Positions 1-64,000 of a stretch of 64,000 nucleotides of DNA are shown here, one piece after another. This DNA comes from Escherichia phage FV3. The stretch is from sequence record NC_019517.1. One strand, 5' to 3'. The notes below the pieces were generated by a model. The model was given only the letters and a program-made list of their open reading frames with translations. It was not told the DNA's origin and ran no database searches. Made by a program: the position numbers and the translations under genes. Numbering within the stretch: position 1 is the stretch's first letter; every line of letters begins with the position of its first letter.

Positions 1-396
1 GGGAGATTTAGGAGCCTTCTTGTCCGTTTCCACACATAAACTTTAACCAAACTCGCGCGGGAGTCTCTCAACCGACTCCTTACGGCGCTGGCAAGCTTTC
101 GTCGGTGGTCCACATTAGTGCTCGGCCTTTGGCCTGCGCTATCGCTTCGCTCCCACACATGTTAACAGTCCTGCATGTATGCACTCCTGTTATTGTGTGC
201 ACTATGGAGGCCCGGCATCTCGCCCCTCGTAGGCGAGTGCCAATGAGGGGCCGACACTACCCATAATAAGTAATAAATTTAAAACATGGTACTTAGGATC
301 TAGTATATTCTACATAAGTTAAGTATATGTACTTTAGTACCATAAGTACTAGATCTTTTATTTTTATTATTTAGTTATTTTAGTTATATTCTTTAT

Positions 397-482
397 GTGT
401 CCGTATTGCGGACAGTTAGTGTCCGTATTACGGGCAGATGTGCCCGCGTGACGGACAGTAGTGTCCGTATCACGGACAGTTA
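397..482. repeat. three tandem copies of an imperfect palindrome GTCCGTAT-N-ACGGAC; middle copy carries a nested CGGGCA/TGCCCG palindrome (coordinates approximate)
   Basis: read directly from the sequence; lies in non-coding DNA 3' of the minus-strand operon. Confidence 0.6.
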
Positions 483-553
483 CTATCCTCTGCTCTTGGG
501 TGGACATAAAACATACGAATCCTTATAGTACAGATATTTAAGTTTTTACTGGT

Positions 554-904
554 CTAACCAGTTGTTGACATTAGAATAACCTCTTCTGGTGGCAAAACTT
601 TGGAAAATGTGCATCTTTTACCTCTCCCTTGTGTGGATATTTCAACCACTCCTGCACATTCTAAAGTTTTAACGCACGCTGCTGCTTTTGTTTTCTTTAT
701 CCCAACATCTGCTGCAATTTTCCTTGTGCTTGGTGTGAAGCGTGAATTTCCTCCAAGCTTATACCAGTTGTGCAGGTAGCAGTATACGATCTTGTCATAT
801 AAGTCAAGAACAACAACCTCCCCGGTTGTGTCATTCAAAACTTTTGACATAGACAGTATTTCAAGGGGGACTTTAAGATATAGCAGCTTATCCCCATCTT
901 TCAT
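554..904 (-). CDS. hypothetical protein, possible winged-HTH DNA-binding protein (116 aa)
   Basis: track ORF, last gene of minus operon; basic helix-rich C-terminal half; no firm motif. Confidence 0.4.
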   Translation of the reverse strand: MKDGDKLLYLKVPLEILSMSKVLNDTTGEVVVLDLYDKIVYCYLHNWYKLGGNSRFTPSTRKIAADVGIKKTKAAACVKTLECAGVVEISTQGRGKRCTFSKVLPPEEVILMSTTG

Positions 905-951
905 ATCTCCTGATTCTCCTTGTGTGGCAATTTTCTTTAAAATAGCAGGGA

Positions 952-1506
952 TTACTCCCCGCTGTCAATAGCAAGACTCATTGCAATACGGTATGCCTCT
1001 TCTAATGGTAAGAGTCTCCCCCACACATCCCAACCGACATCAAACTGCCTGCCAAACAACTGCTGTGTGGTTCCGTGAGCATGACCGAACAGTTGGACTG
1101 ATCCGTGAGGCTTTCTGTTCCACTTTGCAAACTGGTAATGGCTCATACAGATCAAATTCTTGTTGTGGCGAAGCTCGTAATAATCTACAACCTCATGACC
1201 GAACTCTTTCATAATTCTGACAGTCGTCCTTGTGTCATGGTTACCACGAACAAGAATAATATGTCCGTTCAACATATTTAGAACATCTGGGAGCAATTTG
1301 TTGATATTCTTATCCTTAGTGCATGCAATATCGCCCAAGTGAAACACAGTGTCTTCCGGTGACACAACAGAGTTCCACTCGGCGATGATTCCTGCATTCA
1401 TACTGTCAAGATTGCGATCATACTGAGATCTGTGTTTTTGACATGAATCAAACTCCATGACTCGCTGGTGGAGAAAGTGTGTATCGCTTGTTACAAAATA
1501 TTTCAT
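952..1506 (-). CDS. calcineurin-like metallophosphoesterase (Ser/Thr or polynucleotide 3'-phosphatase)
   Basis: motifs DTHF, GDI, GNHD, GHAHG typical of the calcineurin/lambda-phosphatase superfamily. Confidence 0.8.
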   Translation of the reverse strand: MKYFVTSDTHFLHQRVMEFDSCQKHRSQYDRNLDSMNAGIIAEWNSVVSPEDTVFHLGDIACTKDKNINKLLPDVLNMLNGHIILVRGNHDTRTTVRIMKEFGHEVVDYYELRHNKNLICMSHYQFAKWNRKPHGSVQLFGHAHGTTQQLFGRQFDVGWDVWGRLLPLEEAYRIAMSLAIDSGE

Positions 1507-1513
1507 ACATCCC

Positions 1514-1924
1514 TCATTTTAGTTTAATGCAGTTTTTAAGCTCACGCTCCATACGGTCCACAACCCTATTTGGAACATCATGAATGCTCTTATTACCGTG
1601 GCGGTTTTCAACCACGATCACAGTATAACTATACCCATGACTGATTGCCATGTCAACATATTCTTGCACATGTTTTTCTTTTGTAAACGTATTACTTACC
1701 ACGACACGGTCGTATCCCATACGCATCATATCTTCTACGTTATCTTTGCACCATTTTGCTGCAAGTGTTACTTTACTTGCATCCCAGTTGTAATTTCCAT
1801 CGTCGTCGTACCAGAACATGTCGTTCTCAAAATGTGGGTACAGCCCCTCTAAAGATAGTGCATTTGCCAGTGTTGATTTGCCAGAACCTGGTAGACCACG
1901 CACGATATATAGCATTTTAGACAT
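1514..1924 (-). CDS. P-loop kinase, polynucleotide 5'-kinase-like
   Basis: Walker A GLPGSGKST at N-terminus; size and layout like the T4 Pnk kinase domain; SD GGAGG upstream. Confidence 0.6.
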   Translation of the reverse strand: MSKMLYIVRGLPGSGKSTLANALSLEGLYPHFENDMFWYDDDGNYNWDASKVTLAAKWCKDNVEDMMRMGYDRVVVSNTFTKEKHVQEYVDMAISHGYSYTVIVVENRHGNKSIHDVPNRVVDRMERELKNCIKLK

Positions 1925-1952
1925 AGTATTCCTCCGTTTTAATTTTAATGGT

Positions 1953-1981
1953 AGTATACATAACTCTTTTGTTCATTTCAA
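1953..1981 (-). promoter_or_regulatory. sigma70-like promoter for minus operon (TTGAAA-N17-TATACT on minus strand)
   Basis: hexamers read on reverse complement, about 25 nt upstream of the kinase ATG. Confidence 0.5.
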
Positions 1982-2024
1982 GTGTTGACACGAGTTTATT
2001 TGTGTGGCAAGATAGAGTGACAAA

Positions 2025-2960
2025 ATGGCAAACGAGGAATGTATGATGAAGTATTTTAATGCAGATGATTTGGTGGATAAAGGTCTTGTAACCAGTCGGT
2101 ATTATCCAGATCTTGGATTAAAGATCTATAAATATGCCAGAAAAGTATTCTACAACAATTTATGGCATTTGTCTCCGCGTTTACTAGAGTGCCGAGGAAT
2201 TGTTGTCGGTAATGAAGGAAATGTTGTGGCATGGCCCTTCACAAAAGTGTTTAACTTGGGAGAAAATTCCACCAACCTGCCTGACAATAAACTTGTGACG
2301 GCGGTAGAGAAAAAGAACGGATTCCTTGGTGTGGTATCATCTCACAAAGGTGAACTGTTGTTCTCAACAACCGGGTCTCTTGATTCTCCATATTGTAACC
2401 TTGCAAAGGAAACAATCCAGGAGCAATGTGGTAATTTAGATCTTATCAAGAAGGTTATGGGCCATGAAAACATGACATTCATGTTTGAAATTTGTCACCC
2501 TTCAGATCCGCATATTGTTCAGGAAGATCATGGCGCATATTTGATAGGTTTCAGATATAATGATTCTGGAATAATGCTACCAGAAGCAGCTTTAGATGGG
2601 ATTGCCAAATACCTTGGTGCAAAACGTCCTCACACTGTGCGTGAAATTCCGTTCAGCTATGCAAAAGAATTAGCTGCAGAAACAAGAGGTGAAGGGTATA
2701 TGATTCGTAAGCCTTACTACCCTTATGATCTGCAGCTGAAGATCAAGTCTCCATACTATTTGGCACGGAAGGCCGTAATGAGGGGTAAAGCTTGGAAGAT
2801 TTGGGATAATGATATCTTTAAACGTGTTGACGAAGAGTTTTACGGCATGGTAAACTTCATTCGTAGAAACTACACAGAAGATGTGTGGAATTGCCTCCTG
2901 GAGCAGGAACGCCGTGAGATACTTGACTGCTATTTCCACAACGAGGACTATATGCAATGA
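2025..2960 (+). CDS. RNA ligase, Rnl1-like nucleotidyltransferase
   Basis: motif I KKNG (Lys about residue 97, as in T4 Rnl1 Lys99), motif IV EGYMIRK, motif V LKIK. Confidence 0.6.
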   Translation: MANEECMMKYFNADDLVDKGLVTSRYYPDLGLKIYKYARKVFYNNLWHLSPRLLECRGIVVGNEGNVVAWPFTKVFNLGENSTNLPDNKLVTAVEKKNGFLGVVSSHKGELLFSTTGSLDSPYCNLAKETIQEQCGNLDLIKKVMGHENMTFMFEICHPSDPHIVQEDHGAYLIGFRYNDSGIMLPEAALDGIAKYLGAKRPHTVREIPFSYAKELAAETRGEGYMIRKPYYPYDLQLKIKSPYYLARKAVMRGKAWKIWDNDIFKRVDEEFYGMVNFIRRNYTEDVWNCLLEQERREILDCYFHNEDYMQ

Positions 2961-3307
2961 AGAAGTTGATTGTGTGGCTGGATGACTTGAGAGATCCGTC
3001 AAATTATGGGCTCCCAGATGCTCTTTGGCTAAAGAATTCCTCTGAGTTTATGGATTTTATTAACGATAAGGGAAAGCTCTACAGGCGCGTTTCTGAGTGG
3101 CACATGGACAACGACCTTGGAGAGGTATTTGAAGGGTACGATTGCCTATCTATGCTGGAAGAAAAATTTGTATTTGGTAAGCCTCCTGTAGTTGACAACG
3201 TGAAGATTTTCGTGCATACTTCTAACCCATCAGCCGCTCGTAAATTCATGCTTGCTGCTGACTCGTTTAAAAAGTTTGGAATAGAGATTAAACAAAACAT
3301 CTACTGA
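2957..3307 (+). CDS. hypothetical protein (116 aa)
   Basis: track ORF overlapping stop of upstream gene; no recognised motif. Confidence 0.4.
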   Translation: MKKLIVWLDDLRDPSNYGLPDALWLKNSSEFMDFINDKGKLYRRVSEWHMDNDLGEVFEGYDCLSMLEEKFVFGKPPVVDNVKIFVHTSNPSAARKFMLAADSFKKFGIEIKQNIY

Positions 3308-3315
3308 GGACACTT

Positions 3316-4077
3316 ATGCGACGACTGATCATTATCTCCGGTGCTGGTTTGAGCGCTGAATCTGGTATCCCAACTTTCCGATCTGGTGGCACTGCAATGT
3401 GGGAGAATTTCAGCATCGATGAGGTGTGTAACATCCACACCTTTGCCAAGAACTACTATAAGGTACATGACTTTTACAATGCACGGCGTGTAGCTTTGGG
3501 GAGTGTTGAGCCTAACCTTGCACATCTCCGGATCGCTGAGTGGTATTCCCGCTGGTCTGGTCGTGTGATCAACCTGACCACCAATGTAGATGATTTGCTG
3601 GAGCGTGCTGGTGTAAAACATGAAGATATTTTGCATGTCCACGGGTATTTGCCAGAAATAGTTTATGAGGATGATGAAGGGAATGACGTCATTAAAGACA
3701 TTGGATACTCTGAGGTAGATGCAAGCGAGTATACTTGGGTCAAGCCTAATGTAGTGTTCTTCGGAGAAGTAGCTCCAAAGTATGTAGACATGTATGACCT
3801 GTTGACTTCTCTGACGAGCAATGATATGGTTATCCTTGTAGGGTGCTCCAACACAGTTATCAATTTTAACTGGGAGCTATTCCCTGCCTGTAATAAGGGG
3901 ACTAAACTACTGATCGTTAACAAATACGACTCACAGCATTTAGGGGAGAATGGCATTTCACGTAGTGACATTTACCAGTATGAGGATCGCGGAATCCCAG
4001 TTTGGTTTAACGGGGCGGTTGACGCTTTCTCTGATAAAACATTCATTGACATCGTAGAAAACTTTATGGAACTGTAA
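3316..4077 (+). CDS. Sir2-family NAD-dependent deacylase / ADP-ribosyltransferase
   Basis: sirtuin motifs GAGLSAESGIPTFRS, TTNVDDL, HVHG, PNVVFFGE; no Cys4 zinc-ribbon seen. Confidence 0.85.
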   Translation: MRRLIIISGAGLSAESGIPTFRSGGTAMWENFSIDEVCNIHTFAKNYYKVHDFYNARRVALGSVEPNLAHLRIAEWYSRWSGRVINLTTNVDDLLERAGVKHEDILHVHGYLPEIVYEDDEGNDVIKDIGYSEVDASEYTWVKPNVVFFGEVAPKYVDMYDLLTSLTSNDMVILVGCSNTVINFNWELFPACNKGTKLLIVNKYDSQHLGENGISRSDIYQYEDRGIPVWFNGAVDAFSDKTFIDIVENFMEL

Positions 4078-4091
4078 GCGGAGGCCTTTTA

Positions 4092-4805
4092 ATGCTGAAT
4101 ACTAAACTGATCGACAACCTGGAAAAACTGTCTCAGCCTGAAAACTACCTTTGGTCTGCCAACTGGGTGGAAAATTGGAACCGTGTAGCAGCTAAAGTGA
4201 AAAAATCATACACACCATTCGAACTTCAGCTGAGTTTCATTGAGGAAGAGTTCAATGAAGTTTTGGAAGAGTTGGAGAAAGGTGATGGTGGGGATCATCT
4301 CCTAAAAGAGGCCTGCGATCTTCACGTTGTCACAAGTTATGCCGCTTATCTTGTTAACGATAACCATGAAAAGTGGTCAAACCTGTTTGATAATCCGCGA
4401 GGTCTTAAGTTTAAGATCGGTGAATTTTATGATACACTGATCGCTGCGAAAAATACCTCTAAGCAAAGAGCGTCTGCTTACCGCTTAGCAGAGTTGTCAA
4501 CAGCTTTGCTGTTCCAGCTTCGCGGTGATGTGTGCGGGATGATGCGGAAGGTTCTAAAATCTAATGACAGCAAGTTTGCACGCGTCAACCATCTGCGGTA
4601 TTCACACGGTGCCAGTGCAGATATGCCTGCTGAACAACTCATCGAGTTGGAGATTAAAGATCTTGAGCGACGCTTTGATGGTCGCTATGAAGGTTTTGTT
4701 GCTAAAGAAGAATTCTACAACGGAAATAAAGTTATCATATTCCTCGACAGTAAAGGTAAGATTATGAAGCCTTCGAGCTTCAAGGATGTAACAGAATATA
4801 TTTAA
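4092..4805 (+). CDS. hypothetical protein, possible MazG-like NTP pyrophosphohydrolase
   Basis: EEEFNEVLEELEKGD...KEACDLHVV resembles the EExxE...ExxD pattern of MazG/all-alpha NTP-PPases; weak. Confidence 0.4.
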   Translation: MLNTKLIDNLEKLSQPENYLWSANWVENWNRVAAKVKKSYTPFELQLSFIEEEFNEVLEELEKGDGGDHLLKEACDLHVVTSYAAYLVNDNHEKWSNLFDNPRGLKFKIGEFYDTLIAAKNTSKQRASAYRLAELSTALLFQLRGDVCGMMRKVLKSNDSKFARVNHLRYSHGASADMPAEQLIELEIKDLERRFDGRYEGFVAKEEFYNGNKVIIFLDSKGKIMKPSSFKDVTEYI

Positions 4806-4811
4806 TAACAT

Positions 4812-4840
4812 AGCCGGGGTGATCCCGGCTTTACTTGTTT
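4812..4840 (+). terminator. rho-independent terminator
   Basis: hairpin AGCCGGG-GTGA-TCCCGGCT followed by T-rich tract just after stop at 4805. Confidence 0.6.
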
Positions 4841-4869
4841 CGGAAAGTATGCAAGTGAGGTAGAAAGTT

Positions 4870-5178
4870 ATGTACAAGCACTCTAGAGATCTTGAAAACG
4901 ATGCTGTGTTTGGTGATCAGATGAAAGAATTGGTTAAACTTATAGGTAGGATAGAGGATAAGTTTGACACTAAGATCTACATCGACAGCAAAGTATTCAA
5001 CCACAAAATATGGACAAATTTGTGTGTTGGACTACATGGGGATAAAGATGTGGTAAATTTAGTTGTAATTAAGTTCATAGTGTGGCAGAATAAGACTATA
5101 AGTTATTACGATCCGCACCTGCTTGTTTACCCGATAAAAGACCTATTAGAGAAGGAGGACTGCAATGCCGTTATTTAA
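4870..5178 (+). CDS. hypothetical protein (102 aa)
   Basis: track ORF with SD; no motif. Confidence 0.35.
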   Translation: MYKHSRDLENDAVFGDQMKELVKLIGRIEDKFDTKIYIDSKVFNHKIWTNLCVGLHGDKDVVNLVVIKFIVWQNKTISYYDPHLLVYPIKDLLEKEDCNAVI

Positions 5179-5434
5179 TCTTGCTAAACCTGTAGAAGCA
5201 CACCAGTTTGACGGAAGCTCTTCATCAGTATCTGATCTGCAACGGTGGATTGATACAGGTGTGTTTACATCGTCACCTGTTCGAACCAGAGATATTCTTC
5301 GCATGTGTGAGCTTGTCGAGCCGTTTGGTAACCTGGTCTTGTACCAAGGGGATTGGTTAGTTGACTTTATGGGAGACTGGTTGGTAATGAGCAAAGAAGA
5401 GATGTTTAAAATTTTTAAGGAAGAGGCTGAGTAA
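5165..5434 (+). CDS. hypothetical protein (89 aa)
   Basis: track ORF, SD AAGGAGG upstream; no motif. Confidence 0.4.
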   Translation: MPLFNLAKPVEAHQFDGSSSSVSDLQRWIDTGVFTSSPVRTRDILRMCELVEPFGNLVLYQGDWLVDFMGDWLVMSKEEMFKIFKEEAE

Positions 5435-6717
5435 TGCATCAGATCAAAACAACACTGTACGCACTGAACAAAGATGGCAGCTACCAACAGTGGAAAGTAT
5501 TCACGGATGGTGATAAGGTTATCGTAGAGTTTGGCAAGCTTGATGGTAAACTGCAATACAAAGAGACGATCTGCACACCTAAGAACGTGGGTCGTGCCAA
5601 TGAAACTACAGCTGAGCAACAGGCTGAGCTGGAAGCGATCAGTAAGTGGGAAAAACAAGTCCGTCTGGGGTATGTTGAAAATATGGAAGATTGCGAGCAG
5701 GGCGTTGACCTTTTACCCATGCTGGTGCATGACTACCTGAAGCGTGGAAAGGCACTTAAATTACCTTGCTGGATCTTGCGTAAGTTAGATGGCCTTCGTC
5801 TACTTGTTGTTTTCCAAAATGGGGAGCCTAAATTTATTTCCCGTGGTAATAAGTCCTACCCTATTCAAGGAAAGCTTCTGGAGCAACTTCGTTCTTTCCA
5901 CTTCACCACCGGGATTAAACAGCTCGACGGAGAGATCTATATTCATGGTCTGCCTCTGCAGAAAATAGTGTCTCTTGCTAAACGGTGGCGCACACAGGAA
6001 GAGATTCAGGCCGAGATCGATAAAGACTACGAGGCAGATAAAAAACGCCGTCATGCCGCAATTAAGGCAGGCTTATCAACATACAAAAACTTCAATAAGG
6101 TAGATATCCCTGTTGATGTTGAGCCTGTTCGTGATGATTTGCGTTACGGAGGGTACTGTAGCTATGACTTAGAGTATCATATTTTCGACATCCCTAGTGA
6201 CAAGGTATGGTGGGATCCGGAAACAGAATCTGGACGATGCAAGGATCTTATGGATGCAGAAGATACCATTACCACTCTGATGCTTGACCATATCAAGGTT
6301 GTTGACGCAGAGCTTGCGTACACAGCTGATCATTGCGAAGAATCTGTTGGTGTATTCATGTCCGAAGGATATGAAGGTACTATCATGCGTAACTTCTGTG
6401 GTAAATACGAATACGGTCAGCGAACATCTGAAGCATTGAAATGGAAAAAGTTCAACGACGCAGAGGTGAAAGTTATTGACGTTGAGAAAGATAAGAATGA
6501 TGAAGGTGTTCTTATCTGTGTTGACAAGGAGGGTGTTGTTGTTAAAATGAAGATGAAAGGCACGCACGAGGAGCGTAGCTATGACAGGATGCAGGAAATG
6601 ATCGGCAAGTTTGTCACCTTCAAATATCAAGCAAGGACAGAAGACAACAACTACCAATTCCCGGTCGGTATCTGCGTCCGAAATGTTAATCCAGACACTT
6701 GGGAGGTGCTGGAATAA
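5434..6717 (+). CDS. ATP-dependent ligase (covalent nucleotidyltransferase), probably DNA ligase
   Basis: motif I KLDG, motif III LDGEIYIHG, motif IV EGTIMR, motif V LKWKK. Confidence 0.65.
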   Translation: MHQIKTTLYALNKDGSYQQWKVFTDGDKVIVEFGKLDGKLQYKETICTPKNVGRANETTAEQQAELEAISKWEKQVRLGYVENMEDCEQGVDLLPMLVHDYLKRGKALKLPCWILRKLDGLRLLVVFQNGEPKFISRGNKSYPIQGKLLEQLRSFHFTTGIKQLDGEIYIHGLPLQKIVSLAKRWRTQEEIQAEIDKDYEADKKRRHAAIKAGLSTYKNFNKVDIPVDVEPVRDDLRYGGYCSYDLEYHIFDIPSDKVWWDPETESGRCKDLMDAEDTITTLMLDHIKVVDAELAYTADHCEESVGVFMSEGYEGTIMRNFCGKYEYGQRTSEALKWKKFNDAEVKVIDVEKDKNDEGVLICVDKEGVVVKMKMKGTHEERSYDRMQEMIGKFVTFKYQARTEDNNYQFPVGICVRNVNPDTWEVLE

Positions 6718-6868
6718 TGTAGGTATGTTTAGTAGATAACGGTAGCCAATTGAATGAGTGTTTTCAATTGGCACCTGCATATGCCCTGATGTATGCACTG
6801 TGCAACATAGCCACACTATGTAGTGGTGCTGATCGGGCTCGTTATGAGTGAACTGGAGAGTATGAAAA

Positions 6869-7357
6869 ATGAAACTTGATAAAAATGTTCAACGAAAAGC
6901 TTTCTTGGATATGATCGCATATTCAGAAGGCACAGATAATGGTAGACAACCTACCAATGATCGGGGATACGATGTTATAGTCGGTGGCAAGCTGTTCAGC
7001 GATTACAGCAAGCATCCGGGTGTTTACGTTAAGCTAAATGCTAAACTTACCTCTTCTGCTGCTGGGCGTTACCAGATTTTGGAGAAGTTTGCTAAACACT
7101 ACATGAAACAGTTAGGATTACCAGATTTTGGCCCTGCCAGTCAGGACAAGATTGCGTTGCAACTGATCCGTGAGTGTAAGGCGCTCGATGATATTGATGA
7201 AGGTCGTATTCACCAAGCTATTTATAAATGCCGCAGCCGCTGGGCAAGCTTCCCACCACCGCCAGGGGCTGGAAAGCTGTACAATCAGCGAGCAGAAAGT
7301 ATAGACAAGATGCTGGATATCTTTAAGAAGTCAGGTGGAGTTGTTACGGATGAGTAA
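6869..7357 (+). CDS. endolysin, lambda R-type lytic transglycosylase
   Basis: near-identical blocks to lambda R: QRKAFLDM, SEGTDNGRQ, GYDVIVGG, GRYQ. Confidence 0.9.
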   Translation: MKLDKNVQRKAFLDMIAYSEGTDNGRQPTNDRGYDVIVGGKLFSDYSKHPGVYVKLNAKLTSSAAGRYQILEKFAKHYMKQLGLPDFGPASQDKIALQLIRECKALDDIDEGRIHQAIYKCRSRWASFPPPPGAGKLYNQRAESIDKMLDIFKKSGGVVTDE

Positions 7358-8033
7358 CGTGATTGACTGGTGGAGTGTCTTTAGATACGACACAGGCACT
7401 GGAAGGTTGTTTTGGAAGGACCCGCCAAAAAACAAACCTCAACTAGTGGGAAAGGAGGCTGGATGTACTAACATGGACGGGTACAGGGATATAGTCTATC
7501 GTGGCGTGCATTACTACAGGCATAGATTGGTGTGGGAGATGCATTATGGACCAATCCCAGAAGGGTATGAAGTTGATCACATAAAGCCACTTTTCTATTC
7601 CGATGGTGTTGCTGATGATAGGGTAGAAAACCTACAACTGTTAACACCAGAAGAAAACGCAAAAAAGGCGGCAGATGACGGATGCCTGGCACGTAAGATA
7701 CCTAAATCCAATACTGGACACTTGGGTGTATATTTTCATGCTAGGACTGGAAGGTATGCTGCTTTTGGTAAGGTAGGTCATTACTATAAGAAAGACCTAG
7801 GGGAGTACGATACCTTAGAAGAGGCCATTGCTGCTCAAAAGTCTTTTGAAAGTGGCACGTTTGTCAGGGAATATCGTGGACATCCTTTAGGGAGGGATAA
7901 ATCTAGAGGTGTCAGATTTGAAGCAGATAGAGGCAAATGGAAAGTAACTTTCAGAGGAAAAACGTTAGGTAGGTTTGACACCAAAGAGTCTGCTGAAGCG
8001 TGTTACGCAAAGGCTCTTGCTGAAAGATTGTAA
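7335..8033 (+). CDS. free-standing HNH homing endonuclease with AP2-type DNA-binding repeats
   Basis: HNH block EVDHIKP...DRVENLQLLTPEENAKK; two AP2-like repeats (GVYFHARTGRYAAFGK, GVRFEADRGKWKVTFRG). Confidence 0.8.
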   Translation: MELLRMSNVIDWWSVFRYDTGTGRLFWKDPPKNKPQLVGKEAGCTNMDGYRDIVYRGVHYYRHRLVWEMHYGPIPEGYEVDHIKPLFYSDGVADDRVENLQLLTPEENAKKAADDGCLARKIPKSNTGHLGVYFHARTGRYAAFGKVGHYYKKDLGEYDTLEEAIAAQKSFESGTFVREYRGHPLGRDKSRGVRFEADRGKWKVTFRGKTLGRFDTKESAEACYAKALAERL

Positions 8034-8041
8034 CAGTATCA

Positions 8042-8070
8042 TTGACATAACCACACGGACGTGGTATTGT
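8042..8070 (+). promoter_or_regulatory. sigma70-like promoter TTGACA-N17-TATTGT
   Basis: consensus -35 and spacing, about 30 nt upstream of ORF 8102. Confidence 0.5.
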
Positions 8071-8101
8071 TACCTCATAGAATGTTCAGGAGGATTTAAC
8101 T

Positions 8102-8308
8102 ATGAAAGATTTTCTGTTGGCAATTTTGTTCATGGCTGCATGCCTTGCCTGTGGTGTCGTGTTTGCAGGTGAGACAGCGTACCTTGTAGATGTATATCGG
8201 GACAATGGTAAACGTATTTGCATTTATGAGACAAGCCAAGGTGAGCTATATGAGCTTGTGAAGCAAGGTGAGGCAGGTTCATGCCCTCGCACCCATTTCT
8301 TTGAATGA
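8102..8308 (+). CDS. small secreted protein or lipoprotein (possible spanin-like lysis accessory)
   Basis: N-terminal signal peptide with Cys-containing LAC/AAC segment; location after endolysin. Confidence 0.45.
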   Translation: MKDFLLAILFMAACLACGVVFAGETAYLVDVYRDNGKRICIYETSQGELYELVKQGEAGSCPRTHFFE

Positions 8309-8317
8309 GGAGGATAC

Positions 8318-8782
8318 GTGGAAGACGGACGTTTAATGAAGTCTGAACGCAGACTTATTGTGCAACTAATCCCAGAAACAGCTTGGTATAATAACCTCAG
8401 AAACGCTGTGAAGAAGAGTGAGTGGGATAAGATCCGTAAGAAGTGCTACAGAGAAGCTAACTACACTTGTGAGGTGTGTGGCGGTAAAGGCAGCAAACAC
8501 CCAGTGGAGTGTCATGAACTTTACACTTTCGAAGATGGGGTGATCCGGCTTGTCGGACTGATAGCTCTGTGTCCAGATTGTCACACATCGGTGCATCCTG
8601 GGTTAGCAAATATCCGTGGGAAGTATGCTCAGGCAGTTAATCAGTTGGCTAAGGTGAATAAGATCACCAAGGGTATGGCGGAGGCGTATTACCGAGACTG
8701 CTTTGCAGAGTGGCGTGAGCTTAGTAAAGTTCCAGAATGGAGAACTGACTTTTCGTGGATAGAGGGTTACCTTGATGGCTAA
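8318..8782 (+). CDS. hypothetical Zn-binding protein, possible HNH-type nuclease
   Basis: CEVCGG...H...CPDCH cysteine/histidine cluster. Confidence 0.35.
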   Translation: MEDGRLMKSERRLIVQLIPETAWYNNLRNAVKKSEWDKIRKKCYREANYTCEVCGGKGSKHPVECHELYTFEDGVIRLVGLIALCPDCHTSVHPGLANIRGKYAQAVNQLAKVNKITKGMAEAYYRDCFAEWRELSKVPEWRTDFSWIEGYLDG

Positions 8783-9065
8783 GAAACCTGTAAAAGAGAA
8801 ATTTGATAAGACAGCTTTTGTATTCGATACACCTCTGGACGACATTATTAGGGGTATGCAATCGTTGTATCGGAAGGCTGAATCTGAGCAGTTGTCTGAA
8901 TCAGAACTTTACTGGCTTGGTTGGTGGGAGTTAAACCTGCCTAAAGCTGAAAGCTCTTGTCTGAGAACTGTTAAAACGTGCGCCCAAGAAAACGCTGCAC
9001 TTGGAATCTACCACAAACGGAAAAGATCAACAAAAAGCTCTCCAAGGAAGACTAAAAAGTCTTGA
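8772..9065 (+). CDS. hypothetical protein with basic C-terminus (97 aa)
   Basis: track ORF; no motif. Confidence 0.35.
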   Translation: MMAKKPVKEKFDKTAFVFDTPLDDIIRGMQSLYRKAESEQLSESELYWLGWWELNLPKAESSCLRTVKTCAQENAALGIYHKRKRSTKSSPRKTKKS

Positions 9066-9091
9066 CAAAAGTGTTATTAATCTGATATTAT
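9062..9091 (+). promoter_or_regulatory. sigma70-like promoter TTGACA-N17/18-TATTAT
   Basis: consensus hexamers upstream of ORF 9125 with SD CAGGAGA. Confidence 0.55.
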
Positions 9092-9124
9092 CGTTCAGAT
9101 ATTTATAAACCAGGAGAACTAGAT

Positions 9125-9433
9125 ATGCTTAAAATTTTTATTGTTGAAGATAAAGATATTGTCCAGTTGTATGCAAACGAGAATCATAAAGGTATGATCC
9201 TGAAGAAGGCAAGCAACCTTCATGAAAACACAATTCAACCTGGTGATGTAATTAAGATCTCTGGTTATCTGATACCAGACTCCTTGATGAAAATAACTCA
9301 TCATTGGGGTTCCAATCCGTTCCTTTTTGAAAAGTATTGGGATGTTGAGTCACTTATTGCAGAAAGTGATGATGCATTCCATTACAGCATCCAACCATCT
9401 TGCAGAATAACTAACAGGAGGGTCTTTGAGTAG
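9125..9433 (+). CDS. hypothetical protein (102 aa)
   Basis: track ORF with promoter and SD. Confidence 0.45.
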   Translation: MLKIFIVEDKDIVQLYANENHKGMILKKASNLHENTIQPGDVIKISGYLIPDSLMKITHHWGSNPFLFEKYWDVESLIAESDDAFHYSIQPSCRITNRRVFE

Positions 9434-10565
9434 AGAATATCCACTTATTGAGTCCATAGATTGTCTTGCCGATCTTCTTGAACCTGACGCTATAGTCTAT
9501 TATGACTTCGATCAGGTTGCATATCAAGCTGCAGCAAGTTGTGAAAAAAGGACAATTGAGGTAACACATAAAGCCTCCGGACGTAAGAAGGTGTTCAAAA
9601 CACGAACAGAGTTTTGGGGGAGGCAGAAGAACGCAGTTGGCGGTTGGTTAAAGGCCGAGAACACCAACCGTGAAGCTGCATGTAAAAAAGCTGGCAAGGA
9701 GTTTATTCCGTGGACACGTGAAGATTTCGATGTCTTGGATATCCAAACCCCTGATCCTGTAGAGAACTGCTTGCACACAATTAAGTGTAAAGCTAACGCA
9801 GTCCTTAACTATCTTGGTATTCCTGAAGATCGGTGCGTAGGAGTGCTTGGAGGCACAGGTAATTTCAGACTAGATCTTCCCATGCCGGAACGATATAAAG
9901 CCAACCGTAACAATACTCTTCGACCACTGTTGCTTGAAGATGCAAGACAGTATCTCCAAAAGCAGTATAACGCTCAGGTGATCAACGGTATTGAAGCTGA
10001 CGACTGGTTAGCTATCCAGCAATTTGAAGGTTGGAACCACTACCAGAAAACAGGTAAGTTCAACAAGTTTATTATCTCTATAGATAAGGACCAGCGAACA
10101 CTTCCTGGGCTTGTATTCGATCCGATGAGGAACGATAAAGGTGATTTTGTAAGAGAAACTCCTATGCTTATTGATAACGGTATGGGTAACATATTCATGA
10201 AACCAAACGGAGATGTTGGTGGGTATGGAATGTTGTTCTTCGGTTATCAAATGCTATGTGGTGACTCAGCTGACAATATTAAGCCTTACCAAGGTCTTAT
10301 TGGTAAAGGAAAGTTTGGAGATGCATCTGCATTCTCCTTGCTGTCTCAGTGCAGCACACCGAAGGAGATGTGGTTAGCAATCATTGATCAGTATAAAAAA
10401 TGGTTTCCGAAAGGTGCCGTTAAGTATACTGATTTCAATGGTATTGACCGTAGGATTTCCGTAGGTCAGTGGATGAGTATAATTTTCGACTGTTTGTATA
10501 TGAAGCGATCATTCAATGACCAAACAAAACTTGTTAATGTTCTTAGAAATGTTGGAGCAATTTGA
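9426..10565 (+). CDS. 5'-3' exonuclease / flap endonuclease (RNase H-like)
   Basis: FEN motifs IVYYDFDQVAY, GIEADDWLAI, LCGDSADNIKPYQGLIGKGKFGD; TTG start in track. Confidence 0.8.
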   Translation: MSREYPLIESIDCLADLLEPDAIVYYDFDQVAYQAAASCEKRTIEVTHKASGRKKVFKTRTEFWGRQKNAVGGWLKAENTNREAACKKAGKEFIPWTREDFDVLDIQTPDPVENCLHTIKCKANAVLNYLGIPEDRCVGVLGGTGNFRLDLPMPERYKANRNNTLRPLLLEDARQYLQKQYNAQVINGIEADDWLAIQQFEGWNHYQKTGKFNKFIISIDKDQRTLPGLVFDPMRNDKGDFVRETPMLIDNGMGNIFMKPNGDVGGYGMLFFGYQMLCGDSADNIKPYQGLIGKGKFGDASAFSLLSQCSTPKEMWLAIIDQYKKWFPKGAVKYTDFNGIDRRISVGQWMSIIFDCLYMKRSFNDQTKLVNVLRNVGAI

Positions 10566-10888
10566 TGACTAAAAACTCTGTAGATAATGCAATTATGGAA
10601 GCTGTTTTTGAGGATGACCATACAACAGGCACCATTAAAACAAAAAATACATTTATTGTTGCCACAGGTATGTGGCGGTTGTATGAAGATGACACTATTG
10701 CATACATCTTGTATACTGATGATTACGCAGATGATCGTGTATGGTCTGCTGTTTTAAAAGAGGACTGTGAGCTGATCGAGGGTGAGCGGTTATGCATGTT
10801 TACCAGTGTGGAAACAGATGTTAAGCTTTGCTCTCTTGTGTTGTTCAAAGACAAAGCTTATGCCCCAGATGAAGAGGAAACAGTATGA
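10562..10888 (+). CDS. hypothetical protein (108 aa)
   Basis: track ORF; no motif. Confidence 0.4.
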   Translation: MMTKNSVDNAIMEAVFEDDHTTGTIKTKNTFIVATGMWRLYEDDTIAYILYTDDYADDRVWSAVLKEDCELIEGERLCMFTSVETDVKLCSLVLFKDKAYAPDEEETV

Positions 10889-11514
10889 GAGAAAGACTGC
10901 TGTCTATAGACCAGTCTCTTACCCACACGGCCTGCGTTGTATGGGACGATGGTAGGCCTGTTCATAAGGTTGTGTTACGAACCCAAAGCTCGTCTGCAAA
11001 AGAGAAGAAACCAGGGACGGTTTCTTTTGCAACAGCTGCTGAGCGTATTGACTGGATCTGCAAACAGGTTAGATATTATATCCACACGCACCACGTTGAC
11101 ACCGTGGTCATGGAAGGGCTCTCCTTTGGATCGCGAGGAGATGCCACACGTGAACTGGCTGGGTTGTTTTACGGTCTTGAAGTTATGCTCTGGGATGCTT
11201 TAGCAGATTGTGAAAATGACGGCCTGTTTAAGGTCCACACAGTGACACCAACAACTGCCAAAAAGTTTGCTCGTAGTCATCTTCCTGAAGAACTTGCTTT
11301 TGAGGAGAAGAAAAAGCTTGACAAAAAGACGGGTAAAGAGCATACTGTGAAGAAGCCTGTTACGATGGATAAAAAGTTGATGGTTAAGGCCTGTGAAGTA
11401 TCTGAACCTGGGTTCCTAGATGGGATCAATTTGGTACAAGGTAAGGCCGATCTCGCAGATGCTTATTGGATAGGCAGGGCGCATCTGGAGGGATTATCGC
11501 AAAGCGTAAAATAA
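10885..11514 (+). CDS. hypothetical protein, possible RuvC-like (RNase H fold) nuclease
   Basis: LSIDQSLTHTACVVWDD and VVMEGLSFG resemble RuvC/YqgF motifs; weak. Confidence 0.4.
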   Translation: MRERLLSIDQSLTHTACVVWDDGRPVHKVVLRTQSSSAKEKKPGTVSFATAAERIDWICKQVRYYIHTHHVDTVVMEGLSFGSRGDATRELAGLFYGLEVMLWDALADCENDGLFKVHTVTPTTAKKFARSHLPEELAFEEKKKLDKKTGKEHTVKKPVTMDKKLMVKACEVSEPGFLDGINLVQGKADLADAYWIGRAHLEGLSQSVK

Positions 11515-12041
11515 GAAAGAAAGCTGTCAAAGCCCCCGTTCATAACGGGTGGCTAAAAGATTCTAAGGATATAGCCAACTTTCGGAAAGAATTGTCAGAA
11601 GAGCAGGATGGTCTTGATCCGATCTTGTGCGAACCACTTCGTAAGCCTTGTTTAGATCATGATCATCTGACTGGTCGTTGCAGGGGTGTTTTGTCCCAAT
11701 GCACTAATACCTTTGAGGGGTATGTGCTTAAATACTGGATGAAATACTGTAACGAGTATACAGATTGCAGTTTATCAGAGGCGTTGCGCCGGATGGCTGA
11801 CTATCTGGAGAAAGACTACAGCGACTTCCCGCTCCACAAAAACTACAGGGACGATATGACAAAGTTCTTGAGGAGATGCTCTAAAGCTACGATTATTGCA
11901 CGGGCAGAATCGGATCTCGATCTTGTCATTAATTCAGAGTACACCAAGCATGAGGCTATTGAGGCCTACATGCAGGAGTTTATAAAGAAAACTGAGGAGA
12001 GAGATTTCTATGGAGACGAAAAAGGTATTCAATCCTTGTGA
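11466..12041 (+). CDS. endonuclease VII-like Holliday junction resolvase
   Basis: CEPLRKPCLDHDH...GRCRGVLSQCTNTFEG matches T4 gp49 HLDHDH...RGLLCNLCNAAEG core; start uncertain (overlaps upstream ORF). Confidence 0.75.
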   Translation: MDRQGASGGIIAKRKIRKKAVKAPVHNGWLKDSKDIANFRKELSEEQDGLDPILCEPLRKPCLDHDHLTGRCRGVLSQCTNTFEGYVLKYWMKYCNEYTDCSLSEALRRMADYLEKDYSDFPLHKNYRDDMTKFLRRCSKATIIARAESDLDLVINSEYTKHEAIEAYMQEFIKKTEERDFYGDEKGIQSL

Positions 12042-12231
12042 TTCAGTTCTGATCAGGATGAAATACCGTAACTGGAAAGGTGTTGTTGCAGATCGCTGCG
12101 TTACTGAGCCTAGTTTATGGTTTGGCTCTACAGATTATCATAAAGAAGATCAGTGGTTGATGCATGCATTTGATGTAGACAAGGGCGAATATCGTGACTT
12201 CGCTTTAAAAGACATTCTTCAGTTTTACTAA
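12010..12231 (+). CDS. hypothetical protein (73 aa)
   Basis: track ORF; no motif. Confidence 0.35.
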   Translation: METKKVFNPCDSVLIRMKYRNWKGVVADRCVTEPSLWFGSTDYHKEDQWLMHAFDVDKGEYRDFALKDILQFY

Positions 12232-12243
12232 GGAATCTTAACG

Positions 12244-13227
12244 ATGATGACAAAGTTAACTCTTGAGCAAATTTTAACACTAAAGCAACAGGGATACACC
12301 AATAGACAAATTGCTCGTGAATTTCTAGGTCGTGAGTCACGTGAGAGCTGGATCCGGCTACAGCTTAAACGTGCACAAGAGAATATGTCAGAGATTGTAG
12401 GAGAGGCAACGGAGCGCTTCCTTGAAGAACACAAAGGTGCTAAAGTTTGGGTGTATGATACAGAGACATCCCCAACAAACGGCTGGTTCTTTGGGCATTA
12501 TAAGACCAACATTCAAACCTGCGGTATTGAAATTATGCCCTATATGCTAACTTTCGCAGGTAAATGGTTAGACAGCCCCAGTGTGGTTGACTGTGCTCTT
12601 CCTGATTACAAAATGTGGGGCGAGGATATCCACAACGATCTTGAGCTGATTCAAGATTTGTGGTATTATCTGGATAAATGTGATGTAGCAGTAGCACACA
12701 ACTCTGGTTTTGACTGTGGGTGGGCCAACCAACGATTTGCATTTCACGGTTTGCCGCCAACAAGCCCATACAAAGAGGTTGACACCCTCAAGATGATTAA
12801 AAAGGCATTCCGTTTGAATGCAAACACGTTAGAGTATGCATGTAAATACTTCCAACTGGCCCGACAGAAACTAATTGACCACACATTTGAAATGTGGATC
12901 AAGTGTGTTCATGGTGATCTTGAGGCGTTTAAACAGATGCGGGAGTATAATGTTGGGGACATCTTGTCTCTGGAAGGCCTATATTTGCTGGCGCGTCCGT
13001 TTGCTAAGCAGCACCCCAACATGTCGTTGTACTACCAAGATGAGGAGTCAAAAGTTCGTTGCCCACGTTGTGGTGGAGAACACCTTCACGAGGAAGAGGC
13101 TTTGGCGTATACTCAACTGAGTGCATTTAAAACCTACCGCTGCGAAGGTTGTGGATCTGTTGTTCGTGATCGTAACAACATCCGTACCCGAGAAGAGATG
13201 AAAAACACCCTGATTCAGATAATCTGA
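12244..13227 (+). CDS. DnaQ-like 3'-5' exonuclease with N-terminal HTH and C-terminal Cys4 cluster
   Basis: Exo I VWVYDTET, Exo III AHNSGFDCGW; N-terminal GYTNRQIAREF HTH-like; CPRCGG...CEGCG. Confidence 0.6.
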   Translation: MMTKLTLEQILTLKQQGYTNRQIAREFLGRESRESWIRLQLKRAQENMSEIVGEATERFLEEHKGAKVWVYDTETSPTNGWFFGHYKTNIQTCGIEIMPYMLTFAGKWLDSPSVVDCALPDYKMWGEDIHNDLELIQDLWYYLDKCDVAVAHNSGFDCGWANQRFAFHGLPPTSPYKEVDTLKMIKKAFRLNANTLEYACKYFQLARQKLIDHTFEMWIKCVHGDLEAFKQMREYNVGDILSLEGLYLLARPFAKQHPNMSLYYQDEESKVRCPRCGGEHLHEEEALAYTQLSAFKTYRCEGCGSVVRDRNNIRTREEMKNTLIQII

Positions 13228-13235
13228 CAAGTAGA

Positions 13236-13260
13236 GGGAGGCTTGCGCCTCCCTTTTCAT
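13236..13260 (+). terminator. rho-independent terminator
   Basis: hairpin GGGAGGC-TTGC-GCCTCCC followed by TTTTCATTTT after stop 13227. Confidence 0.6.
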
Positions 13261-13272
13261 TTTGGAGGCACC

Positions 13273-14079
13273 TTGAGCAAGAAAGAGTCCAACGACAAAT
13301 ATTACACAGACCCTGAGTATGCAGAATATCTTGTTGGTAAAGTAAAAGTTAGGTATGGGAATTGTGCATACGTTGAGCCTTCTGCTGGAAAGGGTTCTTT
13401 TTCAAAACTATTTTCAGAGATACTGTCGTACGATTTGGTACCAGATCCTGAATTTGAAGGCCCAACACCGTGTATTAAGGCAAACTTCTTAGAGGTGTAC
13501 CCTAAGGCTGATGTCTTCATAGGTAATCCTCCATTCGGCAAAAATTCGTCTTTAGCTTGCAAGTTCTTTAACCACTGTGCATCATTGCTAGAGCCTGGCG
13601 GGGCTATAGCCTTCATCTTGCCACGGACATTTGAAAAAATATTTTTTGCAAACAAGCTGGACATGTCAATGCACCTTATCTACAGCGAAAGGTGCCCCAA
13701 GAACTCGTTTTTACTTAACGACAAACCTTATGACGTGCCATGTGTTTTCCAAATTTGGGAGAAAAAGGTGTGCAATAGGGATCCTGTAGAGATTGGGGAG
13801 AATAAGTTATTTTCTTTTAGCACACCAGATGACTACGACTTCTGCATAAGACGTGTTGGGTATAATGCTGGAAAAGTATTGGGGGAGGATGACCCAAAAT
13901 CTGAAGAATCAACATATTTCATAAAATCTTTAGTTGATGGTGTTGACAGAGTGTTTGCTGAATGCTATTCTTCTTTTCAAGAAGAAGCAGGTAAGACTGC
14001 TGGAATGAAGAGTATAGGCAAGAAAGAACTACAATACATTTTGGAGACTAGGTATGATCAAAAGTATAGACTTGACTAA
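13273..14079 (+). CDS. N6-adenine DNA methyltransferase
   Basis: catalytic motif IGNPPFG; probable TTG start with SD GGAGG (track ORF begins 13243 inside the terminator). Confidence 0.65.
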   Translation: MSKKESNDKYYTDPEYAEYLVGKVKVRYGNCAYVEPSAGKGSFSKLFSEILSYDLVPDPEFEGPTPCIKANFLEVYPKADVFIGNPPFGKNSSLACKFFNHCASLLEPGGAIAFILPRTFEKIFFANKLDMSMHLIYSERCPKNSFLLNDKPYDVPCVFQIWEKKVCNRDPVEIGENKLFSFSTPDDYDFCIRRVGYNAGKVLGEDDPKSEESTYFIKSLVDGVDRVFAECYSSFQEEAGKTAGMKSIGKKELQYILETRYDQKYRLD

Positions 14080-14512
14080 AGAGCTTACTGATGCAAAGGC
14101 TTTTGGTGAGACAGCCGTGCAAAGGGGACAGGCTATGGGGCTGGCACTACCTTTTGTCTTAAAAGAGCATTTTACAGATTTTCAGCTTATCCGGGGCGAA
14201 AAGGGGATGCTTATTCTGGAACATAAGCTGAGTAAGAAACGTTATAAAGTTGTTTTTAATTCTAAAGCTCCAACAAAACTTGGATTCAGAACTTACAATC
14301 TCAACCCTTCCTATACTAAGGGTGTTGGAAGAGTTGAACAGCAGCATCTCAGTGCTAGAGCTTCTTTAGCCCCTTTGATGCTAAATTTCTCAGGTGTGGC
14401 TTTGGGATACCTGGATAAGAAAAGAGTTCTTCATGTTCGTTTTACAGACTTTGTAACGCTTTTAGCTAACAACGAAGTAGATGAAAAGGGACGTGTAAAA
14501 ACAAACTTCTAA
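14054..14512 (+). CDS. hypothetical protein (152 aa)
   Basis: track ORF; no motif. Confidence 0.4.
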   Translation: MIKSIDLTKELTDAKAFGETAVQRGQAMGLALPFVLKEHFTDFQLIRGEKGMLILEHKLSKKRYKVVFNSKAPTKLGFRTYNLNPSYTKGVGRVEQQHLSARASLAPLMLNFSGVALGYLDKKRVLHVRFTDFVTLLANNEVDEKGRVKTNF

Positions 14513-14527
14513 TAACGTGCAGTATGA

Positions 14528-14731
14528 TTGGAGACCGCAATGACACCAGAGTTAACAATTCCAGACAGCTTTTCAGAAAACTTTATCCCAGAAATGATGA
14601 ATAAGATGCGATCATTGCTTGATCAGATTGAGGAGGCTGTTTGGGAAGACGATGCCGTAGTAGCTAACGAACTGGTAGATAAGTGTAAAAGTATTATTGA
14701 TGCAGTTGAAGAATACCACGGAGGTTTTTAA
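14528..14731 (+). CDS. hypothetical acidic protein (67 aa)
   Basis: track ORF; ATGA overlap with next gene. Confidence 0.4.
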   Translation: METAMTPELTIPDSFSENFIPEMMNKMRSLLDQIEEAVWEDDAVVANELVDKCKSIIDAVEEYHGGF

Positions 14732-15333
14732 TGGATATTATTGTTCTTAATGCTCCACCAAGTTCTGGAAAAGACCATATCGCAGATCTTTTGTTGGAAG
14801 CCATTCCAAACTCGCATCACCGCGAGGTAAAGGAAATGCTATTCAGTGTGGCAATTAAGGCAGCTGGTATTTCACCACAGTTGTGGAATGCACTCTATGA
14901 TCGCCGCTACAAAGAAGAACCGTGCCCGTTCTTAATGATAGACGGCAAGCATGTTTCTCCGCGAGAATGGATGATCCATTGTAGTGAAAATCTGATCAAA
15001 CCTATCTTTGGTGAAGATGCTTTCGGTAAGGCCGCAGTCGCATCCTTGAAGAAAGATTTCCCTGAAGGTAAAGGGGTTGTTGTTTACTCCGATGGTGGCT
15101 TCAAAGAGGAGCTGGCATGCCTTGGCGAGTACGCATCCATCACAGGTGGCGATCTTCTACTGTTCCGTATCCACCGTGAAGGATATGATTGGGGAAATGA
15201 TTCCAGAACTTACCTTAGCCTAGAGAAGAACGGGATAAAAGGTATTGAGTTTGATGTTGTTAACCCAGAGGGAGCTCCTTGGGAGTGCGCATCTGAGATT
15301 GTGTGCAAGTATATTGATGCTAAAGAGGGCTGA
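14731..15333 (+). CDS. deoxynucleoside monophosphate kinase
   Basis: N-terminus IIVLNAPPSSGKDHIADLL resembles T4 gp1 LIFLSGVKRSGKDTTADFI. Confidence 0.65.
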   Translation: MDIIVLNAPPSSGKDHIADLLLEAIPNSHHREVKEMLFSVAIKAAGISPQLWNALYDRRYKEEPCPFLMIDGKHVSPREWMIHCSENLIKPIFGEDAFGKAAVASLKKDFPEGKGVVVYSDGGFKEELACLGEYASITGGDLLLFRIHREGYDWGNDSRTYLSLEKNGIKGIEFDVVNPEGAPWECASEIVCKYIDAKEG

Positions 15334-15338
15334 GAACA

Positions 15339-15932
15339 ATGCTGATCGGAATTGATGTAGATTTAACACTGGTAGACTCAGGAACAGCATGGTGGGAGTG
15401 GCTAGAGCGTTTATATGGTCCAGCCAGCAAGACAGTCGCTAAACCTTCTAACGGACTGATGTATTACGATCTGTCAAAGTATTGGCCTGATCGCCCCAAA
15501 GAAAACATCATAGGGCCTTTTGATTTCTGGAGTGACCCGTTCCTCTACGACTTTCTTAAGCCTGAAGAGGGGGCTATTGAGGTTATGAAAGATTTGGTGG
15601 CTCGTGGTCACAAGCTTGCATTTATCTCTGTATGCAAGAAAGGTCACCTTGCATCTAAATCAAGGTTCTTAAAGCGTTGGACCAGCGATTTTATGGATCT
15701 TGACGATCACACCCAGGGTCACGGCTTCTACGCCACACATTTCAAAGGTAATGTGGCTGTAGATGTTATAATTGACGACAGGCATGAATACCTGAACCAA
15801 TTCGCTTCACGCCCTGAAGTTATTAAAATCTTAAAAGACACTCCTTATGAGCAATTCGAGGAGTTGAAGGTTAGTGTTGACTATACCGCTAACAGCTGGT
15901 ATAAAATAGGGAAGTTTTTAGAAGGTATTTGA
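15339..15932 (+). CDS. HAD-family phosphatase, 5'(3')-deoxyribonucleotidase-like
   Basis: HAD motif I IGIDVDLTLVDS. Confidence 0.55.
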   Translation: MLIGIDVDLTLVDSGTAWWEWLERLYGPASKTVAKPSNGLMYYDLSKYWPDRPKENIIGPFDFWSDPFLYDFLKPEEGAIEVMKDLVARGHKLAFISVCKKGHLASKSRFLKRWTSDFMDLDDHTQGHGFYATHFKGNVAVDVIIDDRHEYLNQFASRPEVIKILKDTPYEQFEELKVSVDYTANSWYKIGKFLEGI

Positions 15933-15933
15933 A

Positions 15934-16134
15934 ATGGGCAGATGTTCTAAAGGTGGCGATCCTGTAGTCAGATACGGTGACTGGCTAGAGGTGTATGATC
16001 TGGGTGGTAAGCTGGTGTACGCCTCTAGGATCACCCAAGATATGTGCTCCGATATGTTTAACAGATACCTTGCATTTAAGGCCAACATAAACCCAGACGA
16101 AATTTCCAAAATTAAAACAAGGAGAGCTAAATAA
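15934..16134 (+). CDS. hypothetical protein (66 aa)
   Basis: track ORF; no motif. Confidence 0.35.
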   Translation: MGRCSKGGDPVVRYGDWLEVYDLGGKLVYASRITQDMCSDMFNRYLAFKANINPDEISKIKTRRAK

Positions 16135-17117
16135 TGCTAAAACTGTGCACTGCAAAGATTATTGCCGACAGCATTTCCGAGAAAGGTAAGCGTATCACTA
16201 CTTTTGAGCTAGAATATCCTCGAATTATTCACTCAGAGCTTATGACACATCGAATGTTCAGCCGAAACGCTATGTCTTCTCGTGCAGTACCTGTCAGCAA
16301 GATGCTGCAGCAAATTGTGGAGAATCCGGCAATGCCAGTTCGCTTCGGTGTAAATAAGCGAGGAATGGAAGATGGAGGGGAACACGATCAAAAGATCCGT
16401 GTAGAATACACTGACATGGAGATGACCCCTGAAGAGTTTTGGAAAGAAGCTGCAAAAAACGCCGCTTGGCATGCAGAGAAGTTCGCCCTTGCTGGTTACC
16501 ATAAGCAAGTATGTAACCGCTTAGTAGAGCCGTTTCAGCGCATGAAAACAGTTGTAACAAGCACCGAGTGGAATAATTTTTTCCACCTGCGTTGCTGGCA
16601 CGATGCGGATCCTACGATTCAGATGTTGGCTAATTGCATGCAGGATGCTATTATGAATAGCACTCCTGAAATCCTTAAACCGGGTCAATGGCACACCCCA
16701 TATGTAGAGCATGTTTATTTGGACGGAGAGTTTAACTACGCTGTACGTGACACAGAAGGAAAGCTCTGCATTCTCGATACTAAAGAAGCTCTGTCTATTA
16801 GTGCTAGTTGCTGTGCACAAGTATCTTATCGAAATATTGACAGCACGTTTGAAAAGGCAGACAGTGTTGCTAAAAAATTGATTGGTGGGGATCGTATTCA
16901 TGCAAGCCCTTACGAGCATCAGGCAACACCTATGGATCACGATAACGCAATGGAACGTTTAAACTACTACCTGTCTTCATGTGAAATCACACAGGACAGC
17001 TGTGTTTGGCAGGAAGGTGTAACCCATCAAGACCGCGACGGTAAATTCTGGTCTGCCAACTTTTGTGGGTGGGTTCAGCACAGACAGCTGCTTAATAACC
17101 ACTTCATGAAAGGTTAA
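16134..17117 (+). CDS. thyX: flavin-dependent thymidylate synthase
   Basis: ThyX signature RHSELMTHRMFSRNAMSSRAVP (RHR...SxR). Confidence 0.9.
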   Translation: MLKLCTAKIIADSISEKGKRITTFELEYPRIIHSELMTHRMFSRNAMSSRAVPVSKMLQQIVENPAMPVRFGVNKRGMEDGGEHDQKIRVEYTDMEMTPEEFWKEAAKNAAWHAEKFALAGYHKQVCNRLVEPFQRMKTVVTSTEWNNFFHLRCWHDADPTIQMLANCMQDAIMNSTPEILKPGQWHTPYVEHVYLDGEFNYAVRDTEGKLCILDTKEALSISASCCAQVSYRNIDSTFEKADSVAKKLIGGDRIHASPYEHQATPMDHDNAMERLNYYLSSCEITQDSCVWQEGVTHQDRDGKFWSANFCGWVQHRQLLNNHFMKG

Positions 17118-17118
17118 T

Positions 17119-17145
17119 CCTATCGCAGCGATAGGTAACTTTTGT
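17119..17145 (+). terminator. possible terminator hairpin
   Basis: palindrome CCTATCGC/GCGATAGG followed by T-rich run after thyX stop. Confidence 0.4.
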
Positions 17146-17146
17146 G

Positions 17147-17175
17147 TTGACTAATAGTATTAGATAATCTATAAT
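17147..17175 (+). promoter_or_regulatory. strong sigma70-like promoter TTGACT-N17-TATAAT
   Basis: near-perfect hexamers; followed by 5'-UTR hairpin GGCTCAC...GTGAGCC and SD. Confidence 0.65.
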
Positions 17176-17215
17176 AATGGCTCACTTTGTTGGTGAGCCA
17201 GAAATGGAGACAGAT

Positions 17216-17677
17216 ATGAGTAATGTTATGATTCCTAAAAAGACATTTATTTCAGTTACTTTAGATTTCCTATCTACTGTTCCCGGGTTTAACGTTCGCA
17301 CACGAAACGGTCTCCGAGCTGCACTCTTTGCTGTAGGGTTTGATTTAAAAAATATTGATGTTCTTCGTGGAAAAAACGTTAGATGCAAAAATAAGCCAAC
17401 CCATTATCGAAAGGCAGATGTATTTGCTGGTGTCATGCGTGCAGACTTTAGATACCCGCAGATGTATAACGGTGTAGATATTTTAGATGTAGATAAAGCA
17501 CCCGGTGAGGCAATGCTTGTTCAAGATCTTCCGTATGATATCCCCGTAGAAGATCGTGTTAATGTGAGAAAGTATACAAAACAATCTGAAAAGGCTGAAG
17601 ATATTCATATTGTTGATGAACCTTTCAATTTTGAAGATCTGCATCGCCTGGAAAAATTATTCGGTATTGAAAGCTAA
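17216..17677 (+). CDS. hypothetical protein (153 aa)
   Basis: in-frame ATG with SD GGAGA after the 5'-UTR hairpin; track ORF begins earlier at 17177. Confidence 0.45.
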   Translation: MSNVMIPKKTFISVTLDFLSTVPGFNVRTRNGLRAALFAVGFDLKNIDVLRGKNVRCKNKPTHYRKADVFAGVMRADFRYPQMYNGVDILDVDKAPGEAMLVQDLPYDIPVEDRVNVRKYTKQSEKAEDIHIVDEPFNFEDLHRLEKLFGIES

Positions 17678-17687
17678 GGTGGTGAAG

Positions 17688-17918
17688 ATGAGTCATAACT
17701 CCAAGTGGAAGGATCTTGGTTTTGCAAGTCGGGCAGAGTATGTTGGTTGGCTTTGGTTCAACGGTCTGACAAACGATATTAAAATGTATGATGATGTTTA
17801 TTATGATGAATATACAGGTAAAATTATAAATATCTCTGTAGAAGAGGATACTTTTATCCAACAAGACACTGATACCTGCCTTGATAAATACGTTGATGAA
17901 GTGGAGGAAGCAAATTGA
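17688..17918 (+). CDS. hypothetical protein (76 aa)
   Basis: internal ATG with SD AAGGTGG; track ORF 17610..17918. Confidence 0.4.
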   Translation: MSHNSKWKDLGFASRAEYVGWLWFNGLTNDIKMYDDVYYDEYTGKIINISVEEDTFIQQDTDTCLDKYVDEVEEAN

Positions 17919-20230
17919 TCACCAAGGTAATTAAAAGCAACGGATGTGAAGTGGCATTCGATCCAGAACGTTTAAATAAGGCAGCTATTTTCGGTGACGA
18001 CGGTAACGGCAATTGGTCACATATTGCACTTGATGCATACAAACGGCTGTATGATGGGTGTACAACCAAAGAAGTTAACCAAGCTATCATAGACTCCTGT
18101 GTTAGCCGTAAAGACGAAGCTCATTCTCGTATGGCTGGTCGTGTTCTTATCGGTCAGATTTATAAAGAGGCTTTTGGAGGATTTACAAAGATCCCTTCCT
18201 TACCCTCATTTTACAATACCATGGTTGATAAAGGGTATTGGGAGGATATGGGTTATAGCTTTACCGAGTTAAACACTTTAGACGCTGTTATTGATCACAG
18301 TAAAGATCTCGGTTATGGCTATGCAGTCCTTAAACAGTTTCGCGACAAATATGGGATCAAGGATACTCTTAAAGACACCCTGTTTGAATCTCCCCAGATG
18401 ATGTTTATGGGGATAGCAATGGCTGTCATGAAGAATATGCCGAAAGAACGTCGTATCAACGATGTTGTAAAATTATACACTTATCTGTCGGACTTGAAGA
18501 TTAATGCCCCGACACCGTACTTAAACGGTCTACGCACAGGTAAGACAGGGTATGCATCTTGTTGCGTAATAAAAGCTGACGATACAGCAAAATCTATTGG
18601 TGTGGCACGTGAAGTTGCGTACACAATGACGGTTAACCAAGCAGGTATTGGCTACTATCTATCATCAAGATCTGCAGGTGATGGTGTTCGTGGTAACACT
18701 ATTAAACATATGGGCAAGCTTCCATATTATCGAGGCATTGATGCTGGGGTTAAGGAGAATAGACAACAATCACGCGGAGGTTCGGCAACGGTATCATTCC
18801 TTGCGCTAGATCCCCAGATTGATGAACTGATCCGTTTGAGAAACCCTATGACTGTTGCTTCAAAAAGAATCAACACTATGGACTACTCTATAGGTATTAA
18901 TAGATCATTTATCAACCGTGTGGCTAAGAATTTAGATTGGATGCTTGTTTCTTATAAGCACGCACCTCAACTGCACGAGGGTATCTTCACCATGTCTATG
19001 GATGAGTTTGATGCAGAGGTTGATCGTATCGCTAAAGATGACAGCATTCCTAAAACATGGATCCGTGCTAGAGACCTTGCTGTTGAACTGATCACGCAGC
19101 GTACCGAGGTAGGCAGGCTGTATGTGTACTGGACAGATGAGATGAATAGGCATACACCTTTTAAAGATGTAATCTATTCAAGTAATCTGTGTGCAGAGAT
19201 AGCCCTTCCGACAAAAGGCTATTCAGATATGCGTAATATCTTCAAGTACGATGCTGATGATGGTGAGGTTGCATTGTGCTTCCTATCATCCCTTGTAGCT
19301 GGAAGGGTTACCCCAGAGGAGTATGAGGATGTTGCATACTACACTGTGCTTATGATTGACAATGTTATGGAAATCATGACATATCCGTATGAAAATATGG
19401 AGAGCACTGTTAAAAAACGCAGATCCATCGGGGTTGGCCTTACCAATATTGCACATTTTATTGCCAGCCACAAGGTTGCTTACGGGTCTCCTGAAAGTAA
19501 ACAGCTTGTTCACGATCTTGCAGAGCTTCACAGCTACAGCTTGCATAAGGCAAGTTTACGATTGGCAAAAGAGCGTGGTGTCTGCGAGTGGATGCATAAA
19601 ACAAAATACCCAGAGGGTTGGTTACCAATCGACACTTATAACAAAGAGGTCGATAGTGTGGTGAAAGATCCTTCTCTTAAGCAGGATTGGGAAGGGTTAC
19701 GTAAAGAAATTATTGAAAACGGTGGACTACGTAATAGCGTTCTTGAAGCATATATGCCTAATGAAAGCTCCTCGTTGGCAACAAACACAACTAACGGGGT
19801 TTATCCTGTCCGTGAGCACATTATCTTTAAAAAGTCGCCACAAGGACAGGTGCTGTTTATCGTTCCTGAATATGATGAACTGAAAGAGTATTATACCTCG
19901 GCTTGGGACGTTGATACTAACGACATGATTGATATGTATGCTGTGATTCAAAAATTCACAGGACAGGCAATCAGTGCTGACCTATATATTGATTACACCA
20001 AGTTGAAAGATGGTAAAATTTCAATGAAGGAGCAGCTTGGGTATCTTATCCGTGCTACTAAATTCGGGATGAAGACATGGTATTACTTAAACTCTCGGGT
20101 TGGTGCTGGTGACTCTTTGACAGAGGAGCTTCACGCGAAGAAACAGGCTGAAGATGAAACCAGAAAGAACTATCCTTTGATTGCAGATAGTTCAGTTGAA
20201 GATCCGTATTGCGAAAGTTGTGCACTGTAA
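17915..20230 (+). CDS. nrdA: ribonucleotide reductase class I alpha subunit
   Basis: 771 aa; N-terminal ATP cone, active-site NLCAEI block, C-terminal CESCAL. Confidence 0.95.
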   Translation: MITKVIKSNGCEVAFDPERLNKAAIFGDDGNGNWSHIALDAYKRLYDGCTTKEVNQAIIDSCVSRKDEAHSRMAGRVLIGQIYKEAFGGFTKIPSLPSFYNTMVDKGYWEDMGYSFTELNTLDAVIDHSKDLGYGYAVLKQFRDKYGIKDTLKDTLFESPQMMFMGIAMAVMKNMPKERRINDVVKLYTYLSDLKINAPTPYLNGLRTGKTGYASCCVIKADDTAKSIGVAREVAYTMTVNQAGIGYYLSSRSAGDGVRGNTIKHMGKLPYYRGIDAGVKENRQQSRGGSATVSFLALDPQIDELIRLRNPMTVASKRINTMDYSIGINRSFINRVAKNLDWMLVSYKHAPQLHEGIFTMSMDEFDAEVDRIAKDDSIPKTWIRARDLAVELITQRTEVGRLYVYWTDEMNRHTPFKDVIYSSNLCAEIALPTKGYSDMRNIFKYDADDGEVALCFLSSLVAGRVTPEEYEDVAYYTVLMIDNVMEIMTYPYENMESTVKKRRSIGVGLTNIAHFIASHKVAYGSPESKQLVHDLAELHSYSLHKASLRLAKERGVCEWMHKTKYPEGWLPIDTYNKEVDSVVKDPSLKQDWEGLRKEIIENGGLRNSVLEAYMPNESSSLATNTTNGVYPVREHIIFKKSPQGQVLFIVPEYDELKEYYTSAWDVDTNDMIDMYAVIQKFTGQAISADLYIDYTKLKDGKISMKEQLGYLIRATKFGMKTWYYLNSRVGAGDSLTEELHAKKQAEDETRKNYPLIADSSVEDPYCESCAL

Positions 20231-20237
20231 TTTAAAA

Positions 20238-20257
20238 GGGGCTTCGGCCCCATTTTA
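20238..20257 (+). terminator. rho-independent terminator
   Basis: GGGGCTTCGGCCCC hairpin followed by ATTTT. Confidence 0.65.
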
Positions 20258-20268
20258 GAGGTAGAATA

Positions 20269-21357
20269 ATGTCCGTATTTAATACTGAGAACACTGCTCA
20301 TAAAACTGGTGATTATCCGCTGTTTCTAGGACAGCAGATGGGGATGTACGACTCTATTAACAAAAAGTATCCACAGCTGTTTGAACTATACAAAAAACAA
20401 AAAGAACAAGATTGGGCAGAGGACGAAGTAGATTTGTCACAGTCTATTTCTGATTTCGTAACATGCTCAAAGTCAACTTACGATGTGATGGTGCAGACAC
20501 TGATGTGGCAATGGGAGGCAGACAGTGTTGCAGCAAGATCTATCATTTGTCTGTTTTCACCATTTATCACCAACAGTGAGCTTTTCACCTTGTTGATGAA
20601 GCAGTCTGAGATTGAGGTTCTTCATGCACTAACTTACTCAGAGATTGTTAGACAATGCCTTCCTAATGCTCGCGAGATTATAGAAGAGATTCAGGAAAAC
20701 CAGAACGTGCTGAGCAGATCTGGAATTATTGTCAAATATATGCAAGAGCTTGAGGTTATTGGTGCAAAATACCGACTGGATCCTTCCAGTGTTGAAGAAG
20801 ATGTTGTACGGAAATGTATCCTTAGAGCACTTTTTGCACTTTTAGCGCTAGAAAGTATTGAGTTTATTGCAAGTTTTGCATGTACGTTCGCAGTAGCTGA
20901 GCAAGGTATTTTTGTTCAAGTGGCACAACTTGTTCAAAAAATTATGCTTGATGAAATGCTGCATTCGAAAGGTGATTTTGCTATCATCGATATCCTGCTT
21001 GATGATCCTGCATGGGAGCAAAGCTTCCTTGAGATTAAGGGTGAGTTAAAAGAAATTCTTGACGAAGTGCGGACCAAGGAGTACGGTTGGAGTGACTATA
21101 TTTTCAGCGAAGGAAGAGCAATTATAGGTCTTAACTCACCATTACTTAAAGAATGGGTTGACTATAACTGCTCACCGATTTATGATTACTACAACATCGA
21201 CAAAGACTTTGTGCCGCCAACAAAAGACCCGCTACCGTTTATGCAGGTGTGGATGAAACCTTCACTGCAACAGACGGCTAACCAGGAAATGTCTAACACT
21301 GACTACCGCGTCAACACAACTGTTAACGACGCTGAAGAAGAAATTTGGGAGTTTTAA
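20269..21357 (+). CDS. nrdB: ribonucleotide reductase class I beta subunit
   Basis: 362 aa directly downstream of nrdA; conserved E/H-rich helices. Confidence 0.9.
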   Translation: MSVFNTENTAHKTGDYPLFLGQQMGMYDSINKKYPQLFELYKKQKEQDWAEDEVDLSQSISDFVTCSKSTYDVMVQTLMWQWEADSVAARSIICLFSPFITNSELFTLLMKQSEIEVLHALTYSEIVRQCLPNAREIIEEIQENQNVLSRSGIIVKYMQELEVIGAKYRLDPSSVEEDVVRKCILRALFALLALESIEFIASFACTFAVAEQGIFVQVAQLVQKIMLDEMLHSKGDFAIIDILLDDPAWEQSFLEIKGELKEILDEVRTKEYGWSDYIFSEGRAIIGLNSPLLKEWVDYNCSPIYDYYNIDKDFVPPTKDPLPFMQVWMKPSLQQTANQEMSNTDYRVNTTVNDAEEEIWEF

Positions 21358-21360
21358 TAT

Positions 21361-21639
21361 ATGAGCTGCGAAAAATCTTTTTTCATCATCATTTACGGTA
21401 AGGATAACTGCCCACATTGTGTAAGAGCAAAAGAATTTGCAGTCAGTAAAGGCATACCTTTCGTATACAAGACGCTAGGTGAAGGATACACAAAAGAAGA
21501 GCTTATCGAGAAGTGTAGCCCATTTGTTCCCAGAACGTTGCCTCAGATCTTCTTGGAAAGCAACCTTGACAGTATCCACATAGGTGGTGCTGACGATTTC
21601 ATCTCTTTTGTTAAGAATGGTTTTGGAGAGAAAAAGTGA
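21361..21639 (+). CDS. glutaredoxin/NrdH-like redoxin
   Basis: CPHC active site near N-terminus, 92 aa, between nrdB and nrdD. Confidence 0.75.
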   Translation: MSCEKSFFIIIYGKDNCPHCVRAKEFAVSKGIPFVYKTLGEGYTKEELIEKCSPFVPRTLPQIFLESNLDSIHIGGADDFISFVKNGFGEKK

Positions 21640-22496
21640 AAGTTGTAAAACGGGACGGTAGAGAAGAGTTTTATAACGGAATTAAGGTGATCAAGGCGGC
21701 AGAGTCCGCCTTACTTGAGTCTGGACATACTGAAGAAGAAGCTTACCGGATTGCCTGTGCGGTTAATGAAGTTGTTGCCAACAATCTGCCAACTGACCAG
21801 TGCACGATCTCTGTAAAAAATATCCATATCCTTGTTGAAGATGCTCTTATGGATATGGGTTTAAAATGTGCAGCCAGAGAATACATCCAGTATAGACAGA
21901 CAAGAGATAATAACAGAGAGGCAGGTGGAAAACTGCTTGCCGATATTAGTGGCTTCTTGGATCGTACTTGTGATGAATTTACAAAAGAAAACGCAAATAA
22001 GCCTACTAATCATGTACACACTCATCGTGACCTGCTTGCAGGAATCCTTAGCAAACATCTTGCATCAACACAGATCCTGCCAGACCGTGTCTCAGAAGAG
22101 CACAACAAAGGCTTCATCCATGTGCATGATCTTGACTACCTGATCAGTCCGTTAACAAACTGTTGTTTGGTGAATTATCCGGATATGCTGGAAAACGGAT
22201 TCAACATTGGCAACGCCCATGTCAGTAAGCCGAAGTCAATAGGGGTTGCAACAACAATCCTTAGCCAAATCTCTAGTGCAGTAGCTAGTGCTCAATATGG
22301 CGGTCAGACCATGAGTCATATTGATCATTATTTGGCACAGTATGCTGAAGCAACTTATGAGAAGAACCTTAAATTTTGTCAGGAACATTGGTTGCCAGAT
22401 GCTGAGACTGTTGCAATGCAAATGACAGATAAAGACGTGTTTGATAGTATGCAAACTTTGCTCTACCAAATCAATACGTTAACTTCTGTCAACGGT
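21636..22496 (+). CDS. nrdD: anaerobic ribonucleotide reductase NrdD, exon 1
   Basis: ATP cone VVKRDGREEFY; ends ...INTLTSVNG; track stop TAA is the first three intron nucleotides. Confidence 0.8.
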
Positions 22497-23294
22497 TAAC
22501 AAACTGGCCGTTGTAAAACTCTCCTAACCTCATAAGAGGGGTCGGTAAATCCGGCTAACGGGGAACGCTAAGGCGAAAGCTATGCCAATCCCGTGACTAG
22601 TTCTTACAGGAGTTGGAACGGTTGTAACGACTAACGAAAGGCAGAGATGCTTGACAAACATTTCTGAACCGAGTAGTGTAGGGGTTAGTTGAAATACTAA
22701 CTTCGAAAGGGAGAGACTCTATGAAAAAGATCATTCTTAATGGTGAAGAATCGAACTACGTGATTGATGAGGTGGGAAACGTATACGGAAAACGTGGAAT
22801 GCTGCACCCCATATTGTGGGGAGGTTATGGAAAAGGTAACAAGCATGTTAAACGCCGCTATATGTATTCTTTCAACCACAAAGGTAAGAAGATTCGAATC
22901 CAAACTTCAAGGGTTGTTGCCTTGTATTGTTTGCCAGATGTCCCAGAAGACCCTGAAAACTGGGAAGTGAATCATAAAGATGGCAATACATTGAATGATC
23001 ATCCGTCTAACCTAGAGTGGGTTTTGCCGGAAGATAATAAGAGACATGCTTTCCGAACAGGGCTTTGTCCAGGCAAGTGCTACAGGAAAGTGCAGGCATA
23101 CCAAGGGAAAACCTTGGTGGGTGAATATCCTTCACTCTATGCCTGTGCAAAAGCCTTAAATTTGAACGTAGGGAACGTCCATAGGGCTATCGAAGGAAAT
23201 GCCGAAGGTAAGCATCTCACAATAAAGGGTTATTATCTTATTGAAGTAGAGTAAGAGATAGTCTGGCCCTGTGGAAACACAGGGGTGGAGACAG
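22497..23294 (+). mobile_element. group I intron in nrdD carrying an HNH homing endonuclease ORF
   Basis: P1 pairing CAACGGT with GGCCGTTG, R-like GACTA and S-like GAGATAGTC elements, P9 hairpin with GAAA loop, terminal G; boundaries inferred. Confidence 0.65.
22721..23254 (+). CDS. intron-encoded HNH homing endonuclease
   Basis: HNH block EVNHKDGNTLNDHPSNLEW; C-terminal DNA-binding module; SD GGGAGAG. Confidence 0.85.
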   Translation: MKKIILNGEESNYVIDEVGNVYGKRGMLHPILWGGYGKGNKHVKRRYMYSFNHKGKKIRIQTSRVVALYCLPDVPEDPENWEVNHKDGNTLNDHPSNLEWVLPEDNKRHAFRTGLCPGKCYRKVQAYQGKTLVGEYPSLYACAKALNLNVGNVHRAIEGNAEGKHLTIKGYYLIEVE

Positions 23295-24554
23295 CAGACT
23301 CCATTCATCACATTAAGTTTAGGGCTGGATACTTCGGTCTTTGGTAGAATGATTACCAAAAACTACTTGAAAGTTCACAAAATGGGTCTTGGTGAAGAAC
23401 GGATCACACCTGTGTTCCCTAAAGTGCTGTTCTTCTTAGAGGAGGGTGTCAACATGAACCCTGGGGATCCTAACTACAATTTGAAACGATTGGCCCTAGA
23501 ATGCTCTGCAGAGCGGATTTATCCTGACTTTGTTTCTGTTCCGCTAAATCGTAAAGTGACAGGTTCAACAGACGGCAAAGTAACAAGCATGGGATGTAGG
23601 TCGTTCCTTGGCAAATACGTTACCCCGGAGGGTGATGAAAAATACCTTGGCAGATTCAACTTGGGTGTTGTTAGCCTTAACCTACCAATGATTGCGGCAA
23701 AAGCTAAGACGGAAGGTATTGATTTCTTTGCAGTTCTTGACGAATACTTGGATCTTGCATACGAGGCTCACCTTGTAAGGGTTAACCGTCTAAAAGGAAC
23801 AAAGGCAGGGCAGAACCCTATCATGTGGTGTGAAGGAGCTCTTGCTCGCCTGGATCCTGAAGAGAGTATCGATAAACTCTTCTATGACGGGTACGCTTCC
23901 ATCAGTATTGGGTATATTGGTGTGTATGAAACCTGTCAGATTTTGGGCAGAGAGGGTGACAAGGCTTTAGCTCTTGGAATCCTTCAGCACATGAAAGATG
24001 CTTGTGATCGATATAAGAAGGAAAGTGGACTAGCATTTAGCTTGTACGGCACACCTTCTGAGAGTTTATGCTATAAAGCTGCAACCTGTCTGGATCGTGA
24101 ATACCCAGAAGTGTTGAAGCACGAGCATGAATACCTCACCAACAGTTTCCATCAGCCGGTATGGATCAATAGCTCGCCTTTTGATAAGTGGAAGTATGAG
24201 GAAGGTTTTGCTATGATCTCCTCTGGTGGCAACATTGGGGACATAGAGACACCGAATCTGAAAAACAACTTAGATGCTTTAGAAGCTCTTGTTGATTTCG
24301 GATATAAACATATTATGTATTTTGGTATTAACCAGCCTGTGGATAAATGTCTTAAGTGTGGATTCTCTGGCGAGTTCAGTGCAACAGCTAAAGGCTTTGT
24401 ATGCCCAGAGTGTGGAAACCATGAAGAAGGAACGATCAGTGTGATCAGACGCGTATCCGGGTATCTGTCCAGTCCAAACTCCCGCCCTTACAATAAGGGT
24501 AAGCAAGCTGAGGTTATAGAACGGGTTAAGCACTACGGAAGTTGTGGTTGCTGA
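23295..24554 (+). CDS. nrdD: anaerobic ribonucleotide reductase NrdD, exon 2
   Basis: QTPFITLSLGLDTS aligns with E. coli NrdD QVPFSSLNFGTDTS; Zn ribbon CLKCG...CPECG; glycyl radical motif RVSGYL. Confidence 0.8.
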   Translation, partial: QTPFITLSLGLDTSVFGRMITKNYLKVHKMGLGEERITPVFPKVLFFLEEGVNMNPGDPNYNLKRLALECSAERIYPDFVSVPLNRKVTGSTDGKVTSMGCRSFLGKYVTPEGDEKYLGRFNLGVVSLNLPMIAAKAKTEGIDFFAVLDEYLDLAYEAHLVRVNRLKGTKAGQNPIMWCEGALARLDPEESIDKLFYDGYASISIGYIGVYETCQILGREGDKALALGILQHMKDACDRYKKESGLAFSLYGTPSESLCYKAATCLDREYPEVLKHEHEYLTNSFHQPVWINSSPFDKWKYEEGFAMISSGGNIGDIETPNLKNNLDALEALVDFGYKHIMYFGINQPVDKCLKCGFSGEFSATAKGFVCPECGNHEEGTISVIRRVSGYLSSPNSRPYNKGKQAEVIERVKHYGSCGC

Positions 24555-24557
24555 TAC

Positions 24558-24586
24558 TTGACAAAAGCCACAAGGATGTGGCATAT
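24558..24586 (+). promoter_or_regulatory. possible sigma70 promoter TTGACA-N18-CATATT
   Basis: consensus -35, weaker -10, upstream of micro-ORF and nrdG. Confidence 0.4.
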
Positions 24587-24617
24587 TGTTGTCACACAGT
24601 AAACTAGGAGGTGCAGT

Positions 24618-24734
24618 ATGTCTACAGGTATTTATAAAATTTGCAAGTGTGGTTGTCATTGCAATCTTCGTTGGTGTAAGGCACTGGACGATTTTATTTG
24701 GCATTGTCCTAAATGCGACGCGGAGTATGTATGA
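24618..24734 (+). CDS. Cys-rich micro-protein (38 aa)
   Basis: SD GGAGGTG, then MSTGIYKICKCGCHCNLRWCKALDDFIWHCPKCDAEYV; TGA overlaps nrdG ATG. Confidence 0.4.
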   Translation: MSTGIYKICKCGCHCNLRWCKALDDFIWHCPKCDAEYV

Positions 24735-25204
24735 ATATTGCCGGGTATACAGAGATATCTTACACCGAGGGACCAGGTATTAGGACAGCTTTGTGGGTAT
24801 CTGGGTGCCCACACGCTTGTCCTGGTTGCTTTAATCAAGCATTTTGGTCAAAAGATAAAGGAAGAGTGTTCACCGAAGAAGATTTGCAGAAAATTTTGTC
24901 GGATTTAGACAATGAATCTGTATGCGGTATTTCTTTACTAGGTGGAGAGCCTTTGGCTACTTATAATGAGCCAGGTATTATTGACCTTATGAGGAGAATT
25001 AAGGAAAAGTTTGGTGACAAGAAAACTATTCTTGTGTATACTGGGTTCACATTTGAGCATATCTCTAGTGATGTTCTTAAACTGGCTGATATCGTCATTG
25101 ATGGAAAGTATGTAAAAGATTTACCAACCAAGAAACCATTCCGAGGCAGCGATAACCAAAGAATGTTTAAAAAGGTAGCAGGAGGTTGGGTTCAGGTTGA
25201 CTAA
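24731..25204 (+). CDS. nrdG: anaerobic RNR activating enzyme (radical SAM)
   Basis: CPHACPGC (CxxxCxxC) cluster; follows nrdD. Confidence 0.85.
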   Translation: MNIAGYTEISYTEGPGIRTALWVSGCPHACPGCFNQAFWSKDKGRVFTEEDLQKILSDLDNESVCGISLLGGEPLATYNEPGIIDLMRRIKEKFGDKKTILVYTGFTFEHISSDVLKLADIVIDGKYVKDLPTKKPFRGSDNQRMFKKVAGGWVQVD

Positions 25205-25207
25205 TTG

Positions 25208-25237
25208 TTGACAAAGTCTTGTTAAGTTGGTTATAAT
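25208..25237 (+). promoter_or_regulatory. sigma70-like promoter TTGACA-N18-TATAAT
   Basis: perfect hexamers. Confidence 0.55.
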
Positions 25238-25266
25238 TAGCGTAATGAAAGCAGAGGAGGTGCCAA

Positions 25267-25380
25267 ATGGCTAAAAAGGCCTTGAAGAAGGCGTACAAAA
25301 AAGAGATTGCGCTTGAGCTTAAGAAAAAACACAAGCGTGAAAAGAAACATCATGAGGATGAAGAGGGGGTGCAACAGTGA
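25267..25380 (+). CDS. highly basic micro-protein (37 aa)
   Basis: SD GAGGAGG, then MAKKALKKAYKKEIALELKKKHKREKKHHEDEEGVQQ. Confidence 0.35.
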   Translation: MAKKALKKAYKKEIALELKKKHKREKKHHEDEEGVQQ

Positions 25381-25727
25381 CACAAGAACGTATCGATTTG
25401 GCTAATAAGTTTGTAGATCTCATTTTGCCACGGTTAGTTACTCAACATGCGGACGCTATTTCTACTAATCTTGATGGCTTACGCCTGATGCTAAATCGCA
25501 CAGATGACCCTCGTATCCGGGCTGATTTAGAAGCCTCTGCCAACAAACTGGAAAAGTTCTTGCAAGTAGACACGCAAGAAGCCTTACACAAGATTATGGT
25601 GGAAGGTTTCTCTAAAGAATTTACCATTAAAGAGCTTAAGGAGCTGATCCACCAAGAAGAGATGAATATCCGAGTTCAGGCTGTTGCAAGCAGCATGGAA
25701 GCGGCTATTGAAAAACTATTGCAGTAA
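25377..25727 (+). CDS. hypothetical protein (116 aa)
   Basis: track ORF, GTG start; no motif. Confidence 0.4.
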   Translation: MTQERIDLANKFVDLILPRLVTQHADAISTNLDGLRLMLNRTDDPRIRADLEASANKLEKFLQVDTQEALHKIMVEGFSKEFTIKELKELIHQEEMNIRVQAVASSMEAAIEKLLQ

Positions 25728-25765
25728 AAGTACTTGGCACATCTCAATCTGAAAGGAGTCCCAAC

Positions 25766-26554
25766 ATGGGTCGAGCTAAAGAAACAAAACGCATGCGTGA
25801 TGAAGCTAGAGAGGCTCGCAAATCTGATCGCCTGCGTAAGGCTGCTGAAAAATTTGCTGACGAACGAGAGCACACCGCTCCAGCTCTCCGACCAATGAAT
25901 AAAAAGCAGCAAAAGTATCTTGATTATCTAGGGTCGCGTAAGATTATCATTGTAAACGGTGTGTTTGGATCCGGTAAGACATTCATGGCATCTGCATATG
26001 CAGGTGATCTTCTGCGCAAGAACGAGATTGATAAGATCATTGTTGCACGTCCTTACGTTCAGACAGGAAAGACTTCAGGATTTAAACCTGGAAATGCAAT
26101 GCAGAAACTGTGGCCCTATCTTCGAAGCATGATGGACACTATTTGTCGTCGTGTTGGCAAAGGTGCTTTTGCAGCAATGCTTGGGGACGGTCAGAACAGC
26201 CGTATCGAGATTTGTGAGGTTGAAAGCATTCGTGGTCGTAGTTTTGATGAACGATGCTTTGTCCTTATTGATGAAGCACAGCAAACTAACCCTGAAGAAA
26301 TGTTGTCAATTATCACAAGGATCTCTGATCAGGCCACCCTTGTAATTATGGGCGATAACAGCCAACGTGACATCCCTGGTAAATCTGGCCTTGCATGGGT
26401 GACAGATTTCTTTACTCGTCATCCAGATCCTGAGGTTGGAATGATTAGCTTTGATAGTCCAGACGATGTCGTTCGTTCCGGGCTGGGTCGTCAGATTGCA
26501 CTCAATCTTATTGAGGATCGTGCAAATCATATTTGGACTCCTGTTTCCGAGTAA
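25766..26554 (+). CDS. phoH: PhoH-like ATPase
   Basis: Walker A VNGVFGSGKTFMA and downstream PhoH blocks. Confidence 0.9.
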   Translation: MGRAKETKRMRDEAREARKSDRLRKAAEKFADEREHTAPALRPMNKKQQKYLDYLGSRKIIIVNGVFGSGKTFMASAYAGDLLRKNEIDKIIVARPYVQTGKTSGFKPGNAMQKLWPYLRSMMDTICRRVGKGAFAAMLGDGQNSRIEICEVESIRGRSFDERCFVLIDEAQQTNPEEMLSIITRISDQATLVIMGDNSQRDIPGKSGLAWVTDFFTRHPDPEVGMISFDSPDDVVRSGLGRQIALNLIEDRANHIWTPVSE

Positions 26555-26558
26555 TACA

Positions 26559-26586
26559 GAAGGGTGGTTATTCCACCCTTAAATAT
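26559..26586 (+). terminator. rho-independent terminator
   Basis: AGGGTGG-TTATT-CCACCCT hairpin after phoH stop. Confidence 0.6.
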
Positions 26587-26598
26587 CTAAAACAGTTG

Positions 26599-26627
26599 TT
26601 GACAAACAGGTGAGCTTTAGATATTAT
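26599..26627 (+). promoter_or_regulatory. sigma70-like promoter TTGACA-N17-TATTAT
   Basis: consensus hexamers. Confidence 0.6.
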
Positions 26628-26657
26628 TATTGGACAAAACAAGGAGAAGGACACAGT

Positions 26658-26969
26658 ATGGCTACAATACAAGAGAGACTGAATAAAATATACTGCCTGT
26701 TTGTCTATAACGGTGAGACAATTTTGGCAAATAAGGGATCCAAGAGTGTGTGGACCAAGGACAGTGGTGGTAACATAATCAACTTAGCGTTGCTACGTGA
26801 GCGCAGACACAGATTCTTTATCGAGTCTCGGATTATTGAAAGCAGCACCTGCTACAGAACAGGCGATAAAGTAATTGTTGACAATGATACGTGGTATGTG
26901 GTAGACTGGCAATCATTGAGCTGTGATGCTTCTGACAATCGTAAGTATTCTATAGTGATTGCTAAATAA
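26658..26969 (+). CDS. hypothetical protein (103 aa)
   Basis: ATG with SD AAGGAGAAGG; track ORF begins inside the promoter. Confidence 0.45.
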   Translation: MATIQERLNKIYCLFVYNGETILANKGSKSVWTKDSGGNIINLALLRERRHRFFIESRIIESSTCYRTGDKVIVDNDTWYVVDWQSLSCDASDNRKYSIVIAK

Positions 26970-27029
26970 AGGTAAATGTGAATCAGGTTTAAATAAATAG
27001 CTTTCAACTTCCAATATTAAGGATTTCTC

Positions 27030-28079
27030 ATGAATTTAACACCTCGCAGCACCATGGTACACGGCATGAAAGAAAAACAGAACGGTTTCGAACCTATGAG
27101 TAACAAAATGTTTGGTATGCCTGGTGGTATTATGGAAACATACAGCTACCCAACACCTGTTGTTGACCACGTTCTTTATATCGACGATTTGGACGACCTA
27201 CAAGATCATATGTCTCGTCTACAGACGATCCGTATGGCTCAGCCAGAAGAAAGTATCCGTGTAATCATTAACAGCCCTGGTGGTTGCGTTCACATTGCTA
27301 TGGCGTATTTGCAGGCATTCCGCGAGTCTCAGGCAAGCGTTGTTGTACACGCTGAAGGGATGTGCTGTTCAGCAGGAACAATCTTATGGCTAGGTTGCAA
27401 AGAACGAACTGTGGCTCCGGACACAGAATTTATGTTCCACTATTATCAAGGTGGCACTTATGGTAACGGCGTGAACATGAATACCCAGGTCAACTACTGG
27501 AAGAAACGTTTTGAACGCCTGATCGAAAAATACTACGGTGGGGTGTTAACAGAAGATGAGATCGCATCCATCACAGCTGGCGGTGAAGTGTGGTTAGATG
27601 GAGAAGAGCTGGCATCTAGAACTGGTGCTATCATTCTGGACGATGAAAACATTCAGCGCATTCAGAATGGACAGAAACCGAAAAAGCTTTTGGCAAAAAG
27701 TGATGAAGAAGGTGTGCTAGGCGAAGCAGGCCTGCCAGAGATTCACCAATGCACATCTTTGGACGAGCTGGTTCATGCTGTTGAGTCTGCAAAAGAAAAT
27801 GGTATGAAAGGTGATGTTCACACTGTGTTCCTGAATCTGCAGATGGAGAGTGGTGAGACCGTTAAGATTGCACTGGGTGAGATTACCTCGGAAGATCTGC
27901 AGCGATTCTCTGTGGTAGAGCTTCAGGACATTTTGTCCCAATTGAAAACTACCCTGAACGGAGGTGAAGAAGTTCAGGTGAAAGATAAGACTCGCAAGCG
28001 TCTGGTGGACAATATTATTAAAACAGCAAAAGAGCTCAATGAAAAAATCCTGGGCGCAGGAATTGTCGAAGAAGCTTAA
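27030..28079 (+). CDS. ClpP-like serine protease with C-terminal extension
   Basis: INSPGGCV, catalytic-Ser context MCCSAG, His context FMFHYYQGG; about 150 extra C-terminal residues. Confidence 0.7.
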   Translation: MNLTPRSTMVHGMKEKQNGFEPMSNKMFGMPGGIMETYSYPTPVVDHVLYIDDLDDLQDHMSRLQTIRMAQPEESIRVIINSPGGCVHIAMAYLQAFRESQASVVVHAEGMCCSAGTILWLGCKERTVAPDTEFMFHYYQGGTYGNGVNMNTQVNYWKKRFERLIEKYYGGVLTEDEIASITAGGEVWLDGEELASRTGAIILDDENIQRIQNGQKPKKLLAKSDEEGVLGEAGLPEIHQCTSLDELVHAVESAKENGMKGDVHTVFLNLQMESGETVKIALGEITSEDLQRFSVVELQDILSQLKTTLNGGEEVQVKDKTRKRLVDNIIKTAKELNEKILGAGIVEEA

Positions 28080-28090
28080 ACATTAATTCT

Positions 28091-28116
28091 AAAGCCCTCT
28101 TCGGAGGGCTTTTATG
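28091..28116 (+). terminator. rho-independent terminator
   Basis: AAAGCCCTC-TTCG-GAGGGCTTT followed by TAT. Confidence 0.7.
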
Positions 28117-28130
28117 ATCTGGAGATTTGC

Positions 28131-28664
28131 ATGACTTGTGCTAGAAAACCTGATGAACAACGTAACGCTTACGACGAGTATGTGACACCGGAGTGGTGTG
28201 CAGAAGGGCTGTATGACCTTATTCCGTTCCCAGAAGACTGGACCTACTTAGAGCCTTGCAGGAATAGCGCTTCAGGTGTGTTCTACTCCCGTATGCCGTT
28301 AGGATCTGCATGGGGAGAAATTCAAGAAGGTGTTGACTATCTGAATACAGAATACAACCATGTTGACTGTATTATCACCAACCCGCCGTACAGCCTGGCT
28401 CGTGAGTTTGTGGACAAGGCGTTGAAAGATGCCGACGTAGTTATTATGCTTTTGCGTCTTAATTTTCTGGAAAGCAAGACCAGATTTGAATGGTGGCTTG
28501 ATAATGCACCTACCACTGTGATCACAATATCTAAGCGTCCGTCATTCCAATCCAATGGTAGAACGGATGGGCAGGCATATGCCTATTTTGTATGGGACAA
28601 GAAAAACCGTCTAGGCTTGCCGCCATTTATGTGGTTGGCACCACCAGAGGCAGACTTGAAATGA
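28131..28664 (+). CDS. small N6-adenine DNA methyltransferase
   Basis: motif IV DCIITNPPY. Confidence 0.7.
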   Translation: MTCARKPDEQRNAYDEYVTPEWCAEGLYDLIPFPEDWTYLEPCRNSASGVFYSRMPLGSAWGEIQEGVDYLNTEYNHVDCIITNPPYSLAREFVDKALKDADVVIMLLRLNFLESKTRFEWWLDNAPTTVITISKRPSFQSNGRTDGQAYAYFVWDKKNRLGLPPFMWLAPPEADLK

Positions 28665-28945
28665 AAATAAGTGCTAAGGACAAGTTGCACCAGTTAGCGC
28701 TAAAACGTCCTGTAACGCTTCCTGACGAGCTTAACTCTATTTATGATGCGATTGTAGGGGAGATACAAAATAAAGCGTTAGCAGGCTTTCTGGGATGCGG
28801 ATTTTCGATAAATCTTCCATCGCACCTCTCAGACTACTTCCCACACATCGTTGGGGATTTGAGGGCAGGAGGTCTGCAGGTGGATGTTGTTGGCATCTCT
28901 CCGGAGAAAAATAACACGGTTGCCTACTTGACAGTAACCTGGTAG
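28661..28945 (+). CDS. hypothetical protein (94 aa)
   Basis: internal ATG overlapping upstream stop; track ORF 28592..28945. Confidence 0.4.
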   Translation: MKISAKDKLHQLALKRPVTLPDELNSIYDAIVGEIQNKALAGFLGCGFSINLPSHLSDYFPHIVGDLRAGGLQVDVVGISPEKNNTVAYLTVTW

Positions 28946-28982
28946 TGGTGTATTTTGTTTTCAACAAGAGGGGGTGTCATCT

Positions 28983-29222
28983 ATGTACAAGTCATTTTCA
29001 ATCTACTCAAGACAGGCAAAACACTACACGGAGATTCTGATCACTCAGAAAAAGTCTGTAGAAGGTGAGTGGGAATATCATCATAAAATGTTGCGTCCAG
29101 ACTGGGTTTTTGATAGACTTATTGCTATGATTCCTCTTGGAGAAGTATACCCTCTGACAGGTCATAGGGATGCTTGGGATTTAATTGATTACATAGATTC
29201 ATTTAAGGAGCCTGGTGTATGA
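28983..29222 (+). CDS. hypothetical protein (79 aa)
   Basis: track ORF 28974..29222, ATG start preferred. Confidence 0.4.
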   Translation: MYKSFSIYSRQAKHYTEILITQKKSVEGEWEYHHKMLRPDWVFDRLIAMIPLGEVYPLTGHRDAWDLIDYIDSFKEPGV

Positions 29223-29617
29223 AGATTGAGATCACTAAAGAAGGTAAGAAAGTGTCTGGCGATTATGCAACAGTAATTCGGGATGTAATGTTTGAAGTAA
29301 CCCAGATTGGTACGTCTAAGGTTGGTCAAACGGTAAGTGTGCAAGGTAATATTGCCACAGGTGAAAAGATAATCATTGTGATCAAAGGACAAGACCCTGT
29401 GGAAGGAACAGTGGGCCGAGGAGGCTACCTGTGCATTTCTGAAGAACCGCGTATGCTGGTTGCTGATGACTCCACAGGTAAAAAGCGGGTATGTAACACG
29501 GACGAGGTGATGATTATCTATCCAGTCAACCCAGATGATCCGGCAACATGGATTGTGGGAAATGAAATCTTCTCTTTAGAAGAGTTATCCTTCCCAGCTC
29601 CGCGCTCTGTTCAGTAA
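29219..29617 (+). CDS. hypothetical protein (132 aa), N-terminus MKIEIT
   Basis: track ORF. Confidence 0.45.
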   Translation: MKIEITKEGKKVSGDYATVIRDVMFEVTQIGTSKVGQTVSVQGNIATGEKIIIVIKGQDPVEGTVGRGGYLCISEEPRMLVADDSTGKKRVCNTDEVMIIYPVNPDDPATWIVGNEIFSLEELSFPAPRSVQ

Positions 29618-29656
29618 TAATTTATCTTACCAGGGACGGTAGAAGTAGGAGGTAGC

Positions 29657-29890
29657 ATGAAAGTTAAATTTCTTACAGATTTAGGGTACCCTTCCTTGGT
29701 TGACTGCGTTGGTAAAATTGTGGAAGCAAAACGACTATCTGCAAACGATAATGTTGTCATGGTTAAGGGAAAAGATTTACTATCTGCAGGTGCAGAGTCT
29801 GGCAGGATCTCTCCTGACTATACGTATTACCTGTCTTTAAGTAATCTACCAGAACGAGGCGGCAAAGGCCTTGAAGTTGTGGAGGAGTGA
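29657..29890 (+). CDS. small acidic protein, paralog family A
   Basis: MKVKFL...KGKDLLSAGA...LEVVEE; SD GGAGG. Confidence 0.5.
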   Translation: MKVKFLTDLGYPSLVDCVGKIVEAKRLSANDNVVMVKGKDLLSAGAESGRISPDYTYYLSLSNLPERGGKGLEVVEE

Positions 29891-30414
29891 CAGGTATGCT
29901 GCTAGTTGATTGGAAAGATTTTTATGGCGATAAAGACCCGAAAGCCTTTATATATAAACCTTGGAGATACTCAGAGAGTCAAATTGCTGCAATAAACCTT
30001 ACAGCAAAGCGCCGAAAAATTATCGAAAGTAAATACAGGTACGCTCAGCTAGTGGCTGGTGTTTCTCCACAGGTAGAGAGTTTTGTGCTTAAACTGTACG
30101 AAAAGTTTATGAGTTACGATCTGTCATTCGTGAAGGTGGGTGAGGATTTATCCCCTGGTAACAACGTAACACGTTGGAAAGTTTCATGCGACAAAAAACT
30201 TCCGGTAAGTATTGAGGTGTGTCGATACTGGGGGTATCATGAGTGTGGCTTTTATGACTACCATGATGTAGAAATAAAGCCACGCAATCATCTAAGCGAC
30301 CCAGAAAAAGATTACTTGAAGCATGTGATTCTTTCCATGTTTGGAGGGTATATCACAGAGAAAAATAGCGAAGACAGAATATCCTTTCTTAACAGTTTGA
30401 ACCGGGAGATGTAG
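29887..30414 (+). CDS. hypothetical protein (175 aa)
   Basis: track ORF. Confidence 0.45.
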   Translation: MTGMLLVDWKDFYGDKDPKAFIYKPWRYSESQIAAINLTAKRRKIIESKYRYAQLVAGVSPQVESFVLKLYEKFMSYDLSFVKVGEDLSPGNNVTRWKVSCDKKLPVSIEVCRYWGYHECGFYDYHDVEIKPRNHLSDPEKDYLKHVILSMFGGYITEKNSEDRISFLNSLNREM

Positions 30415-30415
30415 T

Positions 30416-30652
30416 ATGACTATAGACACTGTGCTGGTTTGGTATTGCGCATTGACCTTTCTGACAATGGTTGTTTTAGCAACTCTTTGCATCATATCTT
30501 GTAGAAAAATTAAGTTTGACGACTTTATAACTATAATCACTGCCGCACCTTTTTGGCCTGTTGTTCTCTTCATTGCGGTTATGTGCTTGGTGGATCACTG
30601 TAAAACCGTCAGGAAAATGAAGGAGGCAGATAAGAATGGTAACAGTGACTGA
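30416..30652 (+). CDS. small membrane protein (78 aa)
   Basis: two hydrophobic helices. Confidence 0.45.
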   Translation: MTIDTVLVWYCALTFLTMVVLATLCIISCRKIKFDDFITIITAAPFWPVVLFIAVMCLVDHCKTVRKMKEADKNGNSD

Positions 30653-30854
30653 AACTGTTTATACTGTTCTTAGGGAGATTGCATTCTATACAGACCTTAG
30701 TTCAGTATCTTCATGGGAAAAGAGTGTGTATTTAAAATGGTGCGTGAAATTAGAGGGGACCTTCTAATGTTTCAAGCCATGTTTATTGAAATGCTCTCCG
30801 GAGTATTACTGCTGGTAGCCATTTTGGGTGGTGCGGCGCTAATGTATAATTATC

Positions 30855-31058
30855 TTGAAAAAGGGGACAGTAATGACAAAAAATAAATCCTTAGAACAGG
30901 CTGAAAACCTTCTCCACGAGCTGGTAAAGGAGTGGAAAGTTGAATACTCAGATTTTAATGCAAGAGAGGGGGAAGATTATTGGCCTACGGAGCGCTCAGA
31001 GGGAGAGTGGTATCAAGATTTCATAGAATGGTTATATCAGACGTGCGATGAGGGGTGA
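30855..31058 (+). CDS. hypothetical protein (67 aa)
   Basis: track ORF. Confidence 0.4.
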   Translation: MKKGTVMTKNKSLEQAENLLHELVKEWKVEYSDFNAREGEDYWPTERSEGEWYQDFIEWLYQTCDEG

Positions 31059-31516
31059 CGATGTTTGTTAAATATGTAAAAACGTGCCTCAACAACCTTG
31101 GTAGAGAGCATTGGTACACCTTGCTTGAAAAAGGAGAAATTTTAACAAAATCTGGAAAGATAACTCTGATACCTTTGGATGATAAAGACCCGTCACTACT
31201 TGTCATAGATGATTACGTTACAGGTGTGTCGTACGAGGTCTCTGTGGAGAGGTTAATACGCAGATCTGGAGGGCCTTATGACCGAAGAGAGTATGTTTTC
31301 GATTCTGTTACAGAGAAGGAGGATCCGTCTCTAATGTTTAGGATGGTAATCAGGGATATGAAATCATCTATAAATAGGATTGTAAAGGACATTAAGGAGC
31401 CTTTTAGGGTAAAAGTTAAGAAGTTTTTTGATTCTAAGATTAACATACTCGCCGTTGTGCTAGGCGTAATTCAACTTCTGTTAATTTTGCACTATCTTGA
31501 ACTGTTGTTCAAGTAG
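31055..31516 (+). CDS. hypothetical protein with C-terminal TM helix (153 aa)
   Basis: track ORF. Confidence 0.45.
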   Translation: MTMFVKYVKTCLNNLGREHWYTLLEKGEILTKSGKITLIPLDDKDPSLLVIDDYVTGVSYEVSVERLIRRSGGPYDRREYVFDSVTEKEDPSLMFRMVIRDMKSSINRIVKDIKEPFRVKVKKFFDSKINILAVVLGVIQLLLILHYLELLFK

Positions 31517-31576
31517 TGTGCAACAAGGCACAAAGGATGTGCCATGATTAAATAAACTAAGAAAGAGGTAGAGAGA

Positions 31577-31924
31577 ATGCCAAAGATTAAGTCGATATTA
31601 ATGTGGGCAGCTGTTGTGGCTTTTGTAGGATACTGGACTTGGGAAACTGAATTAAAAGATATCGGGTATACCAGTCTTGAGAGCAAGGCATGCATTGGCA
31701 TAACCGATGCATTCAGGCAAAATGCTATGGATCACGAATGTGTCGATGCAGATATAGATGAGAAACTGTCTAAGGACAAGGATTTTTACCATGGTCATGC
31801 CTTGCTTGATAGTGGTGACACTGTAGAATTCTGGTCGTGGTTCCGTGAAGATGGAACAATAAAGACAGCAGTAAAGATTTCCAACAAAGAGTTAATGCTG
31901 TTGCAGCAGAAGGAGGTGCAATGA
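31577..31924 (+). CDS. hypothetical membrane-anchored protein (115 aa)
   Basis: N-terminal hydrophobic segment. Confidence 0.45.
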   Translation: MPKIKSILMWAAVVAFVGYWTWETELKDIGYTSLESKACIGITDAFRQNAMDHECVDADIDEKLSKDKDFYHGHALLDSGDTVEFWSWFREDGTIKTAVKISNKELMLLQQKEVQ

Positions 31925-32208
31925 TCTGGATATCCTACACTGATGGCACCATGCTGTATACTGCAGGTACTAGGTATGAAGTTCAGGAGGACGATAAAAA
32001 ATTTATCGTAAAAACATTTGACAAGGACGAAAACCTTTTGTTAGAATTGACTTACAAGGTTGGGGAGGTATCTAGCATCCAATTGGATTGCGGTCATAAA
32101 GATAACCCACTCAAGAAACCTGGGGTAGGTAAAGCTTCAGAAGAACGCCTGTCTCGTATTGCAGAAAGCGTTTCTGCACAAAAATCTAAGAAGGGGACTA
32201 GAAAATGA
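31921..32208 (+). CDS. hypothetical protein (95 aa)
   Basis: track ORF. Confidence 0.4.
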   Translation: MIWISYTDGTMLYTAGTRYEVQEDDKKFIVKTFDKDENLLLELTYKVGEVSSIQLDCGHKDNPLKKPGVGKASEERLSRIAESVSAQKSKKGTRK

Positions 32209-32399
32209 AAAACTTACGTTTTAACACTTATTACTACAACACTTTGAATGATTTGTATTATATTATTCGAAGTAAAAGTCCTGAAACAGTCCTATTCTGC
32301 CGCGAACCTTTCAAAGGGGAGGAAGTAGAGTCTGAGATGAATGTTAGCCATATTACCTCTTTGTTGCTCTCAGGTGCAATGGAAGAAGCAATATTCTAA
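32205..32399 (+). CDS. hypothetical protein (64 aa)
   Basis: track ORF. Confidence 0.35.
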   Translation: MKNLRFNTYYYNTLNDLYYIIRSKSPETVLFCREPFKGEEVESEMNVSHITSLLLSGAMEEAIF

Positions 32400-32417
32400 A
32401 CCAGGCGGGAGGGTTTT

Positions 32418-32603
32418 ATGAAGCACTATTGCCTGTTTGGTAGGATGGGTGTAGAGTGTGATTGGGTTTTCTTAAAACTTGTCAGCATCCGAGAGTCAAT
32501 CCCAGAGGAAGAGCAAGAAAGTGAGCTGATGTCATGGATCAGCTATTACGGCAACACTTTCCGGTATGTCAAAATGGAAGGGCTGCCAAGCGAGGATGAT
32601 TGA
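32418..32603 (+). CDS. hypothetical protein (61 aa)
   Basis: track ORF. Confidence 0.35.
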   Translation: MKHYCLFGRMGVECDWVFLKLVSIRESIPEEEQESELMSWISYYGNTFRYVKMEGLPSEDD

Positions 32604-32698
32604 TTATGATTGCATCAATATTAACGTTTATGGGTGGCGTGGCGGTCGGATTCATTATTTGCCTGTTTATAGTGATTATGTCTATGCGAGGCTGACTT

Positions 32699-32983
32699 AT
32701 GAAACTGTTCGAGTGGTTTAAAAAGTTTAAATACCGGGCCGTTGCTGTATCGAAATGGACTGTCCGCTGGGTGGACAATGATGGAACACAAATTCCAGGT
32801 GATCAGGATACCGGATACTGGGTTATGATGGAGAACGGATTTGGGAAAAGGAAGTTTAAATGTGTTGGTGCTCCTACCCTTTTAAATGTTAGAAGTGTGC
32901 CAGGGTACAGCACTCTGGTTGTTTGGGAGCTATCCGGTGTTCCTCCTGCCAATGTGCAATACTTGCCAAATTCAGAAAAATAA
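32699..32983 (+). CDS. hypothetical protein (94 aa)
   Basis: track ORF. Confidence 0.4.
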   Translation: MKLFEWFKKFKYRAVAVSKWTVRWVDNDGTQIPGDQDTGYWVMMENGFGKRKFKCVGAPTLLNVRSVPGYSTLVVWELSGVPPANVQYLPNSEK

Positions 32984-32995
32984 AAGGAGAAAATA

Positions 32996-33280
32996 ATGAG
33001 CAATGGTATTAGCAACAATGCTGCAGAGTTTAAAGTGATCTGTAAAGGCACTTATTGGATAGTGAAACAGAAGGTGTACCTATTCGGTTTCATACCGTTT
33101 TGGCAGAGATTTTGCTGGGGAGCTAACGAGCTTAAGAGATACGCCACCAAGGCTATGGCACTTATTGGTATAGCTGAATACATTGCTGCCAGGGACAGAG
33201 AGGGGAAAACTTGTTACTACACTGCTGACGAGATTCGTAACAGTGTTTACGTTCCACAACCGCCCGATGGAGACCGCTGA
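32996..33280 (+). CDS. hypothetical protein (94 aa)
   Basis: track ORF. Confidence 0.4.
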   Translation: MSNGISNNAAEFKVICKGTYWIVKQKVYLFGFIPFWQRFCWGANELKRYATKAMALIGIAEYIAARDREGKTCYYTADEIRNSVYVPQPPDGDR

Positions 33281-33504
33281 TGAAAGTGAAAGTTTTAGAT
33301 TCAAACTTCTATATTGGTCAAGAGCCTTTAGTTGGAAAAGTGTTTACCGCTATCCCTAACGAAGATTATCCTGACCTTTTAAAAATAAAAGGGGAAGATC
33401 TTATTGCCGCTGGCGCGTCTCAGGAATGCTTTGACAGTCAGTGGGCCTACAACTTTGCCCTAGGGGAGGATGTGGAGATAGTGGAGGACGATTATGAAGG
33501 TTAA
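33280..33504 (+). CDS. small acidic protein, paralog family A
   Basis: MKVKVLDSN...GEDLIAAGA...VEIVEDDYEG; net charge about -11 in 74 aa. Confidence 0.5.
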   Translation: MKVKVLDSNFYIGQEPLVGKVFTAIPNEDYPDLLKIKGEDLIAAGASQECFDSQWAYNFALGEDVEIVEDDYEG

Positions 33505-33748
33505 AATTCTTGACTCTAACGTCTACTTGGGACAATCATTCCTGAAGGGAAAGGTAGTACCTGCTGTATACTTCGAAGGGTTGCCGTGGGATGATCCTGT
33601 GCGGCAAAATCACAGCTATGTAGGCCACAATGTGGTGTTCATTTTGGGATCAGACCTGATCGCGGCTGGTGCTCCGGAATATTATTTCGGAGAGGACTCG
33701 TATTATGCCTTTGGGGTAGGGTCAGATGCAGATATTTTAGAGCCGTGA
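33494..33748 (+). CDS. small acidic protein, paralog family A
   Basis: MKVKILDSN...GSDLIAAGA; adjacent tandem paralog. Confidence 0.5.
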   Translation: MKVKILDSNVYLGQSFLKGKVVPAVYFEGLPWDDPVRQNHSYVGHNVVFILGSDLIAAGAPEYYFGEDSYYAFGVGSDADILEP

Positions 33749-34159
33749 TTGGGGACTGTTGTGAAAAATAAACTGTTCAAAGTTACAATGAAAATTCGCG
33801 GAGCTTGGAGCGTAAAGCAAGGGCGTATCCCGGAATTTGAGAAAGACTTCTACGTAGTCTCCACCTCTGAAGAGGCTGCATGCTGGCAGGCTGGCTATGC
33901 CTATGCAAGAACTTGGTACGAAGGGTACCAAACTGGGGGCTATGACGGAGAAATTGTCAGTAAGGGTGTGGAAGAAATTAATGTGTTGACAAGTGAAAAA
34001 GTTTTTGTTATAGTGCATCCTGATTCCAGAGTGAAGCATTACTGGAATGCCAGAACAAAAACCTGGACACCATTTGCAGATTCTGCTACACCACTTTTAA
34101 ACCAGAAAGCTCTTGACTCTGCCCCGAGCTACGGGGTTGTTGAAGAAAAAATAAGCTGA
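33749..34159 (+). CDS. hypothetical protein, paralog family B
   Basis: shares VHPDSRVKHYWNARTKTWTP-like block with ORF 35963. Confidence 0.45.
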   Translation: MGTVVKNKLFKVTMKIRGAWSVKQGRIPEFEKDFYVVSTSEEAACWQAGYAYARTWYEGYQTGGYDGEIVSKGVEEINVLTSEKVFVIVHPDSRVKHYWNARTKTWTPFADSATPLLNQKALDSAPSYGVVEEKIS

Positions 34160-34176
34160 AATAGTGGGGTACTTAC

Positions 34177-34467
34177 ATGATGGATTTAGTTTTGGATACT
34201 GATAACACCGAATCGTTTAAAAAAGATGGTGTAATAAGCATGGACCAATCCTGCCATGCCAAGATTGACTCAAAATGGACCTACAAGTTTGACGGTGAGA
34301 TCTTCGCAAATGATGAGAAGGTTGTGGATGCTGTAGCCATTTTAAACGCTTTAGGGTATGACCCTGTGAACTCATTGATCAAGGATCCTGTTGAGTTTGC
34401 AGAGTATGTTCGTAAAATGGCAGATCTTGCAGTAGATATTTTAAAAACTATCGACGACAAGCTGTAA
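34177..34467 (+). CDS. hypothetical protein (96 aa)
   Basis: track ORF. Confidence 0.4.
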   Translation: MMDLVLDTDNTESFKKDGVISMDQSCHAKIDSKWTYKFDGEIFANDEKVVDAVAILNALGYDPVNSLIKDPVEFAEYVRKMADLAVDILKTIDDKL

Positions 34468-34473
34468 AAACTG

Positions 34474-34502
34474 TTGACACAACATTTGATCTTTAGTATC
34501 AT
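34474..34502 (+). promoter_or_regulatory. sigma70-like promoter TTGACA-N17-TATCAT
   Basis: consensus hexamers upstream of the HPF homolog. Confidence 0.55.
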
Positions 34503-34549
34503 TATTTCCAAAGAGGGTTTGGTTCCCTCTTCTTTAAAAGGAGCACGTT

Positions 34550-34867
34550 ATGCAGATTGAAATTACTGGCAACGTAGAGATCACTGAAGGTATGGTGTCT
34601 TTCATTTCCCACAAAATGTCCAAACTGGAGCGTTTGCACCCATCTGCCAACTATGCACGTGTGAGTGTAAAAGTTGAAAATGATCACCAGGAAGTTATGG
34701 CTTTTATTTTTGACAATTCTGGGAAAGAAGTTATCGCCAAAGCTAAAGGTAGCGATGCTTACGAGGCAACTGACCGTATGGTGGATGTTGCAGCACGCCA
34801 GTTGGCTAAATGCGGTGGAAAGAAAGGTAAGGGAAAAGGTAAAGTAAAGATTGACTTTTGGGATTGA
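34550..34867 (+). CDS. hpf: ribosome hibernation promoting factor / RaiA-family homolog
   Basis: MQIEITGNVEIT...KLE...VKVE...AKAKGSDAYEATDRMVDVAARQLAK aligns block-by-block with E. coli HPF; Lys/Gly-rich tail. Confidence 0.8.
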   Translation: MQIEITGNVEITEGMVSFISHKMSKLERLHPSANYARVSVKVENDHQEVMAFIFDNSGKEVIAKAKGSDAYEATDRMVDVAARQLAKCGGKKGKGKGKVKIDFWD

Positions 34868-35004
34868 GGTGCTACAATGAGTATGATTAAGAAATTAGTC
34901 CCAAATGTAGAGATTGCATGCTTTGAAATTATGTTTGCAATCGCAGTTGTAGTTAATGTGTTAGGTTACGACTATTAATATCAAATAATTGAGGAGACCT
35001 CTAA

Positions 35005-35274
35005 ATGAAAATTAAATTATTCAAAACTGAGCTGGCAGACAAAAACTGCGGACTGGTTGAAGGCATGATCGTTGAAGCACAACCAGTGGACTACATGAAG
35101 GTGGTTCGTGATGCTCTGGGTGAAGGTTTTGATCTGATGGAGCCAGCTCTGCGAGAAGATGTCATCGAGATGGCTAAAAAGCACACACCTGAAGGCTTGG
35201 TAGTGTTTGTTGCTCCAGGTAACGGAGAAGAGTTGATTGTAACTCCGGATGTGTATGAGGTTGTAGAGGAGTAA
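35005..35274 (+). CDS. small acidic protein, paralog family A-like
   Basis: MKIKLF...YEVVEE. Confidence 0.45.
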   Translation: MKIKLFKTELADKNCGLVEGMIVEAQPVDYMKVVRDALGEGFDLMEPALREDVIEMAKKHTPEGLVVFVAPGNGEELIVTPDVYEVVEE

Positions 35275-35362
35275 TCTTGGGTTAGCCATACTTCCTCGAC
35301 AAGAAAGGTTTGTAATTATTTGTGGGAAAGGAATCCCCATCTCTTACCAGAGGTGATACTGT

Positions 35363-35626
35363 ATGATTGTTTATTTTAAAACTTCAGGTGGATACCCTGA
35401 TTCTCAAAGCTTGATTGGAAAAACGTGCACAGCATACTCGCCTCTTGATGATGAGGTAAGTGATACCCTACGAAATATGTATCGGATTGATCCACAAGAA
35501 GCTTTTGATCAGAACCTTGTATTTGTCAAGGGCTCAGACATGAAGTCTTTGGGGGCATTTCCTGAAGCAGATGATAATGCTGTTTATTCGTTTATGACCC
35601 CTTTTGAAGCTATGGTTGTTGGGTGA
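35363..35626 (+). CDS. small acidic protein, paralog family A-like
   Basis: VFVKGSDMKSLGA block. Confidence 0.45.
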   Translation: MIVYFKTSGGYPDSQSLIGKTCTAYSPLDDEVSDTLRNMYRIDPQEAFDQNLVFVKGSDMKSLGAFPEADDNAVYSFMTPFEAMVVG

Positions 35627-35963
35627 GAATATGAAAGTACGCTTTATTGGTGAAACAATTCCTGTGCATCTCCGGTCGCCTGAGGATTCTGCAGATCTTG
35701 CATCTCAAAAGGCCAGAGGGTATGATAAGAAAGTAATCTCAACCGATGTAGAGCTTGAGGCTACCAGTCTGCCTGACCCTGCTGCATTCTTTAATCATTA
35801 TGGATACTATTTCAGCAATCTGATGAATATCGGTGAGCTTGTGTTTATTAGTGGTGGAGAAATAGTTAGCAAGCTTGGCGGCGATCCGGATGTCTTTCAT
35901 GAAACCTGCCCTTTTGCATTTGTGGTAGGTTCAGATGTGGAAGTTATTGAGGAGGTGCGGTAA
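35604..35963 (+). CDS. small acidic protein, paralog family A-like
   Basis: MKVRFIG...VEVIEEVR. Confidence 0.45.
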   Translation: MKLWLLGENMKVRFIGETIPVHLRSPEDSADLASQKARGYDKKVISTDVELEATSLPDPAAFFNHYGYYFSNLMNIGELVFISGGEIVSKLGGDPDVFHETCPFAFVVGSDVEVIEEVR

Positions 35964-36358
35964 TGGTAAGTCTATACCGTGTTGAGTATAGCTCAGATAC
36001 TGTATACAACGTAAGAAGCAAAGATCGTAGCGACAGAGTGCAAGAAATGTATGTTCTTGCCGACAGTCCGTTATCTGCAGCGTTTAAGGCAGGAGCTCTT
36101 GCATCTCGTTGGAAATTCGAGGGTGGATCTTTCTATGAAGAAACTCTTGAAGATTCTGTTGTTATTTCTTCTGTAGAGGTTTCAACTGACTACGAAGGGA
36201 AAAAGTTCGTAATGCGGCACCCACACAGCAACATTGCGTACTACTGGGATGTTCTGAACAACGAGTGGACTCCAGATCTTCAGAAGGCCACTGTTCTGAC
36301 TCCGTTCTTGGCAGATAAGTTCCCACCAGAAGGTAATTTATCTGCACTGTTTCAGTAA
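35963..36358 (+). CDS. hypothetical protein, paralog family B
   Basis: VMRHPHSNIAYYWDVLNNEWTP block shared with ORF 33749. Confidence 0.45.
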   Translation: MVSLYRVEYSSDTVYNVRSKDRSDRVQEMYVLADSPLSAAFKAGALASRWKFEGGSFYEETLEDSVVISSVEVSTDYEGKKFVMRHPHSNIAYYWDVLNNEWTPDLQKATVLTPFLADKFPPEGNLSALFQ

Positions 36359-36376
36359 TTTTATTCTACACAGGTG

Positions 36377-36405
36377 TTGACAACACCAACCCTGTGTGCA
36401 ATAAT
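36377..36405 (+). promoter_or_regulatory. sigma70-like promoter TTGACA-N17-AATAAT
   Basis: consensus hexamers. Confidence 0.5.
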
Positions 36406-36434
36406 ACCTTCATCTTAACAAGACAGGAGACTGA

Positions 36435-36695
36435 TTGATGAAGATTAAATTGAAAAACCTTGAAATGGCAGAGGTTCAGGAAGGTGTTGATTTCCGCTCT
36501 AAAGATGGCGACATCTTAGAGGCGAATATCCCGACCTATAAGTTGATTAAAGGTTTTGGCAACGTTCCTGAAGAGGATATTACAGACATTCTTATGATGT
36601 TGATCCTTGACGGGACCGTGTTTGTAGGTGAAGGTGAGAACGCTATTGCAATCCCAGGCCATTTTTATGAAGTAGTTGACGAAGAGGTGCTGTAA
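36435..36695 (+). CDS. small acidic protein, paralog family A-like
   Basis: MMKIKLKN...FYEVVDEEVL. Confidence 0.45.
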   Translation: MMKIKLKNLEMAEVQEGVDFRSKDGDILEANIPTYKLIKGFGNVPEEDITDILMMLILDGTVFVGEGENAIAIPGHFYEVVDEEVL

Positions 36696-37046
36696 ATGAA
36701 AGTAGAGATCACAGGTTTTGATATGAATGTGGTTCCGGAAGATATTTTAGCTAAACTTCCGGAAGGTTTTGGTAACGGTGTTGTGGTGGATGCTGTCCCT
36801 CCTACCAAAGACATTCTGCTGCAGTATGGTGTAGCAGAGGAAGATGTCGATAAAGTTCTTACAATGATGGCAATAGACCGTGTTGTCGTTGTTAAAGGTC
36901 TTGAAGGTTTTGATGACGATCCTCTGATTATTCGTGGTGATGACTATCGCATCATCGACAACGAAGGCCAAGAGTTCTACGAACCTTCTGCTGAAGATGT
37001 TCTTAACTTACTACTGGAAGCAGGCACCGAAGAGGAGGAAGAATAA
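36696..37046 (+). CDS. small acidic protein, paralog family A-like
   Basis: MKVEITG...poly-Glu C-terminus. Confidence 0.45.
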   Translation: MKVEITGFDMNVVPEDILAKLPEGFGNGVVVDAVPPTKDILLQYGVAEEDVDKVLTMMAIDRVVVVKGLEGFDDDPLIIRGDDYRIIDNEGQEFYEPSAEDVLNLLLEAGTEEEEE

Positions 37047-37375
37047 TGAAAATTGATCCGTTACTAAAGGCTCGTGCAGAAAAAGCATACACTATCAAGC
37101 TGACCTCTCTGGTCCCTACTTGTCATCCGGATGTAGGTTGGCCTGAAGGCCTGGTAGAGGGGACTGTAACAGCTGCATACCTTCCTAACATCAAATACCT
37201 CATGGAGATCTTGGAGATGGATGAGGAAACGGCAGAACAGTTCCAGTTAGACATGAAGCAAAGTGGGACTCTGGTTATTCACGGGTGGTATAATACTAAA
37301 GATGCAGAAGATCCCCTGGTAACTTCTAATCTGGCATATGAAATCTTAGGACCTTTGAACTTGGGGGAAGACTAA
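37046..37375 (+). CDS. small acidic protein (109 aa)
   Basis: track ORF; ATGA overlaps. Confidence 0.4.
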   Translation: MKIDPLLKARAEKAYTIKLTSLVPTCHPDVGWPEGLVEGTVTAAYLPNIKYLMEILEMDEETAEQFQLDMKQSGTLVIHGWYNTKDAEDPLVTSNLAYEILGPLNLGED

Positions 37376-37662
37376 TGAAAGGTTTGGTTAAGATCAAGAT
37401 TAAAGACACCAAGGGAGAACTCAGCCATTTTGGAATTAACGATGGTGACGAGCTGATCGCCCACCTGCCTACCAAGGAAGTTGTAAGCAAAGCTGTTGCC
37501 GGAGAAGAAGATGCAATGCAGGCTGCAGGTGTGGATGAAAACTATGTAGCAATGTGTATGTGCCGAGATCAGGTTGTTCTGTATAAAGCGTATCGACCAA
37601 ATGGAGCACCTGAGTGGCTTGTTTTCCGACCCGAAGGGTATGAAATTTTAGAGACGCTATGA
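37375..37662 (+). CDS. small acidic protein (95 aa)
   Basis: track ORF. Confidence 0.4.
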   Translation: MKGLVKIKIKDTKGELSHFGINDGDELIAHLPTKEVVSKAVAGEEDAMQAAGVDENYVAMCMCRDQVVLYKAYRPNGAPEWLVFRPEGYEILETL

Positions 37663-37751
37663 TAAATCTTGCCAAGGTTGCAACGGCACTGTTAATTATT
37701 TGCTGGATAGTGACCTTGGCACTATGTCTTGTATTTCATTAAGGGGGCTGT

Positions 37752-38015
37752 ATGAACATCCTGATGTGGGTTGTGGCAGTGGCGTTTGTTGCGTGCCTCT
37801 CTTGTTGGGTTGCTGTGAGGATTTCTATAGCCACTCTTCGGAAATTAGGGTTCTCAGAGTGGGATATTAATATCCTCTCTTTTCGCAATGAGACGATCTC
37901 AGCTGCCTTACTGTGCAAGAAGTTCAAGTGGAAACCTTGGGAGGTCATGAGCTATCTAAGAACAGGGGATATTCCTGAGAGATTTAAAAAAGTTCTTGAC
38001 GGCGAAGATAAATGA
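37752..38015 (+). CDS. small membrane protein (87 aa)
   Basis: N-terminal TM helix. Confidence 0.4.
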   Translation: MNILMWVVAVAFVACLSCWVAVRISIATLRKLGFSEWDINILSFRNETISAALLCKKFKWKPWEVMSYLRTGDIPERFKKVLDGEDK

Positions 38016-38170
38016 TAGTATAGTTACTAACAAGAGGTGAGGAATGACTGATTTTACTGAAGCTTTAATGATGGCCTTATCCGTTTTAGCGCTATCTGTG
38101 TGTTTTGGGGCGTTATTCACATCTCTGGTTAAAGTTTTACATACCATATTATCACCCAAGGAGCACAGTA

Positions 38171-38422
38171 ATGACGAAGATTGACTTAAATGCTGGAGAC
38201 CATGTTGTTGTCAAATGCATCGGAGATTATCTTGGATTCACAATCGGCAATACTTACGAGGCGGTAGTGGCGAAGGTTTACCATGATAAAGTCCTCAGCC
38301 TTGTATTTGACTGTGATGATGACGGAGATGACCGCTACGTCTGTGAGGTGCTGGCTCGTGACGATAGTGAAGACCAGAAATTCCTGGTTACCGAACTGAA
38401 CGGTATTTTTGTAGAACGTTAA
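38171..38422 (+). CDS. hypothetical acidic protein (83 aa)
   Basis: internal ATG of track ORF 38105..38422. Confidence 0.4.
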   Translation: MTKIDLNAGDHVVVKCIGDYLGFTIGNTYEAVVAKVYHDKVLSLVFDCDDDGDDRYVCEVLARDDSEDQKFLVTELNGIFVER

Positions 38423-38450
38423 TTTAAAACAATATAAGGAGACTCTTACT

Positions 38451-38756
38451 ATGGCTAAATCTAAAGTTGAACTGTTCACCTCTCTTCCTTCTGACACTGC
38501 AGAGCGTGATCGCCTCCGTAAAACAATTGAAGAGCTGGTAGAACTTCAGCTTCAGATTAAAGATCTGAAAGACGCTATCAAGGATATTATTCTTGTCGAG
38601 AAACAGGATCACCTGTATTCTCCTAAGTTTATCAAGTCCTTGGTGGCTACCGAATTCGATATCCGCTACGAGGCTGAAAAACGTCGAGCTAAAATCGAAG
38701 AAGAGGTTGAGCACATGTCTGAAGCAGACATTCTGTTCAAACGCTCTGCAGAATAA
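38451..38756 (+). CDS. hypothetical coiled-coil protein (101 aa)
   Basis: SD AAGGAGA; terminator follows. Confidence 0.45.
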   Translation: MAKSKVELFTSLPSDTAERDRLRKTIEELVELQLQIKDLKDAIKDIILVEKQDHLYSPKFIKSLVATEFDIRYEAEKRRAKIEEEVEHMSEADILFKRSAE

Positions 38757-38761
38757 CGACA

Positions 38762-38788
38762 AAGAGGGGTCTTGGCCCCTCTTTTTAC
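38762..38788 (+). terminator. rho-independent terminator
   Basis: GAGGGGTCTTGGCCCCTC hairpin followed by TTTTTACT. Confidence 0.65.
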
Positions 38789-38809
38789 TATCTATGAAGG
38801 AGATCAGAA

Positions 38810-39136
38810 ATGCTAATGCCGATTACTGTAAAAGAGCTAAATGAACGTGATGCAGGGGGCCTATGGCCTGCGCGGAAAATACGCTGCGTTTATATGAAAG
38901 AGAATCTTGAGCACCTTGATCAACAGATTGCGGTGGGGGATATTTTCGAAGTTTTCTATTCTAATCGCCGCAACTGGGAAACCATTCAACCTTCAGGTTT
39001 TGTTCTTGCCAAACTTGATACCGGAGAAGTGATTATCCCTGGGCTGGATATTGTCTTCGAAATTATCCAGGAGTGGGATCCTGATAAGATTAAATATGAA
39101 GAGTTATTCGGTGAAGGTATTATCAAGCCTGTGTGA
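38810..39136 (+). CDS. hypothetical protein (108 aa)
   Basis: track ORF. Confidence 0.4.
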   Translation: MLMPITVKELNERDAGGLWPARKIRCVYMKENLEHLDQQIAVGDIFEVFYSNRRNWETIQPSGFVLAKLDTGEVIIPGLDIVFEIIQEWDPDKIKYEELFGEGIIKPV

Positions 39137-39444
39137 GGTGGATTATGTCTACAACGACAGCTAAATACTCCTATATGCCAGCAACCTCCGCAGAAATAGA
39201 CTTCAGTTTCGATGTGTTTCCATTGTTTGAGATAGTCCTGGCATACCCAACAACTATATCTACTCCTGAATCACTTGTGCCTATTAAGTTGCAGAACGCT
39301 ATGCATTCCATGCACTACAACAATAAATGCAGGCACAGATGGTGTCAGGACGAGGAAAAAGATCTAGATAGTTTGAAAGATTTTGACAATCACCTTTTGA
39401 CCCCTTTCAGCTACTCTAACCTGGACAAGCCCTCATGGGTATAG
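39133..39444 (+). CDS. hypothetical protein (103 aa)
   Basis: track ORF. Confidence 0.4.
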   Translation: MRWIMSTTTAKYSYMPATSAEIDFSFDVFPLFEIVLAYPTTISTPESLVPIKLQNAMHSMHYNNKCRHRWCQDEEKDLDSLKDFDNHLLTPFSYSNLDKPSWV

Positions 39445-39468
39445 CAAAATATCAAATTTAAGGCACCT

Positions 39469-39497
39469 AGGACGCTCTGTGGCGTCCTTTTCTTTAT
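39469..39497 (+). terminator. rho-independent terminator
   Basis: AGGACGC-TCTGT-GGCGTCC followed by TTTTCTTT. Confidence 0.65.
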
Positions 39498-39657
39498 CTG
39501 GTGCACGATTGCATACCTTGGGTAGTTAATCTCATTACAGAGCGTTTAATAGCGGCCTGTAAACAGATCTCTATTTCGAGCGTAGCGAGAACGCACGTCC
39601 GTTTTGACCCAAATCACCATACGCTCGGATTTTAACCAAACCCTCGCGGCGTTTCTG

Positions 39658-39686
39658 TTGACACATTACCGCTCCTGTGATAGTAT
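39658..39686 (+). promoter_or_regulatory. sigma70-like promoter TTGACA-N17-TAGTAT
   Basis: consensus hexamers. Confidence 0.5.
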
Positions 39687-39706
39687 CCTCACATAGTTTG
39701 TAGAAT

Positions 39707-39808
39707 ATGAAATACGCAATGAAAACATTATCTGAGGTTTTAGTGGTGATCCTGATGATCATTACGTCCATAGCAGTTGTTGCCGGAATACTCACGGGTG
39801 GAACATGA
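39707..39808 (+). CDS. hydrophobic micro-protein (33 aa)
   Basis: MKYAMKTLSEVLVVILMIITSIAVVAGILTGGT; ATGA overlap with next ORF. Confidence 0.35.
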   Translation: MKYAMKTLSEVLVVILMIITSIAVVAGILTGGT

Positions 39809-39993
39809 CCAACACACATGCACCTAAAGAGACATCTGAAGAAGCGACTATAGAGAAAAACTTCAATTCTGAGGATTCTTTATCTCCGTCTCAGGTAGAT
39901 CCTGAGGCTGATGACCTGACGTGGGAAGACATCGTAGACATCTGGTTCTCTATCATGCCTGAGCACGAAGAGTTCAGAGGTGGGAGACTATGA
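39805..39993 (+). CDS. hypothetical acidic protein (62 aa)
   Basis: track ORF. Confidence 0.4.
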   Translation: MTNTHAPKETSEEATIEKNFNSEDSLSPSQVDPEADDLTWEDIVDIWFSIMPEHEEFRGGRL

Positions 39994-40112
39994 AGCACCG
40001 AGCCCACATAAGTTTATCATGCTAAAGCATGGCCTGAAGAGGCAAACGTGCATAATTCCAGTGCATTGGAACGTATAACCCTGTTCACACTCTCATTTCC
40101 AGAGGAGATTTT

Positions 40113-40328
40113 ATGAAGATAGAAATATTTGGTGGAGCTGACAACACTCGTGGCCTGATTTACCTTGAATTCGATGAATCATACCTGCCAGAGGTGTTAA
40201 ATATAGACTCTGTTGCTGAGGCTTTGGGAGTAAACCCTAAAGAACTCCACTCTTGTGCTGAGATCGATGGTTGGGAAGAGACCATGAACATTGATTTCAG
40301 TGAAGTAGAGGATGAACCGCTGGACTGA
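40113..40328 (+). CDS. small acidic protein, paralog family A-like
   Basis: MKIEIFGG...acidic C-terminus. Confidence 0.45.
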   Translation: MKIEIFGGADNTRGLIYLEFDESYLPEVLNIDSVAEALGVNPKELHSCAEIDGWEETMNIDFSEVEDEPLD

Positions 40329-40508
40329 CACACAATTAGCTGCCCGGCTAAAGTGCTGGAAGCACCTATAACACATCTTTCAACTAAATTTCCTACCACC
40401 ACAATCACTTACCTCCCACACATGACTGTTTGCTTGTTTAGTGAGCAGTCATTCCTTGACATTCTTGCCTATCCTGATAAAATTAAGTTCTTCTCTTTTC
40501 TTTTACCG

Positions 40509-40535
40509 AGTAATTCGGGTTTTCTGTTCTCTTCG
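40509..40535 (+). terminator. possible terminator closing the plus-strand block
   Basis: hairpin CCGAGTAATTCGG followed by T-rich tract (approximate). Confidence 0.35.
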
Positions 40536-42559
40536 GTTTGAAGGGGTATGGAGATACACCTGAGTGAACAGGGTGAACAACCGAACCTTTAGCTATGGCA
40601 TTAGCATGGCGAAGCGGACGGGTGACGAAAGAGGGGCCGGAGGACACCAGTCACTGCCATATGGTATATGGGTGATAACCTGAAGAGTCTGAATAAGTGT
40701 TTAAGTACCAGTCAGAGGAAAAGGTGAATGGTAGCCGAAGGGGGAGGGGGGTTTCTTGTATCTTTAATTTGTATACTTTATATACACTTGTAAACCAATT
40801 CAATTAGAATATGGATACCACACAAAGTGGATAGAGGCAAATATTCCCTATTAAACTTGAATTATTTATAGAAAATACCACAACACTGCTTAAGTCTTTG
40901 ATTTTACACACAAATATTACAAATATCCTGCCTCTATATTTAACATACCTGTAACATATTCCATACTCTCCCTGATTGATCAATTCCCCAACTACATCCC
41001 CATATTTTCCCTTCCTGTACTACCCCTGCCCCGCCGGGAGTCCCGTCATATCTGGCTTTCCAGCAAATATCACACCCACAAATATCATTGCCTGAAGAGG
41101 GTTTCATCCCATAATACCTGCCTTACCCGAAGAGCGCTTCATACACCACGTAAATTTTTTAATTGACCTGCAATTTTCCTGCAGACCCACCCCCTGCCCA
41201 GCCGGAGAGGTTGGCTTTTCCCACACAGGCCTGAAGAGTCAGCCAGAAATATCTGAAGGGGGTCCAGTTCTACCACGATTTTGACCTGACCTACAGGAGC
41301 GCTGCCAGGCGGACGAAATGGGAATACTTCTCATTCTTATAACAATTCTCAAATATCGGGGCAGTGAGGCAAATTAATAGGCGAGGCCGTTCACACAGTG
41401 GCACAACATTTGCAAGCTATTTTGCGGGGGTGAATGAGAATACCTATCATTGTGAGAATAGTTATCATTACGGGCAATTTAACATAATACCCATTATGCG
41501 CACCACTGGCGATACATACAGGGATTGATAACATGGGTTACTGTTTACGCATATAACAATTGTATTTCTTATTATTTGTGGGGGATATAGTTAGCAACCA
41601 ATAGATTAGTTATTAACCTGCGGACTTCTGACCGTCTAGACGTCCAAACGCCCACACCACAAGGATTATACATACACTCCTGCATGTAAACAGGGCCGCA
41701 AAAATGCTACCATACCAGTTTGTAAATTTTCCATGCAGCACTTGACAAAGAGGAGAAAAACTTGTCTGACACACTGGACACCTTATACACCTTATACACT
41801 TTCGATACAATAACGATTGTTATTATTTCATGTTTCACTGTTCACGTATAGATTGTTCCTGCATAGACTGTTTACGCCTGGATAGTTTACACCTTGACAG
41901 TTTACGCAGATATGATAAGCCATGACATTCGTTTGCATAGTTGCCTTATTGTTACAGGTAAAACAATTACATTGTTAACTATTTCTTATCTTTCTCTTAG
42001 TCATCTAATGATTCCAGTCAGTATAGTTATGTACAGTAAACATTAGACGACTAAATATTTCTCTGATTATAGTAACCTATCGTGACAATTTCTAACTGTT
42101 TACGAAAAATGTTGACACCTGGGCAGGTTTATGTTATGCAGTTTGTACGAATAATTATTTTGTACAGGTATTGACTATTCCGTTATTCTGTGGTTGGAAT
42201 AAATACTTTGCAGGCTATAGAATGGTGATCGTACGTGGATTCTGAGATCTGTCGGCTATAGTTACACCCGATTTTTCACGTAGGACACGCTTTTTGGTTT
42301 GTGTAAGTGTATGACTTATAAGGGTTTTTAATTGTTGACAGTATACTGAAGATGTGCATCAGGTTAAATTTTGTGCAATAGCTGCATTACGTGCAATTTT
42401 GGGAGAGAAAACGGGTAAAAATAGCACCGCTACCACACAATGAAAGGTTATGCAATAGCTATTTTACATGTATATTTGTACAGTGTGCGGGATTGATGGC
42501 TCGTCAATTATTCCACTTGTCAGGTAGGGCCGTTTATGGTAGGAAAAGAGCAGACAAAA
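40536..42559. other. gene-free repeat-rich region between convergent blocks; candidate origin, regulatory or ncRNA locus
   Basis: no credible ORF over 2 kb; motif CTGTTTACG in at least 5 copies (41540-42100), CCTGAAGAG x3, GAGAAYRNTTATCATT x2. Confidence 0.5.
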
Positions 42560-42590
42560 AGAAAGGGGCCTAAGCCCCCTTGATAATGTT
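42560..42590 (-). terminator. rho-independent terminator closing the minus-strand block
   Basis: on minus strand AAGGGGGCTTAGGCCCCTT hairpin followed by TCTTTTTGTC. Confidence 0.6.
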
Positions 42591-42593
42591 GTA

Positions 42594-42857
42594 TTATTTG
42601 TTGCTCATCCAGTTTTCCCAAGCTGCCTGATAATCTGCCTCACTGCGGCGGATCTCTTCTTGTTCTTCAAGCCGGATCTCTTCTTCCAGGTACCCAAGGA
42701 TATCGGATTTTTTGGTCTGGCGTAACATCCAATCATCTTTTTTACGAGTAAAGATCTTGTACGCTTTCTCGCAAACCTCTTTTTTACTACCTTTTTGGAC
42801 TTCAAGAACTTTGTAGGCCATGTACTGAACTAGTTTGAGCTGATCAAGACGTTTCAT
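42594..42857 (-). CDS. hypothetical protein (87 aa)
   Basis: track ORF. Confidence 0.45.
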   Translation of the reverse strand: MKRLDQLKLVQYMAYKVLEVQKGSKKEVCEKAYKIFTRKKDDWMLRQTKKSDILGYLEEEIRLEEQEEIRRSEADYQAAWENWMSNK

Positions 42858-42920
42858 GATGTTTACCTCTTTATGGGGTTCTGGTTTGGTGTGGGCCTTT
42901 TGGCCCGTGTCATTATCTTA

Positions 42921-43193
42921 TTACTTGCGGCGGCAAAATTCAAGCGTTTTTAATTGATAATCTTCCTCAGCCTGGAGTACAACCGCCTCGATCATTTCGT
43001 TGGCATTGGTGAAGCCATACCCTTTAGCGAACTCATCCGCGCCACCTTCGTGATCATGTTCTGCGTTCATCGCTTCCACAAAATGGAATTCCAGGTTATT
43101 GAGATAAGGGCTTGATGTTCCGTCCTCTTTTTCGATGAGATCCCAAATAGCATTAAAACGTGATTCGACTTCTTGGTTAATCCAGCTTGACAC
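42921..43193 (-). CDS. hypothetical acidic protein (90 aa)
   Basis: track ORF. Confidence 0.45.
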   Translation of the reverse strand: MSSWINQEVESRFNAIWDLIEKEDGTSSPYLNNLEFHFVEAMNAEHDHEGGADEFAKGYGFTNANEMIEAVVLQAEEDYQLKTLEFCRRK

Positions 43194-43533
43194 GGCGTTT
43201 TCCTCTCTTCTGGTTGTTGTGTGGGCACTTTTGCCCCTTCAAGGTAAATGCTACCCCACCACCCGGCAGATGTCAACGGTTTTTATAGTTTTTTATATAA
43301 CGGGCACCCCTGGTGATTGTCTCCCCCCGTCGCCAGGTGCCGCCCGTGAAACAAGTATAACAAAAAACAGGACCATTGCAAGCCCTGTTTATTATCTTAA
43401 AACCAGGTGCCAACCGTTTCCAATAGATCACTGACTATCAGGACAATACTGATCAGCACATACCTAACCATAAAGGGAAAGATCGCCAACATTGCCGCCA
43501 CGATCCCCATGGTGATAATTATCTTTCTCATGA

Positions 43534-43818
43534 TTAACGGGTCACGTAAGTTTTCCCGTTTACTGTTATCGGCAGATCCTCCAGGTCTGGATCTTCTTTA
43601 AGGTCGCGAGCAAGCTCACCGCACCGGATGCCCTCGAATCCGTAGTACTCTGTTGTGCCGTCCTGGAAAGTTTTTGCGGCAAGGCATAACCGATAAGTAA
43701 CACCGATTTGATTGACGGCATGGATATCAGTTAGATCTACCTCTTTTGCCAGCTCTTTAGCCATTACAGGCGCATTAAGTCCAATAACCAGGGCAACCAC
43801 TGCGATCATCTTTTTCAT
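43534..43818 (-). CDS. small secreted protein with signal peptide (94 aa)
   Basis: N-terminal MKKMIAVVALVIGLNAPVMA signal. Confidence 0.5.
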   Translation of the reverse strand: MKKMIAVVALVIGLNAPVMAKELAKEVDLTDIHAVNQIGVTYRLCLAAKTFQDGTTEYYGFEGIRCGELARDLKEDPDLEDLPITVNGKTYVTR

Positions 43819-43907
43819 GTTGTCTATCCTCTTTCTGCTGCGTTTAAGGCGGTTACCGCCGCCTGTTTATGCTTTGTTAGTTAATGGGGCGTACGGTATA
43901 GATTAAA

Positions 43908-44132
43908 CTATGCTGTACGCTCAACTATAACAACGGCTTGAGGGATCTCACCTTCCACCACTATCAAGGCTTTTTTCTGCGTGATAGATATCTTTACCCG
44001 CTTCAGCGTGGCGGTAAAATCTTTCATTTCGTCACGTGGTGTTTTAGTGCAATACCAGATCTCAGGCTTACCTATTTGCAAGCCGCGTAAAAATTCCGTT
44101 TTGCCTGTTTTGTTCGTGATCATTTGTTTCAC
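43908..44132 (-). CDS. hypothetical protein (74 aa)
   Basis: track ORF. Confidence 0.4.
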   Translation of the reverse strand: MKQMITNKTGKTEFLRGLQIGKPEIWYCTKTPRDEMKDFTATLKRVKISITQKKALIVVEGEIPQAVVIVERTA

Positions 44133-44310
44133 CTTACCCGATACCGTGGGAAGATAGGATCATGTTAGCCATAGTTGCAACCACTCCAACCGATAATGCC
44201 ATGCCAACTACTACAACCGTGAAAATTTTTTCTAACATGATTCCACCCTCATTAATGGGCGTTGCCTTATTGCCCCGCCCTATGTCGTACACTTTTCTTC
44301 TGATCCTCTG

Positions 44311-44574
44311 TTAGCATACGATAGCGATCACGCCGCCACAAATAAAAGGTAAATCAAAACTGTCTAACTTGCAAGCTATTTTTAAACGAAAGGCAACATA
44401 AAAGAAAAGTTGCAAACAATCGATCATTGTGTTAGCTGTTGAAACGCTGCCAGCATTAAACACCACCCCGCCCACGGCGTTAAACGTTGCGTTACTCACG
44501 AAAGTGAAAAGGCAAGCGATCACGGTGGCGATCATAATGTTGCGTTTTGTCAATCTGTAAATGATGTTTTTCAT
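44311..44574 (-). CDS. small membrane protein (87 aa)
   Basis: hydrophobic helices. Confidence 0.4.
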   Translation of the reverse strand: MKNIIYRLTKRNIMIATVIACLFTFVSNATFNAVGGVVFNAGSVSTANTMIDCLQLFFYVAFRLKIACKLDSFDLPFICGGVIAIVC

Positions 44575-44643
44575 TCTGTCATGTTGGCGGCATCATTGCC
44601 GCCCTACGAAATACATTCTACCCGATTTGTAATTGTTGTCAAA

Positions 44644-44868
44644 CTAATTTTTACAAGGGATCAGTAAACTTCTTGCTACTGCTTCGCGTAGTCCTTGACT
44701 TTTTATCAGATCTATTGTTGCAGGATGGCAAGTAAAAGCCTTTGACCATTTTTGATCCCCTGGTTTACGGGCAAAAATGTAAACTTCCCCGTCGATTTCA
44801 TCCCAACGAGTATTGCTTGTTAGTTTTTTAAGCGCCATGATGATTTCCCTTTTAGTTGTGAGCGGCAC
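44644..44868 (-). CDS. hypothetical protein (74 aa)
   Basis: track ORF. Confidence 0.4.
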   Translation of the reverse strand: MPLTTKREIIMALKKLTSNTRWDEIDGEVYIFARKPGDQKWSKAFTCHPATIDLIKSQGLREAVARSLLIPCKN

Positions 44869-44913
44869 TATTGCCGCCCTATGTGATACATCTTAAACTA
44901 ATTTAAAACGTTG

Positions 44914-45147
44914 TCAACACTTTTCAAAAAATTTTTCTGCCGTGATATTCTTCCCGGTAGGGTTCGCTACTTTCAAAATTTTATCATGCACTGGACGCCC
45001 AAAAGAATAAGCGCCGTACACAGTGCACCAATAATCGCCGTCAGGCTGTACTATTACCGCCGCATAGGGTACGCCTTTTTCGTTTTTGCTGACAAAATAG
45101 ATCACATTGCCATTAATAGCCTCAGCGCGTTTAATTTGTTCCATCAT
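44914..45147 (-). CDS. hypothetical protein (77 aa)
   Basis: track ORF. Confidence 0.4.
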   Translation of the reverse strand: MMEQIKRAEAINGNVIYFVSKNEKGVPYAAVIVQPDGDYWCTVYGAYSFGRPVHDKILKVANPTGKNITAEKFFEKC

Positions 45148-45213
45148 GATGATTCACCTATCTTTATTTTTTTTTCATAGTTTCAGGAGGGGCCTTTTTC
45201 GGCCCCGCCAGGC

Positions 45214-45513
45214 TTATTTATTGATGGCGTGCAGCGGGAAAGGTACGCCAGGTTGATAGATAACTTTTACAACCTCATCGGGGCAAAAGAAATTACAAAA
45301 TTCACCCCGATAAGCTTCATCTTCTTTTAATTCTTCATCAACATACTTAAAAAAGTAGTCGATGCTTGGATAATCCTGGCCGGGATTATAGTCGACCATT
45401 GTCAGGACTAGTTCAAGATCGTTGCGCAGGATATGCATACCCGCTTTTAAGTATTTTGCTTCCATTTCTACTACATCGCCAACGGTAACAATAGCCATGA
45501 TTTTAACTCCCAT
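45214..45513 (-). CDS. hypothetical protein (99 aa)
   Basis: track ORF. Confidence 0.4.
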   Translation of the reverse strand: MGVKIMAIVTVGDVVEMEAKYLKAGMHILRNDLELVLTMVDYNPGQDYPSIDYFFKYVDEELKEDEAYRGEFCNFFCPDEVVKVIYQPGVPFPLHAINK

Positions 45514-45724
45514 CTATCCGGTTAATGATTGGGGGGCCGCCCCCCCTGGCACGTCCTATTATCCATATTGTAGGGCTTGATGCAAGTACTTCTTTAAAAA
45601 TTTTTAAGCGCCTTGGGGGCCGCTGTAGCGCTAAAATAACAAAGGCCATGCAACCGCATAGACTTTATGTGATTATGTCGCTGCAGGCCCCGCCACGGGC
45701 CTTATTTTGCATCATTTGCCGGAA

Positions 45725-46045
45725 TTATCTGGAGAAAACATCGTTCACAATAGCGATCACAATGCCGCCCACCTTGTCACGGTCAACAATGCACAAATCA
45801 CCATAGATCATGTGGTAGTCTGGATGATCTTTCACGGAATAGTCAATGAGTGTCTTCTTATCGTCCAGCTTTTTGACTTCCATGGTCATTGTAATGAATT
45901 GATCGTTAAAGGCACTATTGCGGAAGACCATTACCTGGCCGCCTTGACATCCAGTGATCTCAACTTCCACGCCGTCTACGATCTGACCATCAAAGAAATA
46001 AAGATTATTGGCGGGTATAAACATGATCATTGCTCCTTTTTGCAC
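45725..46045 (-). CDS. hypothetical protein (106 aa)
   Basis: track ORF. Confidence 0.4.
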   Translation of the reverse strand: MQKGAMIMFIPANNLYFFDGQIVDGVEVEITGCQGGQVMVFRNSAFNDQFITMTMEVKKLDDKKTLIDYSVKDHPDYHMIYGDLCIVDRDKVGGIVIAIVNDVFSR

Positions 46046-46068
46046 TGATTATTTTAACAGGGTTTAAA

Positions 46069-46113
46069 TTTACTTTATTGATGGCCCTGGAGTCAAGGCC
46101 ATCTAAAAATAAA
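46069..46113. repeat. 45-bp conserved intergenic element, copy 1
   Basis: TTTACTTTATTGATGGCCCTGGAGTCAAGGCCATCTAAAAATAAA with GATGGCC/GGCCATC inverted repeat. Confidence 0.7.
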
Positions 46114-46115
46114 CT

Positions 46116-46316
46116 TTACAGGCCTACAATATCTTTAATTCGTTTTACTGCTGCCTCAGCGCCTTGAGGGTAAAAATTATGGTAACCAATCACGCGGGTA
46201 ATACTGATCGCCGCCTGATGATCTTCATAATACCCCTTGAATATTTCTTGACCATCAACCAGCACAGCAATTTTTTCTTCTTTTTTGAAGTTAATAACGC
46301 GGATATTGTTGCTCAT
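46116..46316 (-). CDS. hypothetical protein (66 aa)
   Basis: track ORF. Confidence 0.4.
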   Translation of the reverse strand: MSNNIRVINFKKEEKIAVLVDGQEIFKGYYEDHQAAISITRVIGYHNFYPQGAEAAVKRIKDIVGL

Positions 46317-46461
46317 TTTGTTTCTCCTTTTGGAACTTTGTCTGTGTGGTGGGGAGTGTCTCCCCGTTGATTGTTATTATCCATATTTTTGACCGGGTTG
46401 CAACACCCCGGAAGAAAAATTTTTTGAAAAAAGTTAGGCCCCCAGGGATCGGGGGCCGTTA

Positions 46462-46581
46462 TCAGTTACTTACAGCGATAAAATACATCCCTACGCCTAA
46501 CAATATTTCAAGGGCGATGATCTCAAGCCATACCATAACACGGCGCGCCTTATCGGTGCGGGGCTTATCCTTGGGTGTCAT
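46462..46581 (-). CDS. hydrophobic micro-protein (about 39 aa)
   Basis: minus-strand ATG after SD GGAGG; MTPKDKPRTDKARRVMVWLEIIALEILLGVGMYFIAVSN. Confidence 0.3.
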   Translation of the reverse strand: MTPKDKPRTDKARRVMVWLEIIALEILLGVGMYFIAVSN

Positions 46582-46800
46582 CGTCTCCCCCTTTCCTCCT
46601 GTTAGTAGTGACGTGGTTTACAATGGTCCCCAGGAGTACTATCGCCACGCACATTACGAGAAAAATTATTTCTTCCGTTGTTCGGTCCATTATTATAAAA
46701 GTCCTCAAGATCAGGCCTAAAAGTAAATCCTTCGTTATTGAATCCATCCCGCCAGGCGGCTGGCCTCAAATCTTCACTAAATGGATTAATTAACGTGGCA

Positions 46801-47205
46801 TTATTTAAACGGCTGGCCCACATATTTTCTATTCCTCTCAAATAGGCGATCCGCCTCAGTTAAACAAATCTCATGGGCGTGATCTCTGGTTTTAGCTTCA
46901 TCGAAAACCTGTTGTGCAAGGCTGCAACGTAGGGAGACTGGAAGATCGCTATAATAGGCGTTAACAAACGTTTGAGCGTCGTACAGGTCTGAAAATACTT
47001 TACCCTTTCTATTATTCCCCTTGTCAACAATTGCAAGGATAACCAATACAATAGTTGCAACCACCCCCAGGAAAATAGATATAATAAACCATAAAAAGGC
47101 GGATCTCCCCATCTTGCCAGCGATCCAGGCGTTAAACAAGGCAACCAATATAGCCAAAATAATAAATTCCATTCTATGTACCTCTTTTACAGTTCTGATC
47201 AACAA
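46801..47205 (-). CDS. membrane protein (134 aa)
   Basis: two N-terminal TM helices. Confidence 0.45.
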   Translation of the reverse strand: MLIRTVKEVHRMEFIILAILVALFNAWIAGKMGRSAFLWFIISIFLGVVATIVLVILAIVDKGNNRKGKVFSDLYDAQTFVNAYYSDLPVSLRCSLAQQVFDEAKTRDHAHEICLTEADRLFERNRKYVGQPFK

Positions 47206-47236
47206 TAAGGCGGCAAATATGCCGCCTGTTACCTGA

Positions 47237-47617
47237 TTAAAAATTATCGCCGTAAATCTTTCCGCTTTCTACCCATACCACCACGCGAGGCATACTATCC
47301 CACACGTCTTGTTTTAGATTGAGCGCGTGCAATTCTTCGGTGGTGCTCATACCGGGCACGGGCTGATTGTATACTGCAAAACGACCACCCGCATAATCAT
47401 AGGCCAGGGTTAAATCACACTGGATCATCTTTTTGATCATGGCATTAAGCATGGCGTTAGCCGCATACTGATCACGTTTTAAAGGCAACTCTTTGATTAG
47501 TTTGCGATAGTTTTCGATATGGTCGCACACTGTTTCACGCGGAAGATCTTTCATATCTTCACGGAATGTAACCAGGTTAAACATAACGGTGTCAATAGCC
47601 TTGGTAGTGTTTTTCAT
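47237..47617 (-). CDS. hypothetical protein (126 aa)
   Basis: preceded by promoter TTGCAA-N16-TATATT and 5'-UTR hairpin. Confidence 0.45.
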   Translation of the reverse strand: MKNTTKAIDTVMFNLVTFREDMKDLPRETVCDHIENYRKLIKELPLKRDQYAANAMLNAMIKKMIQCDLTLAYDYAGGRFAVYNQPVPGMSTTEELHALNLKQDVWDSMPRVVVWVESGKIYGDNF

Positions 47618-47705
47618 GATTTTATCCTCTTTGTTTTGTGTGGGGCAAGACGTTTGCCCCTTGAGTTTTAATATAGCAGGTTTTTAGATTATTGCAACAC
47701 TTTAT

Positions 47706-48329
47706 TTATGAAAAACTCATCTCCCCATATTCATCCACATCAAACCTCCAATCATTGGCCTCAATAAGGCCGATCAGGTTTTCGGTAGTGAACTGTTCTA
47801 GATAGGCCTCCTCCAGGTCTACGTAAACCTTGCGGGATAGCTCCCGTACCGTCTCGGTGATCAGCTCTTCCAGGTCTTCCACTTTGTTTTCTTGTTTAGC
47901 GGTCAGATCTAGCCATGTGGTATCAATGTACCCGCTTACAGTGTTTTCATGGCTGTAATGGCTGTACTTGTCGCGTTCAATACTGGCGGATAGTTCGCCA
48001 TCGTGCATTGTGCCGAACAAGTGACGAATTGATCTGAACTTGGTCAGGGCCTTGACTTTACGCAAGAATTTTTCTAAGTCTACATTTTCAGCACTGATCG
48101 ATGCGCCATCGCCTTGACACCAAAAGCCGGACCAATGTACTTCGGTATCTTCAAGGCCGTACTCTGGAAAAACTTGTTCTTTATAGTATTCAATTACATT
48201 TTCTGCGAAAAAATCATCCCCGCTGCGTTCTTCTCTTTCGCGGACCATTTCAATGGCTTTTTCTTTTTGTTCGTCGGTCAGCACGTCGAAAGATAAATTG
48301 TAACCTGTGGTAATGTTAACGGTGGTCAT
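47706..48329 (-). CDS. hypothetical acidic protein (207 aa)
   Basis: preceded by promoter TTGACA-N16-TATAAT (minus strand, about 48376-48404) and 5'-UTR hairpin. Confidence 0.5.
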   Translation of the reverse strand: MTTVNITTGYNLSFDVLTDEQKEKAIEMVREREERSGDDFFAENVIEYYKEQVFPEYGLEDTEVHWSGFWCQGDGASISAENVDLEKFLRKVKALTKFRSIRHLFGTMHDGELSASIERDKYSHYSHENTVSGYIDTTWLDLTAKQENKVEDLEELITETVRELSRKVYVDLEEAYLEQFTTENLIGLIEANDWRFDVDEYGEMSFS

Positions 48330-48403
48330 GATATTTTCTCCTGTTTTCTTTGTTAGTGGCGGGAAGTTTTCCCGCCTATGTTTTTAATTATACTTATTGA
48401 GAT

Positions 48404-48664
48404 CTACTTGTCAACACTATTTTTTAAATTATTGTGGCGCAAAATGTTTAAAATCTCCTCAACGTCATCAACACGGCGGCAATTTTTAAACGCTACCAAT
48501 TGCCCCATGATTTTAATCACTGGGCGGCCTTGCCAGTGCCCCTGAAGAAAGCGCGCCTTGACTTTATCGGTGGAACTATCACGCCACCAAATAGCCTTGT
48601 TGTTGCAGTAGTAAAAATTATTCAGGATAACATCAACTTTATCAAAATTTTTTAATTTACGCAT
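48404..48664 (-). CDS. hypothetical protein (86 aa)
   Basis: track ORF. Confidence 0.4.
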   Translation of the reverse strand: MRKLKNFDKVDVILNNFYYCNNKAIWWRDSSTDKVKARFLQGHWQGRPVIKIMGQLVAFKNCRRVDDVEEILNILRHNNLKNSVDK

Positions 48665-48883
48665 GGCGTTTACTCCTTTCTCTCTTTGATGTGGTTAGTA
48701 TAGCTAACCTGTTGACGATGTCAATGATATTTTTAACGCCATAAAACGGCCCTAGGCGATGCTTTCAGGTTAAAGGGGGGCGATTGCATAGGTGGGGGCC
48801 TTTTTGGCGCTTACAGGGCCAACCAGGGGCGCTATTCGTAGGATAGAAATAAAAAGCCCCGCACAATGGCGGGGCGTTGGTTG

Positions 48884-49081
48884 TTATTTGTCTTTATGGC
48901 GGTATCGTTCTGCCTGTCGTTCACGTTCCAAAAGTAGGCCGGGCAATTTACGATCATAATGATTCCGCCAGATCTTCCCAAACCTTTTTGGCTTATTCAG
49001 TTTATTGTTGCGCTGTCGGCGTTCTGGCAGCTCTTCGGAATCATGAGGGCGCTTTACAATTTTCTCGAAATTAATTTTCAT
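48884..49081 (-). CDS. highly basic small protein (65 aa)
   Basis: internal ATG with SD AAGGGGGG; track ORF 48884..49105. Confidence 0.4.
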   Translation of the reverse strand: MKINFEKIVKRPHDSEELPERRQRNNKLNKPKRFGKIWRNHYDRKLPGLLLERERQAERYRHKDK

Positions 49082-49424
49082 ATATTCCCCCCTTGCTAAC
49101 TTCAATATTGGCCTGAATAGCCCGGATACGGCGCTTTATAACTTCCTGATCTGTGTGGTCGTATCCCCAAAAGTCTACAATTTTTGCGCCCCCCGCCTCC
49201 AGGCGGTATAGTGTTTCCTGCATTTTGTAAGCCGGGATCGGTCGCGGTGTTACTTGGTCGCCTTCTTTATTTTTATACTTTATAATATAATCTTCGTTAT
49301 CGTTGAATGTCCAAAATGGATATTCTGCAAGGGCGGTACTTCCTCTTTCCTTTTTATCCTGGATCTTGTTTACAATTAAAGCCGTAGCAATAGCGCCAAT
49401 AATAAAACTAGCCCCGCTGATCAT
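49071..49424 (-). CDS. membrane-anchored protein (117 aa)
   Basis: N-terminal TM helix. Confidence 0.45.
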   Translation of the reverse strand: MISGASFIIGAIATALIVNKIQDKKERGSTALAEYPFWTFNDNEDYIIKYKNKEGDQVTPRPIPAYKMQETLYRLEAGGAKIVDFWGYDHTDQEVIKRRIRAIQANIEVSKGGIYEN

Positions 49425-49500
49425 GTGTACTTTCTCCTTTCATGGTGTTAATAAATTATCTTTATAGATGGCCCTGCAACCAGGACCACCGAAAAAATAA

Positions 49501-49746
49501 CTATTTCACAATGCCTACAAAACAGATCCCGCCTTCACCTATGTAAGCAATATCGGTAACTTTATAATTTGTCAAGATCTGCTTATTTAGTTCATTAATA
49601 AAATCGGTCATTGCGTTGGTGTAGTTGTCTTCCATGTCTAGGGAATAATCCCAGGCGTAGACCTTTTTACGCCCGAAGCCTTTTACCATGATACGGGCGC
49701 TTTTGGTGTTGGTGGGCGCATAATATTTTGTGATTAGTGCTGCCAT
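49501..49746 (-). CDS. hypothetical protein (81 aa)
   Basis: track ORF. Confidence 0.4.
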   Translation of the reverse strand: MAALITKYYAPTNTKSARIMVKGFGRKKVYAWDYSLDMEDNYTNAMTDFINELNKQILTNYKVTDIAYIGEGGICFVGIVK

Positions 49747-49787
49747 GGGTTTTAACTCCTCATTAGTTCAGTGTTAACAGTGTAAAG

Positions 49788-49832
49788 TTTACTTTATTGA
49801 TGGCCCTGGAGTCAAGGCCATCTAAAAATAAA
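49788..49832. repeat. 45-bp conserved intergenic element, copy 2
   Basis: identical core to copy 1. Confidence 0.7.
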
Positions 49833-49834
49833 TT

Positions 49835-50176
49835 TTACTCGTTTTCTTCCAGCTCTGAAAGCTCTTCTTTCACTTCTTCCAGCTCTGTCTGCAATTCCTG
49901 GTATTCTTCATCGTCCTCAATATCCAGGCTGTCGATGTAGTCGCTAAATCCGCAGCGGTAAGCGATAGGATCTAACTCCTTGAGGATACGCGACGGAAGA
50001 AAAGAAATGTTTCCGATCATAATTTCGCCGTAGATCTCGTCTAGCCATTCATCATAGTTTTCGTCGTACTTGTCCTCGTCGATTTCAAAGTTATCGATCT
50101 TGTTCTCAAGGTCTGCGATCTGTTTTTTCAGCGCGGCGATCTGCATAGCTTTTTCTGCGGCGGTCATAGTAGTCAT
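49835..50176 (-). CDS. hypothetical acidic coiled-coil protein (113 aa)
   Basis: track ORF. Confidence 0.45.
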   Translation of the reverse strand: MTTMTAAEKAMQIAALKKQIADLENKIDNFEIDEDKYDENYDEWLDEIYGEIMIGNISFLPSRILKELDPIAYRCGFSDYIDSLDIEDDEEYQELQTELEEVKEELSELEENE

Positions 50177-50409
50177 GGTGTTTTCTCCTTTTTTGTGTTT
50201 TGGGAAGTTTTCCCGTTTACGTGTTTAAGTATACCGATTTAGGTTAGCTTGTCAATTAAAAATTTAAGAAAAATTTTGCAAAACTGTTGGCGCTACTCAT
50301 TAACATTTGCGCCAGGATGTAACCGACAACGCAAACGATAATAGTTACCTTTGTGTATTGGCGTGTAGTGCTCATCTTAAAGCCCCCTTTTTCGCTTAGT
50401 TGAGACTAG

Positions 50410-50454
50410 TTTACTTTATTGATGGCCCTGGAGTCAAGGCCATCTAAAAATAAA
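50410..50454. repeat. 45-bp conserved intergenic element, copy 3
   Basis: identical core to copy 1. Confidence 0.7.
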
Positions 50455-50455
50455 C

Positions 50456-50860
50456 TTAATAAGTTTTCAGTACTTTCCCGTCCAACCTGTCAAGCTGGAT
50501 CTCGATAGCTGCAGAAAATCTATTGTACACCACGTCGCCCATAGAATCCAACCAATCTATGACGTTATATACCTGCTCTTTATTCTTACAGGTCCGGATC
50601 CGTTTCATGATGTAAGCCGGATCAATATTGGTACTCTCGTTGGTGTTCCCCTGTACCTGGTTTGCCGTATTAGTTACATCTTTAATGGCCTTTACCACCA
50701 CCTGGAATGGCTTTAAGGTGCCTTTTGCGTTCATCTCACGCGCTTTTGCGGCGCGGTTGTTGTATGTTACACAACGGCGGCAAATGTTGATCAAATGCAT
50801 GTCAATAATTTTTTCATCGTTTGCCAGCTCGTTCATGATGCGGCGTACGTTCTTATTCAT
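50456..50860 (-). CDS. hypothetical protein (134 aa)
   Basis: preceded by promoter-like TTGACA and 5'-UTR hairpin GGCGGGAA...TTCCCGCC. Confidence 0.45.
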   Translation of the reverse strand: MNKNVRRIMNELANDEKIIDMHLINICRRCVTYNNRAAKAREMNAKGTLKPFQVVVKAIKDVTNTANQVQGNTNESTNIDPAYIMKRIRTCKNKEQVYNVIDWLDSMGDVVYNRFSAAIEIQLDRLDGKVLKTY

Positions 50861-50942
50861 GATCTTTTTCCTTTATGTTGGCGGGAAACATTCCCGCCTT
50901 TTGTGCCCAGTTTACTTGAATTTTGCAGCGTGTCAACAATTT

Positions 50943-51341
50943 TTATTCGTGGGCGCATGTTACAATGTGCTTTTTATAGCCCAGGCGGTCAGCAAGTGCC
51001 GCCAAAAACTCTTCTTCGTAGATCCAGCCGTCGGCAGTGATCCCCATAGCATTTAATGCGCTCTCAAGTGCTGCGTTGGCTTTATCATAACCGTGACCGC
51101 TCGCCTTGCCGCCAGTATAGCCGTACTTATTGTTCTTGTTGTCGTGTATCCAAAAAACGCAGTAGTAAGTGTTCCCGCTGGCGGCGGCATAATACCGGAT
51201 CTCAGCTACTTCGTGCAAATTATTGTCATCGTCCAGGCCCACCAGATTATAGGCCTTGTAAAATCCACGATCACGGCGGCAGTTCTTGACATCAGAAAAA
51301 GAAAAGTCCGCATTATCAAAATTAAAGGTGGTGGTTTTCAT
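50943..51341 (-). CDS. hypothetical protein (132 aa)
   Basis: track ORF. Confidence 0.45.
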   Translation of the reverse strand: MKTTTFNFDNADFSFSDVKNCRRDRGFYKAYNLVGLDDDNNLHEVAEIRYYAAASGNTYYCVFWIHDNKNNKYGYTGGKASGHGYDKANAALESALNAMGITADGWIYEEEFLAALADRLGYKKHIVTCAHE

Positions 51342-51405
51342 GATTTTATCCTCTCAGTGTCTTTTGTGCTTTTAGTGTATTTGGTGTCGGCCTATATGTC
51401 AATAC

Positions 51406-51603
51406 TTATTTTTTATTAAACCAGTGGTTGATCTGGCCTTTTGTCAGGGCGCAACGATTAAGCTGTTGCCGGGTATAGCTCTGACCGCGACGGAATTTAT
51501 AAAGGCCTTGCCCGTTGTTGATGGTCACATCCACCTGGCAAATCATTTGATCGGTGACCACCTGGCGAGTGCTGCGACGTACTTTAATTCCGTAGGCGTT
51601 CAT
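51406..51603 (-). CDS. hypothetical basic protein (65 aa)
   Basis: track ORF. Confidence 0.4.
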   Translation of the reverse strand: MNAYGIKVRRSTRQVVTDQMICQVDVTINNGQGLYKFRRGQSYTRQQLNRCALTKGQINHWFNKK

Positions 51604-51899
51604 GATTTTTTATCCTCTCTGTTAATTAGTGTGGTGTTGTTCACCTTGCGAGGATAAGAATAACAAAAACTGTCCGAGCTGTCAACCACTAGTTAAAATT
51701 ATTTTTTGGGTAGAATTCTCCAGCCGCCGCCCCTGCCAGGTTGACCATCATTTTTTCGTACTCTTCTTTATGTTCCAACGCTTCCGCCATAGCCTTTTCA
51801 ACCAGGGCGATAGCCTCAGCGTTATTAATAGCTACATTTTCCAGGGGGATCCTATTACCTTTCATTTTTGTACCTCCTCTTCAATTGTTACCTATCCTA

Positions 51900-52838
51900 T
51901 AACATAGGCCCACCAGGCTGGCCCCGCCAGGTTGCAGCGGTTAGCGCATCAGGTTAGAATTTTTTTTTTTTTGAAAAGTGTTGACAGCGGCCCCGCCAGG
52001 TGGCACAATATACATATCGAAAGGACGGCAGGCACCGGTGACGGGGGAGACAACCACCGGGGATGGGCGCTGCATGAAATGAGAACGATTATCATTATCG
52101 TCTAAAAATTTATGCAAAAACTTCTTGCTTTCTTTGTCCTGTGTGATACTATAATAACAAGCCGGGGCAGTAGGGGCCGGGAGACAATCACCGGGGGTGC
52201 CCGTTATTCTGCAAACGAGAATGATTATCATTCAAAATTCTAAATGAGAACTTTTCGCATTTCATAAATTTAGTTAGCATGCTAATTACCTACCGTGACA
52301 ATTCTATATAAAATAATACCTCATAAAATATTCCCATATAGAAATTTTAAAAATCCATTTCTGAAAACGAAAAATCGCTTTCGTTCCCAAAAATTTTAGA
52401 TCTGGTGCTGGACCAATTTCAAGAAAATCCGATTCAGAAAACGAAAAACAGATCGAGTACCGAAAAATTTATCGAGAAAAATTTTCAGAAAATCCAATCT
52501 TTGAAATGAAAAACAGATCGAGTACTGAGAGAGATGTATCAAAACTTACTGATAATAATTAACTTATTGTCATAAAAGGCCGAAAGTAAGTTGGGAAAGT
52601 TCTGGTAGAAGGGTGAGAGTGTGTGCGGAAAATCTGGAACGGTGATTTGAAGTACGGTGCGAACGATAGGATGATCAGCACAGCTTATCGTGCCTGTCTT
52701 GAAAAAATCCATTTTAGTTTTCGATCCATTTTCTGATTTTCTAAGAATTTTAAAATATCCGGCCAGGTAAAATATCAAAAGGAGGAAATCCATTTTAGAA
52801 ATCCTCCTTATGTTTGATGTGCCAGGGATTTTCAAGTA
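51900..52838. other. second gene-free repeat-rich region; candidate regulatory, origin or ncRNA locus
   Basis: 14-T run, plus-strand promoter-like TTGACA-N17-CACAAT at about 51981, duplicated 70-bp unit, AAATCC(A/G)(T/A)T repeats, 22-bp direct repeat GAAAAACAGATCGAGTAC. Confidence 0.5.
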
Positions 52839-53168
52839 TCAACTATCTTTGTTTTTAGGCTTGTACATGCGTAGAGGTATAGTTTTTATAACATTCCATC
52901 TCCCCAACCCTTCCCAGTTCCAGTTGTGGGCGTGATACCCAGTTATGCATGCACTGCTGGAGTGATCATAGGCATAGGAGAACGCTATGCGTAACAGATG
53001 AGGCCAGTCTTTCCACGGCTGTGGTCCGTAAGCCTTTCTCCAACACCGACACAAACTAAATGTCTCAAGAATAGGCAGGATAACAAATCCATACACCACC
53101 ACCAAGATGATCAGCGCAATGATTGTCAGGAATACATACCCTGCAGTTGAAATGATGATCTCTGTCAT
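52839..53168 (-). CDS. membrane protein (109 aa)
   Basis: N-terminal TM helix. Confidence 0.45.
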   Translation of the reverse strand: MTEIIISTAGYVFLTIIALIILVVVYGFVILPILETFSLCRCWRKAYGPQPWKDWPHLLRIAFSYAYDHSSSACITGYHAHNWNWEGLGRWNVIKTIPLRMYKPKNKDS

Positions 53169-53368
53169 TTGTCATCCCCTTTACGAATATAGATGTGTGA
53201 GCCTGCCTGTATATAAATTTCTCGACCATCTTCTGCAAAAATATGGAATACACGGTCACCTTCGTATTCAATACGGGATATCTTCATAACGGTCTTCCCA
53301 CCCGGAATGCGGATCTCATCGCCTACAGCAATGTTCCATGCAGATTTAAGCTTAAACATCAGCACCAT
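53165..53368 (-). CDS. hypothetical protein (67 aa)
   Basis: track ORF. Confidence 0.4.
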   Translation of the reverse strand: MVLMFKLKSAWNIAVGDEIRIPGGKTVMKISRIEYEGDRVFHIFAEDGREIYIQAGSHIYIRKGDDK

Positions 53369-53597
53369 CCTTTGGTAGCTTGAACTCTGGCATAGCCATA
53401 TACGCTACAACAGGGTTGTGATCAAAGTAGAACTGACCATTAATTACCCCAGTTTTGTGCACATAGCCACCAGATCCTGCAAGAACAATCTCGCAAGCTC
53501 CGAAATCTACATTGCCATTCTTGTCAGCCATGGCTACGATATACTTTCCGAGAGGCATGTTTTCAACGCCGTCTACGAATGTCCACCCTTTGTTCAT
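53352..53597 (-). CDS. hypothetical protein (81 aa)
   Basis: track ORF. Confidence 0.4.
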   Translation of the reverse strand: MNKGWTFVDGVENMPLGKYIVAMADKNGNVDFGACEIVLAGSGGYVHKTGVINGQFYFDHNPVVAYMAMPEFKLPKDGADV

Positions 53598-53617
53598 ACT
53601 TTATCTCCTGCACTTTC

Positions 53618-53950
53618 TTAAGGTAACCAGTAAACAATCTCGCCTTTCAGCTTCATGTCGTTTCCAACATAAATTTCCCAGCCATCCATCTTAGCAACTG
53701 CAGGCCCAAAGTCATCAGCACCCCTTACTTCTTTCCAGGTACCGTAGTCAGGCTGCCAGATATAAAAACCGCCTTCCTTATCCCATGCACCTGCAACTAC
53801 GCCCAGTAGACTGCCCATTGCAACAATGGTGGGCCGTGGGAATAATACATCTACAGATGCGCCGCAATATCGGGTATCTTTTAAATTACAATCCCAAAAG
53901 ATGTCTGCCAGTGTAGCGGCAATAGCTTTACGTCTTTCTAATGTTACCAT
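53618..53950 (-). CDS. hypothetical protein (110 aa)
   Basis: track ORF. Confidence 0.4.
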   Translation of the reverse strand: MVTLERRKAIAATLADIFWDCNLKDTRYCGASVDVLFPRPTIVAMGSLLGVVAGAWDKEGGFYIWQPDYGTWKEVRGADDFGPAVAKMDGWEIYVGNDMKLKGEIVYWLP

Positions 53951-53957
53951 ATCATAC

Positions 53958-54149
53958 TCACTTGTTGTTAATAAGTTCTAAAACTTTCTGTCTTACTTTG
54001 TCAAGGTCTGTTGATTCAAAAACTGTGCGATATCCCCAACTTTGCCCATAGGAGTGACTGCAATCCCCGTAGCACCATTGCTCAATTTGATAGTATTCAA
54101 GGAACGGGTGCTGTCTAACTATGATACCATCCCGGTTAAAAATTACCAT
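53958..54149 (-). CDS. hypothetical protein (63 aa)
   Basis: track ORF. Confidence 0.35.
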   Translation of the reverse strand: MVIFNRDGIIVRQHPFLEYYQIEQWCYGDCSHSYGQSWGYRTVFESTDLDKVRQKVLELINNK

Positions 54150-54212
54150 AATACATCGCTCTCTGTTAGTTTATGAGTATATTATACACTGCAGTTTTCA
54201 GATGTCAACCTC

Positions 54213-54464
54213 TTACAGATTGCTCCAGTACAATCGGCATTTACATTTTGGGCAATGAGGTTCTTTTATGTAATAACCGTCAGTCTTTGGAACACTTTTT
54301 GGTGCAGTTTTAATATTGTACCTGGTAAAACATCGGAAGCAGGTTACCTCTCCGATCTGCTGATCGTTGATCCACTCGCCAGAGTAAAGCTCTTTCTTGT
54401 TTCTCATAATTCTCTCCCAAATCCTCTGCAATCTTATACCAAAATCTCCAGCCAGAAAGCACAC
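54213..54464 (-). CDS. small Zn-ribbon protein (83 aa)
   Basis: CFRCF...CPKCKC cysteine pairs. Confidence 0.4.
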   Translation of the reverse strand: MCFLAGDFGIRLQRIWERIMRNKKELYSGEWINDQQIGEVTCFRCFTRYNIKTAPKSVPKTDGYYIKEPHCPKCKCRLYWSNL

Positions 54465-54658
54465 GGGAACACTTTGAGGATTGAATCTTTACTTGGCTCG
54501 GAAGTTCTTTTTCCGTATGGTAGGTAGAAATACCCTCCTGCAGATTCGAATATAGCTCCTTCGGTTGTATCTACCACAGCAAGAATTAAGATTTTAGTCT
54601 CCACAGTGCTCTCCTCTCTTAGTTGTTGTGGAAACTATATCACCTCAGAAGATGGTCG

Positions 54659-55117
54659 TCAACACTTTTTGTACTCCACCACAATCACATCAATGTCTGT
54701 GGTGGCAAGATTAATGACGTCTTCCACGTGTTCCCACTTTAGACCACCAATACCGCATCCGATTTTAGGAATGTAGAACGGTAATGACATACCTTTGAAT
54801 ACCTCGTTGACTCGCTCAAAGCCTTTCATGATTGAGAAGTATTCAGCATTGGGCCCTGGGTAGAACTGGGTATACAGGTTGATTCCATATACGACCCTGT
54901 TCTTGGCAAAATGCTCCCAACAAGAAAACATGCCCAGCTTGTCTAGATTACCATAAGCAGTCTCTTTGTCGGCTGCCAGTGCTTGAGGGAACTCACGGGC
55001 AATATCTTTCGCTATACCTGCACCCATTGTGTGAAAGCAGTTACAACCGTGGATCATGTGGCCTGACCCTTTCTTGAAAATGGAGATTAGATCTCCACCT
55101 ATAGTATCAATAATCAC
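54659..55117 (-). CDS. TARG1/DarG-type macro domain protein (ADP-ribosyl hydrolase candidate)
   Basis: GDLI, HGCNCFHTMGAGIA and PKIGCGIGGLKWEHV align with human TARG1 GDLF, HCISEDCRMGAGIA, PRIGCGLDRLQWENV; likely GTG start with SD GAGGAG (track ORF runs to 55216). Confidence 0.8.
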   Translation of the reverse strand: MIIDTIGGDLISIFKKGSGHMIHGCNCFHTMGAGIAKDIAREFPQALAADKETAYGNLDKLGMFSCWEHFAKNRVVYGINLYTQFYPGPNAEYFSIMKGFERVNEVFKGMSLPFYIPKIGCGIGGLKWEHVEDVINLATTDIDVIVVEYKKC

Positions 55118-55532
55118 GGTATGCCAGCTCCTCTTCCGCAATTTCAAAAAACTCAGTCCAGCACTGTGGCATATTGGAGTTACCGAAGTGGCTTTCATAG
55201 TAAAGGTTCTCACCACTCGGAAGATAGAAATCTGTTACCTCGTAGAATCCACAATCGTCGCACTCACCTTCTTCAAACTTGGCCTCAACCTTGATACCGA
55301 GGAAGGTGAAAAGTTTATGGATATCTTCAGTTTCGAACTCCCAGTGAATGTTGTTTTCCGCATCGGTGTAGAACTGGATCAGCAGACCATTGTCCAGTTT
55401 ACCAAAATACTCTGTGAAGTAACTTCCTTCCCAGAAATCTTTATGACAAATAATATCCATGCGTTTGCCCATAATAATGGTGTGAGCGTTTTGGGCATCG
55501 TCACGAATCAGTTTTGGCATTTCATAGGTCAT
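55107..55532 (-). CDS. hypothetical acidic protein (141 aa)
   Basis: track ORF. Confidence 0.45.
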   Translation of the reverse strand: MTYEMPKLIRDDAQNAHTIIMGKRMDIICHKDFWEGSYFTEYFGKLDNGLLIQFYTDAENNIHWEFETEDIHKLFTFLGIKVEAKFEEGECDDCGFYEVTDFYLPSGENLYYESHFGNSNMPQCWTEFFEIAEEELAYRDY

Positions 55533-55600
55533 CTTAGTTCTCCGGGTTCAACAGGTGGTGGCGCTATAGGAAGATCATAAAACATGGCTATCACATCCTC

Positions 55601-55798
55601 TTACACAGGAATTGCTTCAAATAGACCGTTATCTATACCGTCCTTCAGATAGAGATTATATTCTATGTCGGTATCTGTATAAAGGGCAGCATCCAGCATT
55701 CTATCTGTGAGTCCATCCATCGGGTGGAGAAACCACCACCCACGCCAGTCAAAGTAACAGCCTGGTGCATCTTCTCTTACACGTATTCGATAAATCAT
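55601..55798 (-). CDS. hypothetical protein (65 aa)
   Basis: track ORF. Confidence 0.4.
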   Translation of the reverse strand: MIYRIRVREDAPGCYFDWRGWWFLHPMDGLTDRMLDAALYTDTDIEYNLYLKDGIDNGLFEAIPV

Positions 55799-55894
55799 GG
55801 GCAGTGGCCTCCTGTTAGTTATACATCCCAGTTTTCTTCGTTCATCACGTCCTCCCGTTCTATGAAGTTATAATTGCACACCTTTCAATCTGTG

Positions 55895-56311
55895 TCAACA
55901 GAAAACTTCAACAAATTCTTCCACAGTTTTAATGTCGTGGGAAAAAGGTTTACGGCTATAACGGGCAATAGCACTATCAACCATCGCCCGGTACTCCAAA
56001 TCTTCAGAATATTTCATGAAGCATTGTAGCGTCTCTGGACAGATAGCTAAATAGCTCCACCACCCCTCTTCAGATTGGTAGTCGAATCCCATACTCTCCA
56101 ACCATGAAGCATATACGCCTGCACCCTCAAGCCAGTGAGTATTTTCATCCAGAAACTTGTTAATAGACATGTGAGCTTCTAAGCATTTATCCAGCTCTTT
56201 CCCGTTAACCAGCCACGCACTGACAGTGGCGCATCCAAGGTCCACAGATTGAGTTGATAGATTGTATTGGTCATAGTTCTCAGGTTTAACAATGATATCT
56301 TCTAATGTCAT
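55895..56311 (-). CDS. hypothetical protein (138 aa)
   Basis: track ORF. Confidence 0.45.
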   Translation of the reverse strand: MTLEDIIVKPENYDQYNLSTQSVDLGCATVSAWLVNGKELDKCLEAHMSINKFLDENTHWLEGAGVYASWLESMGFDYQSEEGWWSYLAICPETLQCFMKYSEDLEYRAMVDSAIARYSRKPFSHDIKTVEEFVEVFC

Positions 56312-56373
56312 TTTTCAGATCTCCTTATACAAAAATGCCCCACCCTTTCGGGCAGGGCTATGTTAACTAGATG

Positions 56374-57600
56374 TTAAAAAGGAATGTCATCATCAAAGGC
56401 GTATTGTGCCGGATTCTGATCCATCGGGTCATCTCCGTCATCATCTACAGGAGGGGCGTCTACAGTGTTTTGCTGTGGAGTGGCTTCCTGTTTGGCAGCT
56501 TGAGGTTCTTGATGCTCAGTAGTCCCCGCACCATTCTTGATCCAATCGTACAACGGTTCAGCAAGATTAGTCAAGACATCTTTTGCCTCTGCAGTAATTG
56601 CTGCTGCAAAATCATCAACTTTCGTTTTCTTGTCAATACGGCGACAAGCGTTCAATACCGCGTTACCAACACTGGCACCTACTTCATCTTCAGTCCGGTT
56701 GGTGGCTTGAGCGTACTCTTTCTTAAGCTCGATGGTGACCACGTGCAATGTTTTAGCCACATCTAAAGGGCTGTCAATCTTAAACCCGCGATCCAGAATG
56801 ATCTGCAACGCATTGATACTGTGCCCTGTCTCTACACCAATGGGGTCGTAAGAGGATTTACGCTTACCACCAGAACCTTGTGTACCGTTCTCTGCTTTAG
56901 GCGGGTAGGCCTTGAAGCCGCTGATAATATTCCCGGTGTCTTTGTCAACAATAGCTGCAACACGACCGCCAACCACCAGGTCTTTAAGCTGCTCATCGGA
57001 GACAACCATAGCACCTTCGCCAATCTTGTGGTCATTGACAGTAACCACGTTACCAACAATCTGAGTCACATCACCATAGATGCGTAAAACGTCCTGATTG
57101 GCATTCTGCTGAGGTTTCTGCTTTTGGCCTTGTGATTGTGTGCCTTGTTGCTGTTTTTGTTGCTGTGGAGCTGCTGGAGCCTCTCCTGCCCCCAGCTTAA
57201 CCATTTTAGCCAATGAGCCTTTGTAGTAGGTCTTACCGTTATGCTCATTTGCCTTTAAAGGGATATTTACGATCCATCCTGGCGTTACTGTTTCCCACTT
57301 GTCATCAATTTTAACAGAGACGGAATCTTGATGACCAGGTTTGAGCAATTTATCACCCATGCTGATCCAAACTTCTTCACCACCTTGAAGTAGGTTATCA
57401 GAAGAATCCAGTTCAGAAATCAGTAAAGAGATGGTGTGACTGGACTCGATTTTCTTACCTTGCCACACAGTGGTTTTAATACCTGTTGTAGGATCAGCAC
57501 CTTTGATAGGTTTGATGCTGACACGTTTAATCATGCCGTGAGCCAGTAAAACAGTTTCACGCGGATTCATCGGGTTGGCAAATTGTTGAATAACGCTCAT
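56374..57600 (-). CDS. putative ssDNA-binding protein with host-SSB-like C-terminal tail
   Basis: ends ...DDDGDDPMDQNPAQYAFDDDIPF (E. coli SSB tip is DDDIPF); Gln-rich linker; start chosen at ATG overlapping upstream stop (TAATG). Confidence 0.45.
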   Translation of the reverse strand: MSVIQQFANPMNPRETVLLAHGMIKRVSIKPIKGADPTTGIKTTVWQGKKIESSHTISLLISELDSSDNLLQGGEEVWISMGDKLLKPGHQDSVSVKIDDKWETVTPGWIVNIPLKANEHNGKTYYKGSLAKMVKLGAGEAPAAPQQQKQQQGTQSQGQKQKPQQNANQDVLRIYGDVTQIVGNVVTVNDHKIGEGAMVVSDEQLKDLVVGGRVAAIVDKDTGNIISGFKAYPPKAENGTQGSGGKRKSSYDPIGVETGHSINALQIILDRGFKIDSPLDVAKTLHVVTIELKKEYAQATNRTEDEVGASVGNAVLNACRRIDKKTKVDDFAAAITAEAKDVLTNLAEPLYDWIKNGAGTTEHQEPQAAKQEATPQQNTVDAPPVDDDGDDPMDQNPAQYAFDDDIPF

Positions 57601-57965
57601 TATTTGTCTCCTTGTTCTTCGTTGGTGTTTGCTGTGTGTGCAAACCCTGCTTGAATTAATTTGTCCTGCACTTGAGCCAACAGGCCCATTGCAAAACTTG
57701 TCGTCCCAGAAAGGGCCATTAGCATATCTCGTTGCTGAGCTACCCAACCTAAGGCATAATCCAAACGACGATATTTTTCTTCTTCGCGCAGAGCCTGAAA
57801 TAATTGTTCAGCCTCTGGTTGTTGTGTGAGCTCCTGAAGTCTCCCCATGAAAGAAGAGAGCACTAGCAGGAGAGACACCTGATCTTTGCTTAACCCTAAG
57901 AAAAATTCTTGAGGTTGTTCTTGCTCGTTCATCGCAACCGACGCTTGATCGTTCATTTGTTCCAT
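57600..57965 (-). CDS. hypothetical protein (121 aa)
   Basis: internal ATG with SD GGAGA; track ORF to 58010. Confidence 0.4.
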   Translation of the reverse strand: MEQMNDQASVAMNEQEQPQEFFLGLSKDQVSLLLVLSSFMGRLQELTQQPEAEQLFQALREEEKYRRLDYALGWVAQQRDMLMALSGTTSFAMGLLAQVQDKLIQAGFAHTANTNEEQGDK

Positions 57966-58047
57966 TATGGAATCTCCGATTTTATTTGAACAACATAAAG
58001 GAGACACCATTTTAGCATCTCCTTCTGTAAATTACAACAGATATTTG

Positions 58048-58293
58048 TTAGCCAATTACTTCGAAAGTACCCCAACTCCCGTTCAGCAGGCAGGTGATCG
58101 GATCACCATCATCATCAATTATTTCAAAGTTTTCAACATCCAGAATATGGTCATCGAACACAATACTTTCGTCACCACCGCCAGAAACAACAGTGTATTC
58201 CTTACCTTGAGTCAAGTTTTGACACCCTTTGCCACCAAAACCCACTTCAACACAACGCACTTTCTGTCCTGCACGAGCAACTACTTCAGCCAT
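58048..58293 (-). CDS. hypothetical protein (81 aa)
   Basis: track ORF. Confidence 0.4.
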   Translation of the reverse strand: MAEVVARAGQKVRCVEVGFGGKGCQNLTQGKEYTVVSGGGDESIVFDDHILDVENFEIIDDDGDPITCLLNGSWGTFEVIG

Positions 58294-58310
58294 CTTAAGG
58301 TCTCCTGATA

Positions 58311-58631
58311 TTAATCGTCAAGTTCAAAATAGATTTTAACAGCTTCATCAAAGATTGGAATCCCGATGTTGTTGATAAGCTGCCAAACTACCATATCTTT
58401 ACCGGGATCTGGGAGAATGTCAACCTTTCTCCATGCACTGTAGACCCAGTTTGGACCACCTTCTGCGCTAATTGGAAGATTTTCACCAGCTTCCTGCAGA
58501 TACTTATACAGCAAAAGATATTCTGGGTACTCTAGAACACTATCCTCTGTGGTATACAATAGTTCACGGTATACTTTCAGGAATCCTTCTGGTGTAATGT
58601 TTTCAGTCTTCATTTGCTGCTTCTCCTGCAT
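58311..58631 (-). CDS. hypothetical protein (106 aa)
   Basis: track ORF. Confidence 0.4.
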   Translation of the reverse strand: MQEKQQMKTENITPEGFLKVYRELLYTTEDSVLEYPEYLLLYKYLQEAGENLPISAEGGPNWVYSAWRKVDILPDPGKDMVVWQLINNIGIPIFDEAVKIYFELDD

Positions 58632-59007
58632 TCATCAGATCTGCCATAGCGTCACCCACGAATAGGACAACCACGTCGTTGACAGCGTCAGCATCATCTT
58701 TATTAATGTTGCTGAATTTGGGGCACACTGCAATGACCATATATACCCCGTTGCCCAACTGAACAGTGCGTGTAGTGCACATCAGTGTGGTGTTTGTGCC
58801 TTCTTTAAAGGCAAATCCTTGCAGACGTTCTTCCAGAGAGTCGCCTGTTGATTTCAACAAGGCAAGATCGCCCAATGCGTAGGTAGTGTCCTCATAGGTC
58901 AGTCCAGAGGTCAGTGTTGCCTTTCCATCAGAAACTATAATAACCCCATCGGCACCGTCAAGCTCAGAGGCTTCAAAGATATTGATATCCCAAATGTTTT
59001 TCATCAC
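58603..59007 (-). CDS. hypothetical protein (134 aa)
   Basis: track ORF. Confidence 0.4.
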   Translation of the reverse strand: MMKNIWDINIFEASELDGADGVIIVSDGKATLTSGLTYEDTTYALGDLALLKSTGDSLEERLQGFAFKEGTNTTLMCTTRTVQLGNGVYMVIAVCPKFSNINKDDADAVNDVVVLFVGDAMADLMNAGEAANED

Positions 59008-59336
59008 TCTGCCTCATCATCTAAGTAATCATCAAGAGAGGTGAAGATTTCACCGAAGTATTCTAAGATTTCTAGCTCGCGTGTGGTGCAGCAAACATAA
59101 TCTCCCTGGTCGTCCTTGATAGTAGCCTCTTTACCCAGCACATCCACTTCAAATTCGTCGTTCAACAGGACGGCCCCTGTGTAAACTTTGTCAGCTGTGC
59201 AGTCCCGAAAAGCAGAGTCCTTTTCCAGATAGTCTGGCTTAACCTTGGCTTTAATTCGTTGATATTGTTTGGTCATTGCTGTGGTCCCCTTTCGTTTTGA
59301 TAGGGCCATTATATTAGGCCCCATCACTGTTGTCAA
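59004..59336 (-). CDS. hypothetical protein, KDDxG paralog group
   Basis: AFRDCT...KDDQGDYVCCT shared with ORF 59340. Confidence 0.45.
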   Translation of the reverse strand: MTTVMGPNIMALSKRKGTTAMTKQYQRIKAKVKPDYLEKDSAFRDCTADKVYTGAVLLNDEFEVDVLGKEATIKDDQGDYVCCTTRELEILEYFGEIFTSLDDYLDDEAE

Positions 59337-59339
59337 GTA

Positions 59340-59594
59340 TTAATGTTCAGGTTTTACAAAAACTACTTCATTAACAGTGCACCAGACAGAGTCTCCTTCA
59401 TCATCTTTAAAGGTAAGGCACTGGGCTGAGTTTTCCAGCTCATCAATCTCTTCTTGTGATAAAGGGGCCCCTTCTTCCAGAAGGGCTTTTACCAGAGGGT
59501 TCTCACAAAACTCTGCTTCATAAATTGCACCGACTGTGCAATCCTTAAAAGCTCGGTCATTTGCAACGCATTCTGGCTTCAAAGTAATTTTCAT
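59340..59594 (-). CDS. hypothetical protein, KDDxG paralog group
   Basis: AFKDCT...KDDEGDSVWCT. Confidence 0.45.
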   Translation of the reverse strand: MKITLKPECVANDRAFKDCTVGAIYEAEFCENPLVKALLEEGAPLSQEEIDELENSAQCLTFKDDEGDSVWCTVNEVVFVKPEH

Positions 59595-59670
59595 CTTGGC
59601 AGTCTCCTTAGTTATTTAAAAATCAACGCTCTGTTTGTGTGAAGCATCTTATATCCAATCTTACTTCTTG

Positions 59671-60042
59671 TCAATGGCTATTTTCAATCATCCACACAGG
59701 GTCGAGGTAAATTTGTTGGCGTTTTGCCCAATGACAAACTTCATTGTACATCTGAATCTCTTTATCTGTCAATTCACGAATAGGCTCATCTATGCCCTCA
59801 TTTTTGTGGTAATCCCAGTCGGCATCGATTTCCCACAACCATGACTTATGATCTTCACGCTTACGCACACAGAAGTCCCCAGGACGGCCTGCCAGTGCAT
59901 TTAAGAACTCGTTCTCCGCTCGCTCCTGGAGAATACTGAGGAGCAAAACGTTGGAGCACGACCGTAAGATATGCTTCAGCTCACAATCATCAATCTCAAC
60001 TTCAATACGTTGCTTGACTGTGTGGGTACCTTTTACTAACAT
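59671..60042 (-). CDS. hypothetical protein (about 123 aa)
   Basis: internal ATG of track ORF 59671..60069 avoids overlap. Confidence 0.4.
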   Translation of the reverse strand: MLVKGTHTVKQRIEVEIDDCELKHILRSCSNVLLLSILQERAENEFLNALAGRPGDFCVRKREDHKSWLWEIDADWDYHKNEGIDEPIRELTDKEIQMYNEVCHWAKRQQIYLDPVWMIENSH

Positions 60043-60052
60043 TCTGCCTCCT

Positions 60053-60247
60053 CTAGACAAACTCTGCAAGGGTTGTGTTGTTCACTGCACCGCAGTAGAT
60101 GGAATACCCCAACCCATTATGGTGCAGAAACCACGGCACACCTTGGTCATCCTTCACGTATACATCTCCATTTTCCGTAAAGGGCCAATACTCCTCTCCG
60201 ATGGTAAAATACCTACTCATACCTTCAGCCAGATACTTTACTTTCAT
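60053..60247 (-). CDS. hypothetical protein, KDDxG paralog group
   Basis: VKDDQGVPWFLHH. Confidence 0.4.
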   Translation of the reverse strand: MKVKYLAEGMSRYFTIGEEYWPFTENGDVYVKDDQGVPWFLHHNGLGYSIYCGAVNNTTLAEFV

Positions 60248-60471
60248 AGATCCTCTTCAACAGCTACAAACTTGGCAAGTAGGGTGGTTCCATAGATATG
60301 ATACTCACCATTTGCCAGATGGGAGATAAACCAGGCAACACCTTCCTCGTCTTCGATCATATTGTTCCTGCGATCCTTATCGTAGTAAACCTTGTAGACC
60401 TTACCTTCTTCAAAGAATGACAGGTCTGTCATCTTTTCTTCTACAAACGTCGCTTTAACCAAAGTTGTCAT
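60244..60471 (-). CDS. hypothetical protein, KDDxG paralog group
   Basis: EDEEGVAWFISHL. Confidence 0.4.
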   Translation of the reverse strand: MTTLVKATFVEEKMTDLSFFEEGKVYKVYYDKDRRNNMIEDEEGVAWFISHLANGEYHIYGTTLLAKFVAVEEDL

Positions 60472-60752
60472 TGATCTGCCTCCTTCTTGTTGAGCCGGAA
60501 CACTGCAATAATAGCATTTCCAAGATGCAGTGTCAAATCATTTCCCAGATACCATAACATTCCACGGTCATCTTTAATGAAAGGGTAACAATCCGGTGCC
60601 TTCCAGACATTATACACTTTGCCGACCTGAAAGAAATCAGGCCCTGTTGGAATTTTAGTACCTGGCCACACTTGAGACACCTGAACGCACTCTACCTGCA
60701 TAATAACAGGAATAGTCATGGAGGTAAATGTTTTTGTCGGTTCTACTACCAT
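60468..60752 (-). CDS. hypothetical protein, KDDxG paralog group
   Basis: IKDDRGMLWYLGN; start uncertain (track ORF to 60842 would overlap the polymerase exon). Confidence 0.35.
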   Translation of the reverse strand: MVVEPTKTFTSMTIPVIMQVECVQVSQVWPGTKIPTGPDFFQVGKVYNVWKAPDCYPFIKDDRGMLWYLGNDLTLHLGNAIIAVFRLNKKEADQ

Positions 60753-60801
60753 AAAAGTCTCCTCTCTATCTAACAACACTTCCGTGTGTTGATAGTTTAC
60801 A

Positions 60802-61155
60802 TTAGTGACAATCGCCCCAGTTACGACCACACAAGTATTCACCTGTGATCTGGAACGGAACGCCCATCATTTTAGAAGCTTGCCAGAAGCAATGCACCAC
60901 CATTTCGCCCACAGGGCTCCAGATAAGTTCAAGCTTTCCGTCCTCGTTCAAGATAGGATCGTATACCGTATTTCCATCCTTGTCAACCACTTCGTTTCCG
61001 TCCTCATCCTTGCGTGCCTTTTTGTACTTATGACCGTCGAACACATGAAGTTTGGCCTCCTGCTCTGCCTTAAATGCTTCCAGTTCTTCGATTGTGTCGA
61101 AGGTGTACACAGTCTTATACTTCGGTGTGTCAGGTACTTGAAGTTGGTACTCATC
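60802..61155 (-). CDS. DNA polymerase family A, exon 2 (C-terminal)
   Basis: begins DEYQLQ, completing motif C HDE; ends ...QITGEYLCGRNWGDCH like T7 gene 5 ...LDTEGKMGPNWAICH. Confidence 0.7.
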   Translation of the reverse strand, partial: DEYQLQVPDTPKYKTVYTFDTIEELEAFKAEQEAKLHVFDGHKYKKARKDEDGNEVVDKDGNTVYDPILNEDGKLELIWSPVGEMVVHCFWQASKMMGVPFQITGEYLCGRNWGDCH

Positions 61156-61997
61156 CAACAGTTCAGGTAGGTCGTTAAGCTACCCCGCACCATTACGTGC
61201 ATAGCCATACAGTTTCCCGTATGGATCGGACTATCTCACTGCCTTGTTACCAAGGCACCTCTCATTTCGACCGCACTTGCTGGCCTACTCTACTCGCTTC
61301 TTCACACCAAACTATGTTGGAGCTATGCTTTCGATAGTCTCTGAACGTTACTACCAGGTGTAGTTTTTAGAGATATGTTTCCACTGTCTTCTTTGCTTTA
61401 TGGCCCTGACCGTTTCATAAGGATACCCAAGATCCCTAATCTCACATTGTCGTAGACCGCTCTGTAACAGTTCGCAAATCTCAATTACCTCATCCTCGGT
61501 CAGCACAGCATTGGCATTATACTCGCCGACTGGCCTTACTCTGAGGTCATTATCGTAGGCGTGTTTGATATTTCCACCAGGGGTGGTCCACTCCAGGTTC
61601 CAGTATGCATTGTTGTACTTATTTCCATCCTTATGGTTCACCCATGTGAGCCTTTCAGGATCAGGGTTTGATACAAAGCATTCGGCAACTAAGTGGTGGA
61701 CACCTTTTGTGTACTGCTTCCCCTCTATGAACATGGTCACGCAAAGGTAACCTCGACCATTATCAAAACAAAACATTGTTGTATGATCACGTTTCGATAA
61801 AGGTATTGTTCCATCATCAAACACGGTATACCCGTGATAATCAGCTGATCTAGCCATTTTAACTACACCCCTTTAGTCTTCGCTGCGGATTAGCATATTG
61901 AGCTTTTACCATGTTTAGGTGTAAAAGTCAACTTAGCCTTCCCGTCAATTAAAGAGGTTTTCGACGTGCATCACTGCACGAAGCCACAATGTTATTT
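61156..61997 (-). mobile_element. group I intron in DNA polymerase gene carrying an HNH homing endonuclease
   Basis: on minus strand: P-like AATTGACGGGAAGG, Q AATCCGCAGC, R GTTCAGAGACTA, S GAGATAGTCC; P1 exon CCAT with GTGG; terminal G before exon 2. Confidence 0.7.
61351..61857 (-). CDS. intron-encoded HNH homing endonuclease
   Basis: HNH block WVNHKDGNKYNNAYWNLEW; paralogous to the nrdD intron endonuclease. Confidence 0.85.
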   Translation of the reverse strand: MARSADYHGYTVFDDGTIPLSKRDHTTMFCFDNGRGYLCVTMFIEGKQYTKGVHHLVAECFVSNPDPERLTWVNHKDGNKYNNAYWNLEWTTPGGNIKHAYDNDLRVRPVGEYNANAVLTEDEVIEICELLQSGLRQCEIRDLGYPYETVRAIKQRRQWKHISKNYTW

Positions 61998-64000
61998 ATG
62001 GTAATAAATAATACGACGAACACCTTCATCGTACCACCCACGCTTCACCATTTGGTGGTGCATGAGTATCCCAACTAAATCACACAACGATGCACCGCCA
62101 TTTTGTTGGTATGCATTAAGTAAAGAGTGTTTAGATCGGGTCCAGATGGCATGACCATCAAAAGAGTAGATAAACTTCTTACCAGTTGCTTCCCAGAATT
62201 TCTCCAGATCCTCTTTACGCCCCTTAAGACCGGGGTTGGCATCCCAAAGCGCATCGATTACCCTTTGCCCCAACTCTGGAGAGATATCCAGCATGTCTGC
62301 AACTTTATCTTTTTGTGCCCCGTACATAACCCCATACGTGATAGGTTTACCGTCGTTACGAGACACCTCTCTGCCTGCTACTTTTGTATATGCCTCAGCA
62401 TTGTTTTGGTGTGCGTCCCCGTTACTTACAACATCATAATACAGGCCGTTGTCAAACTCAAAGGCACCCCAAGCCCCGATAAGCTGCTCTAAGTTAGACC
62501 CGTCAATACCGATCTCAAAGTATCCTGGAGGAACACCCCACAGACTACGCATCTCTTTACCCATAACCACTTTAGGAGATGGTTTAGGCATGTTTGCACA
62601 AATACTGTGTTTCTGTCTGGAAGTGTTTGTTAATCCAGAACTTTTAGCAGGAAGCTTATGGTCAATCTTCAAACGTGGGTGATTAAGAAGACCAGTATCA
62701 ACCTTATCCTCCTTGATTGGATCAAGTACCGATCTACGGTTTCGCAATGATAACCACAAAACGATATCTTTAGCCATCTCTCCGTTCAATTTTTCAAGAT
62801 TAGGGCATAGGTGCCCAAACGTGTCTTTCAGTTGTGGAGAGGTAATAAGTGCTCTGGCCTTTCTACGTATCTTCCCAAACACTTCCTTTTTAACCCTTTC
62901 TGAGTTAGGGAAGCTTCGGAACTTATGCACAGTTGTCTGAAACTTGGCATCAGTTTTGTTCCAGAAGTTGATAATTAGGTCACAATACTCTGACTCCAAA
63001 AGCTCGTCCATATATGCATATACTCGTGCATCAACATCTGCATCAGGTAAAGCTTTCTTCTTGCTGTCTTTAGTTACATCCTTAGTTCTCCACATTGTTG
63101 GGAGCCAACCAGCACTGATCAGGTATCTCTTAATATCGTCCTGGTTGCTGATCTTCATAGGTATCTTGCAGTCAGGCATCCGCTTCTGCTGTAGATCACT
63201 TATTGCCTGGTCCATTAGCTCTTTAGGTAAAGGATGTGGTGTAGAGGTCCCTTTAATATACCCCCTTAAGAAATCAGCCATCTTATCGGGATCTTTGCAG
63301 CCCATCTCTTCACACCATTTTATCCCCATTTTGCTGACATCCCCTGTGGAGGTAAATGCTCGCTTAGGAGGAGCTTTGAACTCTAAAGCGCTCATGTCCA
63401 CAGGATAGCCAAGCTTGTCTTTTAACCATTTCCAACCATTATTGGAGATTGTCCCATCCTGGTTAAACGGCTTTTCAGGGAACTTAGGCCGCTGAGACAT
63501 TGATAACTCTTTTAAAGGAAGTTGTGGTTCAACACGATCAGCGATCTCTTTCATCCACGCATCGCAGCGGTCACGTAAAGCAATAGCCCCATCTATGTCG
63601 AAATACACACCCTGTCGAGCCTGCAGCTCCATCAGGAAATGCTGCAGCATGCCTCGGCGTAATGCATTCTTCCAGGTAATCTTCTTGAATCCTTTAGGCT
63701 TCTCTTTGGCAGGGTCATACATAAAGTTCTGCATGTCAGATTTGCCGTAGAATACACCTTTTGATTCCGCTACCAACTCTTTCCAGAGCAACTCCTGGAT
63801 GATAACGTCCTCGAACACACGATCCACATATTTCCACAGCGGAAGCTCACGCCAGTCATCGATTTGAACTTTCTGGTTACCAAGGGCGTAGCCCCATGCC
63901 ATAAGGCCATGAGGCCCAACAGGCTGCATTTTCTTGGTAACTGGATTAAATACTGCGTCCGGACAACCTTTTGGCAAAGGTCGGTCAGGCCACAAGATTC
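61998..64000 (-). CDS. DNA polymerase family A, exon 1 (partial; continues beyond window)
   Basis: motif B GKPITYGVMYGAQKDKVADML; FDGHAIWTRSKHSLLNAYQQNGGASLCD aligns with T7 DNAP LDGRKVHVRSPHAALNTLLQSAGALICK; ends ...RRIIYYH at motif C. Confidence 0.7.

Follow-up and report, generated by a model that had tools for sequence, protein, structure and literature searches.

The DNA examined here, a stretch of 64,000 nucleotides referred to below as the window, begins inside a gap between two genes. Its first 3 kb match 118 phage records at 90–98% identity, nearly all of them Escherichia phages of the genus Vequintavirus, and judging by this similarity its source is an rV5-like (Vequintavirus) phage of E. 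coli. In the records of 117 related phages the segment at the window edge is internal and flanked by a gene on either side, so the left edge of the window is arbitrary and a genome terminus is ruled out at this place; the suggestion made in a preliminary description of the sequence, that its first bases could form a terminus-proximal element, is therefore unsupported. In annotated relatives the GC-rich segment at the window edge falls within a gap of about 660 nt separating two minus-strand genes, 3′ of the one and 5′ of the other. The right-hand neighbour encodes a 116-aa protein annotated as a putative transcriptional regulator or replication initiation protein (window 554–904, minus strand), and the left-hand neighbour, also on the minus strand, a 192-aa hypothetical protein that starts some 108 nt beyond the left edge. 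A phage tRNA cluster is found about 2 kb further left of the locus.

Read along the minus strand, the order is a winged-helix (wHTH) initiator-like gene, four iterons, an AT-rich tract, the GC-rich element, and then the ribosome-binding site (RBS) and start of the 192-aa gene. Positions were converted to those of locus L001 (phage YP-6), in which window position w corresponds to w+3999. Extension upstream of the edge in relatives, proposed in the preliminary description, proved informative: the element continues for about 105 nt to the left, as far as the RBS of the 192-aa gene, and measures about 370 nt in total. The features of the window considered here are:

1–260, minus strand: window part of the GC-rich structured element, recognised by the gap between genes, the absence of codon periodicity, the G+C maximum and the identity with clade B
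2–39, minus strand: 3′ part of the element inside the window, with a second UGUGUGG motif and a GCCCCUAAAU-like motif (GCUCCUAAAU in the window), recognised by phage–plasmid conservation
52–161, minus strand: central multi-helix domain with the predicted closing helix UGUGUGG(GAG)/(CUC)CCGCGCG, containing U·G pairs, from minimum free energy (MFE) and centroid folds
53–120, minus strand: core of the central domain, described by covariance model R1 (96.9 bits, E 4e-22)
71–106, minus strand: six-bp helix ACCGAC/GUCGGU around a near-invariant junction, with double changes in three of its six pairs
170–202, minus strand: variable hairpin region, with an 18-nt deletion in some phages (window ~179–196) and the highest diversity in the main clade (pi 0.22)
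209–252, minus strand: hairpin H1, with outer (GGCCC/GGGCC), middle (GGCA/UGCC) and inner (CUCGCCU/GGGGCGAG) helices and an invariant U·G pair, supported by covariation
262–397, no strand assigned: AT-rich tract, with the lowest G+C of the window for its length (20.4%) and with short palindromes that interleave; a candidate DNA-unwinding region
398–483, no strand assigned: four direct repeats with a unit of 21–22 bp, each dyad-symmetric (TGTCCGTATYRCGGACA), candidate iterons from repeat analysis
554–904, minus strand: gene for the 116-aa winged-helix protein, which resembles the DNA-binding domain of replication initiators (HTH_36, DUF6945, phrog_12838)

The composition of the segment is extreme on both sides of its right-hand border. 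Bases 1–260 have a G+C content of 55.8%, the peak value for windows of this length across the 64 kb (mean 42.8%, s.d. 3.3%), and bases 261–397, with 20.4%, have the lowest among all 137-nt windows. The GC-rich first 250 bp or so and the adjoining AT-rich palindromic tract had both been noticed beforehand from the letters of the sequence, as had the absence of any real open reading frame, and all three observations are borne out: the mechanical ORFs of the segment are of 23–56 aa only and show no codon periodicity. Coding potential was assessed on an alignment of 22 Vequintavirus loci and two divergent members of a sister clade, L005 (from IMG/VR) and L013 (a Logan assembly). Variable sites are spread over the three phases as 27/28/23 in the GC-rich block, compared with 10/13/40 and 26/15/64 in the flanking genes, where they fall mostly at third codon positions. 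Inside two annotated small ORFs the corresponding counts are 13/16/10 and 10/7/6, with no third-position excess, and single-nucleotide indels separate relatives, one of them shifting the frame of the 56-aa ORF in clade B. The element is non-coding, and small protein-coding genes are ruled out here by the phase of the substitutions together with the indels.

Comparison with the sister clade (clade B) shows what is retained at this locus and what is replaced. The GC-rich block is 82–84% identical between the clades, with sub-blocks at 90–97%, whereas the AT-rich tract, the iterons and the regulator gene are not alignable, 60–64% of their columns being variable. The 192-aa protein is 82% identical in clade B, the position of the regulator is occupied by a different, 143-aa gene, and the clade B repeats (GATACATATTTGTATCAGA) are unrelated to the iterons of clade A. 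In these alignments, then, the element is retained although the repeats and the regulator gene next to it have been exchanged. The gene for a more distant homologue of the 192-aa protein (50% identity, L012) lies 59 nt after its upstream gene, with no such element in between, which argues that the element is not simply an obligatory leader of the 192-aa gene; strictly, the case means only that this gene does not need the element. One outcome named beforehand as counting against the preliminary interpretation was that the segment is simply the 3′ UTR of a neighbouring gene; in spirit this does not apply, as the element outlasts the replacement of the neighbour between clades and recurs in part in unrelated plasmids.

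These plasmids were found when the element was used as query in sensitive blastn searches of 72,556 plasmids and 5,426 complete E. coli genomes. The matches are circular E. coli "plasmids" of 13.2–13.7 kb, with identity of about 82–84% over parts of the element, and in addition a 39.6-kb record, which is a trimer of a plasmid unit of about 13 kb. An origin of the element from the host is ruled out, there being no chromosomal match in the 5,426 complete genomes. The approximately 13-kb plasmids encode a major capsid protein (PHROG 29) and distal-tail-like, tape-measure and neck or tail-completion proteins, as well as an O/DnaD-like replication initiator (Rep) of their own; a scan of ten of their proteins, together with the annotations in the records and from Pfam, showed neither terminase nor portal. 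When the 2.3-kb non-coding region of the plasmids was in turn compared with 50,697 phage records, a core of 62–68 nt was recovered in all 117 Vequintavirus records, the one further match being short, unrelated and outside the core. The R1 covariance model scores the plasmid copies at 89–91 bits and finds one copy per genome, with no second copy in the 64 kb.

The plasmids differ from each other by insertions of whole hairpins and, upstream of the element, have iterons of five or more distinct sequences. Across all lineages at least seven sequences of direct repeats were counted (two in phages, five or more in plasmids), and the wHTH proteins differ as well. The order of repeats, AT-rich stretch and element is nevertheless common to phage clade A, clade B and the plasmids, with a plasmid AT-rich stretch that is short and was recognised by eye. 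Downstream of the element the genes are unrelated between phages and plasmids, and in the plasmids a strong sigma-70-like promoter (TTGACA-17-TAAGAT) stands between element and operon; what accompanies the element throughout is therefore the module of iterons and AT-rich DNA and not the downstream gene. Terminator-like hairpins near the element in the plasmids are on the opposite strand only.

Three complete plasmids of the family (L131–L133) lack the central core described so far (type 1) and have a different domain in its place. This type-2 domain is flanked as in type 1 (UGUGUGGG ... AAUGUGGA ... CCGCGCG), has a perfect 7-bp helix, UCCGGAU/AUCCGGA, instead of GCUGCC/GGCAGC, and is unrelated in its interior. 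Its presence at the equivalent site indicates that the element is built of modules, its central domain existing in two or more interchangeable forms, and that the exact type-1 core is not indispensable. The phages carry type 1, and the type-2 domain has no counterpart in the phage collection, where the search returned only a weak 34-nt match to T5. An 18-mer from the core gave only chance matches in 185,579 species genomes, none of them with the flanking AAGGAG, and a scan of IMG/VR and metagenomes returned only rV5-like contigs and one chance match, the metagenome pattern holding a phage-specific base that made it blind to plasmid-type copies.

Fold energy alone gives modest support for a structure (z of the whole 370-nt element against shuffled sequences, −2.46 for the minus and −2.38 for the plus strand), and the weight of the case comes from the comparison with related sequences. 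The hairpin pointed out in the preliminary description, GCCCCTC/GAGGGGC, exists as an inverted repeat (arms 222–234 and 239–251, 13 nt, 85% complementary) but is an alternative pairing, covariation supporting instead the stem at 209–252. The 16 pairs of this hairpin, H1, are 100% paired in ten distinct sequences, as opposed to 33–50% in controls with slid partners. Between phage and plasmid, GGCA/UGCC becomes GUCA/UGAC and CUCGCC/GGCGAG becomes CUCUCC/GGAGAG, giving plasmid L030 two compensatory changes, both from G-C to U-A; the other differences in H1 are either a C-to-U change preserving a G·U pair or located in the loop. A hairpin upstream of H1 and long-range pairing around H1 were also considered and found no support on by-eye inspection of the alignment.

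The predicted closing helix of the central domain (GUGUGGGAG/CUCCCGCGC for 52–161) contains two or three U·G pairs, and neither of its two motifs varies among phage clades A and B and the two plasmid domain types, around an interior that differs. Within the domain, the helix formed by 71–76 and 101–106 changes from ACCGAC/GUCGGU in the phages to GCUGCC/GGCAGC in the plasmids by double changes from A-U to G-C, C-G to U-A and A-U to C-G, its other three pairs being invariant. The enclosed 24 nt, GAAAGCUUGCCAGCGCCGKAAGGA, are invariant except for K (U or G) and one C-to-U change in phage WM, and form two small hairpins, the loop of one of which is GUAA or GGAA. In the model of the 68-nt core (window 53–120, 13 distinct sequences) 98.5% of cells are paired, compared with 21–55% for slid-partner controls, and its covariation score was reached by none of 500 shuffles. 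The sequences represent about three lineages (phage A, phage B and plasmids), so that independent compensatory events are few and an all-against-all covariation scan is uninformative; the covariation argument, drawn from the alignments, rests on stacked compensatory pairs within helices.

Outside these conserved helices the lineages exchange hairpins. The one following the GCCCCUAAAU motif has lineage-specific stems (GCU/AGC, UCUC/GAGA, GUC/GAC or GGCC/GGCU), and the one preceding the downstream gene or promoter is AUAGAAAAGCUC/GAGUUUUUCUAU in the phages and CUCUAAA..UCG/CGA..UUUAGAG in the plasmids. Stems at equivalent positions are thus unrelated across lineages, hairpins being swapped, inserted and deleted as units.

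Both the strand and the nature of the folded molecule can be approached through the wobble pairs and loops. G·U pairs in the gene sense are invariant in H1 and in the helix flanking the core, and are found in variants of the six-bp helix in three sequences; since they, like the U·G pairs of the predicted closing helix, would be A·C mismatches on the opposite strand, the folded strand is the gene-sense one (window minus). The loops include GUAA or GGAA and, in hairpins inserted specifically in plasmids, cUUCGg. GNRA and UUCG loops, together with several wobble pairs per helix, are typical of RNA rather than of single-stranded DNA, and on these features, to which the insertion of whole hairpins can be added, the folded molecule is probably RNA. 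The helices are maintained by compensatory changes, and the segment at 1–260 very probably constitutes the larger part of a real and new structured element. The earlier proposal of a structured RNA with its other half beyond the window edge is in this respect largely right, with the correction that only about 105 of the approximately 370 nt are outside.

No described RNA identity could be assigned. Searches of Rfam 15 at E values up to 10, with the window edge and with the full element in L001, matched no family, the best candidate, rli43, scoring 20.7–25.8 bits against a threshold of 100 in a match driven by the AT-rich tract; this was the outcome of the Rfam scan that had been proposed beforehand. 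Rfam likewise returned nothing in the whole window at gathering thresholds and, at permissive thresholds, no relevant match in the plasmids. No tRNA or tmRNA gene was detected in the window by ARAGORN, and no terminator-like sites were found when the phage gap was searched on both strands for intrinsic terminators.

The DNA next to the element has an origin-like layout. Taking iterons to be at least three direct repeats at helical spacing beside AT-rich DNA, the repeats at 398–483 qualify with four copies at 21–22 bp next to 137 nt of 20.4% G+C. They are labelled as a repeat_region in some GenBank records. The 116-aa protein encoded beyond them falls slightly short of the Pfam cut-offs for HTH_36 (24.6 bits, with 25 required) and DUF6945, and matches phrog_12838, "replication initiation protein", with an E value of 1e-79. 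Its alignment with the plasmid Rep is limited to the N-terminal wHTH (24% identity over 54 aa, pairwise E 1e-4). An iteron-type origin, for example lambda ori, has this anatomy of four phased dyad repeats beside very AT-rich DNA and an initiator-like protein that binds DNA, and from this layout we infer that the repeats at 398–483 probably mark a replication origin.

DnaA boxes (TTWTNCACA) are not enriched as a cluster, with 38 matches in 11 kb where 30 were expected, and one DnaA-box-like site with one mismatch lies within the element at window 26–34. A search of the minus strand from the regulator gene to the element showed no consensus sigma-70 promoter, so an RNA would need read-through or a non-consensus promoter. 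One GenBank record carries a PhagePromoter prediction inside the AT-rich tract. In the rV5 genome paper skew analysis was used to seek an origin and none was located (PMC3606486). The searchable literature yielded nothing on the origin, iterons, transcriptome or satellites of rV5.

Several known systems resemble parts of this arrangement. Lambda ori consists of four dyad-symmetric iterons and an AT-rich region, followed by a palindrome. The phage locus shares with it four phased dyad repeats beside its most AT-rich DNA and a winged-helix initiator-like gene, but here the repeats lie downstream of the gene for a 116-aa protein that has a DNA-binding domain only, and a conserved structured block of about 370 nt, without counterpart in lambda, comes after the AT-rich tract. 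In the RSF1010 oriV, with ssiA and ssiB, and in primosome assembly sites of the phiX174 and G4 type, a hairpin-rich, strand-specific block likewise adjoins iterons and an AT-rich tract. The present element has no sequence similarity to these, possesses G·U pairs and RNA-type loops, and is much longer and modular; blastn against the 72,556 plasmids revealed no relation to known ssi or pas elements, the matches being confined to the 13-kb family and to a single phage genome catalogued as a plasmid. The transcripts of ColE1 (RNA II) and of T4 ori(uvsY) and ori(34) serve as origin primers or form R-loops, and a structured transcript over or near the unwinding element could in the same way prime replication here, which fits the gene-sense fold. 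ColE1, unlike the phage locus, has neither iterons nor initiator, and no RNase H site or persistent-hybrid motif was identified at the phage locus.

With respect to the plasmids, the closest parallel is the Vibrio PLE, which brings its own initiator and uses the replisome of its helper phage ICP1. The plasmids similarly bring their own Rep and iterons and nevertheless have a single non-coding module in common with a virulent phage, differing from PLE in being plasmids and not chromosomal islands, and in that the helper relationship is here putative; to our knowledge no shared structured element has been described for PLE. Multi-hairpin RNAs with variable peripheral stems are also borne by phages in the form of GOLLD, ROOL, phi29 pRNA, HK022 put and the C4/CI antisense RNA, but none of these matched the element (Rfam, E up to 10) or the whole window (gathering score).

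Our preferred reading, to which we give a probability of roughly 0.4, is that the conserved element of about 370 nt, on the gene-sense strand and most probably as RNA, would be an initiator-independent cis part of a replication origin. It would then be the third module of an origin-like region, coming after an initiator-like wHTH gene with its iterons and after the AT-rich tract. The persistence of the element where initiator and iterons are swapped between lineages is what suggests that it acts in cis and independently of the initiator. That it acts in replication is itself a tentative claim, for which we would offer somewhat less than even odds. In one version, a transcript extending from the regulator gene across iterons and AT-rich tract would fold in this region and serve in priming, R-loop formation or opening of the tract. 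In another, the element would be recognised by replisome proteins, for example the phage primase-helicase, as a loading or priming signal. The capsid- and tail-gene plasmids, which are probable satellites, may carry the core in order to use the same factor as the phage, and a satellite having its own initiator and relying on the replisome of a helper would explain why only this module is shared with a virulent phage. The fullest form of this proposal is doubtful: an undescribed modular structured RNA would be the initiator-independent half of an rV5-type origin, captured, with at least two interchangeable central domains, by capsid-encoding plasmid satellites in order to tie their own replication or propagation to phage machinery.

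A structured RNA with no part in replication is possible, if on balance unlikely, and might take the form of a long 5′ leader of the 192-aa gene and the leftward operon, in which case it could govern translation, RNA stability or processive antitermination, or that of a stand-alone protein-binding non-coding RNA, whose plasmid copies could sense or titrate a phage protein. Both forms would agree with the single orientation shared by the element and its flanking genes in phages and plasmids alike, and the near-invariant 24-nt junction suggests a specific binding partner. For a leader it is of weight that the phage element directly abuts the RBS of the next gene and that a 41-nt block with an AU-rich hairpin, immediately 5′ of the 192-aa gene, is invariant between the clades. 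RNAalifold moreover pairs window ~165–178 with the RBS and start codon of this gene, with compensatory changes in four sequences, but the pairing is broken in three others. The plasmid promoter is more difficult to accommodate, since it splits the element from the operon, whose leader it is therefore not in the plasmids, and the replacement of the downstream genes between phages and plasmids, next to a constant neighbour in the iteron/AT-rich module, speaks against a leader.

The hairpins could alternatively form in single-stranded DNA and serve, on the strand laid bare by opening of the AT-rich tract, as a signal for single-strand initiation or primosome assembly. The succession of iterons, AT-rich tract and hairpin block matches RSF1010 oriV, the folded strand would be the lagging-strand template for a fork moving from the tract into the element, and the phage copy contains GCGAAGC, a sequence which forms a very stable DNA mini-hairpin; against this, the U·G pairs of the closing helix and the invariant G·U pairs would lose much of their strength as G·T pairs in DNA, loops of the GNRA and cUUCGg kinds are characteristic of RNA, and among the 72,556 plasmids there is no similarity to plasmid origins outside the 13-kb family, making this reading improbable. 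Recognition for packaging, by a pac-like site or a packaging RNA shared so that the phage terminase packages the plasmids, is suggested by the capsid and tail genes of plasmids in which terminase and portal were not found (in the ten proteins scanned and the record and Pfam annotations), by the core being the only DNA that plasmids and phage share, and by the precedent of satellites such as P4, which share packaging sites with their helpers. It is disfavoured because a double-stranded recognition site needs no compensatory changes, and the element moreover lies beside the iteron/AT-rich module, far from any terminase gene, is absent as a core from some plasmids of the family and matches nothing in Rfam, hence not the phi29 pRNA model either; we regard it as very improbable. 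Hardly credible, finally, are small proteins encoded by the ORFs of 56 and 31–33 aa, or a functionless GC-rich spacer with chance hairpins. Such ORFs are annotated in several records and the fold z-score taken alone is modest, but the phase counts within the two ORFs and the frameshifting indel in clade B contradict the former, and conservation across clades and plasmids, accompanied by compensatory changes, contradicts the latter.

Phages of the rV5 type are widely used in phage therapy and biocontrol, and we know of no case in which their replication origin has been located. The locus offers a concrete origin candidate, in which four iterons and an AT-rich tract are joined by a conserved structured element, and the element itself is put forward as a structured motif that is new, is supported by compensatory changes and falls in no Rfam family. 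Through it, virulent phages are connected with little-noticed E. coli plasmids of about 13 kb that have capsid, tape-measure and distal-tail genes and, among the proteins and annotations examined, no terminase. Were these plasmids satellites, the shared element would mark a molecular dependence on the helper, and satellite biology would extend to plasmids preying on large lytic myoviruses. As regards annotation, several GenBank records place small ORFs in this region that have no coding signature, among them the BASEL, HdK5 and Mangalyan records, with ORFs of 56 and 31–33 aa.

Circular E. coli records filed as plasmids, approximately 13.2–14.3 kb in size, form one family, which comprises the whole loci L030, L032 and L129–L135 together with L031 (1–39610), the latter being a head-to-tail trimer of 39610 bp, while L134 is a member lying on a 30-kb contig. 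These molecules encode a major capsid protein, a Dit-like protein, a tape-measure protein, a neck/tail-completion protein and an O/DnaD-like Rep of their own, and carry variable iterons together with conserved non-coding DNA amounting to about 2.2–2.9 kb. Their capsid protein clusters are all identical at 82% or above, one of them having 441 member sequences. The ten proteins that were scanned, like the record and Pfam annotations, revealed neither a terminase nor a portal. The capsid-gene plasmids look like plasmid-borne phage satellites. In L134 (13452–21041), aminoglycoside phosphotransferase genes, a DDE transposase and TetR-family genes are inserted beside the tail genes.

Three members of the family (L131, L132 and L133) lack the phage-type core of the element and have in the same place a different domain, designated type 2:
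L131, about 2300–2800, minus strand: type 2 domain replacing the phage-type core
L132, about 11800–12300, minus strand: type 2 domain replacing the phage-type core
L133, about 12300–12800, minus strand: type 2 domain replacing the phage-type core
The flanking motifs are the same as those of the phage-type core, the enclosed 7-bp helix being UCCGGAU/AUCCGGA instead of GCUGCC/GGCAGC, and blastn returned no counterpart of this domain in phages. The plasmid element's 3' motif (AAATCGAAAATAAGCCCCCTAAA...) has a match in phage T5 (34 nt, 88% identity, E 0.02), which is found at the same position in many T5-like phages and to which the core model gave no match:
L136 1201–1234, equivalent to T5 record 5285–5318: match to the plasmid 3' motif, in a non-coding stretch within the left terminal repeat (first-step-transfer region)

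In the sister clade (L005 1700–2130; L013 513–2640), a 143-aa gene stands in the place of the 116-aa regulator of the window phage and an unrelated repeat (GATACATATTTGTATCAGA) is present in at least five copies, with L013 containing an additional KilA-N/ANT gene. The initiator seems to have been swapped together with the iterons, as a single module.

Around the element in the window phage, RNAalifold predicts pairing between the variable-hairpin region (window 165–178) and the segment that holds the start codon and ribosome-binding site of the downstream 192-aa gene (3893–3910 in the relative L001, phage YP-6); for one pair of this helix, four sequences have A-U and 15 have U·G, while three break it. 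A promoter-like site lies between the iterons and the stop codon of the regulator gene, into which it is directed antisense; a divergent gene pair stands immediately to the right of the locus:
502–530, plus strand: sigma-70-like site TGGACA-17-TATAGT (10/12), identified in L001 (4501–4529)
952–2960: divergent gene pair with metallophosphoesterase
1514–1924, minus strand: kinase-only polynucleotide-kinase-like P-loop protein
2025–2960, plus strand: RNA ligase 1-like gene
Together with the phage tRNA cluster about 2 kb left of the window, the genes at 952–2960 read as a tRNA-repair-type gene set, comparable to that of T4.

Further along, about 2.5 kb without a long ORF (39400–41900), with GC skew near zero and no Rfam family match, coincides with the switch in the window's strand bias; this stretch is the counterpart of the 'non-coding' box at 104013–106618 in the rV5 genome paper (PMC3606486).

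Among the matches to window 1–3000 in the phage collection, 18 GenBank records carry the name 'Campylobacter phage' and the host C. jejuni yet share about 95% identity with these E. coli rV5-like phages across the full query, which suggests wrong host labels or contaminating phages, and an rV5-like genome of 137.5 kb (CP057073.1) is filed as an E. coli plasmid.

Follow-up and report, generated by a model that had tools for sequence, protein, structure and literature searches.

A conserved array of tandem dyads beside an AT-rich tract and a RepA-like gene is a candidate iteron-type replication origin of rV5-like phages

In rV5-like phages, an array of four tandem dyads abuts the least stable tract of the genome and lies at the 3′ end of a gene for a 116-aa protein that resembles the DNA-binding domain of a replication initiator. 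The evidence leans, by a modest degree, toward the view that the array and the AT-rich tract together form the iteron-type (theta) replication origin of these phages. This reading is favored because the dyads are unique and phased, because the most meltable tract adjoins them, because the neighboring gene encodes an initiator-type domain, and because other phages carry the same kind of module with changed specificity. We consider it quite probable that the adjacent 116-aa protein binds the array, a pairing suggested by sequence comparison, fold prediction, and the recurrence of the module. As a system, the array is of a known kind; its unusual trait is that the initiator candidate has no domain for recruiting replication proteins.

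The window (the whole 64-kb stretch of DNA analyzed here) comes from an rV5-like phage: its first 3 kb matched 118 phage records at 90 to 98% identity, all of them rV5-like Vequintavirus myoviruses, with Escherichia phage HMD-6 as the closest (97.6%). The rV5 genome is circularly permuted, and the paper describing it left the origin undefined, as skew analysis could not separate an origin from transcription direction (PMC3606486). A literature search returned no paper linking array, AT-rich tract, and gene, and none linking Vequintavirinae with iterons.

The dyad array and its flanks

The initial annotation had reported a triple palindromic repeat at positions 397 to 482. The coordinates and the repeat itself were borne out, but a repeat search resolved four units rather than three copies, and the supposed middle copy with its nested palindrome turned out to arise from reading units 2 and 3 together as a single palindrome. 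The four tandem units of 21 to 22 nt start at 395, 417, 438, and 459 (spacing 22, 21, and 21 nt), and each contains one 17-bp dyad of the form TGTCCG-N5-CGGACA:

397 to 480, no strand: array of four tandem 21- to 22-bp units, candidate iterons (repeat search and dyad pattern scan)
398 to 414, no strand: dyad 1, TGTCCGTATTGCGGACA, perfect with 0 mismatches
420 to 436, no strand: dyad 2, TGTCCGTATTACGGGCA, 1 mismatch (CGGGCA)
441 to 457, no strand: dyad 3, TGCCCGCGTGACGGACA, 1 mismatch (TGCCCG)
462 to 478, no strand: dyad 4, TGTCCGTATCACGGACA, perfect with 0 mismatches

Viewed as half-sites, the array consists of eight hexamers of alternating orientation, with starts 11, 11, 11, 10, 11, 10, and 11 bp apart, i.e., one half-site per helical turn, and the junctions between units likewise form 6-N(4-5)-6 dyads. 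The array is also confined to this one place. With up to two mismatches allowed, the dyad matched five times in 64 kb, four of these inside 81 bp and the fifth at 32761, as compared to a chance level of 1.35 per whole window estimated from shuffles. A search of the full genome for the same dyad, which the initial annotation had recommended, found no site at one mismatch or fewer beyond the array in the complete rV5 genome (137,947 bp). None of 5,426 complete E. coli genomes contained the array dyad, and a two-unit pattern scan of 596 Gb of bacterial genomes (a species-level collection) gave 47 matches, which we take to be unrelated because they fall in unrelated, mostly GC-rich taxa with no enterobacteria among them. 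As the array is absent from both the complete E. coli genomes and the enterobacterial species-level genomes, we saw no satellite that shares its iterons. The sites of LexA, CRP, and similar E. coli regulators are not known to fit the array dyads. Among deposited records, naam and ime mark the array merely as a repeat_region.

Array and AT-rich tract occupy an intergenic region of ~660 bp, bounded on the right by the minus-strand gene for the 116-aa protein and on the left, past the window edge, by minus-strand rV5 gp073. The following elements surround the array:

262 to 396, no strand: AT-rich tract, candidate DNA-unwinding element (19% GC versus ~44% for the genome)
316 to 336, minus strand: left arm of a 21-bp inverted repeat, TAAAGTACATATACTTAACTT (repeat search)
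352 to 364, plus strand: GATCTTTTATTTT, the sole perfect match in 64 kb, both strands, to the E. coli oriC 13-mer consensus GATCTnTTnTTTT
481 to 503, no strand: hypervariable spacer (alignment of 8 genomes, with variation in about half of the columns)
501 to 529, plus strand: predicted sigma-70-like site, TGGACA-17-TATAGT (10 of 12 matches), pointing antisense into the 3′ end of the gene
524 to 544, plus strand: right arm of the 21-bp inverted repeat, TATAGTACAGATATTTAAGTT (repeat search)
554 to 904, minus strand: gene for the 116-aa DUF6945 / RepA_N-like winged-helix protein, rV5 gp075, a candidate iteron-binding protein (phmmer, profile, Foldseek, Pfam, and PHROG)
939 to 968, minus strand: early sigma-70 promoter upstream of the 116-aa gene, TTGACA-18-TATTTT with TG, annotated as P76 in the rV5 record NC_011041

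An AT-rich tract to the left of the repeats had already been pointed out, and the composition of positions 262 to 396 confirms it. These 135 bp directly abut the array and are the lowest-stability 100 bp and 130 bp of the window as well as of the complete rV5 genome, where the nearest-neighbor ΔG per 100 bp is −101.7 kcal/mol, versus −110.9 kcal/mol for the next best stretch. A promoter scan of the tract found no sigma-70 site. The 13-mer consensus that the tract matches was reportedly derived for E. coli oriC by Bramhill and Kornberg in 1988; we treat the match as a lead that is consistent with an origin but weak. As a separate observation, the two arms of the 21-bp inverted repeat, which gave two matches in the window versus 0.04 expected, bracket the array together with half of the AT-rich tract.

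The array lies directly past the stop codon of the last gene in a three-gene early cluster, and transcripts from the promoter at 939 to 968 would cross first the array and then the AT-rich tract. A tRNA gene scan of the 64-kb window found none.

Aligning 8 Vequintavirus genomes, we found array and tract to be nearly invariant. Because the adjoining 23-bp spacer varies while array and tract hardly do, the array is constrained and not merely young. Units number either four or six, with the six in O157 typing phage 14 arising from a 42-bp duplication, and variation within units is confined to the 5-nt centers and to single transitions. The first hexamer of dyad 3, which carries the mismatch in the window, reads TGTCCG in the 7 other aligned genomes. 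The sigma-70-like site at 501 to 529, which starts 22 bp past dyad 4, has a conserved −10 element and a partly conserved −35 element in the same 8 genomes.

The adjacent 116-aa protein

The proposal that the sites suit a dimeric DNA-binding protein, with the neighboring 116-aa product as the best candidate, came with the initial annotation and has gained strength from the protein's homology to the dimeric, iteron-binding domain of PDB entry 4RO3. A phmmer comparison of the 116-aa query with 4RO3 gave E = 1.5e-6, and a family profile gave E = 1.5e-15. When the 4RO3 fragment was compared with phages by tblastn, Vequintavirus proteins were the best matches after ICP1 Odn (34.5% identity over 96% of the query, E = 2e-4). 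In Pfam, the protein matched DUF6945 (PF22182) with 26.9 bits and E = 5.5e-6, under the 28-bit cut-off, and HTH_36 (PF13730) with 24.6 bits, under the cut-off of 25; its homologues in KpS8 (28.7 bits), an Erwinia phage (32.2 bits), and phiPMW (42.6 bits) pass the DUF6945 cut-off. We equate DUF6945 with the family of the PLE RepA N-terminal domain because the 4RO3 fragment and the ICP1 Odn nuclease domain score 80.4 and 120 bits against it. The Pfam models RepA_N (PF06970; E ≤ 0.1) and Phage_rep_O did not match the 116-aa protein, nor did BLASTP detect similarity to lambda O (E = 2.2). The protein falls in PHROG family 12838, "replication initiation protein", and the RefSeq label for rV5 gp075 is identical.

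Fold prediction points in the same direction. An AF2 model built from a 15-sequence alignment was of moderate quality (pLDDT 72.7) and was used in place of a single-sequence model, which reached a pLDDT of 39 and was set aside. Searched with Foldseek, the alignment-built model matched chains of 4RO3, 4PQL, and 4PT7 first and 5KBJ seventh, with 4PTA also among the matches; rank 1 was 4RO3, with a TM-score of ~0.6. By their PDB molecule names, 4RO3, 4PQL, 4PT7, and 5KBJ are N-terminal domains of RepA or Rep initiators. The model thus predicts a winged-helix N-terminal fold like that of DnaD/RepA, and the chain ends ~15 residues past the wing, without a C-terminal recruitment domain; longer relatives of 182 to 217 aa do carry tails. 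Sequence similarity and modeled fold together make the 116-aa protein a homologue of the PLE RepA N-terminal domain.

The 4RO3 entry holds the N-terminal domain of RepA, the experimentally proven initiator of the Vibrio cholerae satellite PLE. Replication of PLE requires RepA, which in EMSA retards DNA with the semi-palindromic iterons found at the PLE origin; its placement in the RepA_N family was by structure only (PMC7145576). Among PLEs, its N-terminal domain co-varies with the origin iterons, and the ICP1 nuclease Odn finds PLE iterons through that same domain (PMC8263062). In staphylococcal plasmids, the counterpart of this domain in pSK41 Rep recognizes four Rep boxes and bends DNA, and a PF13730 (HTH_36) domain is the origin-binding domain of the working pPR9 plasmid initiator (PMC5703833).

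Close relatives of the 116-aa protein are confined to Vequintavirus. A word-indexed protein search yielded near-identical proteins only, an exhaustive one yielded ten proteins with few informative distant relatives among them, and the sole match from a protein search of a plasmid collection was a phage genome deposited as a plasmid. IMG/VR, queried with the same product, returned no relatives.

Recurrence of the module in other phages

Through a distant relative (P0012), four additional settings with homologues came to light. A route to other genera via synteny with a phosphoesterase gene was dropped, as synteny is not conserved. Another distant relative (P0013) has the DUF6945 DNA-binding domain joined to a GIY-YIG nuclease. 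The tandem units beside the homologues are as follows:

Klebsiella phage KpS8 (Mydovirus), with the same arrangement in Cronobacter phage EspYZU08 (Seunavirus): two units, TGCTCA-N3-TGAGCA, 23 bp apart
Erwinia phage pEp_SNUABM_01 (Henunavirus): two units, TGCTCA-N3-TGAGCA, 23 bp apart
Pseudomonas phage phiPMW, at 41.84 kb: three units with GGACA-AAA-TGTCC
Two metagenomic phages: AGGTACA-containing units, 22 bp apart

Every homologue adjoins tandem units with 22- to 23-bp spacing and an AT-rich tract, and the unit sequence differs by lineage. This recurrence, in which homologues from four lineages each lie beside their own different tandem dyads, further supports the 116-aa product as the protein that would bind the array. 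Mydovirus, Seunavirus, and Henunavirus are Vequintavirinae genera that have the unit TGCTCA-N3-TGAGCA in common, and the units there are arranged as direct repeats whose dyad is no more than partial. Over the full 143.8-kb genome of KpS8, the tract adjoining the units is again the lowest-stability 100 and 130 bp (−101.6 versus −106.7). The unit occurs nowhere else in that genome, and cumulative GC skew reaches a local minimum at the same place. For phiPMW, the authors of its genome placed a skew-based origin at ~40 kb (PMC5587285).

The orientation of the module differs between genera. The units of KpS8, EspYZU08, and the Erwinia phage are flanked by the AT-rich tract on one side and by the ribosome-binding site of the gene on the other. 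The gene thus starts after the dyads and is read away from them, which places the units in its 5′ leader. The Vequintavirus gene has the opposite orientation and reads towards the units, which are at its 3′ end. Because the sites were retained, and doubled, in Vequintavirus despite the flipped gene, we argue that they serve something other than autoregulation. A T-rich tract and a GATC motif of the window align with those of the Erwinia phage in the same orientation to the dyads, an alignment across genera that rests on low-complexity sequence.

Replication origin and rival readings

Two hallmarks of an iteron origin, at least three phased tandem repeats of ~17 to 22 bp and an adjoining AT-rich element, are present here, and we infer binding, melting, and initiation at the array from this anatomy and from the company it keeps. 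Dimers of the 116-aa protein would read both hexamers of a dyad with their winged helices, as the hexamer centers lie 11 bp apart in successive major grooves. Four such dimers would line up on one face of the helix with a period of 21 to 22 bp and might bend the DNA, as RepA_N domains do. The strain from bending could then open the adjacent 135-bp tract, where the phage's own T7-gp4-like primase-helicase and T7-like polymerase would load. Early transcription from the upstream promoter would cross the site and may aid the opening.

A close precedent is the PLE origin with its RepA (PMC7145576 and PMC8263062), which shares a homologous DUF6945 domain (34.5% identity over 96% of the 4RO3 fragment), tandem semi-palindromic repeats in noncoding DNA, and a joint change of domain and repeats between lineages. 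It differs in that PLE RepA also carries a C-terminal domain with a presumed role in recruiting the replisome, whereas the 116-aa protein corresponds to the N-terminal domain alone; in that the PLE origin has three iterons of ~30 bp, as compared to four 21- to 22-bp units with near-perfect 6-5-6 dyads here; and in that PLE is a satellite using the ICP1 replisome, as opposed to a virulent myovirus with its own. ICP1 Odn, an origin-directed counter-defense nuclease, and related homing endonucleases have the same DUF6945 DNA-binding domain, but the 116-aa protein carries no nuclease part and would act on sites in the genome that encodes it. The RepA_N plasmids of Firmicutes (pSK41 and pTZ2162; PMC5703833) offer a dimeric winged-helix N-terminal fold (4PQL, 4PT7, and 5KBJ) and, in pSK41, a Rep with four Rep boxes that bends DNA; unlike the array, their origin lies inside the rep gene, their hosts are Gram-positive, and their proteins carry a linker and a DnaG-binding C-terminal domain and belong to a Pfam model, RepA_N, that misses the 116-aa protein.

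The lambda origin comes near in layout: It has four dyad iterons with 6-nt arms, a 5-nt spacer, and 20- to 24-bp spacing, with an AT-rich region directly after them and transcription through the origin, and O binds as a dimer via a winged helix, as proposed for the protein here. However, the lambda origin lies inside the O gene while the present array is outside its gene, at the 3′ end; O recruits P-DnaB through a C-terminal domain and has no sequence similarity to the 116-aa protein; and the AT-rich tract is three times longer here. With E. coli oriC and the iteron plasmids, the array shares an AT-rich tract beside the putative initiator sites, and the tract holds GATC sites. Where oriC has three tandem 13-mers, we found one perfect match to GATCTnTTnTTTT and a weak one, and no dependence of the array on DnaA is implied.

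Further observations bear on the origin reading from both sides. Cumulative GC skew in rV5, counted from record position 1, is lowest at 66.5 kb, 1.3 kb from the array, at a point that coincides with the main divergence of transcription. We rejected this minimum as independent evidence because rV5 skew tracks transcription direction (PMC3606486). Together with the oriC 13-mer match and early transcription across the site, the skew low point is thus consistent with an origin but weak as support. Counting against an origin, the 116-aa protein is a DNA-binding domain alone, while characterized RepA_N initiators recruit replication proteins via a C-terminal domain (PMC7145576 and PMC5703833), and the units of the sister genera occupy the classic position of an autorepressor site. 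There is also a second origin-like region in rV5, 2.6 kb without ORFs, that contains repeats spaced at 30 bp and the next least stable tracts; by analogy with ICP1, it could be a second origin or a pac region.

The absence of a recruitment domain likewise speaks for a reading that we hold to be rather unlikely, namely that the array is a transcriptional control site and the protein a repressor, an activator, or a roadblock with no role in replication. The protein would act either on early-operon transcription that continues into the downstream genes and tRNAs or on the antisense promoter-like site (501 to 529). That site starts just 22 bp past dyad 4, a terminator scan found none between the early operon and the downstream genes, the weaker winged-helix matches of the protein are often repressors (CodY, SlyA, and MarR), and in KpS8, EspYZU08, and the Erwinia phage, the units precede the homologous gene where an autorepressor would bind. 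Initiators, however, commonly autoregulate via their own iterons, and the leader position in the sister genera therefore fits an origin and a repressor alike. In the window, moreover, the array is 3′ of the gene while the gene's promoter is at 939 to 968, and the AT-rich tract has no sigma-70 site. As the dyad is found nowhere else in the rV5 genome, there is no regulon, and the top matches of the protein in both sequence and fold are initiator domains rather than repressors. A promoter does not need the lowest stability of a genome, yet the tract has it in two genera. The operator label of the initial annotation is for these reasons not well supported: The array is unique, sits at the 3′ end of the gene rather than over the promoter, and borders directly on the tract of the genome that melts most easily, and the characterized member of the protein family is a replication initiator. 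Iterons explain the anatomy of the array better than an operator does, and a transcriptional role retains some probability.

The position just past the stop codon of the early cluster's last gene would also suit a function as RNA, where four 3′-UTR hairpins of the minus-strand early transcript would serve as terminator, attenuator, processing site, or stabilizer. Both strands do fold strongly (−51.7 and −44.0 kcal/mol, z about −8), but palindromes do so automatically. An intrinsic terminator was rejected, as no U-run follows any hairpin on either strand and the terminator scan was empty at 397 to 480; on the minus strand the array is flanked by A-rich sequence, on the plus strand by sequence of mixed composition. 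Across the 8 aligned genomes, it is the nucleotides of the hexamers that are fixed, with no compensatory changes in the array, the exact spacing of one half-site per turn would have no meaning for RNA, the only Rfam match was at chance level and not credible, and the sister-genus units are direct repeats with partial dyads. We consider an RNA role highly improbable. Somewhat less remote, though still improbable, is that the array serves something else (a pac site or another protein) or is a relic, with the true origin elsewhere, e.g., in the 2.6-kb ORF-free region. The circular permutation of rV5 implies headful packaging from a pac site (PMC3606486), the large terminase gene lies ~4.4 kb from the array, the ORF-free region has repeats and AT-rich tracts of its own, and of the two ICP1 origins, one lies in a pac region without ORFs. 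Record MG065672 is, in addition, linearized exactly at the right edge of the array, a boundary that carries little weight because assemblies often break at tandem repeats. Against this, the adjacent protein resembles initiator domains and not small terminases in Foldseek, the strong conservation speaks against a relic, and a second origin or pac region would be compatible with a theta origin at the array, as in ICP1. That the repeats encode a small repetitive peptide, from a 46-aa minus-strand or a 43-aa plus-strand ORF, is hardly conceivable: Such ORFs span the array, and one record annotates a CDS (ECTP14_02280), but most records call no gene there. The open frame measures 38, 51, or 52 aa depending on the genome as stops shift, and the residues past the sole Met are hypervariable with nonconservative changes; it is this variation in length and sequence between genomes that makes a peptide unlikely.

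If the array is indeed an iteron origin, a more far-reaching possibility arises, which we put forward tentatively and with less confidence than the origin itself: A stand-alone DUF6945 protein made of the N-terminal domain only may be a complete minimal initiator for large virulent phages of Gram-negative hosts with a T7-like replisome, one that binds phased dyads and opens an extreme AT-rich tract with no need for a recruitment domain. The phage family would then be the source of the origin-recognition module of PLE RepA and ICP1 Odn.

The rV5-like phages, which have been isolated widely, serve in E. coli biocontrol and in therapy cocktails. The present analysis names a candidate cis site and a candidate trans factor for their replication. 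It proposes a function for DUF6945 in phages, gives the RefSeq label of gp075 a basis through the homology to PLE RepA, and connects the PLE initiator with a family of proteins that occur in several lineages of lytic phages. With a defined origin in hand, phage engineering and copy-number studies would benefit, as would the interpretation of defense and satellite systems that target phage replication.

Sequence around the tandem array

Further repeated and conserved elements accompany the array of four tandem dyad units, our candidate iterons:

Window 316-336 and 524-544: arms of a 21-bp inverted repeat, matching at 17 of 21 positions.
Window 1-260 plus about 110 bp upstream (3890-4260 of L001, the locus taking in the window start and its upstream flank): conserved non-coding region of about 370 bp.
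Window 222-251: imperfect 13-bp hairpin within this non-coding region.

The inverted repeat encloses half of the AT tract (the candidate unwinding element), the array and the spacer, and both of its arms carry an outward-facing -10-like TAWAGT; we found no further copies of it elsewhere in the window. The non-coding region, which extends from the AT tract to the next gene, is GC-rich (52-62%) and conserved at a mean column identity of 92%; rV5 and Murica carry an 18-bp indel there. The rV5 record annotates a doubtful 56-aa ORF (gp074) here, and an Rfam search of the region (window 1-260 plus upstream) returned no match.

Array variants and irregular database records

In O157 typing phage 14 (KP869112.1, L004 894-1018), the array comprises six units rather than four, the extra ones arising from a 42-bp duplication of units 2-3, and a 47-aa CDS is annotated across the repeats. 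Another record, MG065672, is linearised exactly at the array's right edge. It is one of 18 records within MG065644-MG065682 that carry the title "Campylobacter phage" and give C. jejuni as host; these 18 share 91-96% identity with E. coli rV5-like phages over the array region, and their host labels look doubtful. We also noted a PLSDB "plasmid", CP057073.1 (137,565 bp), which is classed as non-mobilizable and comes from E. coli isolated from cattle faeces. Judging from one protein match and the record length, it appears to be an entire rV5-like phage genome, and its deposit as a plasmid suggests either a carrier state or contamination.

Repeats and homologues in other genomes

Additional repeats lie near the genes for homologues of the 116-aa protein:

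KpS8 (Klebsiella phage), L009 1696-1718, and EspYZU08 (Cronobacter phage), L010 1659-1680: second dyad, ATGTCAAGTG(G)TTGACAT, unlike the homologue-adjacent units.
Pseudomonas phage phiPMW, L014 2415-2460: purine-rich run of GATAGA repeats, GAGATAGACAGATAGAGATAGAAAATATAAGATAGAG.

In KpS8 and EspYZU08, the second dyad overlaps the -35 TTGACA of a rightward promoter, which lies at the opposite side of the intergenic region that holds the tandem units, and is likely an operator for another regulator. In phiPMW, three GGACA-AAA-TGTCC units are followed directly by the GATAGA run, which is a second repeat class in this candidate origin region.

Two metagenomic phage homologues, P0011 and P0012, are longer than the 116-aa protein (194 and 217 aa) and end in acidic C-terminal tails (...EDCDEAPF and ...GDEDPDAPF). 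These tails resemble those of E. coli SSB and T7 gp2.5, likewise acidic and Phe-terminal, which dock replication proteins, and they could supply the recruitment element absent from the 116-aa phage protein.

A genome contig scan for the two-unit pattern TGTCCG-N5-CGGACA-N4/5-TGTCCG-N5-CGG found it in 47 contigs, mostly of GC-rich bacteria and including several Kofleriaceae or Myxococcales MAGs, with overlapping matches on both strands in some. These matches are probably unrelated palindromic repeat elements.

A gene-free region at the convergent switch

A stretch lacking annotated genes coincides with a convergent switch of transcription:

Window about 39260-41870 (rV5 104013-106618): 2.6-kb gene-free stretch.
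Window 41540, 41837, 41867, 41897 and 42096: five ACWGTTYACG repeats assigned to it.
Window about 40750-40850 and 41945-41975: low-stability tracts.

Three of the five repeats are spaced exactly 30 bp apart, and the third to sixth least stable tracts of the window fall inside or just beside the stretch. The stretch could serve as a second origin or as the pac region, by analogy with Vibrio phage ICP1, in which an ORF-free region has pac and rolling-circle functions.

Follow-up and report, generated by a model that had tools for sequence, protein, structure and literature searches.

Does the divergent gene cluster at 554-2960 of this DNA encode a pathway for the repair of broken RNA, and which genes belong to it? 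Cutting tRNA is one of the main strategies of bacterial immunity, used for instance by PrrC, RloC, PARIS, some retron effectors, Cas13 and colicin-type toxins, and phages answer it with replacement tRNAs or with RNA repair. In phage T4, Pnkp and Rnl1 form a tRNA repair pathway that counters PrrC. The initial annotation of the window, by which we mean the whole stretch analysed (64,000 nucleotides of Escherichia phage FV3, NC_019517.1), described a minus-strand operon of a metallophosphatase, a P-loop kinase and a small wHTH-like protein with a divergently transcribed Rnl1-type ligase, and proposed that they are an RNA healing-and-sealing set split across separate polypeptides. The window belongs to a Vequintavirus (an rV5-like coliphage); about 120 GenBank genomes match at 94-98% identity, and Escherichia phage V5 is about 95-97% identical to the window. 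All four of the claimed genes are present in the ORF list (Table 1), their family matches in Pfam and PHROG far exceed what chance would produce, and the catalytic residues do not vary among homologues that are 41-50% identical.

Table 1. Features of the cassette and its surroundings, in positions of the window.
Feature	Position	Strand	Basis or remark
Iteron-like repeat array	395-480		adjoins wHTH gene
wHTH protein, 116 aa	554..904	-	Pfam near threshold, PHROG
Stand-alone binuclear metallophosphoesterase, Aquifex aq_1665 type, 184 aa	952..1506	-	Pfam, PHROG, motifs
Phosphoesterase metal motifs (all five)	SDTH 1477-1488, LGD 1330-1338, GNHD 1234-1245, SHY 1135-1143, GHAH 1075-1086	-	
Predicted stand-alone Pnk-type polynucleotide 5'-kinase, 136 aa	1514..1924	-	Pfam, PHROG, hhalign, Foldseek
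Kinase P-loop GLPGSGKST, residues 10-18	1871-1897	-	nearly invariant in 40 homologues
Kinase catalytic Asp35 in ENDMF	1814-1828	-	
Kinase lid motif ENRHG	1595-1609	-	
Divergent control region	1925..2042	between strands	66% A+T; promoter scan and direct sequence reading
Minus promoter-like site	1981..1953	-	-35 TTGAAA 1981-1976, 17-nt gap, -10 TATACT 1958-1953
Plus promoter-like site	-35 at 1986-1991	+	-35 TTGACA, 17 nt, extended -10 TGgCAAGAT; by eye
Predicted Rnl1-clade ATP-dependent RNA ligase, 305 aa	2043..2960	+	ORF opens 2025
Ligase motif I KKNG	2310-2321	+	Lys90 = predicted adenylylation site
Ligase motif III FEIC	2484-2495	+	
Ligase EGYMIRK	2691-2711	+	motif IV EG = 2691-2696
Ligase LKIK	2736-2747	+	motif V KIK = 2739-2747
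cREC (cyclic-phosphate-processing receiver-like) protein, 116 aa	2957..3307	+	start overlaps ligase stop (ATGA)
cREC acidic residues	LDD 2978-2986, DND 3107-3115	+	
Sirtuin (Sir2) family protein, 253 aa	3316..4077	+	Pfam, PHROG, motifs read
MazG-like nucleotide pyrophosphohydrolase, 237 aa	4092..4805	+	last gene of ligase operon
Terminator-like hairpin	4812..4830		G+C-rich, T-rich tail, closes ligase operon; terminator scan
ATP-dependent DNA ligase	5434-6717		Pfam scan

The kinase matches AAA_33 in Pfam (E 6.5e-11) and PHROG 2071 (E 6.5e-58), and its family profile aligns with residues 1-142 of T4 Pnkp (hhalign, probability 96%, E 3e-9). Single-sequence and narrow-profile PDB searches were uninformative for the kinase and the ligase, so that wider profiles, hhalign and fold searches were required; the profile matches of the kinase in the PDB are Pnkp1, T4 Pnk and CthPnk. 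An AF2 model of the protein (pLDDT 90.9) has T4 Pnk (1ly1, 2ia5), CthPnk (4jt2, 4gp6) and PSTK as its closest folds in Foldseek, with TM scores of 0.72-0.77, and of 0.73-0.77 for the top matches 1ly1 and 4jt2. The identification of this protein as a Pnk-like P-loop kinase therefore stands. Its Asp35 is invariant and is aligned to T4 D35 by both HMMER and hhalign (the CthPnk counterpart is D38). In the lid, T4 R122 is matched by the invariant Arg108, and R126 by a variable position. The family consensus after Asp35 is DMFF.D.DGNY, and this aligned stretch contains no arginine equivalent to T4 R38 or CthPnk R41, the residue that contacts the substrate phosphate; this is a point against a role in RNA repair. 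The 136 residues are the kinase domain only, with no C-terminal DxDxT HAD 3'-phosphatase domain in the chain.

The ligase probably starts at the ATG at 2043 or 2046, because an SD sequence (GAGGA) lies at 2034-2038 and the GenBank start in the near-identical phage Gotham is 2043. It matches RNA_lig_T4_1 (PF09511) at E 5e-15, with 56.4 bits against a Pfam gathering score of 28.3, and scores 39 bits against the NCBIfam RnlA equivalog model, for which the cut-off is 242. It is therefore a member of the Rnl1 family and not an orthologue of T4 RnlA. The Rnl1-type motifs first read from the sequence (KKNG, EGYMIRK and LKIK) are all present. All 40 homologues share K90-K-N-G93, E149, E217-G218 and K233-I-K235 unchanged, and motifs I, III, IV and V align to T4 K99/G102, E159, E227-G228 and K240/K242. 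R54, K75 and F77 of T4 Rnl1 are Rnl1-specific upstream residues that mutational work has shown to be essential; they are aligned to R51, K68 and F70 of the phage protein, which are invariant. T4 Lys119, also reported essential, lies in KSKGS and is aligned, ungapped nearby, to an invariant Thr110 in TTGS. By fold RNA ligases are the closest by a wide margin, and among ligases Rnl1 is the nearest. The protein has 305 residues, compared with 374 in T4, and its last ~65 are helical and unaligned to T4. The hhalign match ends at T4 residue 249, and the C-terminal tRNA-specificity domain of T4 (residues 255-374) has no counterpart. The threonine in place of Lys119, the lack of the specificity domain and the low RnlA score count against the RNA-repair reading.

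The third enzyme is a calcineurin-type metallophosphatase, as the initial annotation had it, with matches to Metallophos (PF00149, E 5e-7), PF12850 (E 3e-7) and PHROG 547 (E 1e-51) and with all five metal-ligand motifs. Among 12 homologues D8/H10, D59, N89/H90, H123 and H142/H144 are invariant or nearly so. A CthPnkp-like phosphatase had been implied, and this part does not hold: the nearest solved structure is Aquifex aq_1665 (1xm7, E 3e-19), and the profile has no match to the CthPnkp phosphatase (4j6o) or lambda phosphatase (1g5b). The aq_1665 protein is functionally uncharacterised, which is a further point against RNA repair. Assignment as PdeM, YfcE or a lambda-type phosphatase was ruled out, the scores being far below the cut-offs (for PdeM, TIGR04123, E 2.5e-4 and 20 bits against 150). 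CthPnkp and lambda phosphatase demonstrate that the metallophosphoesterase superfamily is capable of 3'-end clearing. We propose that the phage protein is the 3'-end healing enzyme, acting on 2',3'-cyclic or 3'/2'-phosphate ends. The phosphatase slot is held elsewhere by unrelated enzymes, which fits this role; in Streptomyces phage Beuffert it is the HAD domain of a true T4-type Pnkp (HAD_PNKP) beside a related ligase, and in cyanobacteria a CthPnkp-type phosphoesterase.

The divergent gene sets are separated by a spacer of 100-118 bp with back-to-back promoter-like hexamers, in agreement with the view that the ligase is transcribed divergently from a shared intergenic region. The promoters of the spacer are consensus-level matches, and in phage Gotham a PhagePromoter site is annotated at the matching place. 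An SD sequence (GGAGGA) precedes the kinase ATG. The kinase and phosphatase genes are 7 nt apart and plausibly form a minus-strand operon. The wHTH gene had been counted as a third member, but it lies 47 nt beyond the phosphatase gene and has a promoter-like site of its own (968..939, promoter scan), so its place in the operon is uncertain. The protein matches HTH_36 at E 2e-5 (24.6 bits, cut-off 25), DUF6945 at E 5.5e-6 (26.9 bits, cut-off 28) and PHROG 12838 at E 1e-79, this last being labelled 'replication initiation protein'. It is absent beside the phosphoesterase, kinase and ligase genes in every distant locus, and also in a contig where the ligase is 89% identical. The wHTH gene is probably outside the repair cassette and may belong with the adjoining repeat array. 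Its candidacy as regulator of the cassette was rejected, as the palindrome GTCCG-N5-CGGAC clusters only at 399-477 and is missing from the divergent promoter.

The extent of the cassette was correct as far as the four ORFs go, the right boundary was not. The ligase operon continues past 2960 through genes for cREC, a sirtuin and a MazG-like protein, which the earlier gene list had missed, to 4805, and an ARNold terminator is annotated in phage Gotham at the place equivalent to the hairpin that closes it. The small ORFs at 4870-5178 and 5165-5434 have no Pfam match. The cREC protein matches PF20274 (E 4.5e-14) and PHROG 1479 (E 9e-35); PMC7824862 defined this domain and remarked that it is linked to RNA ligases. 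The sirtuin matches PF02146 (E 8e-27) and PHROG 2162 (E 8e-109), and has the motifs GAGLS..GIPTFR, TNVD and HG. It contains only three cysteines and so appears to lack the usual four-cysteine zinc module. The MazG-like protein matches PHROG 671 (E 5e-22), with only a faint match to PRA-PH in Pfam.

A computational description of this locus already exists, and it predicts a system for RNA repair. In it, Iyer, Burroughs, Anantharaman and Aravind (2022, Viruses 14:1977, section 3.7.3; PMC9503650) set out a sirtuin-centred 'type 2' neighbourhood, predicted to act in RNA repair, of which Escherichia phage V5 and Proteus phage Mydo are the prototypes. The locus is the same: the six members listed there (sirtuin, T4-like tRNA ligase, cREC, nucleotide kinase, MazG and calcineurin-like phosphoesterase) all lie at 952-4805 of the window. 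The gene content is identical, but in that paper the sirtuin is the centre of the system and the phosphoesterase is termed 'occasional', whereas in the present survey the centre is the core of phosphoesterase, ligase and kinase. A Pakpunavirus paper mentions the kinase and the ligase, not the phosphoesterase. Because the locus has been annotated and discussed in comparative-genomics papers, its rediscovery is not news; our analysis adds the picture of a core with accessories and the residue-level differences from T4.

The three core genes occur together in 16 of the 17 uncultured viral contigs from IMG/VR, the remaining contig (L025) has the phosphoesterase and ligase with the kinase undetected. 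In 15 of these 16 contigs the triad lies on one strand and the ligase is only 41-46% identical; the other is a close relative (ligase 89% identical) with the divergent layout of the window. The triad persists with differing gene orders in Pakpunavirus, Cetovirus (Demerecviridae) and Saclayvirus, and in KP12-like Klebsiella phages the kinase is found inside the ligase operon, in the order Rnl1-cREC-kinase-Sir2. A phosphoesterase gene accompanies the ligase gene in every distant phage or viral locus examined (21/21). In bacteria, 49 loci of Neisseria, Moraxella and Cardiobacterium encode kinase-ligase fusions with a ligase of the same subfamily; a phosphoesterase gene of the same type is near 46 of them and a Ro60/TROVE gene near many. 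Kinase-phosphoesterase-ligase triple fusions, again with a ligase of this subfamily, are encoded at 26 loci of Leptolyngbyaceae. The bacterial homologues adjoin Ro60/TROVE or RtcB, both of which are markers of RNA repair.

The kinase, the aq_1665-type phosphoesterase and the short Rnl1 ligase are a conserved core that at least five phage groups carry and that also appears in fusion proteins of bacteria. The cREC and sirtuin genes are a lineage-specific addition to it (Vequintavirinae and Klebsiella/Proteus relatives, whose ligase operon also has the MazG-like gene); in most triad-bearing lineages neither sirtuin nor cREC is adjacent. Inserted small ORFs (138 aa, PHROG 38203, and 73 aa in phage contigs, 176 aa in Neisseria) were rejected as a fourth conserved component, they are lineage-specific and unrelated to one another or to cREC. 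The aq_1665-type phosphoesterases may be an uncharacterised family of RNA 3'-end healing enzymes common to phages and to Neisseria and Moraxella commensals.

We consider it likely that the phage uses this locus to mend broken RNA, as a heal-and-seal system of separate proteins. The homology of the kinase, the linkage across phages, the bacterial fusions and the presence of a separate DNA ligase all support the split set that was first proposed. The target, tRNA that anticodon nucleases have cut, is inferred, as are all of the enzyme activities. Host RNA polymerase would read the two divergent promoters, probably early in infection, to judge by their consensus matches. tRNA or another RNA would then be cut by an RNase of the host that needs no metal ion, for instance an anticodon nuclease. 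By established chemistry a cut of this kind has a 2',3'-cyclic phosphate on one side and a 5'-OH on the other. The 136-aa kinase would phosphorylate the 5'-OH, as its homology and its conserved P-loop and catalytic aspartate suggest, and the phosphoesterase, from its gene context, would clear the 3' end to a 3'-OH. Motif conservation and fold predict that the ligase self-adenylylates at Lys90, then activates the 5'-phosphate and joins the ends. The cREC, sirtuin and MazG-like proteins probably widen or assist the clean-up of the 3' end, which is the least certain step. It is doubtful that they upgrade the triad of Vequintavirinae to an NAD+-dependent pathway, in which the 2',3'-cyclic phosphate, once opened by cREC, would leave a 2'-phosphate that the zinc-less sirtuin takes off by ADP-ribosyl transfer in place of KptA/Tpt1, and the phosphoesterase and MazG would clear by-products. 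The idea of a sirtuin acting like KptA, as an NAD+-dependent 2'-phosphotransferase, has been published as a prediction (PMC9503650), and our data give no specific support for such a pathway because most triad lineages have no sirtuin or cREC.

The accessory genes also raise the possibility, which we judge to be improbable, of a mixed counter-defence island, where the substrates of these enzymes, and possibly of the phosphoesterase and kinase, would be NAD+/ADP-ribose derivatives or small-molecule immune signals instead of RNA ends. The fusion of the kinase, and in cyanobacteria also of the phosphoesterase, to an RNA ligase would then be unexplained, as would the persistence of the triad in lineages without cREC and Sir2. 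This holds even though the cREC, sirtuin and MazG families are all tied to NAD+/ADPr or nucleotide metabolism, Pakpunavirus, Cetovirus, KP12-like phages and many uncultured contigs have genes for PRPP synthetase and NAMPT (NAD+ salvage) directly next to the triad, and calcineurin-like phosphodiesterases that degrade nucleotide signals have been proposed in other phages. A small-molecule reading may apply to Sir2, cREC and MazG alone.

T4 Pnkp acts on DNA as well as RNA, and the module could be imagined to repair DNA, with the kinase and phosphoesterase healing nuclease-made 5'-OH/3'-phosphate ends and the nearby DNA ligase or the Rnl1-like enzyme sealing them. We think this very unlikely. Most loci have an ATP-dependent DNA ligase gene within a few kb (about 1-3 kb) of the triad, a further point against the RNA-repair reading, but the gene that invariably neighbours the kinase gene or is fused with it encodes the Rnl1-type ligase, not the DNA ligase. 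The resemblance of the phosphoesterase to PdeM, a ligase-associated DNA-damage endonuclease, is weak and far under the cut-off, the fold of the ligase is nearest to RNA ligases, and the bacterial homologues lie beside Ro60/TROVE or RtcB. DNA sealing is covered in the window by the separate DNA ligase at 5434-6717. It is scarcely credible that the genes are mere neighbours in an early-gene region and that the 'RNA ligase' mainly attaches tail fibres, which T4 gp63 does as its second function. Many GenBank records suggest this by the product name 'RNA ligase 1 and tail attachment protein', and PHROG 562 is in the 'tail' category. But the names were transferred from T4 by homology, and the gene sits amid nucleotide-metabolism and repair genes away from the tail genes, has its catalytic residues all strictly conserved and belongs to a subfamily fused to a kinase in bacterial chromosomes.

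If the RNA-repair reading is correct, rV5-like phages, which are in use for therapy and biocontrol, carry both answers to tRNA cutting side by side, replacement tRNAs and predicted RNA repair. Phage Gotham has a cluster of tRNA genes (Thr, Lys, Tyr, Arg) ~3 kb from the cassette; ARAGORN found no tRNA genes within the window, and Rfam no credible structured RNA, either in 1-7000 or across the whole window. In our literature search neither biochemical nor genetic data turned up for members of the ligase, kinase and phosphoesterase subfamilies, nor any experimental work on the cassette proteins of rV5-like phages. The three proteins are small and experimentally tractable, they could define a new family of RNA 3'-end healing enzymes and be used to check the idea of the sirtuin as a KptA.

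The cassette differs from the known repair systems in several ways. Compared with Pnkp and Rnl1 of T4, its kinase and phosphatase are separate proteins and its genes are split across a divergent promoter. The phosphatase of the cassette is a binuclear metallophosphoesterase, whereas that of T4 is a DxDxT HAD domain. Its ligase lacks the C-terminal tRNA-specificity domain and Lys119 of T4 Rnl1, and its kinase lacks Arg38 of T4 Pnkp. Unlike the fungal and plant Trl1 and Tpt1/KptA system, the cassette has no 2H cyclic phosphodiesterase and no KptA/ART domain. Clostridium thermocellum Pnkp (with Hen1) and Pnkp1-Rnl-Hen1 contain the same three domain types, a Pnk-type kinase, a calcineurin-like phosphoesterase and an ATP-dependent ligase. 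A Pfam scan of eight ORFs in the interval 554-6717 found no methyltransferase domain and hence no sign of Hen1. The domains of CthPnkp are in one polypeptide, those of the phage are in three proteins, and the phage phosphoesterase is of the aq_1665 clade. The phage ligase has cyanobacterial relatives in which a kinase and a phosphoesterase precede the ligase in one chain, and these first two domains are CthPnkp-like.

The locus quite probably encodes an RNA heal-and-seal system, with the three activities split between a P-loop kinase, an aq_1665-type phosphoesterase and an Rnl1-type RNA ligase. Around 120 GenBank phage genomes match bases 400-4900 of the window at 94-98% nucleotide identity, nearly all of them Escherichia phages of the genus Vequintavirus (rV5/FV3-like myophages). 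Between 18 and 23 GenBank records bearing the label 'Campylobacter phage' (C12 and A141 among them; search matches H29 and H33) are approximately 97% identical at the ligase, and their host labels look doubtful. Public records already carry the product names 'RNA ligase 1 and tail attachment protein', '3'-phosphatase, 5'-polynucleotide kinase', 'phosphoesterase', 'Sir2-like protein' and 'transcriptional regulator'. The initial annotation described a cassette of phosphatase, kinase, small winged helix-turn-helix (wHTH) protein and divergent ligase; all four ORFs, and the three ligase motifs that it quoted, were found where it placed them.

Features of the repair locus, its surroundings and selected relative loci (window positions unless a locus is named)
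Feature	Position	Strand	Evidence or remarks
Very A+T-rich stretch	262-394		adjoins repeat array
Repeat array	395-480		four tandem 21-22 bp repeats, just past wHTH 3' end
Small wHTH protein	554-904	-	HTH_36 E 2e-5, DUF6945 E 5.5e-6 (both slightly below Pfam cut-offs); PHROG 12838 E 1e-79
Calcineurin-like metallophosphoesterase	952-1506	-	PF00149 and PF12850 E about 4e-7; PHROG 547 E 1e-51
P-loop kinase	1514-1924	-	AAA_33 E 6.5e-11; PHROG 2071 E 6.5e-58; PHROG 505 (polynucleotide kinase), weaker
Promoter-like TTGAAA-17-TATACT	1981..1953	-	then GGAGGA and kinase ATG; consensus match only
Promoter-like TTGACA, 17 nt ending TG, CAAGAT	1986-1991 (TTGACA)	+	consensus match only
Shine-Dalgarno-like GAGGA	2034-2038		before ligase
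RNA ligase (RNA_lig_T4_1) ORF	2025-2960	+	PF09511 E 5e-15; PHROG 562 E 1.6e-65
Ligase motif KKNG	2310-2321	+	
Ligase motif EGYMIRK	2691-2711	+	
Ligase motif LKIK	2736-2747	+	
cREC ('cyclic-phosphate processing receiver' domain), 116 aa		+	PF20274 E 4.5e-14; start overlaps ligase stop (ATGA)
Sirtuin	3316-4077	+	8 nt past cREC; PF02146 E 8e-27
MazG-like pyrophosphohydrolase		+	14 nt past sirtuin; PHROG 671
Terminator-like hairpin	4812-4830		after MazG-like gene
ATP-dependent DNA ligase	5434-6717		separate gene
Second HNH endonuclease ORF	7335-8033		HNH_3 and AP2-like domain
NrdD, two ORFs	21636-22499; 23271-24554		
HNH homing-endonuclease ORF	22721-23254		between NrdD ORFs
NAD+ salvage genes beside triad	L027 5322-8148; L028 7285-8900; L007 1-1809; L012 11782-12657		relative loci
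138-aa conserved ORF	L010 10876-11289		PHROG 38203; viral contig
tRNA cluster of phage Gotham	L001 1-615		Thr-TGT, Lys-TTT, Tyr-GTA, Arg-TCT
Kinase-Rnl1 fusion locus (example)	L044 3738-9401		bacterial
Triple-fusion locus (example)	L091 4726-9644		Leptolyngbyaceae

The ligase is predicted from its sequence to be an RNA ligase of the Rnl1 clade and not a T4 RnlA orthologue; it scores 39 bits on the NCBIfam equivalog model, for which the cut-off is 242. The family profile aligns to residues 32-249 of T4 Rnl1 (probability 98%, E 3e-13; the T4 sequence used is 100% identical to T4 records), in agreement with the proposed Rnl1 assignment. In alignments of 17 and 40 homologues (41-50% identity, residues counted from ATG 2043) the residues R51, K68, F70, K90-x-N92-G93, T110-G111, E149, E217-G218 and K233-x-K235 are invariant, and these align to T4 R54, K75, F77, K99/G102, K119, E159, E227-G228 and K240/K242. 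The phage ligase differs from T4 Rnl1 in lacking Lys119, the family having Thr at this position, and in carrying a short C-terminal helical tail of ~65 residues instead of the 120-residue tRNA-specificity domain. AlphaFold models the protein with high confidence (pLDDT 93.6).

The kinase belongs to a very large set of stand-alone kinases of ~130 amino acids, with at least 7,990 relatives scored. Its family profile matches in the PDB two Mucorales kinases, T4 polynucleotide kinase, PSTK, CthPnk and the Pnkp1 subunit of the Pnkp1-Rnl-Hen1 repair complex. The Pnk-like character that had been proposed for it is borne out by hhalign, which aligns it to residues 1-142 of T4 Pnkp with a probability of 96%. 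The P-loop and invariant Asp35 fall on the T4 P-loop and catalytic Asp35, and Arg108 on T4 Arg122; no equivalent of T4 Arg38 was found in this alignment. In the structural model (pLDDT 90.9) the closest folds are T4 Pnk and CthPnk, with TM scores of 0.72-0.77. Members of the kinase family elsewhere adjoin a phosphoesterase or stand near a HAD_PNKP phosphatase.

All five metal-binding motifs are conserved in the phosphoesterase. Among solved structures the one clear relative is Aquifex aq_1665 (1xm7, E 3e-19), a protein without known function. Activity as a 2',3'-cyclic phosphodiesterase and as a phosphatase has been demonstrated in one clade of the superfamily (PMC2190708). Since the phage protein matches neither the CthPnkp phosphatase domain nor lambda phosphatase, it is placed in a different clade from the one with that activity.

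The three genes are kept together in other phages. Viral contigs scanned with the ligase returned 17 loci, 16 of which encode a phosphoesterase of the same type, a ligase and a kinase; at the remaining locus (L025) the phosphoesterase and ligase are present and no kinase was detected. One of the 16, a close relative (L009) with an 89% identical ligase, has the divergent layout of the window. In the other 15, whose ligases are 41-46% identical, all three genes share a strand, and their stop and start codons often overlap. The 138-aa ORF lies between ligase and kinase in L010 and eight other viral contigs, and a 73-aa ORF (PHROG 5447) often lies between phosphoesterase and ligase; both are unrelated to cREC. 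Cultured phages with the triad, its genes variously ordered, include Pseudomonas Pakpunavirus, Vibrio Cetovirus (Demerecviridae) and Acinetobacter Saclayvirus. In KP12-like Klebsiella phages a single strand carries, in this order, phosphoesterase-x-x-Rnl1-cREC-kinase-Sir2-DNA ligase. The rV5 arrangement therefore seems to have come from one operon by local rearrangement.

With the ligase profile as query, 80 loci were found among 185,579 species genomes of bacteria and archaea. At 49 of these kinase and ligase are a single fusion of ~492 amino acids, found in Neisseria, Moraxella, Kingella, Eikenella and Cardiobacterium, and 46 of the 49 have an aq_1665-type phosphoesterase gene within a few kb. 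A Ro60/TROVE gene is present upstream in at least 29 of the 49 and a Nudix gene in some; in L044 and similar loci, Ro60/TROVE lies upstream of the fusion and the phosphoesterase downstream. Such loci have the appearance of an RNA-repair operon, a bacterial relative of the phage set. A further 26 loci, in Leptolyngbyaceae cyanobacteria, encode a kinase-phosphoesterase-ligase triple fusion of ~712 amino acids, which is CthPnkp-like in its kinase domain (4gp6, E 3.5e-11) and its phosphatase domain (4j6o, E 2.5e-24). This fusion resembles Pnkp in architecture but has a different, Rnl1-type ligase domain; RtcB is encoded near 11 of the 26 loci, often ~1.6 kb downstream. The fusions, the neighbourhood retained in shuffled orders and the replacement of the phosphatase by unrelated ones together argue strongly that RNA 5'-phosphorylation, 3'-dephosphorylation and sealing form a single pathway.

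The spacer separating the divergent genes is 66% A+T, and the promoters predicted there on both strands are putative, consensus matches being no evidence of function. The ligase likely starts at ATG 2043 or 2046 because of the GAGGA that precedes them; GenBank phage Gotham, a near-identical relative, starts it at 2043. The overlap of ligase and cREC, the 8- and 14-nt gaps that follow and the closing hairpin indicate a plus-strand operon of ligase-cREC-Sir2-MazG. In the sirtuin the motifs GAGxS..GIPxFR, TNVD and HG (NAD+-binding, catalytic His) are retained, but with only three cysteines it seems to be without the canonical four-cysteine zinc module. Beyond this operon, the second HNH ORF lies ~0.6 kb downstream of the DNA ligase gene. 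An HNH homing-endonuclease ORF divides the gene for the anaerobic ribonucleotide reductase NrdD into two ORFs, and no group I intron was found at the Rfam gathering score.

The wHTH gene is best treated as a neighbour of the repair set. It is beside the triad in no other lineage, not even in the viral contig with the 89% identical ligase, and it has its own promoter-like site. Each of the repeats past its 3' end is a palindrome, GTCCG-N5-CGGAC, which is absent from the divergent promoter and forms no other cluster within the window. The layout of repeats and A+T-rich stretch resembles iterons with an unwinding element, as in an origin-like or operator array, and the PHROG matched by the protein is labelled 'replication initiation protein'. 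The wHTH protein is possibly tied to such an element.

The core of the initial annotation, a split RNA heal-and-seal set, is thus supported by synteny, bacterial fusions, catalytic residues and folds. Its limits and membership need revision: the cREC, sirtuin and MazG-like genes and the terminator-like hairpin were missed, and the wHTH gene probably does not belong to the set.

In the proposed mechanism the kinase would provide the 5'-phosphate, the phosphoesterase would leave a 3'-OH, and the ligase would seal the ends via a Lys90-AMP intermediate. The window contains no tRNA gene; in near-identical phages such as Gotham a tRNA cluster lies ~3 kb from the cassette, at a point ~2-3 kb to the left of where the window starts. 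Several of its tRNA species are known targets of anticodon nucleases. In a Streptomyces phage a related ligase lies within a tRNA cluster, adjoining a T4-type Pnkp with a HAD phosphatase domain. By analogy with this arrangement, with the nearby cluster and with the precedent of T4 (PMC2610378), tRNA would be the expected target.

The roles of cREC, Sir2 and MazG are the least certain part of this mechanism. Iyer et al. proposed a role for cREC in resolving cyclic phosphates and, for the sirtuin, a KptA-like removal of 2'-phosphates (PMC9503650). Most triad-bearing lineages have neither cREC nor Sir2 beside the triad, so these genes are add-ons. The three proteins could instead act on small molecules derived from NAD+ or ADPr. 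PRPP synthetase and nicotinamide phosphoribosyltransferase (NAMPT) genes of NAD+ salvage are immediate neighbours of the triad in Pakpunavirus, Cetovirus and KP12-like phages and in many uncultured contigs, and this frequent adjacency lends the alternative some weight.

The neighbourhood is explicitly listed in section 3.7.3 of PMC9503650, and a 2025 Pakpunavirus paper proposed the kinase and ligase for tRNA repair, noting the phosphatase domain as missing; the finding is therefore already known as a computational prediction. No experimental test of the cassette was found in the literature. Compared with T4, the phage heal-and-seal set is split and uses a different phosphatase. It differs from bacterial Pnkp in being unfused, in its Rnl1-type ligase and in a phosphoesterase of a different clade.
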